A stretch of 63,271 nt of DNA, the filler included, from Octopus bimaculoides (Eukaryota), in assembly GCF_001194135.2 (NCBI RefSeq). It is 5 parts of 5 records of this genome, joined end to end, with 100 filler letters (N's around TTAATTAATTAA, not from the genome) between each part and the next. Parts side by side here need not be neighbours in the genome. Positions count along the whole stretch, not along the records: positions 1 to 20,888 come from NC_068985.1; 4 more parts are not named here. One strand, given 5' to 3'. The notes beneath the pieces were generated by a model. The model saw only the letters and a program-made list of their open reading frames with translations, was not told the origin of the DNA and searched no databases. Position numbers and translations under genes: made by a program. How positions within the stretch are numbered: the stretch's first letter is position 1; each line of letters starts with the position of its first letter. Shown here piece after piece: positions 1-63,271 of the stretch.

Positions 1-1589
1 CAGGAAGAGAATTCTAAAGAGTTGATGTTATGGGAGGAAGAATTACATCCAGTGTTTAGTACAAGGCTGGCAGAGTTATACAAACCACGGCTAATGAGAG
101 GCGAGGATGCAGATATGTGAGAGGGGTTTGAGTGGGAGTTGTATGCAACTAACTGGCTAGTTCAATAAAGCAGGAGCTGTTGTAGCAGCAATAGAAGAGA
201 CAGATTGAGGAGATGGTGCACCTGTGGCTTATAGTTTGAAGTTCGTTGAAGAGTGAACATTTAGCAATCAATTGTATGATTTTCTTTTGGATGCAATGCC
301 ATTCAAGATGAAGGAGAAAATATTCCATTGGGTCTTACTCAGGCTTTTAAGAGAATCAGAAGTTCACTGAAACTGAAGTGTATCTTGATCCTGAAAAGAA
401 AAACCAGTCTTTGGGATGGGATGTGGTCATTTGCTTTCCATTTGATACAAGTCAAGTGAAACTGTGTCCTCCACAGAATATCTTCAAGTCTGTAGTGTAG
501 ATTGAGTTATACTTTTATTGCTGTTTTGATCAGAACAAATCTGAATTTTCAAGAACATAAAAAAATACTATATTTCTGAGTTCTCATTTTTATTGATATT
601 TTTATTTTTAACCCTACCTGAAAAGATGATGATGACAACGACTATGATGACGACACCACCACCACCACCATATTATTAATAGTAAATTATAGATCTATTT
701 ATTATAACTGGCTGGACCTGTGAAAAATTCATGGAAGATATAAAAAATGTAAGCATTTTCAGGATGTTGACAAAATGTGCAGTTATGCACAAAATGTAAG
801 CTTCCAAATCCTGTTTCCTGACTGAGTGAAAATGATCAATCTTTAAACCTCTATAACTTTTTTAAAACATTTTTCTGGAAAAAAATGAAATAACTCCAGC
901 AATTCATTTTGGGCAAGTGTATTATTTTGCCAATGTCGGAGCAACCAGTGGACATTGAAGGATCAACGCCGAGAAGGAAAAAATATTTACATATATTTGT
1001 TTGCCCAACAGATAGCTAGAGAGACAGTAGTACTTGTAGTGATAGTGAAAATTTTTTCCGATAGTGACAAAAAAGGTTGCTGTCTGCCAGTAGAAAGGGA
1101 AAGAGTAAGGAATGCATGGTGCTGACTAGAAAGGAAGAAAGGATAAATGTGGCTCTGCTCTGATTGGCTGTATGCAAATAAGTTCATTACTGGGGTATGG
1201 AACGCTGGTGGAAAAAAAAAAAAATTCGCATGCCAAGTGAGAGATTGTGTAACTTTTTGACTCTGCGTGTGTTGTACTTACAAACGTGTTTATATTCTTT
1301 AATGTGATAAAATGTTGAATTAGATTATTATCCTGCTTCTAGCTTCAGTGTTGCTGCCAGGATTTGAAAAGCAGGGTACATTTCTCTCCTTATTTTGTGA
1401 CTTATGGGGAATTTTTGAAAAATGGGAGAATTCACAACGTTGTTCAATGAACAAATTAAACACACTACCTGGCAGTGACAAAAGCATAAAGTAATCAAGT
1501 TTATATATGAACTTTCTTTTTATATGCTTGTTTCCTTTTACACAATATTAAAACTACAGCTAAAAATTTTCTGAAGCAGCACCCACACT

Positions 1590-1985
1590 AATTTTATTTA
1601 CAAGCCGCCACTGTTCAAGAGCAATTTAAAAATAGAGTGAGATGTTCTTCCTCCTGGAAGTAAAGTAGCAGCAATACCTGAAGAAGCAACAGCTAAAGCC
1701 ATTTTTTTCTCTTGTTGCACTTTGGCAAGTAAAAGTTTAATGACAAATGTTTTGGCAGTTCTTGCAGAAGCATCAAGAAAAAAAATGCCCTCCCGTTTGA
1801 TCAAAAACCTTTTCTAGTATAGTATTGTAGAATACTTTTTGTTCAAGCGACAATTTTGGTTCATTTTCACTAACATATCTTGAGAGGTCTTCAATGTTGT
1901 ATGAAGTCTCATAATAGAGATGTTGTTAAACTATCGAGTTCAGAACGACTGGTATGAGAAAGTCCATACCCATGCAATTCATTCC
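1590..1985 (-). pseudogene. Helitron PIF1-family helicase, N-terminal part (motifs I and Ia), truncated
   Basis: ETSYNIEDLSRYVSENEPKLSLEQKVFYNTILEKV then GIFFLDASARTAKTFVIKLLLAKV..MALAVASSGIAATLLPGGRTSHSIFKL. Walker A is degenerate (ASARTAKT vs GPGGTGKT). Confidence 0.9.
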
Positions 1986-1988
1986 CTT

Positions 1989-2413
1989 TCACAGAAACAA
2001 TTTCTCTTCAATGGCAATTAACACAGCATTGTAGATTTTGTCACTGTATTCTATTTTTGTGCCAGGACATTGTAATCGAACCTGGTATTTGTAATCATTA
2101 ATGAACATAATAATCCATACAGGATACAGTTCTTTTGGAAGTGATTCCTCCAATTTGTGACATCGAAAGCGATATCCATCTTCTCTGTTAGCAAAAAGCA
2201 AGGGATATTGTAAAGCATCATATGAACGATGAGTTTCATTTATGAACGTGATGCTATTGTCACAATATTTCAAAACAATATCTCGTTTACCAATTGTTCT
2301 CCAACCATAATAATAACCATTTCAGTACACTCAGGAATATTGAATCAACGGACATGTTCTCCTGCTGGTGTTTTGTCGGCATCAATAACAACTTGAAAGT
2401 CTGCAGTTGAAGT
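1989..2413 (-). pseudogene. Helitron RepHel pre-Rep region fused by deletion to the pre-helicase linker
   Basis: TADFQVVIDADKTPAGEHVR*, INETHRSYDALQYPLLFANREDGYRF and KRTVSCMDYY, then a jump to EYSDKIYNAVLIAIEEK. Confidence 0.85.
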
Positions 2414-3490
2414 ATAGTCTAAAGTGTAGTGTACACTCAAGTGAAATTCTTCTCCCCTTTATTATATATACATACATTTCAATGTAGCAGATAACAGCTA
2501 ACCTTTGGCAACTATTTGGACCCCGTTGTGTCCACTACTCTGATTGGTTGGTATTAGTACAATTTGTCCCTTACTCTGTCGCACCAATATGCAGCGTAAA
2601 ACCAATCGGAGCCCCTAAATAAGATTATGTAAGACAGCCTTTTCTCAACCCCGTTTTAACCTACTGTTAATTATAAAGAAACTCACTTTCTCCTCGTTTT
2701 GAAGTCTTTGGTTCCAGACCTTTTAAAATCTAGCTACTGACTATACAAAACACAGCCAGTTCCAGCGACAACGCCAGACGTCAACACCTGTCCAACAGCA
2801 AAACACCCAGGTTACAACACAGCACTGTTTGTGAATTACTTCACCATAGATCAACAGCAAATATGCAACCTGCAAGCCAGACGACAACACCTGTCCAACA
2901 GTATAGCAGCAACAACCGACTTTGTCGCCACCATCCTAACGACATCAACATCGTCTATAGGTACACAGCTCAACAAGCAACTCGCACAGGTTCCAATACT
3001 GCTCTATTTGTGAATTACTTCATGGTTAACAGCAAATATACAACCTGCGAGAGCTCCTGTACAAGTGACACAGGCAGCAGCATTACAGCCACAACTTCAT
3101 ACGACACGTACCGCAACCAGCTCTGCATCACCGTCTCTTCTTGATACAGTATTTCAACTACCGTGTACAATTGACTACAAACTGGTATTTTCTTTCCTGT
3201 GTCTATGAACATTCGTCTAACTTCTCATAATAGACTCTTTCACTTTCTTCCTCATTATTGTTCTATGTAGCACACACATACATCCATGCATATACAGACA
3301 TGCCCTCATGACGGCCTGTCTATTATTCTGTATACATGACGCACACACAGACACATGCTAACGTATCAATAAATCATCTCTCAAACATTCTACTCGGTTG
3401 TCTCTCTCTTTTCCAACAGGCACCTTATATGTATTATTCCAGCTTCCTGAACAAAGTCGTTATTAGATAGTTCCACCACGCTTCCATGAC
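2414..3490. other. Unidentified ~1.08-kb insert splitting the Helitron A reading frame
   Basis: RepHel reads ..YVRSFQYAFQM at 3491 and resumes TSTADFQVV at 2413. The intervening DNA has no Helitron motifs and has internal imperfect repeats. No TSD seen. Confidence 0.7.
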
Positions 3491-4035
3491 CATCTGAAAA
3501 AGCATACTGAAAGCTTCTCACATAAAAATTCTTTTCGTGAAGCATTCCTTGCAGCTTAAAAATAAGTTTTAATCTTGTACCTGGACAATTCTTGTGCGAT
3601 ACTGTGCTTCCTTTTGAATGTCACCTACAAAATATATTTCTAAAAATGGTGGATCTTTATTTTGTTAAGGTTTAAGAGAGCCAACTCTGTGATATATTTT
3701 TCCTTGTACTTTAAAAGTTGACATAAACACAATTTCCCTTAAAAACTTTTGTCCCAAATGATGGCATTTGGAGAGTAGAATTGAATGCTTGAATATTTTT
3801 AAGAAAGTGTTTTGATTCTGAAGTGGTATCTAAAAGATGTTTTATAAGTTCTAGAGGCTCAATTATTGGTAAATGGACTTTACCTTTAGAACAACACATA
3901 CCTAATGATTCCTTGTCCCACTTCCTAGCACCACACTTTTCACATGTTTTGCACATAGAGCCCCAGGGAGACAATTTTTTCAGATACATAATTACGATTT
4001 GGATCATAATTAAATGCTACACCTTCCCATTGAAN
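3491..4035 (-). pseudogene. Helitron RepHel N-terminal Zn-finger-like region
   Basis: VAFNYDPNRNY, CKTCEKCGARKWDKESLGMCCSKGKVHLP, SKHFLKNIQAFNSTLQMPSFG, TFKVQGKIYHRVGSL, LQGMLHEKNFYVRSF. Confidence 0.9.
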
Positions 4036-4189
4036 NNNNNNNNNTATCTATAGTCCAATGATATTTCGGAATACAATTCCTTCTTCAGATATTCGCTGCT
4101 ATAATCTGTTTTCATATTAAGTGTTTTAATATTGTCTTGTGATGTTTCATTTCCGTCTACATTTCTTTCATATTCATGATTGTTTATGG

Positions 4190-4552
4190 GAAAGAGAGCA
4201 TCGTAGTGGCCATTGCCAAGCTCGCCACTATATAATACTAAAACCTCCCTTTCTGTAATTTTTTGACTGCAAACGGTGAACAGAGGAAAAATAATTTCAT
4301 CGTTATTTCTGAGATGAACCTAAATTGCAACATTGTACAATTCAATAATGGCAGCTAATTCAATAAAACCGCCGTATGTTCCATCCCTACTCATGTATAC
4401 TTGGTATTCCTGCATTGTACTATTAGGAATAAAAGAACGAAAATACTTCCAATTATTGCATATGTATCGTAGGGACTCTTCTCAAAGAATTTGGGAATTC
4501 CTGTTGTTTTTGAGCAAGAGTGACACAGCTCTGAACATACTGTTACCATGAC
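4190..4552 (-). pseudogene. OTU-family cysteine protease (deubiquitinase) domain at the N-terminus of Helitron A
   Basis: One frame: SHGNSMFRAVSLLLKNNRNSQIL*EESLRYICNNWKYF..YMSRDGTYGGFIELAAIIELYNVAI*VH..VLYSGELGNGHYDALF. This matches OTU DGNCLFRA / GG.IEL.A..LY.V.I / HYD motifs. D>H and C>S each need one base change; two stops. The frame stays open toward the Zn-finger up to a 10-N gap. Confidence 0.8.
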
Positions 4553-5264
4553 TTTATTAAAGGACTGAATTATTAAATTAATGTAATTGTTGAATATTTT
4601 TCAATAAATTCAGTAAGGGACTTTATCTTCAGTTTAAACTTTTGATGGTTTTGTGAACAGAACGCGACGGAAAATAACAACACCAAAAGGGATAAGATAC
4701 TAAATGATAACAAAATCCCCTTTAGAAATCTTTCTTTCAATCTTTGTGATAGATGAATGAGTGATTATAATTTTGTAAATAATAAAAACGAAATTAATAA
4801 GGGACTTCACCTTCAATGTTGACTTGAAACGTCTTCATGAAAAGAAAAGTGAACTGGCTCAAAGTATTTAGCAGACGATAACTTCTTCACAAATGGAAAA
4901 AACGGAATACTTCGGTTATTTCCGGATAATTTCGGTTTAACGTTGTCAAATACTTGTCTATAAATTTGCGAGTGTGCGTAAGTATGTGTTACAGAGAGAG
5001 AGGGAGACAGAGAGACAGACAGACTAACAAACGCAGAGCGAAAGACAGAGTGAAACAGACTGAGAGACAGAGAGAAAGAGACACGAGCGAGAAAGAGATT
5101 GATATGTGTCGCTCACACAACTCTGTCCTCCCCTTCTCTGATATCAGTCACACTCTCTATGCTACTATGTTTCCCCTTACACTGTCGCTCTTGCACCTTT
5201 CTCATTTTATCAAATGATAGCCCAACCTACCACTTCGATTGTATAATTCTTTTTTTTATTCTTT

Positions 5265-5592
5265 TATTTGTTTTAGTTATTTGACTGCGCCCATGCTAGA
5301 GCACCACATGTAGTCGAACAAACTGACCCCAGGACTTATTCTTTGTAAGCCTAGTTCTTATTCTATCAGTATCTTTTGTCGAACCATTAAGTTACTGGGA
5401 CGTAAACACACCAATATCGGTTGTCAAGCGATGGTGGAGTGGGGGAGGGGGCAAACACAGACACACAAACACACATATATTATTTATATCATTTATATAC
5501 GATTGGCTTCTTTCAGTTTCCGTCTACCAAATCAACTCACAAGGCTTTGGTCGGCCCAAGGCTATAGTAGAAGACACTTGCCCAAGGTGCCA
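5265..5592 (-). mobile_element. SINE family A (tRNA-derived), head truncated
   Basis: Matches the full-length copies at 38326-38723 and 37715-38137 (body GTAGACGGAAACTG, tail CAAATGACTGAAAC). Confidence 0.85.
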
Positions 5593-5624
5593 TATAAGAT
5601 ATAAAGATTATATATATATATAGA

Positions 5625-5737
5625 TATACTATGTGTGTGTGTCTTTGTTTGTCCCACCACCACCACTTGACAACCGGTGCTGGTTTGTTTATGTCCCCAT
5701 TACTTCGTAGTTTAGTAAAACAGACTGATAGAATAAG
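5625..5737 (+). mobile_element. SINE family A, central fragment ending at a gap
   Basis: CTTGACAACCGGTGCTGGT..GTCCCC..GATAGAATAAG as in family A. Confidence 0.75.
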
Positions 5738-6471
5738 NNNNNNNNNNNNNNNGAAACAAATAGGACAAAGGATAAATGGTAGGCTAAAATTCCCCATGGA
5801 ATCCCCAAGCACTACCTTGCAGTAAGTATAGGCATGACAGTTATTCGGTCAACACAACTATGACTAAAGTAACAAGAACGTGATATTGTCAAAAGCAAAA
5901 GATTATTCCGGAATCTAAACAAAGATATTAGTCATTGTTTGTTCTACCCAGTTGTTAATTTAATTGGGAAGGTAAAAGACAAGTTTAAGCAAGTTTCTGG
6001 TTTAAGCAGCATATTAGACAATTTTATATCCTTTGCTTTTTCCCTAACTTGGAATAATTTGTAATATTCAACTTAGCAAAGCAATTAAAGGTTGTATATA
6101 ATATACTAAGAAATAGATTCTGTAATAAAGTAAAAGAAACAAGTTTACCTTACAGTAAGTTTCCACTAGAATTTTATCTAACTACTATAATCAAGACTAG
6201 TGAGTAGAAGGAAGTTTGTAGTTATTCTTGTATGTCATCATTGTAAATGCTTACATTCTTCAATGCAATATCTCAATTAAGTATCATACAGAGTTCATTT
6301 ATTTATATTTTATATCACATGCTGGAGTATCTGCCTTGAAGGGTTTAGTAAAACAAATCAAGGAGAGGTACATGAGATCATCTGAAGTAGTTTCCTTTTA
6401 TTTCCAAGGGTGCCAAAATAAAAATTAAAAAAATTAAAAAATAAACAAAAATTTAAATTTAAATACAATAC

Positions 6472-6806
6472 AAATAGCAGTAGCATTCTTGCCTTTCCTG
6501 GGACTGCCACATTAAGTTGGCAACAAGTCATCACTTTATCATGCTGCTACTGCAATATTCCTAATTTTGTAGATCAGCAAATTTATTTCACTTCAAATTC
6601 TATAAGTTTCCAACAGCAATTTAGCACTGACAGCTAGCAAGGCTAAGCTACTCTAGACTGATAAAGAGCAATTATCCTGAAACTAGTCTCTGGATGCTGG
6701 CTTTGTTGGGTGGAGGTGCTTAACTCCCCTGTTTGAAAACTTAAGGACACAGAATGCTTGTGTTGCATAGCCAACTAGAAAATGTATTTCTTGAGGCTAA
6801 ATAGCA
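6472..6806 (+). mobile_element. Hammerhead-containing ~327-bp repeat monomer, copy 1 (retrozyme-like or Penelope pseudo-LTR-like)
   Basis: Bounded by the 8-bp direct repeat AAATAGCA (6472-6479, 6799-6806; period 327). Roughly 85-90% similar by eye to 11425-11713 but circularly permuted. Confidence 0.8.
6642..6701 (+). ncRNA. Type I hammerhead ribozyme, probably inactive (G8>A)
   Basis: Stem I CTAGA/TCTGG plus AGC/GCT; core CTGATAA (6658-6664); stem II AGAG-CAATTA-TCCT; GAAA; palindromic helix III ACTAGT; GTC site ending at 6688. Confidence 0.75.
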
Positions 6807-7382
6807 ATTTTAATCTTAATAATGATAACGTTTACAGTGAGTTACTTTGATATGAGTTTCAAGCTTCTCATAGGCATTTTCAAACTGAAAAATATATGTG
6901 TTACTGGCTGTCTAAATAGCAAAAGAATTTTTCTTACAAGTATATAAGCAAAAAAATATAAACAGAAAAGAGAAAAGAATATTAAAAAATATTTTAAAAA
7001 TATAAAAATTAAAATAAAAAATAATATATATATATGTGTAAAGAATGCAAAAGCATGTGTGAAGAAGGAGGAGGAGGAGGAGAAGAAGAAAAAGAAGAAG
7101 AAGAAGAACAACAACAACAACAAAAACACAAAGGAGGAAAGGAAGTCAAGAAGGGGAAGAAGAAGAGAAAAAAGTAAATGAAATGAAGAAAAAATAAATA
7201 TATAAAATAAAAATAAAATGGAAAATAAGCATAAAAACTAAGATTAATAGTATTTGAGAACAGTGGGGGGAAGGTTTAAGTCTATCAAATGGAAAATTTA
7301 GGAATGGTCGGTATTCTTGTGTTCTTGTCAAAAGTTGACGTGTGGTGAGGTTACCTATTCAGTTCTCACAGGTGGGATGGTG

Positions 7383-7385
<3 letters not shown>

Positions 7386-7444
<59 letters not shown>
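7386..7444. repeat. (CA)n microsatellite
   Basis: Directly visible. Confidence 0.98.
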
Positions 7445-7452
<8 letters not shown>

Positions 7453-7681
7453 CATATATATGTAGCATGGAATTTTGTCAGTGAACAGGTCGTAGTCTCA
7501 AACCGCCAAAAATTTTGGCAAATTAAATTTAAATGTTGGAGTGAATCTAATGATCTTTGTGTGTTTCTTAAATAGCTTATAAACACCTTCCACGCTGCAA
7601 TTTTTTTCCTTCCAGCACACGATCTCAGATCAAGTCACTTGCTATGCAAGTACATCTCTTATATGTATATATATATATATA

Positions 7682-7928
7682 TTAGGTTGGTGCTTAATTA
7701 TTGCAGCTTTTTTCAAATTTTATTCAACAAAAACAATAACAACATGTCACAAAAACATCTTTAAATGATTATTCTGGAGCATATTCACCTTCAACTTCAA
7801 TTACTGCTTCCCATTTGCTTGGCAGATGGTCAGACCGTCATTTAAAGATGTTTTTGTTAAATATTGTTATAGTTTTTGTTGAATAAAATTTCTTGAAAAA
7901 AAGCCGCAATAATTATGCACCAACCCAA
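7682..7928. mobile_element. mariner-derived MITE, 247 bp, TA target duplication
   Basis: TA|TTAGGTTGGTGCTTAATTATTGCAGC ... GCCGCAATAATTATGCACCAACCCAA|TA, with inverted repeats extending ~60 bp. The TIR resembles Hsmar1-type TTAGGTTGGTGCA. The interior encodes LPSKWEAVIEVEGEYAPE* (minus strand), like a mariner transposase C-terminus. Confidence 0.9.
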
Positions 7929-7977
7929 TACATGCATGCATACATACATACATACATACGTACATACATACATATAA

Positions 7978-8023
<46 letters not shown>

Positions 8024-8356
8024 CTGATACCAAACCAAAGATTGGTGTCATCTACNNNNNNNNNNNNNNNNNNNNNNNNNNNNNNNNNNNNNNNNNNNNN
8101 NNNNNNNNNNNNNNNNNNNNNNNNNNNNNNNNNNNNNNNNNNNNNNNNNNNNNNNNNNNNNNNNNNNNNNNNNNNNNNNNNNNNNNNNNNNNNNNNNNNN
8201 NNNNNNNNNNNNNNNNNNNNNNNNNNNNNNNNNNNNNNNNNNNNNNNNNNNNNNNNNNNNNNNNNNNNNNNNNNNNNNNNNNNNNNNNNNNNNNNNNNNN
8301 NNNNNNNNNNNNNNNNNNNNNNNNNNNNNNNNNNNNNNNNNNNNNCATACATATAA

Positions 8357-8402
<46 letters not shown>

Positions 8403-8889
8403 CTGATACCAAACCAAAGATTGGTGTCATCTACATATGCTTCACTAGTTTTTAAGAAACAAAAATAGATTCTTAGATTTAGCTTAATTCTTTTTGTTTT
8501 GTTTCTGAATTATTGATTACCAGAAAATGAAGTAAAATGAACAGTCAATGTATAGCTAGGTCAAGATTGACTCTGAGCATCAACATTCACAGGCATCCTT
8601 ATAACCTTGCTTTTAACAAAATGGTATTTTTAAGACATTTATCTTTTATTTATGTATTTTTTCATTTAAATGTTAAAAGCATTTGAGCAAGAATTCTTGA
8701 TAAATTCTTGATAAAGTAAATTCATTAATTATTATCTTTATTATTTAAGCTACTTGAATTTTTATTGATTTCAGGCAGTTTTGAAGATTAGAAATTTAAA
8801 GAAATTTATCTTCTGTTCTTTGTAAAAATTACTTGGAGAAATTAGATTCCTTTCTGTAATTTATCTTGTGAGTATAAAGAAATTTGTAG

Positions 8890-10400
8890 CATGGTTAGGC
8901 TTTGGCCATTATTAGACCAGACCATGTCTAACTTAATAGCATCAGCTACAGGATTCTTTGTTTTGGAACATTCATAGCCCACTTAAGTAGAGAGTTGCTA
9001 TTAGCTGAAGTATATTCAGGTGTCAGTGGTTTGTCTAATTTTTCTTGGTAAAATTTGCCCAGGTATTGTTTAAGTGTTGCAGGGATATTTTTCTTATTTA
9101 ATTTAATGCATGACTGATGCCAGTGCTATGTAAAAATCATCCAGTGCACTCTGTAATGTGGTTGGCATGAGTGAGGGTGTCAGACATTAGAAATCAAGCC
9201 AAATCAGACTGGAATTTGGTACAGCTCTATTGCTTGACAGCTCTGGTCAAACTGTCCAACCCATGCCAGCATGAAAAACAGACATTGAATAATGATGATG
9301 ATAATGTATTGCACTGGGGCTCAATCTTAGGTGAGCTGTAAACTTGATGCCAGTATCNNNNNNNNNNNNNNNNNNNNNNNNNNNNNNNNNNNNNNNNNNN
9401 NNNNNNNNNNNNNNNNNNNNNNNNNNNNNNNNNNNNNNNNNNNNNNNNNNNNNNNNNNNNNNNNNNNNNNNNNNNNNNNNNNNNNNNNNNNNNNNNNNNN
9501 NNNNNNNNNNNNNNNNNNNNNNNNNNNNNNNNNNNNNNNNNNNNNNNNNNNNNNNNNNNNNNNNNNNNNNNNNNNNNNNNNNNNNNNNNNNNNNNNNNNN
9601 NNNNNNNNNNNNNNNNNNNNNNNNNNNNNNNNNNNNNNNNNNNNNNNNNNNNNNNNNNNNNNNNNNNNGTTACACATAGGTCTCTGATATTAATTAATGC
9701 TATGAGAAACTCTCCCAAGGAAAAAGAGTATGGTCGTTTAAGTACATTGTATTTTCCATAGAGGATGAACTCAAATTTTTTCATTTAACTGCATGTCCCC
9801 TCCCCTCCCCATTGAATCACAGAGTGAGTTCTGTCCAGATGCATATTGACTTTCTGGAGCTTAAAGATTATAAGAAATGTTATTGTTTGATGACATTTTG
9901 GGAGTTATTTACGTAAATAATAAAAAGAAGTAGGCCTAATACAGTACCCTGGGGAGCACCACTAATGACTTTTGCTGAGCTTAAGTAAACTCTGTTGATC
10001 ATAACATGTTGGGTTCTGTTTACCACAAACTTCAGTGTTGTAGTTTTCTTTCAGCAGAATATTGTAATTGACTTTCTCAAAAGCTTTACTGAAGACAAGA
10101 TATATGTGTGACACCAGTTTTCTCCTAAAACATTTGGAATGTTATCGAGGTGGTTCTAAAGTTGTATTAGGAATTCTTTGCCACAGGACCCCCCCCCCCC
10201 GTGCTGGTTGGGATTTAGGAGACAGTTGCTCTCTAGAAAGACAATTACTTTTAGTCTCCCTACCTTATGAAAAGCTTTAATGAGGTGATAGTTCAGTGAG
10301 AGCAAGTGATAATTCTCTGGAAGTGACTTACTTCCTTTTTTTGAAAACTGGTATGACAGACTGAGATACAAACATGTTCAGGTATATGTCCTGTGTCTAG
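8890..10400 (-). mobile_element. CR1/L2-group LINE, degenerate RT to ORF2 C-terminus, split by a gap and a SINE
   Basis: PVFKKGSKSLPENYHLLSL, LLNPNQHG, SKAFEKV, SGAPQGTVLGLLLFIIYVN, NIRDLCV, and C-terminal LDKPLTPEYTSANSNSL near 8990-9070. Confidence 0.8.
9110..9305 (+). mobile_element. SINE 3' portion with (TGA)n tail (family C)
   Basis: GTGGTTGGCATGAG..GTCAAACTGTCCAACCCATGCCAGCATGAAAAACAGACATT followed by ATGATGATGAT. Family assignment is from recall of octopus SINE tails. Confidence 0.6.
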
Positions 10401-10564
10401 TGGTTTCCTACAGAGATTGAAGTGTTGCAAGTAGATAGAGGTGGGGCAAGTTGACGGCACTAGTGGGGAGCCTACAGCGGTGGGGATCTACTGCTGAGTT
10501 GTATTTTATTTATTGTCATTATGGTGTCCAGGGTACTAAAAGTTATCTCAAGGAGGATATTCTT

Positions 10565-10771
10565 TTATTTCTTTCAGTCATTTGACTGTGGCTATGCTGG
10601 AGCACCACCTTCAGTTGCACAAATCGACCCCAGGACTTATTCCTTGTAAGCCTAGTCCTTATTCTATCAGTCTCTTTTGCCAAACCGCTAAGTTACAGGC
10701 ATGTAAACACACTAATATCGGTTGTCAAGTGATGGTAAAGGGGGAAGAAACGCAAACACACAAACATATAG

Positions 10772-10835
<64 letters not shown>

Positions 10836-10992
10836 GGATTCTTTTAGTTTCCATCTACCAAATCCACTCACAAGGCTTTGGTCGGCCTGAAGCTATAGTA
10901 GAAGGCACTTGTCCAAGGTACCACACAGTGGGACTGAACCCAGGACCATGTGGTTGGCAAGCAAGCTACTTACCACACAGCCACTCTTGTGC
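10565..10992 (-). mobile_element. SINE family A, near full length
   Basis: Head TGGCTGTGTGG (A box) and GGTTCAGTCCC (B box), internal (TA)n, tail CAAATGACTGAAAG. Confidence 0.9.
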
Positions 10993-11029
10993 CTTGACAA
11001 TTTATTTGACTAATACTTCCTGTGGTGCA

Positions 11030-11110
11030 AACATACCTGTGTGGTTAAGAAGCTTGGTTGCAGCCATGTGGTTTCAGGTTCAGTCCCACTCTGTCACACC
11101 TTGGGCAAAT
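11030..11110 (+). mobile_element. SINE family A, head only
   Basis: CTGTGTGGTTAAGAAGCTTG..GGTTCAGTCCCACT..CCTTGGGCAA. Confidence 0.75.
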
Positions 11111-11333
11111 TTATTGTTTCAAAATAGAGCAATCCACAAGTAGAAAGTTGAGGTCATTCGTACATTTCCAGAGTTGCATTGACACAATAAAACATTAACA
11201 TTTTATAAATATAAACAAACTTACATTTGTTTTTATTAGAAACATCAAAATGTGTATTGTACAATACAAACAAGAAGTGATATTTTTTTGAACGCAGTAT
11301 TAATTTACTCATTATTTCTGCTATTCTAACTGC

Positions 11334-11713
11334 AATGCGAGACAAACATTCTGTGTCCTTAAGTTTTCAAACAGGTGAGATAAGCGCCTCCACCCAACAA
11401 AGCCAGTCCAGAGAGATTTAGAAATGCAATATTTCTAATTTTGAAAATCAGAGAATTTATTTCACTTGAAATTCTATAAGTTTTCAACAGCGATTTAGCA
11501 CTGACAGCTAGCAAAGCCAAGCTACTCTAGACTGATGAAGGGCAATTATTCTGAAACTAGTCTCTGAATGCTGGCCTTGTTGGGTGGAGGTGATTATTTC
11601 CCATCTGGAAACTTAAGGACACAGAACGCTTGTGTCGCATCACCAACTACAAAATGTGTTTCTTGGGGCTAAGTAGCAGTAGCATTCTTTCCTTTCCTGG
11701 GACTGCCACATTA
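11334..11713 (+). mobile_element. Hammerhead-containing repeat, copy 2: inverted 5' segment (11334-11415) plus permuted direct unit (11425-11713)
   Basis: 11425-11678 aligns to 6551-6806 and 11674-11713 to 6475-6514 (39/40). The reverse complement of 11334-11415 aligns to the sequence just after the cleavage site. Confidence 0.85.
11516..11575 (+). ncRNA. Type I hammerhead ribozyme with intact catalytic core
   Basis: GCC-A-AGC-TACT-CTAGA | CTGATGA (11532-11538) | AGGG-CAATTA-TTCT | GAAA | CTAG | TC^ TCTGA-AT-GCT-GGC. All conserved core residues are present; predicted cleavage after C11562. Stem II relies on two G-U pairs. Confidence 0.8.
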
Positions 11714-11842
11714 TTGCATAACTCTCTCTTAGAGATTTGCAAATGCAATAATTCTAAAAATAAAAATGATCGGCATTCTTTCGATACAAGTACTAGAAAT
11801 GTCAAGCGCACACGTGATCCCTCAAAAAACTCATCTCTTCTC

Positions 11843-11895
<53 letters not shown>
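11843..11895. repeat. (AAT)n microsatellite
   Basis: Directly visible. Confidence 0.98.
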
Positions 11896-11896
<1 letters not shown>

Positions 11897-12110
11897 CCTT
11901 TAATATAACAACAGCTGCGTCCGTCCGTCCGTCCGTCCGTCCGTCCCTCTGTCCGATGCCATCAGTAATTAGAAAGAGGAAAAGAGGTGAATGAAATAGA
12001 AAGACAGCGAAAGAAAGAAAGAAAGAATGAATGAATGAATGAATGAATTAATTAATTAATTAATTAATTAATGAAAGAAGGAAAGAGATATTGAGGAAGA
12101 GCGTGAGTCC
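11896..12110 (+). mobile_element. Helitron 5'-terminal segment related to Helitron B
   Basis: A|TCCTTTAATATAACAACAGCTGCGTCCG.. and CAGTAATTAGAAAGAGGAAAAGAGGTGAA..AAAGAGATATTGAGGA parallel 14700-14825. 5' TC after A is the Helitron rule. 3' end not found. Confidence 0.6.
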
Positions 12111-12714
12111 GTCACAACATATCAATAACGAAGGAAGGGGTGATAAAGAGAGAGAAAAAAACAATAGTAGAGTTAGAGAGAGAGAGNNNNNNNNNNNNNN
12201 NNNNNNNNNNNNNNNNNNNNNNNNNNNNNNNNNNNNNNNNNNNNNNNNNNNNNNNNNNNNNNNNNNNNNNNNNNNNNNNNNNNNNNNNNNNNNNNNNNNN
12301 NNNNNNNNNNNNNNNNNNNNNNNNNNNNNNNNNNNNNNNNNNNNNNNNNNNNNNNNNNNNNNNNNNNNNNNNNNNNNNNNNNNNNNNNNNNNNNNNNNNN
12401 NNNNNNNNNNNNNNNNNNNNNNNNNNNNNNNNNNNNNNNNNNNNNNNNNTGTGTGATTGTTTGTGTGTGCGTGTGTACTATAGAAGTGTAAGAGAATACT
12501 AAACGCTGATGTGTGCGCGTGTGTGTGTGTGCGTGTAAAAGGGAAGCATATGAATGTATGTATGAAACAGCGTCTGTTGTCAAAATGAAACTGAATTTTT
12601 TTCCTTCTTCTTTCACTGTTTTGAAATTTTATTTCATATCATAAATTGTAACTGAAACATAATCCATTGTTTTGAATGCAATATTTGCTTTGATGAGAAA
12701 ATATCATACATAGA

Positions 12715-14513
12715 AGAAAAAGAAAAAGCCTTCATGGATGAAGTGACACTTCTATCTATAGATAAGCAAATCATGCAGAGTGCCCTCTTGAAACTAGACG
12801 AGCTTGTGAGGTGGTCAAGGATGCGGTTTAGAGCAAAAAAAAAACAAAACAAAAAAAAAAGTCGGGTAGTCTGACATCTGTTATGGGAGTGCAGAAAGAA
12901 GTTAAGTTTCGAATAGCTGAAGAAAGCATTTCAATATTCAAAGAAGAACCCACCAAGAGCTTGGGGTGAGTATACACTGGGACATTGTCAGATAGGAGTC
13001 GCGGAATGGAAATTATGAAACAAGCCGAGGTTGGATTATCAGCGATTGATAACTCAAAGTTTGGTGCTTACAGTTCGGCTTGTGTCCGCGACTTTCGTGG
13101 CTACTTTTAATATACGAGTTCGGATCATTGAACAAGAATGTAATGTATTCATTAGAAAGTGACTAGGCCTACCTCGGATGTTGAACAGTTCAGCTCTTTA
13201 TCGTAAAAGATGCTCATTGCAGTTACCACGGGTGTCAATGGTCGAAATATATAAACTGGGGAAGGTACGAAAGGTGATGATGCTGAGAGAGTCGAAGGAC
13301 ATGGAAATCAGGCGTAATTCACTATAGGTGAAAACAGCCTGGAATTGGAAAGCAGAAGCAGAGGCTGATGACATCTTGTCTTCTCTTACACACCGAGATA
13401 TGGTGGGTGCAACGCAGAATCATCGGAAGGGAGTTGGTTTTGGCGCAGATCAGTTCAGACCGTTTGCAAGTTTGATGCGGAGCGAACGCAGATCTGTTGT
13501 TAGCAACAGCGTCAAAACGAGGGAAGCAGAGAGAAGAGAGCTTCATTTGGTCCTATATGTTCAACAAGGACAGATGACGAGATGGGAGGAACATGTTATT
13601 GAGAGGAAAATAAGTTGGGATGAGATTTGGAAGTGGACCACATCTCGGCTAAGTTTTCTGATTCGTACATCCGACGATGTTTTGCCATCACCTGCAAATC
13701 TAATAAGATGGAACGTCTCAGAGAATGATATATGCAAATGCGGAAAGGTCGGAACACTGAAACATATTCTTTCCAACTGTTCACTAGCATTGAACAGGTA
13801 TACATGGAGACACAACCTGGTCCTTAAGGTTATCTTCAATGCTATAAAGAGCCAAATTGATCTCAACAACAGTGGAAAAAAAGACCGTTGAAAGTACCAA
13901 CTAGAGATTTCATTACCTTCGTGCGCTCAGGACAGCGGATCCGTTTCAAGAACAACAAACTTCCTGTTAGCGATGAAAAGTGGAACGGCTATTGGGAGGT
14001 AACTACAGATTTACCAGGGTGCCAAGGACTCTTCCCCGTCCCAGTTACGAAAAAAACGGACATTTTAATGTGGTGTGAAGGAAAGAAAGTTATGAATCTA
14101 GTTGAGTTAACGGTTCCTCATGAAGATAACACGGACACCGCTCAGGTTCGAAAGATTGACCGTTATGTAAACCTCCTCGAGAAATGTGAAGACGCAGGCT
14201 GGAAAGCGGAGCATTTTCCAATAGAAGTCGGATGTAGAGGGTTTGTTGGACACAGTGTGAGACGACTGTTGTTATTGTTAGGCCTAACTCATCGTAACGT
14301 AAATACCACCATGACCGATATCCAAGCTACAATGGAAAAGACGAGCCACTGGATTTGGTTAAAAAGAGACGATGAGCGATGGCTAGAAGAATATTGGGCT
14401 TTATTTAATAACCAGTTGATCTAGCAAGCAGGGCTATGATCTAGCAAGCAGATCTATCAGTGAGTGGGGCCGGTACGCATTGATGCCATCGATAGGTAGG
14501 CCCCCTCCTGATA
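12715..14513 (+). mobile_element. HERO-like (RLE-type) non-LTR retrotransposon, 5'-truncated: RT C-terminus, Zn knuckle, restriction-like endonuclease, 3' UTR
   Basis: KAFMDEVTLL..WSRMRF..SRSL..EEPTKSLG*; WKAEAEADDILSSLTHRDMVG; QQGQMTRWEE..RKISWDEIW..FLIRTSDDVLPSPANL; CKCGKVGTLKHILSNC..RYTWRHNLVL; TDIL..ELTVPHE..RKIDRY..PIEVGCRGF..EKTSHWIWLKR. Frameshifted. Clade assigned from motif recall. Confidence 0.85.
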
Positions 14514-14699
14514 ACCCTATACACTTTTTGGCTTCTGATATGTGGAGTTCTCGACTGGTAGCACTTGCATGTGCAAGTTGTTTGCAAAACGTCTTTTCTT
14601 CCTCCAAGTTTGTTTTAAGTTCTTGCCGAGTGTCTTCCTGACACCTACAGAAAATAAACTCATTGTGTACATTGATAAGTCATATACCAAATTGTTCAA

Positions 14700-15226
14700 T
14701 CCTTACAATAATGACAGCTACGTACGTCCGTTTTGTTCCGTTTGACCAAAGCCTTCAGTAATTAGATAGAGGGAAAGAGGTGAATTAAATAGAGTGTGGA
14801 AGAAAGAAAGAGATATTGAGGAGGAGAGGAGAGAGAGGGAAGATAAACAGACAGAAAAACAAGATGTAGTAGATTGTTAAGCTACTGGTGTTAAGGAAAA
14901 TAGAAGGTGGATTAAATAAAGAGAGAAAGTGAAAGAAAGAAAGGAATAGCTCTGTCCACATATCTCTCTCTGCCTTATGCTGCCATGTGATCTCTGTTTG
15001 AATTCTTTTTCCTATCATGCTCACCGATACAAAACTTCTAACACAGCTTTTACTCTAACGCTTCATGAAAACAGTGATTCAAAATAGTGTTTCCAAGAGT
15101 TGGTGTAATTCTTAATATTTACCGTTACATGTGGGTACCGTTTCAATAGCTCTGTCAACGTATTCGTTATACTTTTTAATGTTCTTTCATTCATTCCTAT
15201 TTGTGAGTCTCAGATAAAAACAACAT

Positions 15227-15257
<31 letters not shown>

Positions 15258-17906
15258 CGCGCAAGTATTATGTGAATGTGAGAAAGTTTGGTTATTTTTA
15301 TACCTCACGCTGTGTAAATAAGATACCAATATTGTCATCATAATACAATCGCCTGTCTCACTATTATGTTTTTATTTTCATGCTATTCTATTTAATTAAT
15401 AGATATTTAATTAAGATTTGTCCATGGAAGAGGAAAGGTCCAATTATAGAAGACCTGCAAAATGTCTGAGTCGGCAATTACGAAAATTGAGGCAAACACA
15501 AGAACAGAAGGAAGAGCATCGTAAAAGGAACACAGAAAAATGGCGTCAGCTCCGTTTAACGCAGTCACAGAAGTGAAGAAAGCAAATTTTAGAACAAGAT
15601 GCTGCTCAGTATAGAAATGCAAGGCAACATCTATCACAAGAACAACGTGAACAGACTTTAGAACAAAATGCTACTCAGCATCGAAATGCAAGGCTACAAC
15701 TGTCACAAGAGCAACGTGAGCAGATTTTAGAACAAAATGCAGCACAACACAGAATACGTCGGTAAATCAGTAATAGGCTGACTCTTAATATAGCTCGACA
15801 ATATGATATAGATGGACTTCTACAGGTTCCCGTTGACGTTGCTCGCCATAGTGGAAGTGCGTTGCCACCACTGCAATGCTTTGATGTTTATTGGAGAGCG
15901 TACAGGAAGAACAATCGCAGTTTTGGTATATGCTGTAAATCAGGAATGATAAAAATTGAAAATATCCCTGAGTTATCTAACGAACTTGCTGACCTCTTTC
16001 TTTCTAATGCTACTGAAGTAAAATGTAATATTCGAAGGTTCAACAGCGCAATGGCAATGTGTTCTATGAAAGTAGATGATACTTCAATACTGAGAGGGAT
16101 TACAAATTACAGATTACATGGAATTCGTTATAGATTTATTGGAGTTCATAGAAACCATATAGGAACAGTCCTGTCTAGCTTACAAACGTATTTCTATGAT
16201 CATAAAGAACAAATAAGAAGACGAATGGAAAGAATGCCTCTTAACAATGCAAACCAAGCCTTCGATGTAAACATATTTCGAAAAATTCATTCTGCTATGA
16301 TATCTGTTGGAAATACTTACAATCTTTTCTATCTGTGCAGGAGCAAACTGACGCTGAAAATATTCCTGCTGATGTGTCAGTTGGCTTACATGCGGATAAA
16401 AAAACCTCATGGGGAACACTCCAGGAGATATAATCTACCAACATCTAATGAGCATGCTATTCTTATACCAAACAATCTTCATGAGGAAACGAATTGTTCA
16501 GAACGAATGGTCGTAACAAAATTCAGAGCAGTGAATAACCAAAAATCTTTGCAAATATTAAGTGACTCGCATCGATCATACGACACAATGATGTACCCGA
16601 GTTTTTTTCCTTCTGGCCTAGATGGGTGGCACCTTGGATTACTGAATGAAAATGGCAACTGTCAAATTTCAAAAGTTCAATTTTATTGTTATCACATCAT
16701 GAAAAGAACAAGAGCTACAAATATATTGCAATTAGGTCAGCATTTGTTTCAGCAATATTGTGTAGATCAATTTCCCAAAGTACAATCCACCCGTCTACGA
16801 TATGTTCGTAACAATGAAGCAACCTTAAGAGCTGATTTATATAATGGTTTACAAGATGCTATACTTGCAGGTGATACTGATCGTACAGGTCGTAAATATA
16901 TATTGCCAAGTTCATTTATAGGAAGTCCACGATATATGGCAAAACACTACCAGGATGCAATGGCCATAGTTAGAAAGTTTGGCAAACCTACTTTACTTTT
17001 GACTTTTACATGCAGCCCAAAATGATATGAAATAGTTAACGAGCTTTCTGTGGGCCACAAGGCGGTTGACCGACCAAGATATCACTACAAGAGTATTTAA
17101 ATTAACGCAACAGTAACTATTGCACGATATCAAATCAGGAGTCCTTGGGAAACTTATTGCTCATGTGAACACTGGAATTTCAAAATAGTGGATTACCTCA
17201 TTGCCGTTTCTTATTCATAATACAAAATCATCACAACACATGGCAAGAAATTAATAAAATTGTTACAACTGAACTTCCAAATCCCGAAAACCCATTGACG
17301 TCTCATCTTTATTCCTTGGTGAAGAAACACATGATACATGGACTCTGCGGAAAAGAAAATATAAATTCTCCCTGTATGGTGAATGGCGTTTGCACTAAAA
17401 GATATACAAAAGATTACAAATCACAAACCTTAACTGGAAATGATTCTTATCCACAATATCGTCGCCGAAACCCTCGAGATGCTGGCTTCACAGCTTCAAT
17501 ACGTATTGGAAATAGAGAAATTGTTGATAACCGTTATGTAGTTCTTTATAATGCTTGGTTGTTGCAGAAGTACGAGGCGCATATTAATCTTGAATGGTTT
17601 GTATCTATTAAGGCTGTGAAATATCTTTACAAGTACATTTTCAAAGGTGTTGACCATGCAACAGTTTCTTTACACAGACAAGAAGATGGCATGCATCTTA
17701 ATGTTGGCAACGAAAATCAAATGGATGAAATTTCGAATTACGAAAATTACCGCTATATTGGAGCGTCAGAGGCTTGCTGGAGATCATTTGAGTTTCCAAT
17801 TCAACAAAGGCAGCCTGCTGTTGAATGCTTGCCGATACACTTGTCAGATCAACAGCTGATTGTGTTTAATCTGAATCATGCACAAGAAATCGAAATTTAC
17901 ATGTAA
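14700..17906 (+). mobile_element. Helitron B: 5' terminus plus RepHel N-terminus and Rep domain; helicase half absent
   Basis: A|TCCTTACAATAATGACAGC 5' end, then Rep-region ORFs 15862-17025 and 17295-17906. No convincing hairpin-CTAG 3' end. Confidence 0.88.
15500..17906 (+). pseudogene. Helitron RepHel (HUH Rep) pseudogene
   Basis: GICCKSG, FNSAMAMCS, SDSHRSYDTMMYP, QQYCVD, LPSSFIGSPRYMAKHYQDAMAIVRKFGKPTLLLTFTCSP (motif 1), EFQNSGLPHCRFL (motif 2, HUH mutated, 17175-17219), YLYKYIFKG (motif 3), IGASEACWR. Confidence 0.95.
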
Positions 17907-18001
17907 CTTTTAATTCTTCATCGAGTGATATCAAAATTTCTCTATGTTCTGAGGCATCTTTTCTAAGTGAGGTACATCTGTGTAATTTGTCTGCAAGCAT
18001 A

Positions 18002-18108
18002 GGGTATAGTCTGGACAGGGGTATATTCTGGTTTGGTTGTCTGGAGTGGGTATAGCCTGGTCTAGCCCTGACTAGCTCCGGGTATAGTCTGGGCATGGGT
18101 ATATTTGG
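18002..18108. repeat. Cluster of five GGGTATAnnCTGG-like motifs
   Basis: Copies at 18002, 18019, 18048, 18080 and 18097. Confidence 0.7.
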
Positions 18109-19048
18109 GGCTGTTACACCGCCAATTTTCAATCCTGTTTAGACTTGTTGCGCCCACAGCCCCGCACCTATTGATAAAACCGCAGCGAGATACCTGCATT
18201 CAAGTACTACGTGTGCGCCCTACACGCATTGCCTCAAATGCATTCTATCTGTAAGTTTTTTTTAACACGTAAATTAGGGGTTCTGTGTAGTGCATGCATG
18301 TTCAATGGTTCCAGTTTTAGCAAAAACCAGAAAACCTAGTGTTTTGAACATTAAAAATCTGAAAATTGGCGACCCCTTCCCGGACCCCTAAAATCGCTTA
18401 GTAGACTCCAGTTTGAGAACCAAGGGTCTAGCTCATTTGCGTCATCGCTTCAGTTTCAATGGGGTTTTTTTCTATTTATAGACGAGTGCTAGATTGAGAG
18501 GCATTTAACTGCTTACGTTGAAGTGACGAATTACATAGCAAAATTGGTTAGATCTCTCTTTAGAACGTCTTTAAATTGAAGCTTTGGTTCTCTATTTGTC
18601 GTGTTATGCCCCTTGAGAACAACATGTAAGATAGAATAAGGTGTGCGGCTCTGGGCCAACAGAAGTTGCTCAATAGATTGTCATCAGCATAAAGAAATAT
18701 ATCAAAATTCGGAGCTTTGGTATATTTTTAAATTCGACCTTTCGATCATCTGGTGGGTTCGTATATTGAAAGATACTGCAGTTTTTTGGTCTTTCAAACT
18801 TTCAACATTCAGATTTTTCGTATTTTCCTGTCATACAACACTTGGATCCTCTGAAATTTGGTCTTATGACCCCAACCACATTCACACACACATACACACA
18901 CACGTATGTATGTTTCTCATAGAAATATATGGATGTACTCCAATAGATATTTTATATTGACAAAGCTAATATCAACGCCAACACCAACGCTAACACCGCC
19001 AATTTGACCTCTCTGATCTACACTCGTATACAAATTGACTTGTAAAGC

Positions 19049-19150
<102 letters not shown>

Positions 19151-19859
19151 TTCCCTCCTTGGCGCCCCCAGTCGACTGCACGAGTTGCTGGTACCTTGAG
19201 CCAGCTCTGTTAATACTTAAAGGCAAATTGATAAACAAGAGTAGAAAAATAGTTCCAGCATTGGTAGAAATAAGAGCCAACGGTGACTAGATACCTATAC
19301 AAAACACTAACTTCATGAGATTGACGAAAAATGAGGGAGCGAGCAAAAGTACCTTTCTATGGTGAGATAAACTCACAAAATGAAGAAAACAGATATATCC
19401 ATGTCACATGATTTCGAACTCTGATAATGATCTTAGTTCTCATCACTGGACCTTCCTGATACTCTGCACATCTTCTCTTCCTATTCTGTGTTTCTTGGAC
19501 TTCATCTGTATCTACCTCCTCTGTCTTCCTTCAGCTTCTCGTTGCTACTGCTTTCCTCCTGTCTCACCTCCATTGGTGTTTGGTTATCGAGAAGGGGGCA
19601 ATTTGCCTTAATATGGCCCTTCTTAATGCAGTGATAGTATGTGAGAGATCTTCCCTCCACTACCACATGAGCTCGCAGCCGACTGATACTACTTACTGAG
19701 CCTGTCCATTATTTATCAGTAGTGGACCAACCCACTTCTCGATTGAAATTAATATAATATATTCATTTCTTTATTAGCCACTGAGAGCCCAACATAGAGG
19801 AGACAGTACATGTACAGGAAAACAAGTGGGGACATAAAACATAAAAGAATGAATAAAAA

Positions 19860-20888
19860 TGAAAACTATCAGTCCCGTTAATTCCGAACATTCCACAAAT
19901 GCATGCAAGATGGTTTCCCTGTCCAACCCACACCTCGGACACGTCGGTGAGACGGCACTTCCGTGCCTTGACAGTTTATCACGAACAGGTAACGCCGCAC
20001 GGAAGCACTGCCAAGCCAAGGATTTCTGGTAATTGCCCAGGTACCCGGGCCCGAAAGTTCTCCGGAACAGGTTGATCAACTGATTTTCATCGTAGCCCAG
20101 GGTCTCCCCCAAGGCGTCTTCGGACTTAAACTCTACTAACCCGCTATAAAAATCCGCAGTGGAACTTCTATTGCCGGCATTGCCCGCCCGAGAGAGTAGC
20201 TGAAGTGCCTGTCGGCACTCCAATTGCCAGTCCCCCATCCTAGGTCTCTGCTTGATCCAATTACCAACGTCCGTTAAGGACGTTAATTGCGGAAGGTAGA
20301 ACCTGACATGCGGTGACCACACCTGCTCTCCATCCAGGTAAAGCCAGAGGTGCCTCAACCTTAACGCGAATTTTCGCATCCTCAGCCAAGGCATCCCTAG
20401 CCCACCCTTTAGCGGTTTCTGGCAACAGACAGAGCGCTTCACGAGTGGCTTTCCTCCCTTCCACAAAAAGCGGAAAAGGATTCTTTCCAACTTGTTTAGC
20501 TACAAATCGGGGCAAGGCACCACGGTCAGGCGGTAGGTGATAACCGATGCTATGAACATATGCACCACCTTCGCCTTTCCTAGCAAGGATAACGCCCGCC
20601 CAGACCAGGTCTGGGTTAGAGCAGTCACCTTGCTGGCCACCTCACTCCAATTTTTCTCTATCTGGAGGTCTGGTGCGAACCAGACTCCGAGCAGCTTAAC
20701 AGGACCTTCCGTCCAACGCCACACGACGTTATTGGATGGCATCGGCTTGCCTCTCCAGGTGCCGAGCTGCAAACCGATCGACTTGTCCTTGTTAACCTTT
20801 ACTCCTGCCACCGCCTCGTAACTTTGATAGCCTCTTCCACCGCTGGAAGCTGGCCCTCATCGGCCACGATGATGGAGATGTCATCCGC
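19860..20888 (-). mobile_element. L1/Tx1-clade LINE fragment (RT C-terminus to CCHC), cut by a gap
   Basis: ADDISIIV, AGVKVNKDKS..VKLLGVWF, LSLLGKAKVV..VITYRL, FLWKGGKPLVKRSVCCQKPLKGGLGMP, LPVRDKL..CPRCG..ETILHAFVEC. GC-rich relative to flanks. Confidence 0.9.
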
Positions 20889-20932
20889 NNNNNNNNNNNN
20901 NNNNNNNNNNNNNNNNNNNNNNNNNNNNNNNN

Positions 20933-20944
20933 TTAATTAATTAA
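20933..20944. other. Assembly gap marker TTAATTAATTAA inside N44-12-N44 (also 22934-22945, 36054-36065, 60457-60468)
   Basis: Identical 100-bp layout at four places; palindromic six-frame stop linker. Technical, not biological. Confidence 0.9.
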
Positions 20945-21118
20945 NNNNNNNNNNNNNNNNNNNNNNNNNNNNNNNNNNNNNNNNNNNNCACATATATATA
21001 ATGGAGAAATTATACAAAATGTATAAATAAATGATGAGTAAAGCACCGGCACAGTTTCGATTACCTGTTGTTATCCCTAAATTTATTACGGGAACTTCGT
21101 AGTGGCGGTTGGAGTAAC

Positions 21119-21651
21119 AATATTAATAAAATAGGAGATAGAATGTGTAATAGACTTTATTGGGTACAACACATATTTCGCCCTGTTCTGGGTCTTTTCA
21201 GGTACATCAATAAGAAATCTCACTAGAGATTTCTTGAGTCGTCTTACCTACTGCTATATGTCCAAAAGTTCAAATATGAATATGGAATGGATATATGCAT
21301 CTAAGCATGAACCCAAAAGAAAATTTTCGTATAAGTATTATCTTCCGTTCTGTTTCTACTTCCTTTTCTGTCTGTTAACAGTTGTTACAACAGCGAAAGT
21401 TGATTACGTCATTTTCTCTAAACTAGGAGGTATGCTTTCCACCGTCATATTTTGAAGTCTTCGCGTTTCAATAATTTTTCTGTTTTTACTCATTCTCGAA
21501 TTTGATAGACATATAGAAGTACATAAGCCGACTCAAGAAATCTGTGGTGAGACCTTTTATTGATGTACCTGGGGAGACCCAGAACGGGTCGAAACGTGTT
21601 GTACCCAAAAAAGCCTATTACACGTTTCGTCTCCTACTTTACTAATACTAT
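21119..21651. mobile_element. Divergent inverted pair of ~150-bp Penelope pseudo-LTR-like repeats, each with a degenerate minimal hammerhead
   Basis: The reverse complement of 21503-21651 aligns to 21119-21267. Right arm: GTAC-CTGGGGA-GACCC-AGAAC-GGGTC-GAAA-CGTGTT-GTAC (21565-21604). Left arm, minus strand: GTAC-CTGAAAA-GACCC-AGAAC-AGGGC-GAAA-TATGTGTT-GTAC-CCAATAAA. Confidence 0.7.
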
Positions 21652-21939
21652 ATAGATTTCCGATCAGGCTTTGCATGTTGCGATTAATATGCAGTGTTTT
21701 ATATATATATAAAACACTACCTATTAATCACAAGATGCAAGGCCTTCTCGGAAATCTAAAGACACTATTTTTAAGAGATCGTATTGATAGGTCAGTTATA
21801 TTTATGAACGCATTGGTCAACTCGAAGCTGATGGTATAACAAAAAAACATTTCTGAAAGTTCCTTCAAGTTCTTTACTCAATTTATGAAACTCAGAAAAA
21901 AGACAACTCATCAATCTGAGTACCTCGCTTGAACTTTAT

Positions 21940-22240
21940 TTTATTGACCTCGACAGGATCGATGAAAAAGTTGCCCTCAGCATGATTTGAACTCAGAACG
22001 TAAAGCCATGTGATATACTGGTCATTTTCCTCCCACGTTCTAACGATTCTGCTGGTTCTATCGTATACAAGTTTCAAAGTTTGGTATACGACCAAGAATT
22101 CTAGTGGATGGGGTTGCCCGATGACATCAACCCCAGGATTTGACTGGGATGAAAGTCAAAATTGATCCCTGTTGCATTTGAACTCACTACGCCAAGAACC
22201 GGAAGAAATAGCACAAAGTATTTCTTCAGACACTCTAATG
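21940..22240 (-). mobile_element. Two diverged SINE family B fragments
   Basis: TTTGAACTCAGAACGTAAAG..CTAACGATTCTGC (B and A boxes, reversed) and ACATCAACCCCAG. Confidence 0.6.
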
Positions 22241-22989
22241 NNNNNNNNNNTTCATTCTTTCTGCTTTAGGCACAACATTTTAGGGGTTTACATTAATAAT
22301 ACAAGTGAGGTACGACGTCATGACATACAATTAACAAATAAACGAGGAGGGTATGAATCTGTTTCGAGTGTGGAGATGTTACATAAAGCCTACGTACAGA
22401 CAATGTCTAGGATTATAAAAGCCGTGGTGATTGGCATTAAGTGGAAGGTAGTAATATGATACCGAAGCAGACAAAATCTCGTTTATAGTCACAAATGGCT
22501 ATAAATACCTCGTTGATAAGATAACGGTAAATTTCATGAATAAAATATTCGAGATGTTAATAGTTTGAAAGTTGTTTTTGTAGGCGCACGATCTAAATTA
22601 TGCAAAAACAATACTTATTTCTAACTAATATGTTTTGCCTTTCACAACTCGGTTAATTACATAGCAAAGATGACCTCTAAATATCAGAATTCAAATATAA
22701 AATGTGAAATTAGCACCATGATAAAATTAAACTCGCTACATATGTTTTTATTTTATTTCAGTGCTAGAGCTTCTACATATTTGCCAAACAGATATTTTGT
22801 GGGAGCATAAACAAACTAACACATTTTCAATCACAAAACAGCAGGATGCACACGTGCACATACATACATACATACATACATACATACATNNNNNNNNNNN
22901 NNNNNNNNNNNNNNNNNNNNNNNNNNNNNNNNNTTAATTAATTAANNNNNNNNNNNNNNNNNNNNNNNNNNNNNNNNNNNNNNNNNNNN

Positions 22990-23207
22990 TGTGTGTGTGT
23001 GTGTGTGTCTGTTTGTGTCTGTGTTTGTCCTTCCAATATCGCTTGGCAACCGATACTGGTGTGTTTACCTCCCTGTATCTTAGCGGTTCGGCAAAAGAGC
23101 CCGATAGAATAAGTACTAGGCTTGCAAAGAATAAGTCCTGAGGTCGATTTGCTCGACTAAAGGCGGTGCTCCAACTTGACCGCAAATGACGGAAACAAAT
23201 AAAAGAA
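22990..23207 (+). mobile_element. SINE family A, 3' half
   Basis: CTTAGCGGTTCGGCAAAAGAG..GATTTGCTCGACTAAAGGCGGTGCTCC..CAAATGACGGAAAC. Confidence 0.85.
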
Positions 23208-23439
23208 TATGTATGTATTTATGCATGTATGTAAATGTGTGACACGTGTATGGGTGTGTGTATGTATATATATATAATGCATATATATATACAGATGTAT
23301 ATGTATATACATCTCCACCTTCCCTCTCTCTCTTTCCCTCGGTGAATATATTGATAATTGGCATCACTATAATTCTCGATCACTATCTGTGTCTGTCTGT
23401 CTGTTTGTCTCTCTCTCGTTCTCCCTCCTCTCTATTTAA

Positions 23440-23567
23440 TAGTTCAGCAAAGGAGACCGATAGAATAAGTACTATGTTTACAAAGAATAAGTCCTGAGGT
23501 CGATTTGTTCGACTAAAGACGGTGATCCAGCATGGCCGCAGTTAAATGACTGAAACGAATAAAAGAA
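23440..23567 (+). mobile_element. SINE family A, 3' fragment
   Basis: GAGACCGATAGAATAAGTAC..CAGCATGGCCGCAGTTAAATGACTGAAAC. Confidence 0.85.
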
Positions 23568-23648
23568 TATATATATGCATGTGTGTATATGTGTATGTGT
23601 GTATGTATACATATATACATACATTGTAACTTTGTATGTATACGTATA

Positions 23649-23693
<45 letters not shown>

Positions 23694-24375
23694 NNNNNNN
23701 NNNNNNNNNNNNNNNNNNNNNNNNNNNNNNNNNNNNNNNNNNNNNNNNNNNNNNNNNNNNNNNNNNNNNNNNNNNNNNNNNNNNNNNNNNNNNNNNNNNN
23801 NNNNNNNNNNNNNNNNNNNNNNNNNNNNNNNNNNNNNNNNNNNNNNNNNNNNNNNNNNNNNNNNNNNNNNNNNNNNNNNNNNNNNNNNNNNNNNNNNNNN
23901 NNNNNNNNNNNNNNNNNNNNNNNNNNNNNNNNNNNNNNNNNNNNNNNNNNNNNNNNNNNNNNNNNNNNNNNNNNNNNNNNNNNNNNNNNNNNNNNNNNNN
24001 NNNNNNNNNNNNNNNNNNNNNNNNNNNNNNNNNNNNNNNNNNNNNNNNNNNNNNNNNNNNNNNNNNNNNNNNNNNNNNNNNNNNNNNNNNNNNNNNNNNN
24101 NNNNNNNNNNNNNNNNNNNNNNNNNNNNNNNNNNNNNNNNNNNNNNNNNNNNNNNNNNNNNNNNNNNNNNNNNNNNNNNNNNNNNNNNNNNNNNNNNNNN
24201 NNNNNNNNNNNNNNNNNNNNNNNNNNNATGAACCATGAACGCACAAATATGCAAGGACAGAAACAATCCGACGCATGCGCACACACTCATACACAAATTT
24301 CAAACAATGGACTGTCATTGACTCTATTAGCCTAATGTTAAATATATGTGTGTTTATATGTGTGTATATGTATAT

Positions 24376-24407
<32 letters not shown>

Positions 24408-24476
24408 TATTTATCCTTCACCAACTCATTGAATATGTACATGCATGTATACGTATACATATATATATATATATTT

Positions 24477-24507
<31 letters not shown>

Positions 24508-24601
24508 ACTATATATGTGTGTGTGTATGTACATAAATATGTATCTATATACACGCAGATATGTACAAAATATACCACATATATGTATATATGTATATAT
24601 G

Positions 24602-24644
<43 letters not shown>

Positions 24645-24760
24645 ATTGGTATGTGTGTCTCTCTCTTAGTATAACTATATATATATTTAGTTACACACAG
24701 ACACAAACACACACACACTGACAGGAATGCATATAAACACACGCACTAACGCACACACAT

Positions 24761-24844
24761 TCGTAGACACACACTGATAAGTACGTATCGTAGACACAAA
24801 CTGATATGTGCGTATCGTAGACACACACTGATATGTACGTATCG
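24761..24844. repeat. 27-bp minisatellite x3
   Basis: TCGTAGACACACACTGATAwGTACGTA at 24761, 24788 and 24815, with no spacers. Confidence 0.9.
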
Positions 24845-25348
24845 AAGGCCGTTTAGCCTTTAGTAAGATCTGATAATCTTCAGCGTTTCCTGTTATTGGA
24901 AAGTATCCACTTTAGAATCAATGAGAGCAGACTGAATGCAAGCAGCTCTTTCTGACCACATGATAATATGCTTTTGTGCAAATAGATGGTGCATCCAGCT
25001 ACTTTTTCAAATTCAATGAAGTTAATATTGTGCATGCGCAAACACGTTCGCACACATAACGCTGAAAGCACTTGCTCACACACACACCCTAAGTCTCTCA
25101 CACAAAAATTCACACACACACATGCATACACACAGACACACACACACAGATAGACGCACACATGCACACACACATATATACACACACGCACGCACACAAG
25201 CACATGAGCATAAGCACTCGCACACACACTTAAGCATGTAACTGCACGCACACAAAAGTTTATGTATTTATATTCTGTTCTTGAATGGTCGTAACTTCAC
25301 TGTCCATTTTTCTTCTCTTTCCATCTGTACAGGCATTTGATAAATATG

Positions 25349-25386
<38 letters not shown>

Positions 25387-25963
25387 NNNNNNNNNNNNNN
25401 NNNNNNATATAATTATGTGTATTTCTTCTATCTTAATGAATAAAAATTCTTCTGATAGAATAAATGGGTTAATAGAAACCAATGTAGCAAAGAACACAAA
25501 ATAACTGTGGTTTAGTTCCTGTTTTTAAGGCAGGAACTCCTTGAAATTTTGGGTATTCGAGTATATTTAAGAATTTAAGGAATGGAGAAAACGCATGTTA
25601 TAATTGCATACTTTATTCCTACATATGTTTCAAAGGATTACATATGAGCGTATATACGTACGTAGCCTCACGACACAAACAGAGATATATACTAAGTCTT
25701 ACAAGGAAAATTCTCAAAGTGATTTCGAAGCCTCACTTTGCTCATTCTCTTCAGACAATGTCATTACGGCAAAGAAGACGAAGCATCAGCCTTCATCTTG
25801 TAAATATTAATAAATATGTACTCTCGTTAAAAGATTACTGCTAAATTGTTTTTGTACATGATTCGACATGAATAAAACACACATATACACACACATAAAT
25901 AGATATATATATAAGGAACTATGGTCTGCGATTTTCAGCCTTGAACATGGAAGAAGCTTCGAT

Positions 25964-26043
25964 TGTAATAAGTTGCTGGCAACTTACTACAGTGTAATAA
26001 TTTGCTGGCAACTTACTTCAGTGTAATAATTTGCTGGCAACTT
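25964..26043. repeat. 29-bp palindromic minisatellite x2.8
   Basis: TGTAATAAGTTGC-TG-GCAACTTACTACA-G; units at 25964, 25993 and 26022. Confidence 0.9.
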
Positions 26044-26539
26044 CAATACTTTTCTGGAAAAAGCAAAACAACAAAAACCGTCTTTATTAATATACTCAAC
26101 AAGTTAAGATAGATAAAAGACTATGATTTCTTATTAGCTTGATCTAGAAAAGGAGTAGAGTTCGTGGCCTTCGCAGACCTTCTCAATCTAATGAGACTGA
26201 TGCTAATAATGTTCTGTTATAGGTCGACGTCTATAGTTAAGACGTTAAAGAGGTGACATTTCCTAAAAATACATGGAGAATTTAGACAAAAAAGAATTTA
26301 ATGAACAATTGACAGAAAATGTAGAGTGTGGAATGAAATGCTTCGCTGTATTTGGTTCTGATATGTTCTTTATTCTTATTTCATATTTAAACAACATCAA
26401 CATCATATGTAATGTACCAGTGCATTCAAACTGGCGCCGTTTTCTGTCGGATTTTACGGTTAAGGTACTAGAATTAGTCACATGGTCAGTGACAAAAAAA
26501 AAACAAAACAAGAACAATGTCATTAATATTTATCGTAAT

Positions 26540-26757
26540 GAAGGCTACGAGCTGGCAGAATCGTTAGCACGCTGGGAAAAATGCTTATCGGCATTTCGTC
26601 TGTCTGTAAGTTCTAGGTTCAAATTCCGCCGAGGTCGACTTCGCTTTTTATCCTTTCATAGATCGATAAATTTAGTACCAGTTGAACACTGGGGTCAATG
26701 TAATCGACTAATACTCTTCCCCAAAATTCCAGGCCTTGTGCCAAGATTTGAAACTAA
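26540..26757 (+). mobile_element. SINE family B (tRNA-derived)
   Basis: GAGCTGGCAGAATCGTTAGCACG (A box), GGTTCAAATTCC (B box), TCGATAAATTTAGTACCAG..CTGGGGTCAATGTAATCGAC. Confidence 0.9.
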
Positions 26758-28086
26758 TATTTATCGTAAGGAGATCTTAATGAAAGAAAGACTTACGACA
26801 CGTCTATAAAATAAGATTCTGATGACTGCTAAACGCAAAATAATTTCTTTCTGTTTTGATAGGTATATTTGCCAGTATTAGCGTATATCTGCGTGTGTGT
26901 GCGTGTATATTTGTGAGTGTGGGTATATACATACATACGAATATATAGATATATACATACACGCTTTTATGTTCACACACACCTAAGTACGTGTATGTAT
27001 GTGTATGTAAGAGTGTGCTGTCGACAACACTGATGTCGCTAGTGTCGTTGACTTCTATGTTGTTAGTGGTGCATTTATTTGCTGTGGTTGAGTATAGGAA
27101 TTGATGTCTACCGTTATTCACAAGGGAGACGTTTTTAGAAGATCTTTAAAGCGACCAGGTTTGAAAACTGAGCATACGATGTGTAAAGCAATTGAAAAAG
27201 TCCTTTATTAGTTACTGGCAATTGGTTGAAGAGAAGAAGTAGGCATGAGAGCGGAAGAAAGATTGATAGATTCACATTTGTCGAACACAGACAGTAAATA
27301 GCTTTCAGACTTAATTAGCTGATTTCCACCAACACTACACGAAATCTACGTCTATTGAAACTCAAACATTGAACTTTTATATCACTGGCATTTGCAACTT
27401 GCAGTAGAATTTATCATGGCGACTTTATAAGGTAGAGGGTAGAGAACAGCTGCACACAAGTTCTGCCGTACGCACACGTACATGGTTACAGATAGAGACG
27501 AACATATTTCATATACTTTACATACTCTCACACACATCTCTAAATACAAACACATAGATTTTCTTCAGGGTTACACATACACAAACACACACAGATACAT
27601 ACATACATACATGCATACATACATACGTACACACATAGCTACGTACACTCTTCCACATATCTATAAGTACTGAGATATTTCTTCGTGGTTACACATATAT
27701 GAACACTTTTACATACCTTTAAGTATAGACATACTTTCTTCATTCTTACATCAGCAAACGCACACGCACGCATACACACACGTATACTCACACACGCATA
27801 TACACACATATACTCACAAGTAAATATATACAGCTTCACAAATCCAAACACAAATATATATACACATACGTGCATAAAATATATGATATATTTATAAACT
27901 CAATATTAACCAGGTTGTTAGAAACTGAATCGTTTTATCAGAATTTGAACTACAAATCTCTTACTTTGAAAAAATTGCATTCTTTTTGGTCAGGGGCAAA
28001 TTAGCTCTGGTCAAGTTAATCTATGGTCAGCGATGCTCCCCGAGGATTAAATTATTTGATGTATCCTTTTCTTCATTATTATAACA

Positions 28087-28650
28087 GTGGAAAATCGTTG
28101 ACATACCGGACAAAATGCTTAGCGGCATTTCGTCCGTCTTTACATTCTGAATTCAAAATTTTGCCGAGGTCGACTTTGCTTTTCGTCCTTTCGGGGTCGA
28201 TAAAATAAGTACCAGTGGAGCACTGGGGTCGATGTAATCGACTGGCCCCCATCCTCCTAACTTTATGGCTTTGTGGAAGGTGGCGAGCTTGTGGAATGGT
28301 TAATGAGTCGGACAAAATGTTTAGTGGCATTTTTTCCGGCACATAACGTTCTGGGTTCAAATTCTACCCAGGTTGACTTTGCCTTTAATACTTTCGGGGT
28401 CAACAGAATAAGTACCCCTTAAACACTGGGGTTGCTGTAATCGACTTACACCATCCTCTAAAATTACTAGCATTGTGCCAGAATTTGAAGCCATTAAGAC
28501 AATAGTTGGCAGAATCATTAGCACGCCGGATCAAATGCTTAGTGGCATTTCTTCCAGTTCTATGTTCTGAGTTCGAATACCGCCGTGGTCGGCTTTATCT
28601 TCCAACATTTCGGGGACGATTAAATAAGTACCAGTTAATCATTAGGGTCG
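28087..28650 (+). mobile_element. Three head-to-tail SINE family B copies
   Basis: Heads near 28087, 28283 and 28505, each with a B box and the GGGGTCGAT/AAGTACC core. Confidence 0.85.
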
Positions 28651-30601
28651 ATCTTGATGGTGGTGGTGGTGATGATGGTGGTTGATATTGTTGATGGGTG
28701 GTAGCAGTGGTCATGGGTCATGGTTATGGAGGTTGTGATGGTGGTGGTGGTTGTCGTGGTGGTAGCGATGTGAAGTGGTGATGGTGGTGGCGATAGTGGT
28801 AGCTATGTATGCTGTTGTTGGTAGCGGTGGGTATGGTGGTGCAAGATGGTTGCTTGATGTAGGTCTGTTTCATCTCTCCTCCTTGACCTTTGATGGATGG
28901 ACGTTTTCGGGACTTCAAGGATTATATGTCCACAAGGATACTGAGGTTGAAATGGTAGTGCTAGTGCATCTGATCCATTTTACAACTATTACTGCTCTTT
29001 GGTCAGGTTGTTACTACTGTTTTTATTCCCGCTGGTAATGTTGCTGCTGCTACTACTGCTGCAGCTGTTGCTGCTGCTTCTGTTGTTGTTGTTCTAGCAA
29101 GACTAATGGTAGTAGGATAAGAAAATAATTTTGACTTTCGAAGTCGGGTAGAAATTTCTCACGTCATGTATGTCACCACAGTTTTATAAAATTATATCAC
29201 AATGCGTTCTTTATCCTCACCCTGGTGACAAATAAGTTCAGGGAATCTTTCCAGGTCCTCAAGGTTTTGTCAGTTACTATATTTCGAAGGTTATCACCAA
29301 TTAGCTTTCCTTGTTAGTCGATCTGGCGTAGGTCATATTTCTATATGCATGCTCTTTTTTTTTTTAATAGTGATTCTAACTACAATGGCATGCCTTGCAG
29401 CGTGATTTTCATTACAAAATAAAAAAATATTTCATTTTTGTATCTAATCTGCAACATTCTTGGTGTGAATTCCTGTGTTGAAACATGCTTTGTTGCATCC
29501 AGGGTGGGTCATTATGCCAGTAATAAACTCACGCACTGGTTCTATTTCACTTCTCTATTTGTCATTTATCAATTAGTTAACAATTTAACCAATTAGCTAT
29601 ACTAATTGATTGCTTGATTATTCATTCGTTCAATTAATCACTCAGCTAGGTTCAAGCGAGTCCTTTTGTCACTATTCTCGATCTCAGCAATGATCCTCCT
29701 CAAATACAACGGAAATAAAAATAAGGATGCCAAAACATGTTAAAAACAAATTTCAATCAATAAATGATAGGTTCCTCCAACAGTTGAACAGCCCAGAAAC
29801 GAAACACCCAATGCTTTAATAGATAATTTCGTGACATATCACTTCAGTTTCGACGACGACACCATTGGTAGAAGGATCAACATCACAACATCTAATTTAC
29901 CTAAAACACACAGACGCTGTGTCAATTCAGATAGCAACAAAACATTGTTCTCTCTCATAGACTCCACAAATATATCTTCACGAGAGATAGTCGTTAACAG
30001 GACGAATATTGCAATCGATCGCTAAACAACAAATAGGGTATTGTTACGTTCACAATTTTACAAGGACATTAACGACATCAAAGAAATTAGATAGTTAGCT
30101 ACGACCAAGGATTGAAACTGAATCGAAGTATATCACCCCTATAACAAAGTAGAATGATATATTTCCAAATGGGAAGTACTAACTAATACACTGGCAACAT
30201 GTATTTCTAGTGTCGAAAATTTCAAACACTTTTTCCTGTCTGTTCCAAAACTTGTCGTAATGACACGTTACGGACATATTCTCTCATAAACTCTTATGAT
30301 AACCTCGGAGATAGCCTTGTAAATGTGTATATTTAAGTCAATTAACTACACCATTACCTCTACTGTCGCGCAAAAACAGAGAAATATCTACATTTAGCTA
30401 GATATAACCATAAGCGTATTAGAATTCGTTCGTATACGCACTGCACCTTCATGAAAGAGGGGCTAAGTAGAATAATTCAAACGCACACGATATCCTAATT
30501 CCTAGATGTAAAACATATACAAAATGCTTGCCCCTAAAGAACACAAATACACACGCACGGACGCACACAGATACACACAGCCACAGACACACACAGATAC
30601 A

Positions 30602-30642
<41 letters not shown>

Positions 30643-30697
30643 TCTCATAGATGTTATGTGTGTTGCATACACGTATACATATATATATGTCTATGTA

Positions 30698-30743
<46 letters not shown>

Positions 30744-30909
30744 NNNNNNNNNNNNNNNNNNNNNNNNNNNNNNNNNNNNNNNNNNNNNNNNNNNNNNNNN
30801 NNNNNNNNNNNNNNNNNNNNNNNNNNNNNNNNNNNNNNNNNNNNNNNNNNNNNNNNNNNNNNNNNNNNNNNNNNNAAGTTTGTGTTGAAGTATATATGAA
30901 CATATACGA

Positions 30910-31072
30910 TTGTATTCTTTTATTTGTTTCAGTCATTTGACTGCGGCCATGCTGGAGCACCGCCTGTGGTCGAATCAAATCGACCCCAGGACTTATTCTT
31001 TGTAAGCCTAGTACTTATTCTATCCGTATCTTTTGTGGAACCGCTAAGTTACGGGGACGTAAACACACACCG
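30910..31072 (-). mobile_element. SINE family A, 3' half, abutting the Penelope fragment
   Basis: GTTTCAGTCATTTGACTGCGGCCATGCTGGAGCACCGCC..CGTAAACACAC. Confidence 0.9.
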
Positions 31073-31077
31073 TAAAC

Positions 31078-31234
31078 AGCGGGAATGGCGCGAGACCGGG
31101 GTGTCACTGCCGAGTCTGATGTCTCGGAGGTGCTCCGCGAACCGGTCAACCAAGCGGCGTCCCATTTGACTGATGTACAGAGAAGGGCAGAAAGAGCAGG
31201 AGATGCAGTAAATGACGTTGCTAGAAGTGCAGGT
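31078..31234 (-). mobile_element. Penelope-like element GIY-YIG endonuclease fragment
   Basis: TCTSSNVIYCISCSFCPSLYISQMGRRLVDRFAEHLRDIRLGSDTPVSRH matches the PLE pattern C.S.NV(I/V)Y.I.C..C...Y(I/V)G.T.R.L..R..EH.....PV..H. Confidence 0.85.
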
Positions 31235-31374
31235 ATATATGTATATAGATACACACACACACACACACACGCACACACACACACACACACACACACCCAT
31301 ACACACACATACACACATACATACATACCCTACCATTCATCAGTCGTATATATTTATATTGTTCTAAATATGAA

Positions 31375-31810
31375 GGCGGCAAATAGGTAGAATCGTTAGA
31401 ACGCCAGGCAAAAAGCTTAGCGGTATTGACCTCAATTAAGGCGGGGAGCTGACAGAATCGTTAGCACGCCGGACGAAAAGCTTAGCGGTATTTCGTCTGC
31501 CGTTACGTTCTGAGTTCAAATTCCGCCGAGGTCGACTTTGCCTTTCATCCTTTCGGGGTCGATAAATTAAGTACCAGTTACGCACTGGGGTCGATGTAAT
31601 CGACTTAATCCGTTCGTCTGTTCTTGTTTGTTCCCTCTATGTTTAGCCCCTTGTGGGCAATAACGAAATAGGTATTGAGCTCAATTTACGCTGAAATCCA
31701 CTTTGCCTTCCATAGTTTCGGAGTCGGCAGAATAAGTACTATTTGAACACTGGGGTCGATGTAATCGACTTACCCAATGCTCCGAAATTTGACCTTGTGC
31801 TAAAATTTTA
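31375..31810 (+). mobile_element. SINE B (31438-31670) nested inside an older SINE B, with a 16-bp TSD
   Basis: GGTATTGA(C/G)CTCAATT at 31422-31437 and 31671-31686. The older head (31375-31421) and tail (31687-31810) flank it. Confidence 0.85.
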
Positions 31811-32472
31811 AATCAAAATTACTCTTTATATTAACTATAGGTTATATTGACTGACCTCAGATTCACTTATGCCTAAACACTGATTGCCGCAGATACTGCT
31901 GTAATTTTCACGCCCTTCGTGGTCTACTGGCGCAAATCAGTCAATGAAGTCGGTCCAGATTTGCCTCACTTCGCTTTTTCCCATTGGTAACAGCTAAGAA
32001 GCTAGAAGCACCGATGACTGGGAATGTGATAGGTGGCAGCACTGGACTCATATGGTGTTTTTACACCTTCTTTTACCATGAGAGAGAAGTTTTCTTTACG
32101 GCAACTGTAGTGAATTTGCCTTTAGCTGTTGAAATTTGCCGCACACATTTTAACTAACCAAAAGTTCACTTATACACAAACACACACATATACACACACA
32201 TGCGCGTGCATGCACACACACAAACACACACAAACACACACACAAATATATATGTACACACAATTAGCAATAAGAAGGTGTAATTTACATATAATTTACA
32301 TACAATTCTTATAAGACAGAAATAGAAAAGGTAGCGTAAAATTCGTGAATTCTGTGTCTACACACACAAACACATAAGATACATATTCACACACACAATC
32401 ATGTACATTTATTCCCATACACGCGTATACACACAAGTATATGTATATATTCATGTACATATGTTATAAATT

Positions 32473-32526
<54 letters not shown>

Positions 32527-33360
32527 AATTTATATATATATATTTGTACCTGTGTGCATATTATGTGTGTGGTTGTAGCTGTAGGTGAGTGAATGAGCGG
32601 TGAACGCCCTCGTGTGAATGTATATACATATATATGTGTGTATGTACATGTGAGTGTGTATGTGTGTATGTGTATCTGTGTGTGTGTGTGTGCATGTGTG
32701 CGTGTGTACACACTTATCTTACACTATTACTCCGTCACTATCATAATGGTTTGAAAAATTGCAAAGAGAAAGATAAATCCAAGACTGGCCAAAAGCAGCC
32801 ACATCATAAGATATTGCTAAATAGTATTTTTCAAACTGGGAAATTTCTTATCTCTCCGGACAGACCCTTTCAGCATTTCAATAACTACACTTAGGCACTA
32901 AAGAACATAATCATGCGAAGATTTCTGTGATAAAACCTTCCATTGAAGACAAGTTTTAAAATGGCGTCGGATAATAACATCGATGGTTCATAAGAAACAA
33001 GTAAATAACAGATAGAGCAAAAGGCTTAAAGGAAAGAGAACTGAAATCATTTATTGGCAGATATTCTTGTTGTCGTTGTTATTGCTATTATGATTGTTGT
33101 ATTTGGCCGTGTTCTGCTTTGATTATTTTTCCCTGTGTTGATGTTGGTGTTGTAACTGTAGTCGTTAGAGCAGAGCTAGTGTTGGCCATTACTGTAACAG
33201 TAACCTCATTACTGCTTTATTTTCACTAAGCATGTATATTTTGGCAAAGGGAGGGTGGATAGTTTGTATGAAATAATCATTATATTTTGCTGTTACATAT
33301 TACAACAGTGAAAGAATAAAAACTAAAGGCGTGCGTCGTAATAGTTGACTTCAGAATGTA

Positions 33361-33572
33361 CAGGGTGTCCACAAAGACTGGGTACATGGAGTAAATAAAA
33401 TCTTAACATAAACAATTAGATATAAGAAATAATAATTTCTTAAAGTATGTCTTAATCCACATGTGAGTACGTGGAGTAAATAAAATCATAACATAAACAA
33501 TTAAATATAAGAAATGATAATTTCTTAAAACATGTCTTAATCCCCATGTACCTAGACTTTGTGGACACCCTG
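33361..33572. mobile_element. Tc1/mariner-type MITE, 212 bp, TA target duplication
   Basis: TA|CAGGGTGTCCACAAAGACTGGGTACATGG ... CCATGTACCTAGACTTTGTGGACACCCTG|TA (29-bp TIR, 2 mismatches). The interior is an ~84-bp tandem duplication. Confidence 0.92.
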
Positions 33573-33619
33573 TATGTAGGTCTCTTCAATTTTTTAATTA
33601 TTATAAATCTTCCGCTTAG

Positions 33620-33925
33620 GAGGAAGCCGGTTTCCAACAAAGATACAAGGCTCCATCTTTGGGTTGTGAGTTCGATTTCCGGACCGGGCTGCGCGTTGTG
33701 TTCTTGAGCAAGATACTTTATTTCACGTTGCTCCAGTTCACTCAGCTGTAGAAATGAGTTGTGACGTCACAGGTGCCAAGCTGTGTCGGCACCTGTGACG
33801 AGAAGAGGCTGGTATGCATGAGCGGTTGCTGGTCTTCCACAAACAACCTTGCCCGGACTTGTGCCTCGGAGGGTAGCTTTCTTGGTGCAATCCCATGGTC
33901 ATTCATGACCGAAGGGGGTCTCCTC
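33620..33925 (+). mobile_element. SINE family D (tRNA-like head)
   Basis: GAGTTCGATTTCC (B box), GCGTTGTGTTCTTGAGCAAGATAC..CAGCTGTAGAAATGAG..TCATTCATGACCGAAGGGGGTC; same body at 48250-48665. Confidence 0.8.
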
Positions 33926-34670
33926 GATGGTAATGGAAGTAGTGGTGATTGGAACTGTGGCAGTATTAGGGGTCATGGTAGTAGTGCTAGTAGGGATTGG
34001 TGGGGGCGGTAGTGGTGCTGATAGAGATGCTTGTAGAAGTAGTAGTGATAATGGTGGTCGTAGTAGTGATGGTAGCAGTGACTGCGTTAGTGGTAGTGGT
34101 GATGGTAATTGAACTGCTGGTGGATTTATTGGTGCAGGTAACGATGTTGCTTCTTGTGCTTGTGTTGGTGGTAGCGATGACCGTGGTGGTGTAGTGGTGG
34201 TGGTGATGATGGTTGTGCTGGTGGTACTAGTTGCAGTGGTAGTAGCCATCCTCATGATAGTGGTCGAGGCATTGGAGATGACCGTGGTGAAGATGATGAC
34301 TGTACTAGATGTAATGGTTGTGGTGGTAGTGGCCACCATCATGGCAGTGGCCTAGGCTTTGGAGGTGGTTGTAGTGGTAATATTCTTTTCTACTCTCGGC
34401 ACAACGCCCGAAATTTTGAGAGAGAGGGCCAGTCGATTATGGCAGTGGTCTAGACTTTGGAGATGGCTGTGGTGGTAGCGACGATCATCATGGTAGTGAC
34501 CGAGGCTTTGGAGGTGTCTGTGCTGGTGTTTGTACTGGTGGTAGCTGTAAAATATTTGCGCTCATAGTGGTGTTGGTGGTGTTAGTAATTGGTGGCGGTT
34601 GTTGTAGTAGTAAATAAACGTTATGGTGGCAGAGTTAGTGGTTGTAGTAGTAGCAATGAATAGGGGGCAG
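33926..34670. repeat. Degenerate (GGT/GTA)n low-complexity tract; a similar tract is at 28660-28840
   Basis: Directly visible. Explains the Thr- and Val-rich spurious ORFs. Confidence 0.85.
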
Positions 34671-34857
34671 TGGTGGTATGTTGGTGCGCAAGATTTCATT
34701 GCACTTTAGCTGAACCTGATTATAGCGTGTTTCATATAAGCTTTTCCAGCTACGAATTACACTTGTTCAGGACTCTATTCAATGAGAGATCGCTCAATAC
34801 ACACATCTTACAAACACATACAAACACAAACATAAATGCACTCGCATACACACACGC

Positions 34858-34890
<33 letters not shown>

Positions 34891-35422
34891 TANNNNNNNN
34901 NNNNNNNNNNNNNNNNNNNNNNNNNNNNNNNNNNNNNNNNNNNNNNNNNNNNNNNNNNNNNNNNNNNNNNNNNNNNNNNNNNNNNNNNNNNNNNNNNNNN
35001 NNNNNNNNNNNNNNNNNNNNNNNNNNNNNNNNNNNNNNNNNNNNNNNNNNNNNNNNNNNNNNNNNNNNNNNNNNNNNNNNNNNNNNNNNNNNNNNNNNNN
35101 NNNNNNNNNNNNNNNNNNNNNNNNNNNNNNNNNNNNNNNNNNNNNNNNNNNNNNNNNNNNNNNNNNNNNNNNNNNNNNNNNNNNNNNNNNNNNNNNNNNN
35201 NNNNNNNNNNNNNNNNNNNNNNNNNNNNNNNNNNNNNNNNNNNNNNNNNNNNNNNNNNNNNNNNNNNNNNNNNNNNNNNNNNNNNNNNNNNNNNNNNNNN
35301 NNNNNNNNNNNNNNNNNNNNNNNNNNNNNNNNNNNNNNNNNNNNNNNNNNNNNNNNNNNNNNNNNNNNNNNNNNNNNNNNNNNNNNNNNNNNNNNNNNNA
35401 ATGCACTCGCATACACACACGC

Positions 35423-35468
<46 letters not shown>

Positions 35469-35934
35469 GTATGTATATATATGTGTGTATAATTACAGAT
35501 ACCTATGCTTATATTCATATATAGATCACAAATATTTGAGTCTAGCAAAACTGAAATTCTTGCGAGTGATCCAGGCAAGTCATGCAACACACGAACAAAG
35601 ACAGATACACGCAAACAACACGCCGCTCGCACACATACGCGCACACATATCTGCATACTTTCTCTCTTTCTCTTTCTCTCTCACACACACATACACATCC
35701 ACACACGAACACGCATAATAATAAGTGTGTGTAGAGAGAGAAATAGGAGACAGCGGAAAAAAGAAGAGGAGGATAAGGAGGAGAGACAGATAGTCAAATT
35801 AATATTAATAAATAGATAATGTGATGAGTATGGCGCTACCATCCATCGATCCGTCCATTCATCCCTAAAGCCATTCATCACTCATCAGACACGCACTTGC
35901 TCTCTCTCCTCCTGTCTCTCTCTATATCTATCTG

Positions 35935-36009
<75 letters not shown>

Positions 36010-49439: not shown

Positions 49440-49990
49440 GAACACAACATGTGGTCGATGGCGTCCACTCAAGCCCAGCAAAAGTCACCAGTGGTATCCC
49501 TCAGGGGAATGTCTTAGGCCCGCTCCTATTTATAATATACATAAACGACCTTTCCAGCGTCATAAATCACTGCAAAGTGAAAACATTTGCTGATGACACT
49601 AAGCTCCAGCAAATCATCAATGAAGAAGACTGAACTCAACTCCAGTCTGATCTCTATGCGGTGAGTCAATAAGCAGATTAAAAACAAAATACAACTAAAC
49701 GAGGGAAAATTTCAGCTGATGTATTTTGGAAGAAAGACTATGCTAAAACAGCCATACTCTCTTCTTTAAGGAGAACCGCTCAGCATCTAATAATATCAGA
49801 GACCTACGAGTAATTGTTGATAGCAATCTCAGTTGGAGTACCCACATCAACAATAAGATCGATATAGCTCCTGGATCTTAAGAACCTTCCGGTCCAGAGA
49901 ACGAGGTGTCATCGTTCCACTTTTCTCCTCCTTTGTACGGCCACACCTCGAATACTGCTGCCCCCTGTGGTCTCCCCATACCAAACAAAA
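49440..49990 (+). mobile_element. CR1-group LINE RT fragment (core to thumb)
   Basis: VTSGIPQGNVLGPLLFIIYINDL..TFADDTK..NIRDLRVIVDSNLSW..FVRPHLEYCCPLWSP. Confidence 0.92.
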
Positions 49991-50159
49991 CATCTCGATG
50001 ATAACAGTCGAACAAGACTTTAGTGATTAGCAGAGACGGGGAAATAAGCAATGCATCCAGGAAAAGTCATGCTATCTTCAAGTCTGAAACTAAAAGCAAG
50101 GACAGAAACGAATTCGAAATACCAGAAGGGAAAACAAACAAACAGTGGGGCAGAAACTG

Positions 50160-51940
50160 ACAGAGTCCAGATTGTCTGTAATTTTTTTTTAAATAGCACC
50201 TACCGGTATGGAGAAAAGCGAACGAACTGCAGCTTGCTCATCCCAAGCCTCATTGGAAAAGATGGATAACCAACAAAAACATAGTTGAGGGAAATCATCA
50301 CACATGAACCTGCAGGTTAATAGTACACCAACAGGAAGAAATAGGTCTCATAAAAAATAAGAAAAGAAATCAACACATATCTCTGTACTAAGAAAGCAAT
50401 ATCTGAGAAGCTGTGCCAGCTGTAGCTACCGAGCAGCAGGCTTATTTGAACATATCCCAGAATATAGTGTAATAACTGACAGGGATGAAAATAATGTAAA
50501 ACCAAAGCCATGCGTTTCAATGTACAAGACCACCTCAGGTGATGGACCCAGGATGGCCACCACTACACCAGTAACACCTACCTAGATATTGCACCGATAT
50601 TCCAATTAAACATCGGAGATCATCTACATCTCAAAAATAGAGGTAAAAATTCTCTATCTGAAAAAGCTTGCAACATGCAGTTAAGCAATATGCATGGCGC
50701 TTTAAGAAACGCATCTAACTTCTAAGATAACATGTGGAAATACACATACTTATAGAAGAGGTATTGACAAACCTGGAACAACACATCAATATACTCCTCC
50801 TGGGTGACTTTAACCAAACAAATGTGAAGTAGCCCGAAGGCCACAGCCTCTCTGGGATGTCACTGCACGAATAAAGGTATGTAACGTTATTACTTGAACT
50901 TTCTGATATGTTGTTCATTGAACAAGTGATACTCCAGTCAGACAAGGGTAGCTACATCTTGGATCTCTGCTCCACAAATTATGTGAAACTTATTCATAAT
51001 GTAAAGGTAACGCCAACAACACTCTTAGACCAAAACACTGTTGAACCAACCCTATCAAGAGGACTCAAGACATATCTAACTTGAATTACAATAAGGCAGA
51101 ATGGAAATCAATCCGTAAAGAGATCCACAAATGAAACTGGTCCGACATTCTATCTATGGAAAATATTGACTTAAAACTCAGTTTATGCAAACAGTGCAAG
51201 GAATATGCACTAAATATACCCGAGAAAAAAAAAAGAGGCCAGCGTACCAACAAACAAGATCCTCAGTGATAGAGAGACAGGAAAATCCTTATGAGACGCA
51301 AATCAAAGATCTCATTGAGAGAAGTCTATTTTAAGACGGACAGTCCTGAAAATCGAAAATAAAATTAAATTCCCCGATGAAAAGGAAAAAGCAGAGAGAG
51401 AGAAAAAAAGGGAGAGAGAGAGTACAGAGCTGTGGAAATCATAAAAACAAAGCGTCCTATAAATTTGCAAAGGAAACAACCACTGATGATACAAAGTAGG
51501 ACCGTTGTTCCAATAGAATGGTTCGCTGATCGCGGAGCCAAAATGGATAAGTGAAGTGCTCAGTGAACAGTTTAAAAGTGTCTTCACCTACCCACTGAGA
51601 CACATGCAGATAAAAAGAAAACGGGCTGAATTTTTGAACATTGTAACCCCACAGACGAAGGCGGCAACCATCGACTACATAGATATTGAGGAAGCAAATG
51701 TGACAACAGCCATAGATAAAATGAGCTTGAGCTCACCAATATGTCCAGATAAAATTCCCACCTATTCTGGTGTCATGTAAACAGACTTTAGCAAACCCAC
51801 TTGAAATACTTTTCCAGAGTTTCCTTGCAAGTGGTAAACTTCCTAAAAAGCTAATAGAAGGCATTGTATACTCTATCCGAAAAGGTGGGTGCAGAACAGA
51901 GGCTAAAAACTACAGGCCAATCTCTCTGACTTCACATATC
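50160..51940 (+). mobile_element. CR1-group LINE 5' part: possible CCCH ORF1 remnant, APE endonuclease end, RT start
   Basis: CNFFLNSTYRYGEKRTNCS/AHPK (CCCH-like, lower confidence); ILLLGDFNQ, YILDLCSTN; LNYNKAEW; KSVFT; LANPLEILF..KGG..NYRPISLTSH. Confidence 0.8.
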
Positions 51941-52367
51941 TTAGTGCAGAGAGGTTCAAAGATGGAACATTAAGATCTGAAATGTTAGATCCCTACTCTG
52001 ATGACGAAGGCTCGTCTTTTCCAATGTTAATTGCATTGATATGGTACATTGTGATGAACTAAATCTACCAAGATTATGATGGATCTCCGAGCCCCCCAAA
52101 ACAGCTACTGGACATAGAACACCTTTATTCCACCCCTTTCATTTTCTCTGTCGTTTTTAGTCTGTGTAAGTTAGATCTATTAATATAAATATTCATATAT
52201 TTATAAAAAGAATGCATCATCGGTAAGTTCCCATCTTTTGCTTTCTCTCGTTTTCCATATATACATACATAAATATTTTGAATTTAATATAGTTAATACA
52301 TTTCATGTGTAATTTCCTTATCTGCGTAATTGCCTCTCTCTCTCTCTATATATATATATATGTATAT

Positions 52368-52530
52368 ATACGACGAGCGTCTTTCAATTTCCGACCAACG
52401 AATCTACTCACAAGGGCCTGGGGCAATACCAGAAGATGCTTGCCCAAAGGACACACACACACAATGGGACTGAACCTGGAACTCTGTGAATGGGAATCAA
52501 GCTTCTTACCACTGACCCACGTATGTGCTA
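52368..52530 (-). mobile_element. SINE family A, diverged 5' half
   Basis: CTACTCACAAGG..TGCCCAAAGG..GGGACTGAACCTGG..CTTACCAC. Confidence 0.7.
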
Positions 52531-52577
52531 CCTATGTTTTATTACATATGTATGTATGTTGTATGTACCCGTGTGTG

Positions 52578-52640
<63 letters not shown>

Positions 52641-53779
52641 TTTATATGTGTATTAAGGCGATCATTGGTTTCATGTTAAGATAGTGTTTCAACATTCTTC
52701 TAGCCGATCACATAGAAAAATTGGTGTTCGTCTCCAGAATCTTTATCCACAAATGCGGTGCTGAGCACTCATTCACATTGTTCNNNNNNNNNNNNNNNNN
52801 NNNNNNNNNNNNNNNNNNNNNNNNNNNNNNNNNNNNNNNNNNNNNNNNNNNNNNNNNNNNNNNNNNNNNNNNNNNNNNNNNNNNNNNNNNNNNNNNNNNN
52901 NNNNNNNNNNNNNNNNNNNNNNNNNNNNNNNNNNNNNNNNNNNNNNNNNNNNNNNNNNNNNNNNNNNNNNNNNNATATATATATATATATACAAGCATAG
53001 ACACGTTAATAATCAGCTGAAGAGAAAATGTAAAACGCATATTGGTGAATAATTGACTTCTGTCTATATGAGTACAACTGTTTAATACAACTGTATTCAC
53101 AATTATTCAAGCGTAGTTTTGTGACAGTGACAACACAACGATCATGTTTCGAGAGATCACAGATGATACAAACGGAAATGCTGTCCTATTAAGCTATAGA
53201 TAAGTTCCTAAATTTTCATCAACAACAAAAGCAATAATGCGTTAACATCCCAACGCTATGCAGATCTTTCGAAACCTATCCTCTGAGCATGAAAGTGCTA
53301 CTACTAATCAGCACTGACATTACCGTTTTAGTTGGGATGGTAAACATCTAAAGTGGACTCATTGGAAAATACATATACGGAAAGATCAGCATGATATACG
53401 TTGCATTGAGATATGGAGGTATAATAATCCGATACTATACACCATAATCTCACCGTATTATATTTTGAATATTTTGTAACTGCTTGTTGAATATAATAAT
53501 ACGCATTTAGAATGAATACTATACTGCTTATATAAAAATATTTTATGAACTTATCCACATCAGCAATAAAAATTAGAAAACCTGGACAAACTACCGTATT
53601 GAATTATATCTGTGATCACTTGGTCACAGCGCAATATAATTCAGTCACATTAGGTAAACCATAGCCAATTGGATAACAGGAGAACCCACCCACCGTTAAA
53701 GATATGAATAAGCATGCACTGTTACTTAGGTTCAAACCTGTAGCTTACACGTTAATACAGAAATAAAATATACACACAC

Positions 53780-53855
<76 letters not shown>

Positions 53856-54347
53856 GAACGATTTGGAGTCGCCCGAAGTAACTGAGACTATGTAGTTGTT
53901 CTTGAGATGTTCTAATTGTTAATTCTTACCTGTATTCACCCGATGAAAACGTTTCATTTTTCTTTTCTTTTTTTTTTGCATGAGGTAACACTTGGGTTCA
54001 CCAATAAAAAAAAAATCATGTCTGAAACAGCTGTAGTGAATCAAAATACATCTGTTGCTATTGTTTATCCTTCACCTATCTTGGAACCTGCAGTTCATTT
54101 GGATCTAGAATCCACTGAGTGCGGTGCAATAGGTACTGTGAGTGTATTCATGTGTGACCATGATGACTCGTTGAGTATACAGTCATTCATTTGTTAATGT
54201 ATGTATAACTGGAGAATGAATCCGCGTTGACTTTAGTCAGTACGTATTTGTCCTTGTACATTATTTGTACACAGACGCGCTAATACCGACCCTATCTTGA
54301 TGCTTTCACTATGTAAATACCTGGATACATACATACATGCATATATA

Positions 54348-54394
<47 letters not shown>

Positions 54395-54485
54395 GTATAA
54401 ACATAAAATTTCTTCACACCCAATAAAATATTACTGCAGCATATGCACACAAATATCCTAATAATGCAATCCAATCCTGTTTGTA

Positions 54486-54571
<86 letters not shown>

Positions 54572-55887
54572 TACTGTGTTTGTGAGTGTGTGTAAATACT
54601 AATTTCAGTACAAATATTCTGGTAGTATAAGAGTTATATGCTGTATATTTGTATAAATACCTATATAGTGTACAATATACATGCATAATATATTAACTCA
54701 ATTAAGAATATGCCTGGTTATAACTAATGTACAATAAAGGGGAAGCAATGAATACTTCATTTCTTGAATGATTACTTGTGTCTTTTTATATCATCTGTAC
54801 CCACTTTGGCATATTTATCCAAATGCCTGGATCACACCTATTAATGAAACGACGTTTGGATAATTGCGAAAATATTTGCATGAAACTATTGGCACCATAT
54901 TAACAATATTGTAATTTTAATACACATGTACACACACGCATAATGTATATATATATATATATNNNNNNNNNNNNNNNNNNNNNNNNNNNNNNNNNNNNNN
55001 NNNNNNNNNNNNNNNNNNNNNNNNNNNNNNNNNNNNNNNNNNNNNNNNNNNNNNNNNNNNNNNNNNNNNNNNNNNNNNNNNNNNNNNNNNNNNNNNNNNN
55101 NNNNNNNNNNNNNNNNNNNNNNNNNNNNNNNNNNNNNNNNNNNNNNNNNNNNNNNNNNNNNNNNNNNNNNNNNNNNNNNNNNNNNNNNNNNNNNNNNNNN
55201 NNNNNNNNNNNNNNNNNNNNNNNNNNNNNNNNNNNNNNNNNNATATATATATATATATATATATAGATAGATAGATAGATATATAGATTTTCTTTCTAAA
55301 GTGTATATTACTACTATATATACATACATATATACACACATATATAGCGAAATGGAAGAGAGAAATAGAGAGAAAATGGGAGGTTTGCAGTTATCTATAC
55401 AATGGAAAAATACATTTCCCTTAAAATTAATGCAATATTTGCCCTTGATTGTTAGTGATGTTTAGTTCTTGCTTGTTCCTGCTATCAAACGTATTACCCC
55501 TTGGGCAATCCGTATCTCATTAAAATGAAATTTGTTTGCTATTTCTAACATAAAAGTTTCCCTGCTGTCTCTTTACAAATAAGTTTTAGATTTATCGGCG
55601 GTGCCTCGGCATGGCCACAGCCTTTAGGCTGAAACGCATAAAAGAATATACAGTGAGACAATCATGAATACATCGTAGCTTTGGTTATGTAGCACTAAGT
55701 AGGCTCTGATCAAGCAGGCTTATGGTAATCGTATTCGTTTATTCAGATGTGGTATACTTTGCACACTTGCAAGCTTTTAGTTCATTGGCTTCTTGTAATT
55801 CGTTACTATTGCATAGAAATGAATAGGAGTCAGTATCATGAGTTTAATAGAATACAGTATTATATATAATATTTTGATAATAGTTCG

Positions 55888-56310
55888 TAGGCACAGGGTT
55901 GGATATGTGGTAAAAAGTTTGCTTCTCAACCACATGATCACGGGTTCAGTCCCACTGCCTGGCAATTTGCGCTAGTGTCTCCTAGTATAGCCAGACGGAA
56001 ACTGTAATTATCTATCTATCTATCTGTCTGTCTATCTATCTGTCTATCTATCTATCTACCTATCTATATGTGTGTGTGTGTGTGTGTTAGTGTTCTTTGT
56101 GTCTGTGTTTTCCCCTACCACCACTTGACAACCAATGTTGGTGTTTACATCTCCGTAAATTAGCGGTTCGGCAAAAAAGACCAATGAAATAAGTACCAGT
56201 TTTAAGGAAGGAAAAAGAAAATAAATAGTGGGCTTAATTCGTCCGACTAAAATTCTTTGAAGCGGTACTGCAGCATGGCCGCAGTCAAATGACTGAAACA
56301 GTAAAAGAAT
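55888..56310 (+). mobile_element. SINE family A, diverged full length
   Basis: GGGTTCAGTCCCACTG head, AGACGGAAACTG, CAGTCAAATGACTGAAAC tail. Confidence 0.85.
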
Positions 56311-56557
56311 ATTTACGTATTTACTCAACTAAATTTTCCTTTATTCGTTCACGTTCTTCGTTTCTGCTGAAGAATTTTTATTTAACTATGGAGTCTTCAA
56401 TACTCATATACGTCTATTTCGATTTACGAGAAACTCAGCTGTGTGTGGCATTTGAGCATTCGATATGAAACGAGGGAGAGAGAGAAAGAGGGAGAGAGAG
56501 AAAGAGGGAGAGAAAGAAAGAGGGAGAGAGACAGAGAGAGAGAGGAAGAGAGAGAAA

Positions 56558-56603
<46 letters not shown>

Positions 56604-56856
56604 ATTTTAGCTAAAACAAAAGTCTGGATAAGACATATGAAGACAGTTCACAAAGCAGTTTCTTTTCTTTTTCTGCATTTTTTCTATCACTTTTCAGACC
56701 GAATGTCGTATAAGAGGGATCTGAGCGATAGAAGGGAAAAATAATCTAAGTTTTGCCGATATAATTCTTGGACCATATTTTTTCCTTTTTGTCTGGACAG
56801 TACGGCCTCATTATTTGATAACTATCTTTAGCAAGGCGACCGAACATGGAGAAGGC

Positions 56857-57102
56857 TTTTTTCAAAACAAATTTTATTCAACAAAAACAATAACAACATG
56901 TAACAAAAACATCTTTAAATGATTATTCTGGAGCGTATTCACCATCTACTTCAATTACTGCTTCTCATTTGCTTGGCAGACGGTCAGACCATCATTTAAA
57001 GATGATTTGTTAAATATTGTTATTGTTTTTGTTGAATAAAATTCGTTGAAAAAAAACAAAATAAATAAAAAGAAAAGCTGCAATAATTATGCACCAACCC
57101 AA
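56857..57102. mobile_element. Second copy of the mariner MITE (outer left TIR lost)
   Basis: Same interior as 7682-7928; ends GCTGCAATAATTATGCACCAACCCAA|TA. Confidence 0.88.
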
Positions 57103-57524
57103 TAGTATTAGTAAGTTTTAATTTTTATTGATGGTATTGCACAAATGATTTCTATGTAAATTTAAATCCGATATTCTAAACCTTATAATTACACGTGAAA
57201 CTCATACTGATTTCTATAAGTGTTTTTTAAGCGAGCAAAAGAGCATCAATTTAAACTCTTCCCATCCCAGTGTTTGGATTATATTGGTTCCCTTTATTGT
57301 TTCGACTTCAAAAAGATCTCGATAAAGTAACGCTGACGACGGAAGTACTTGAACGTAGGACGTTATGATTTGGAACAAAACCTCAAGATATTTTATCCAT
57401 CACTCTATTTTAGCCATTAAGCACTCACTAATAATAACCATGATGATGGTGATGATGATGATGATGATGATGATGATAATAATAATAATGATAATAGTTA
57501 TAATTCTTTCTGCTATCGGAAGAG

Positions 57525-57720
57525 AGCCTGAAATTTTTGTGGAGGGAGGTAGTCGAATAGATAGACTCTAGTGCTTAAATCAGTACCTTATTTTATCAAC
57601 TCCGACGGAATGAAACAGTAAGCTTCACTTCGGCGGTATTTGAACTCAAACCACAAAGTCCAGGAGAATAATACCGCTGAGGATCTTATAGGACGCGCAA
57701 ACGATTCTACCAGTTCGCCG
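57525..57720 (-). mobile_element. SINE family B, diverged
   Basis: ATTTGAACTC (B box), AACGATTCTACCAGTTCGCC (head), reversed. Confidence 0.7.
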
Positions 57721-57723
57721 GCT

Positions 57724-57831
57724 TATCATTATCATCATCATTATCATCATCATCATTATCATCATTCATCATCATCATTATCATCATCATTATCATTATC
57801 ATTATCATCATCCTCATCATCATCATCATCG

Positions 57832-57862
<31 letters not shown>

Positions 57863-57888
57863 CATCATCCTCATCATCCTCATCATCC

Positions 57889-57943
<55 letters not shown>

Positions 57944-58079
57944 TATCATCATTCATCATCATCATTATCATCATCATTATCATTATCATTATCATCATTC
58001 ATCATCATCATTCATCATCATCATTATCATCATCCTCATCATCATCATCATCATCATCATCATTATCATCATCATCATT

Positions 58080-58120
<41 letters not shown>

Positions 58121-58256
58121 TATCATCATTCATCATCATCATTATCATTATCATTATCATCATCCTCATCATCATCATCATCATCCTCATCATCATCATC
58201 ATTATCATCATTATCATCATTCATCATCATCATTATCATCATCATTATCATCATCC

Positions 58257-58293
<37 letters not shown>

Positions 58294-58400
58294 TATCATT
58301 ATCATCATTATCATTATCATTATCATCATCATTATCATTATTATTATCATCATTATCATCATCATCATCATTATTATTATCATTATTATTATCATTATCT
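57724..58400. repeat. ~680-bp compound (CAT)n/(TAT)n trinucleotide tract
   Basis: Directly visible, with block-wise internal duplications. Confidence 0.97.
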
Positions 58401-58408
58401 ATGAGACA

Positions 58409-58610
58409 GAGAATAGGACACCAGACATAGTCTTAATTGAGAAAGAAAACAAACTATGTTGGATCATAGACATAGCATGCCTAGCTGACAACAAAGTATG
58501 CGAGAAGGAAAAAAGAAAAGTCGATAGATATTACAGGTTAGCTTGGGAAGTTAAGCAGTTGTGGTTGATGAAAAGGTAGCAGTAGTACCAATAATCGACG
58601 GACCGCTGCA
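58409..58610 (+). mobile_element. R4/Dong-type restriction-like endonuclease fragment (non-LTR 3' end)
   Basis: ENRTPDIVLIEKENKLCWIIDIACLADNKVCEKEKRKVDRY..LAWEVKQLW..[fs]VAVVPII.GPL matches PD..IID.A.P.D....KE.EK..KY..L..E...LW....VP...GALG. Confidence 0.85.
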
Positions 58611-59134
58611 ATAAGTGTATGAATCTGAGAAGAGGAATATGTTGAATAAAATCCTAATTAACTGATCCTTCTGTATTTTCTTTTACTCGAAGCCAGAATC
58701 CTTTCAGCACCCCTTCGCAATAGCAGCCATTCCAACCGATCATGAGCCCGAGCTATTGAAGAATACATTCACGCGCGCGAACGCATTCACACAAAGCTAA
58801 GCTGATAGTAAATTTAACGCAGTGTTAGACACCTATATTGACCAGTCAAGGAAGAACTTATGAAATCACTCCGCAATCATCACCTCATATCACACCTTAG
58901 CATTTTTAAGTAAAGAAAAGAAAATACAGCGTTGTTATAAGGTAATCTAATCGCAGACATATCCCTCTAGCAACGGTATAGTCACGGTTAACTAGGCATA
59001 TCAAGGAATTCAGCAAGATTCACCTCAGCCTTGTATACTGAGTTACGTCCCCCGATTACATTTCAACATCTTAAAACTAACTACGTCAGCAACAATAAAC
59101 AACAACAAAATACATATTGAGTAATGTAGTTTAC

Positions 59135-59521
59135 TCTTTTACTCTTTTACTTGTTTCAGTCTTTTGACTGTGGCCATGCTGGAGCACCGCCTTTAGTCGA
59201 GCAAATCGACCCCAGGACTTATTCTTTTGGAAGCCTAGTTCTTATTCTATCGGTCTCTTTTGCCGAACCGCTAAGTTACGGGAACATAAACACACCAGCA
59301 TCGGTTGTCAAGCGATGTTGAGGGGACAAACACAGACACACAAACACACATACACATATATATGTATATACATATACATATATACGACGGGCTTCTTTCA
59401 GTTTCCGTCTACCAAATCCACTCACAAGGCTTTGGTCGGCCCGAGGCTATAGTAGAAGACACTTGCCCAAGATGCCACGCAGTGGGACTGAACCCGGAAC
59501 CATGTGGTTGGTAAGCAAGCT
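59135..59521 (-). mobile_element. SINE family A, near-consensus copy lacking the extreme 5' end
   Basis: Very similar to 38326-38723 in reverse. Confidence 0.92.
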
Positions 59522-59604
59522 GTATAAAAAAGATGGGATGGCAATGGAAATCTATCATCATAGACCTAGAGGATTGCAGCTCACTAATTGCTAAACAACG
59601 AAAA

Positions 59605-59670
<66 letters not shown>
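59605..59670. repeat. (ACT)n microsatellite
   Basis: Directly visible. Confidence 0.98.
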
Positions 59671-59671
<1 letters not shown>

Positions 59672-60381
59672 AAACAAGAGCTTACACTATAGTTAAAAAC
59701 CCCCATCTAAATGATAGAAGAAAGCTTGAGAAGCAATAACTCCTTCAGTGCTTGGAAATTTTAGAAATAGCTGTCATATTCCCTAAAATTACCGCCACTT
59801 CCCCAACTACTCAAATCATATAAAAGCACTGATACTTGGGCCTTGTACAGATAAATACTTAGACCAATGCACGACTGGAGTACCTATGATCACTTGTTTT
59901 AGCTCGACCTGGGAATCAAAGACAAACAACAACTGCAACAAAAGATTGTCGATTTTACATCCCTCGTTAGAACAGTCTTATTTTACATGCATCACTAATG
60001 CCGCCCTTCAAAAGTTATAAATAATCTCATCCTCCGGATTCAATTAATCCATTCCGCCCTTAAAAGTCAGGTTTCGTGTCTATGTAAAAATAAAGACAAT
60101 ATAAGAGCGGATGTTTGTCTGTCTCATTGTGTATTTTCATGCGTGTGTCTGTCAGTCTGTCGATCTGTTCATCGGTCGGTCGGTCGGTCGGTCGGTCGGT
60201 AGGCTGATTGGTCGGTCTTTGTAGGCAAATACTAGACTGAGCTATAATGCAGCCAAGTACACCTGCCAAGCACACCTGTCTTTTCACATCCTATTCACAC
60301 TTGCATGCGTACGTGCGCGTTAACATGCGCGCATATAAGTTCACATATACGCACCACAAATGCATTTACGTATGTGTGTGC

Positions 60382-60412
<31 letters not shown>

Positions 60413-60512
60413 NNNNNNNNNNNNNNNNNNNNNNNNNNNNNNNNNNNNNNNNNNNNTTAATTAATTAANNNNNNNNNNNNNNNNNNNNNNNNNNNNNNNN
60501 NNNNNNNNNNNN

Positions 60513-60568
60513 CATGTGTAAAATTTGAATGAAATTGGTTGCGTAGTTCTCGAGTTTAAGGGATTCAC

Positions 60569-60659
<91 letters not shown>

Positions 60660-60685
60660 CACATTCTCATTTTTATATATATAGA
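60513..60685 (-). mobile_element. Non-autonomous Helitron-type element, 5' end, cut by a gap
   Basis: A|TCTATATATATAAAAATGAGAATGTGTG(TCTG)n..CTCGAGAACTACGCAACCAATTTCATTCAAATTTTACACATG. Confidence 0.7.
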
Positions 60686-62104
60686 TATACTCTGCTAGAC
60701 TCTCAAGCTTACTACACTTAAGAGTCAGGGCACGTTCCATGTCATTAGAGCATGTCAATACACTGGTGGTCATATATGATGCATATCTCGGGTTCAATCC
60801 GTCCTTCAAGTCCCGTGTGCCTTATTTACATGTTTCTCCTCTGCTACTCACCATGAGCTCCTGACATGCACGGCCACTATGAACCAGAGTGGGCCAGGGA
60901 GTAAAAGCGACTAAATAATAATGCCATAATCCATGGACTACTGAACTTCCAAACTGGAGCTTCACTAACAGATGCAGTCTAACGTTTTCCACAGAATATT
61001 CAGACGGGCTGGCTCCTGTGATTTGTACCGTGTATACTGTATAGCTAGAAACAAAGCTACTTCGTGGATACTCGACCAGCTGGAAACAACAAAACAAAAC
61101 CAGGGTTCAACAGGGTGCAATACATTGGATAATGTAATCCTTGCTACCACTAAAACAGCGATGGTCATAGTTAGAATGCTTTTGATCAGATGTCTGTTCG
61201 AAGAGAGAGGACGAAAAACTAAACAACAATAAATTCATTTGTCCACATGTTAAAGGCCTGGAATAAAGCAAACCACTATATCGTTAAATGAACAAGCAGA
61301 ATTTAATTAAGGCATGTCCACAAAGCTTACACAATAGATATATTTTAGTAGAGTGTTCACAACATTCTGCCGAAAATTAGTACATGCTTTTTATAAGTTA
61401 GTAAAGGCAAATTTTCTATAGTTCCCAAAATGATTTACGCATTTAAATATATGTTCAGCATGTATGTTTGTATAAATGTATAGTGCTTTCTTTTTGAATT
61501 ATTTGAGCTCTTCTCAAATATATTTCTATATATATATATAATATAAATATATATATATATACACACTCATACACAGAGATATAAAACTAAGTGTGGTTCA
61601 TTTACTAAATTAATTAAATTATCGTATTTTTGCTTGGGTATGTCTGAATTAACATTATTGTTATTTATATTAGTTTATGGCAATAGCTATTTTTTTATAA
61701 CTGTACATATTTTTACATTACGTATTAATTTTAATGGTACACTGAATTTTCCCTACTTGATTATTTAATGTTTTCATTATGTTTTCAATATGATATATAT
61801 AAATTTCTTTGTACGTTCTTCCCTGATGATATTCTGGCTTATAATAATTAACCAAATTGATTTAATTAAATTAAATTCGATTGATTTTATACTATAGGCG
61901 ATGAACTGAAAGAATTGTAGGTCTTGTCAATGTATTAATAAATAAATTTCTATTAATCTTATTTCCATCATCTCTCTTGATTTTCATAATAGTAATATAT
62001 GCTTGTGGTGGTCCTATATTATAAAATATTCAAGCAATCTAATCTTGAATATTTCTATCACTCTGAGGTTTATCCTCACTTGTAGTTTAATACATACATA
62101 CATA

Positions 62105-62223
<119 letters not shown>

Positions 62224-62235
62224 AGAATTAACATT

Positions 62236-62708
62236 GTCACTACATGTGACTAATGTGTTAGAAACACGTATATTGCAAGAAATAAGAGCTAAAATGCTCT
62301 AATGATGCTATCGACGTACTTAAAGTTCTTTATTAGTGCATATTTTATAAATTTATGCTCGTTGGCTGCAGAATTGAAACATTTCAGCTCTTATTTCTAG
62401 CAATGAATGTGTTTCTAACACTGTAGTCACATTTAGTGACGCTTTTAATTCACCTTTTTCGTGAAACATTGCAAACTGCTGGTTACATATATGTCACCAA
62501 AAAAAAAATTAAAAGTCTCACTAAATGTAACTAGAGTGTTAGAAACACATTCATTGCTAGAAATAAGAGCTAAGTTGTTTCTATACTGTAGTCAAGAAGC
62601 ATTAATGTAATAATAAGCATTAAAATAGGAATTTAAATGAGTTGACAATACCATTAGAGCATTTTACTTCTCATTTCTAGCAATATAAATGTTTCTAACA
62701 CATTAGTA
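62236..62708. mobile_element. Foldback-like element of four alternating ~55-bp inverted units
   Basis: GTGTTAGAAACAC..TTGCTAGAAATAAGAGCT at ~62254 (+), ~62385-62420 (-), ~62535 (+), ~62665-62705 (-). Confidence 0.8.
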
Positions 62709-62887
62709 TAGATAATGCGTACATTTGTATACATAATGCATACGTGTGTATCCGAGTATGCGTGTGTTTGTGTATGTATGCCTGTGTGTGTGCGTGTGTG
62801 TGCATATTTATATATTCATATATAAATACATACATGTGTGTGTGTCTGTGTTTGTGTGTATGTGTGTGTGCATACATAAATATATAT

Positions 62888-63097
62888 TTATATATATAAA
62901 GCTGAGAATGTGTGTCTGTCTGTCATTCAAATTTTACACATGCTTTACTGAGTGTCCATGCAGTGTCATGGGCCAAAAAAATTTCAACTTCTTGGTTGAT
63001 GCGAGCACGGAGCAATCTGTCATCTCTTGCGCTATTTCAGTATTTCGTGTCAAAAGTGAAACCATAACAACTCTATTCTAATGTGAGAACCTTCTAG
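62888..63097 (+). mobile_element. Second copy of the non-autonomous Helitron-type family
   Basis: TATATATATAAAGCTGAGAATGTGTGTCTGTCTGTC-ATTCAAATTTTACACATG matches 60513-60685. Possible CTAG|T end at 63094-63097, without a clear hairpin. Confidence 0.6.
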
Positions 63098-63160
63098 TTT
63101 TATACTAAAACTATTATCTCACATACATACATGCACACACACATACACACAGATACATAT

Positions 63161-63249
<89 letters not shown>

Positions 63250-63271
63250 ATATATATATATATATGTATAT

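What the first reader, a model, noticed from the sequence alone, without database searches (positions are those of the whole stretch)
6472..11713. Retrozyme-like ~327-nt hammerhead element present as two circularly permuted copies
Seen: copy 1 (6472-6806) reads X-spacer-Y and ends with an 8-bp repeat of its own start (period 327). Copy 2 (11425-11713) reads Y-X, so the end of Y runs straight into X. Both contain a type I hammerhead. Copy 2 has the complete CUGAUGA/GAAA/GUC core and an extended, bulged stem I whose pairing is supported in both copies. Helix III is the palindrome ACUAGU with only a 2-nt loop. Known: palindromic minimal helix III hammerheads work as dimers in tandem repeats, and non-LTR retrozymes of similar size in some metazoans give circular RNAs. 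Inference: this is a cephalopod retrozyme or PLE-dependent family copied from a circular or multimeric RNA. I cannot tell whether it has been described.
Basis: partly seen in the sequence, partly recalled or inferred. Interest (0 to 1): 0.9.

Follow-up and report, generated by a model that had tools for sequence, protein, structure and literature searches.

The report
Hammerhead retrozyme copies in an octopus
Two decayed, circularly permuted copies and one inverted stub of a ~320-base non-coding mobile element that carries a self-cutting hammerhead RNA: a "retrozyme" of the kind known from mussels, corals and salamanders, found here in an octopus-type genome and therefore a new family rather than a new kind of thing.

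Summary
Copy 1 is 6472-6806: one 327-nt unit plus an 8-nt repeat of its own start. Copy 2 is longer than reported, 11412-11757: period 319, with a 27-nt terminal repeat. It aligns colinearly to a tandem of copy 1 but starts about 67 nt further round the circle. Its sense 5' end falls on the predicted ribozyme cut site.

The type I hammerhead is real at the sequence level. A descriptor finds only 11526-11568 in the window (0.002 hits expected per shuffled window). A covariance model built from four experimentally validated retrozyme hammerheads ranks the two claimed sites first and second (E about 0.001-0.003). Rfam itself reports nothing. Both copies are dead: copy 1 has G8>A and a broken helix II, copy 2 a broken helix I pair.

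The best reading is a non-LTR retrozyme family, probably mobilised by Penelope-like elements, in an octopod genome. Each direct copy covers one turn of the unit plus a short overlap, so its template was circular or multimeric. Cleavage, circular RNA and the reverse transcriptase partner are inferred. I could obtain no other family members. It is a new member of a known kind.

The parts
6472..6806 (+). Copy 1: one 327-nt unit (X 6472-6514, spacer 6515-6550, Y 6551-6798) plus an 8-nt terminal redundancy (6799-6806 = 6472-6479, AAATAGCA).
   Evidence: (D7, D11, D16)
6652..6694 (+). Hammerhead of copy 1, decayed. CUGAUAA (G8>A at 6663). Helix II AGAG/UCCU has an A.C mismatch. Helix I UCUAGA/UCUGGA is an intact 6 bp. 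Predicted cut after C6688 (unit position 217).
   Evidence: 18.7 bits, E 0.0012, full-length match
11412..11757 (+). Copy 2: 319-nt unit plus 27-nt terminal redundancy (11412-11438 ~ 11731-11757, 24/27). The order is spacer' tail, Y, X (11671-11713), spacer' (11714-11743), first 14 nt of Y. It aligns colinearly to a copy-1 tandem from unit position 80 to 420, and the 27-nt repeat places its left end at about unit position 67.
11526..11568 (+). Hammerhead of copy 2 with a complete core: UCUAGA CUGAUGA AGGG CAAUUA UUCU GAAA CUAG UC | UCUGAA. Cut predicted after C11562. Helix I has one C.A mismatch, caused by G>A at 11567.
   Evidence: the only descriptor hit; 0.002 expected per shuffled window; 17.3 bits, E 0.0032
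11508..11583 (+). Extended, bulged stem I that closes the hammerhead. 11508-11522 pairs with 11570-11583, and a UAC/U internal loop sits next to the 6-bp helix I. The same pairing occurs in copy 1 (about 6634-6648 with 6696-6709).
11324..11414 (-). Inverted, 5'-truncated partial copy (unit positions 216/219 to about 309), head-to-head with copy 2. Its sense 5' end coincides with the predicted ribozyme cut site (between unit 217 and 218), within a 3-nt junction microhomology (aga, 11412-11414).
   Evidence: (I1)

Best explanation
These are three dead genomic insertions of one family of short (~320 nt), non-coding, hammerhead-bearing retroelements of the non-LTR retrozyme type, in an octopod genome.

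Proposed life cycle, with each step marked shown or inferred:

1. Master copies elsewhere, arranged as tandem repeats of two or more units, are transcribed into multimeric RNA (inferred).
2. The type I hammerhead has only an A-U pair plus a palindromic CUAG loop as helix III. It is therefore poorly stable as a monomer and pairs with the hammerhead of the neighbouring unit through ACUAGU/ACUAGU. Each ribozyme cuts after GUC, at unit position 217. (The motif and the palindrome are shown. The monomer fold lies 11-14 kcal/mol above the minimum free energy fold. Cleavage is inferred.)
3. Unit-length RNA is circularised by a host RNA ligase (inferred from the published retrozyme pathway).
4. A reverse transcriptase, most likely that of a Penelope-like element, copies the circle from a variable start point. 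It goes once round and stalls shortly after meeting its own cDNA 5' end. This would give insertions of one unit plus 8 nt (copy 1) and one unit plus 27 nt (copy 2), with different start points. (The geometry is shown. The circular RNA template, the stalling and the enzyme are inferred.)
5. The inverted stub beside copy 2 is a cDNA that ran to the 5' end of a ribozyme-cleaved linear RNA. It was joined head-to-head, as happens when both strands of a cut target prime synthesis. (The position of the end is shown. The event is inferred.)

After insertion the copies decayed neutrally.
For: Hammerhead:
- It is the only descriptor hit in the window, and only 3 of 2000 shuffles gave any hit.
- Model R1 was trained on the coral, mussel and two axolotl retrozyme hammerheads (sequences from the supplement of PMC7229834; alignment A2). 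It ranks 6652-6694 and 11526-11568 first and second, at 18.7 and 17.3 bits against 10.5 for the third hit and 11.8 for the best hit in 25 kb of control DNA.
- Features that were in neither the descriptor nor the paired part of the model also match the axolotl ribozymes. Loop 2 is CAAUUA against CAAAAA. The stem I internal loop is 5'-UAC/3'-U followed by AGC/GCU, against UUC or UGC/U followed by a GC-rich closing stem (read).
- Where the copies differ, the state that pairs or fits the core is present in one of them. The third copy supports G in helix I. The implied ancestor has a 6-bp helix I, a 4-bp helix II (AGGG/UCCU) and an intact core.

Circle or tandem origin:
- Copy 1 shows X-spacer-Y-X(8 nt). 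Copy 2 shows Y-X-spacer-Y(14 nt). Together they close a ~320-nt circle.
- Both direct copies are just over one unit long (1.02 and 1.08 units) and start at different points (unit 1 and about unit 67).
- The 8-mer is internal to the element: it also sits at the Y-X junction of copy 2. It is therefore not a target-site duplication.

Cut site: the sense 5' end of the inverted fragment lies at unit 216-219 and the predicted cut is at 217/218. That is 4 of 327 possible positions, about 1%.

Penelope-like style: an inverted 5'-truncated copy next to a direct copy is a described signature of Penelope-like insertions (PMC8557442). A purified Penelope-like protein cleaves and extends both target strands (PMC11167929).

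Family fit: 319-327 nt, no ORF, 39% GC, and AT-rich flanks for copy 1. Dispersed monomers are known for such families (bioRxiv 10.64898/2026.07.22.740005).
Against: - Rfam 15 gives no hammerhead match at either site, even at E<=10.
- The model R1 scores are modest and its E-values are rough.
- Position 10.1-11.1 is A-U rather than the highly conserved G-C, and helix II is weak in both copies.
- The descriptor's 0.002 hits per 20 kb still implies hundreds of chance hits in a genome of gigabase size. The case therefore rests on the conjunction with the repeat geometry.
- Only three copies are available. There is no covariation and no sign of constraint: 4 differences in 43 nt of hammerhead against 12% overall.
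- No tandem array and no Penelope-like ORF are present in the window.
- No target-site duplication rises above chance.
- Whole-unit circular folds are only moderately better than shuffles (z -2.6 and -1.1).
- The inverted fragment is closer to copy 1 (89%) than to its neighbour copy 2 (80%). The head-to-head pair may therefore be two events, or two different template RNAs.
- The three sense 3' ends (unit 8, 93 and about 309) share no fixed initiation site, unlike the internal initiation reported for a Penelope-like element.
Confidence: 0.65

Rival explanations
1. DNA-level origin. The unit is a satellite monomer. Extrachromosomal circular DNA (or array fragments) of the satellite re-integrated by end joining, which would give permuted copies slightly longer than one unit without any reverse transcription. 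The hammerhead may still work in satellite transcripts, as in newt satellite 2.
For: The permutation and the short terminal redundancy could equally come from a staggered opening of a DNA circle. No target-site duplication, poly(A) tail or other retrotransposition mark is visible. The three sense 3' ends share no fixed site.
Against: The inverted fragment ends at the RNA cut site, and a DNA circle has no reason to break there. The head-to-head arrangement matches the signature of Penelope-like retroelement insertions. No array lies nearby in 20 kb.
Confidence: 0.15
2. The copies are remnants (solo pseudo-LTRs or heavily truncated tandems) of an autonomous Penelope-like element, not of a separate non-autonomous family.
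For: Type I hammerheads lie in the pseudo-LTRs of Penelope-like elements, whose insertions are partial tandems with inverted 5'-truncated copies. Retrozymes are reported to be related to these pseudo-LTRs. Penelope elements occur in cephalopods.
Against: The circle closes within ~320 nt in both copies, leaving no room for an ORF. There is no RT or GIY-YIG domain between or beside the copies in six frames. The RTs in the window are LINE-type. The canonical 6-bp/4-bp hammerhead with loop-loop nucleotides is the retrozyme type, whereas metazoan Penelope-like elements carry minimal variants.
Confidence: 0.1
3. A chance hammerhead-like motif in an ordinary interspersed repeat, with the permutation being an accident of two truncated insertions or of misassembly.
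For: No Rfam hit. Helix II is weak and position 10.1-11.1 is A-U. The fold z-score of the 87-nt hammerhead segment is about 0. Many windows were screened. The scaffold has gaps and one overlapping gap.
Against: Descriptor probability about 0.0015 per window. The independent model puts both sites on top. Loops 1 and 2 match the axolotl ribozymes. Both copies are gap-free contiguous sequence. The copies close the circle reciprocally. The inverted fragment ends at the cut site.
Confidence: 0.07

Closest known systems
Metazoan non-LTR retrozymes (Cervera and de la Pena 2020, PMC7229834), e.g. the Mytilus galloprovincialis 350-390 bp and Acropora millepora 220-240 bp families
   Same: A type I hammerhead inside a non-coding unit of a few hundred bp with GC below 50% and no LTR, PBS or PPT. 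The unit closes on itself. The hammerhead is closed by a long self-paired stem. The host is a mollusc.
   Different: No sequence similarity outside the ribozyme core. The window holds only dispersed copies of 1.02-1.08 units and no multi-unit array. Expression as circular RNA is untested. Helix III is the minimal amphibian type, not the more stable invertebrate type (mussel ACGCGCGU, coral ACAGUACUGU).
Axolotl/newt satellite-2 type hammerhead (HHR_Amex1; ~330-bp repeats)
   Same: Helix III is one A-U pair capped by a palindromic tetraloop (CAUG there, CUAG here). Loop 2 is CAAAAA there and CAAUUA here. Both have a U-N-C/U internal loop in stem I and a unit of about 330 nt. Efficient cleavage is reported only for the dimeric form.
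   Different: A different phylum and an unrelated unit sequence. Helix II here starts with A-U and is weaker. Copy number is unknown.
Pseudo-LTR hammerheads and insertion architecture of Penelope-like elements (PMC4209133, PMC8557442, PMC11167929)
   Same: A palindromic, minimal helix III. Partial tandem insertions of more than one unit. An inverted 5'-truncated copy beside a direct copy. AT-rich targets.
   Different: No RT/GIY-YIG ORF, and the circle is only ~320 nt. The hammerhead has canonical 6-bp and 4-bp helices rather than the long helix II and short helix I of metazoan Penelope-like minimal variants. No recognisable 30-40-bp 'tail', and no fixed 3' initiation site.
Schistosoma Sm-alpha SINE-like hammerhead repeats (from my own knowledge; not checked with the tools)
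   Same: A ~330-nt dispersed and tandem non-coding repeat with a canonical type I hammerhead, a UAC bulge in stem I and a CAAAUA-like loop 2.
   Different: Sm-alpha is described with pol III promoter boxes, and none were looked for here. The unit sequence is unrelated.
Plant LTR retrozymes (PMC4918200)
   Same: Non-autonomous retroelements whose hammerheads release unit RNA that circularises.
   Different: Those have type III hammerheads inside ~350-bp LTRs, a PBS and PPT, 4-bp target duplications and Gypsy dependence. None of these features is present here.

Membership tests
Type I hammerhead ribozyme (canonical metazoan form) | Conserved core CUGANGA ... GAAA ... UH, with the cleavage site 3' of H17 | tested here: met
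   Copy 2, 11532-11538 CUGAUGA, 11553-11556 GAAA, 11561-11562 UC. Copy 1 has CUGAUAA (G8>A), so only copy 2 meets it.
Type I hammerhead ribozyme (canonical metazoan form) | Helix I about 6 bp (open), helix II about 4 bp (closed), helix III 1-2 bp with a small palindromic loop (PMC4209133) | tested here: met
   Helix I pairs: 6/6 in copy 1, 5/6 in copy 2. Helix II pairs: 3/4 in copy 1, 4/4 in copy 2 (two of them G-U). Helix III is A-CUAG-U in both.
Type I hammerhead ribozyme (canonical metazoan form) | G10.1-C11.1 pair at the base of helix II | tested here: not met
   A-U at this position in both copies (11539/11552 and 6665/6678).
Type I hammerhead ribozyme (canonical metazoan form) | Match to the Rfam hammerhead models at the gathering score | tested here: not met
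   No hammerhead family is listed even at E<=10 on slices of 101-501 nt. A custom model built from four validated retrozyme hammerheads gives 17.3-18.7 bits, E about 1e-3.
Type I hammerhead ribozyme (canonical metazoan form) | Self-cleavage | not testable with these tools
   Needs in vitro transcription of monomer and dimer. The only indirect hint is the inverted fragment ending at unit 216-219.
Non-LTR retrozyme (PMC7229834) | Non-coding unit of about 150-450 bp with GC below 50% and no LTR, PBS or PPT | tested here: met
   Units of 327 and 319 nt. Stops in all six frames. GC 39%. No terminal repeat other than the element's own 8- and 27-nt redundancy.
Non-LTR retrozyme (PMC7229834) | Head-to-tail tandem organisation in multiple copies | tested here: inconclusive
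   Both unit junctions (Y-X and X-spacer-Y) are present, but each locus holds only 1.02-1.08 units and no array lies in the window. Dispersed monomers are reported for such families. The rest of the genome could not be searched.
Non-LTR retrozyme (PMC7229834) | Expressed as linear and circular RNA of unit length | not testable with these tools
   No transcriptome access.
Non-LTR retrozyme (PMC7229834) | Highly self-paired predicted circular RNA | tested here: inconclusive
   Circular MFE -89.0 (z -2.6) for copy 1 and -74.5 (z -1.1) for copy 2, with about 60% of bases paired. The long stem closing the hammerhead is shared by both.
Non-LTR retrozyme (PMC7229834) | Co-occurrence with autonomous Penelope-like elements in the genome | not tested
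   None in this window. The literature reports Penelope-like elements in cephalopods.
Autonomous Penelope-like element | ORF with a telomerase-like RT and a GIY-YIG endonuclease between pseudo-LTRs | tested here: not met
   No such domain in six frames of 6807-11323 or in the window's larger ORFs.

The most novel reading that the evidence does not exclude
The insertion geometry is a genomic footprint of the so-far hypothetical mobilisation step of animal retrozymes. In this reading, a small circular RNA is reverse-transcribed for a single turn. Synthesis stops 8-27 nt after the enzyme meets its own cDNA start, which gives permuted copies of 1.02-1.08 units. The machinery is Penelope-like and primes from both strands of the target, and the second cDNA runs to the exact 5' end made by the ribozyme. 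If this pattern holds genome-wide, it would be sequence-level evidence that hammerhead-cleaved and circularised RNAs are the transposition templates. It would also make the question testable by a simple census of copy ends.
Probability: 0.3. Interest if true: 0.7.

Novelty: new member of a known kind. Interest (0 to 1): 0.45.

Why it matters
Non-LTR retrozymes are abundant sources of ribozyme-made circular RNA in animals. How they move, and whether they depend on Penelope-like elements, is still argued from co-occurrence and similarity. In the literature I could search I found no characterised cephalopod family. There was only a count of Rfam hammerhead hits in the giant squid.

This locus adds a cephalopod family with an amphibian-style dimer-dependent hammerhead. 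More usefully, it shows single-turn permuted insertions and an inverted partner ending at the cut site. A genome-wide census of these features could test the circular-RNA template model directly. With only three decayed copies in hand, it remains a lead, not a result.

Tried and rejected
1. Rfam 15 at permissive thresholds on 20.9 kb, 501 nt (twice) and 101 nt gave no hammerhead. The miRNA and other hits are microsatellite artefacts.
2. Recovering other family members all failed:
   - A six-frame 'polyprotein' of both copies against the 5.8-billion protein collection gave nothing at E<=1.
   - An 18-mer shared by all three copies, scanned against the JGI metagenomes, gave 13 loci, all chance matches of 19-26 nt.
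   - A 25-mer from the hammerhead gave 0 hits in the GTDB genomes and 0 in IMG/VR.
   - The one octopus chromosome segment I could fetch (L014, 22 kb) holds no copy.
   - The window's own ORF is not on record.
   - A second polyprotein of the window's transposon ORFs returned only short metagenome contigs.
3. Segmental duplication as the source of the two copies is rejected. A second repeat pair (5257-5592 and 10558-10923) lies upstream of both copies, but it is 77% identical against 88-95% for the copies, the DNA in between is not homologous, and the X/Y order differs.
4. Copies 1 and 2 as the two pseudo-LTRs of one element are rejected.
5. Nested insertion as the origin of the inverted stub is rejected. 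The rest of a minus-strand copy is not found beyond 11757.
6. Target-site duplications are not above chance: shuffled flanks gave a repeat at least as long in 375/500, 322/500 and 68/500 trials.
7. Thermodynamics of the hammerhead segment are uninformative: z about 0, and the monomer hammerhead fold lies 11-14 kcal/mol above the MFE.
8. No tRNA-like part.

Full report
**What is in the sequence.**
- Copy 1 occupies 6472-6806. It starts with AAATAGCA and ends with the same 8-mer 327 nt later.
- Repeat finding and BLAST of the unit against the window give three further pieces: 11425-11678 (88% to unit 80-335), 11671-11713 (95% to unit 1-43) and, on the opposite strand, 11332-11414 (89% to unit 216-300).
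- Aligning 11380-11800 to a trimer of the copy-1 unit gives one colinear alignment from unit position 80 to 420. It runs through Y, X and a diverged, slightly shorter spacer, then into the first 14 nt of Y again.
- Together with the 27-nt direct repeat 11412-11438/11731-11757 (24/27), copy 2 is therefore 11412-11757. That is a 319-nt unit plus a 27-nt redundancy, not 11425-11713.
- Copy 1 demonstrates the path X-spacer-Y-X. Copy 2 demonstrates Y-X-spacer-Y. Between them they close a circle of about 320 nt.
- The 8-mer at both ends of copy 1 is also present at the internal Y-X junction of copy 2 (AAGTAGCA). It belongs to the element and is not a target-site duplication.

**Assembly gaps.** The finding's span includes gaps at 8056-8345 and 9358-9668.
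- The 89 nt before the first gap are identical to the 89 nt after it. The contig ends overlap, so the gap is probably spurious.
- The second gap shows no overlap, and continuity there is unknown.
- Both gaps lie between the copies. Each copy and the inverted fragment sit in uninterrupted sequence, so only the distance between them is uncertain.

**The hammerhead.**
- Copy 2 reads UCUAGA CUGAUGA AGGG CAAUUA UUCU GAAA CUAG UC | UCUGAA (11526-11568).
- This is the canonical metazoan type I plan given in PMC4209133: helix I of 6 bp, helix II of 4 bp, and helix III of 1-2 bp with a small palindromic loop.
- A descriptor written to that plan finds only this site on either strand of the window. In 2000 dinucleotide shuffles of the window it found 4 hits, in 3 shuffles.
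- Rfam reports no hammerhead at all, even at E<=10 on a 101-nt slice.
- As an independent test I took the four hammerheads of cloned, self-cleaving retrozymes from the supplement of PMC7229834: coral Amil224, mussel Mg353, and axolotl Ax353 and Ax330. I aligned them, built a covariance model and searched the window with filters off.
- The two claimed sites are the top two full-length hits, at 18.7 bits (E 0.0012) and 17.3 bits (E 0.0032). The third hit has 10.5 bits. The best hit in 25 kb of control DNA has 11.8 bits. The E-values are rough.
- Two features outside the descriptor also agree with the axolotl ribozymes. Loop 2 is CAAUUA, against CAAAAA in Ax330. Helix I is followed by a 5'-UAC/3'-U internal loop and an AGC/GCU closing stem, against UGC or UUC/U in the axolotl (read).
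- Helix III (A, CUAG, U) is the HHR_Amex1 type, described as a single base pair capped by a palindromic tetraloop that cleaves efficiently only as a dimer.
- Departures from the canon: A-U instead of G-C at 10.1-11.1, and a weak helix II.

**State of the copies.**
- The two hammerheads differ at 4 of 43 positions, all transitions. The copies differ by 12% overall.
- Copy 1 has G8>A and an A.C mismatch in helix II. Copy 2 has a C.A mismatch in helix I.
- At each of these positions the other copy has the functional state, and the inverted fragment supports G in helix I.
- The simplest ancestor has an intact core, UCUAGA/UCUGGA and AGGG/UCCU. The copies look like neutrally decaying insertions of a once-competent ribozyme. 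There is no evidence of constraint on these particular copies.
- The monomeric hammerhead fold is 11-14 kcal/mol less stable than the MFE. The MFE uses an alternative AGACUG/UAGUCU helix that buries the core and the cut site. This fits a ribozyme that is off in the monomer, but it proves nothing.
- Whole-unit circular folds share the long stem that closes the hammerhead. They are only moderately better than shuffles (z -2.6 and -1.1).

**The inverted fragment.**
- Read in its own sense, 11414 back to about 11324 corresponds to unit 216/219 through about 309.
- Its sense 5' end meets the left end of copy 2 with 3 nt of ambiguity (aga, 11412-11414). The predicted cut, between unit 217 and 218, lies inside that interval.
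- An arbitrary break would land there about 1% of the time (4 of 327 positions).
- The rest of a minus-strand copy is not found on the far side of copy 2, so this is a true truncation and not a nested insertion.
- An inverted 5'-truncated copy adjoining a direct copy is a described signature of Penelope-like insertions. A purified Penelope-like protein cuts and extends both strands of its target.
- One caution: the fragment is closer to copy 1 (89%) than to its neighbour (80%). The two halves came from different subfamily templates, or from two separate events.

**Mechanism proposed.**
- Multimeric transcripts of master arrays are cut by hammerheads that dimerise through ACUAGU.
- The unit RNA is circularised by a host ligase, as shown for other retrozymes (PMC7229834).
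- A reverse transcriptase copies the circle from a variable start. It stops shortly after running into its own cDNA, leaving one unit plus 8 or 27 nt.
- A second cDNA, made on a cleaved linear RNA, ends at the ribozyme-made 5' end.
- Shown here: the motif, the circle closure, the just-over-one-unit lengths, the different start points, and the position of the inverted end. Everything involving RNA or enzymes is inferred.

**Points that do not fit neatly.**
- There is no target-site duplication above chance.
- The three sense 3' ends lie at unit 8, 93 and about 309, with no common site.
- No Penelope-like ORF is in the window. The RTs present are LINE-type, and the interval between the copies has no RT or GIY-YIG hit in six frames.

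**Host and surroundings.**
- The Helitron-like region 15764-17888 is 90% identical over 2162 nt to Octopus bimaculoides chromosome CM046601.1.
- A second interspersed repeat of the window is also present in that octopus segment.
- The genome is therefore octopod, species undetermined.
- The window is 38% GC and is a mosaic of transposon remnants and microsatellites.

**Comparison with the known.**
- Non-LTR retrozymes with type I hammerheads are established in cnidarians, a mussel, the axolotl and, by bioinformatics, many invertebrate phyla. Dispersed monomers and a relationship to Penelope-like pseudo-LTRs have also been reported.
- For cephalopods I found only a count of 235 Rfam Hammerhead_1 hits and a mention of Penelope elements in the giant squid genome paper. 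I found no paper combining retrozymes and cephalopods beyond a passing mention. This covers open-access text only.
- The element is a new member of a known kind. Its most interesting aspect is the insertion geometry, which rests on three copies.

**Limits.** I could not obtain any further family member. Copy number, arrays, covariation and the distribution of ends are therefore all open.

Noticed in passing
window 7967-8055 and 8346-8434 (flanks of gap 8056-8345): The 89 nt before the gap are 100% identical to the 89 nt after it. The scaffold gap is most likely an unmerged contig overlap, so the true sequence would be about 379 nt shorter, unless this is an unresolved tandem duplication.
   Followed up: yes
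window 5257-5592 (+), 5592-5737 (-), 10558-10923 (+); L014 21495-21720: A second interspersed repeat of about 340-370 nt with an internal CA/TA microsatellite. There are two direct copies (77% identical). One inverted partial copy abuts the 3' end of the first, and it is followed by a 15-N gap. The repeat is also present at 75-83% in the Octopus bimaculoides segment. ARAGORN sees no tRNA-like part. The direct-plus-inverted arrangement resembles that of copy 2.
   Followed up: partly
window 15564-17906 (+): A Helitron remnant. The ORF 15862-17025 has Helitron_like_N (E 9e-28) and is preceded by three 69-nt (23-codon) tandem repeats at 15564-15754. It is 90% identical at the DNA level to an O. 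bimaculoides locus annotated LOC106871358.
   Followed up: partly
window 13328-14424 (+), 19774-20811 (-), 9883-10029 (-): Remnants of non-LTR (LINE-type) retrotransposons. There are zf-RVT matches, and the closest database relatives carry RVT_1, one of them with an Exo_endo_phos domain. A short GAPQGTVLGLLLF RT-motif fragment lies at 9883-10029. None is Penelope-like.
   Followed up: partly
window 11318-11329 (left flank of the inverted fragment): Read in the fragment's sense, the flank continues ...TTAGAA TAGCAG AAAT. GAATAGCAG resembles the AAATAGCAG at which copy 1 starts and ends. If a ~20-nt internal deletion is allowed, the inverted fragment and copy 1 would share the same sense 3' end, which would hint at a preferred initiation site. 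The match is only 8 of 9 nt and was noticed post hoc.
   Followed up: no
window 7929-7999, 10759-10836 and others: The Rfam 'mir-297', 'mir-1277' and 'mir-3149' matches (E down to 1.5e-8, all below the gathering scores) fall on (TACA)n/(TA)n microsatellites and are low-complexity artefacts.
   Followed up: yes
window 2773-3022: Short direct repeats (33 and 60 nt, 75-88% identical, spacing 103 and 179 nt) inside a stretch with a 93-codon ORF (2863-3144). Not examined.
   Followed up: no
window 11846-11895; 7386-7444; 19050-19150: Long (AAT)n, (CA)n and (TG)n microsatellites. The (AAT)n run lies about 90 nt downstream of copy 2.
   Followed up: no
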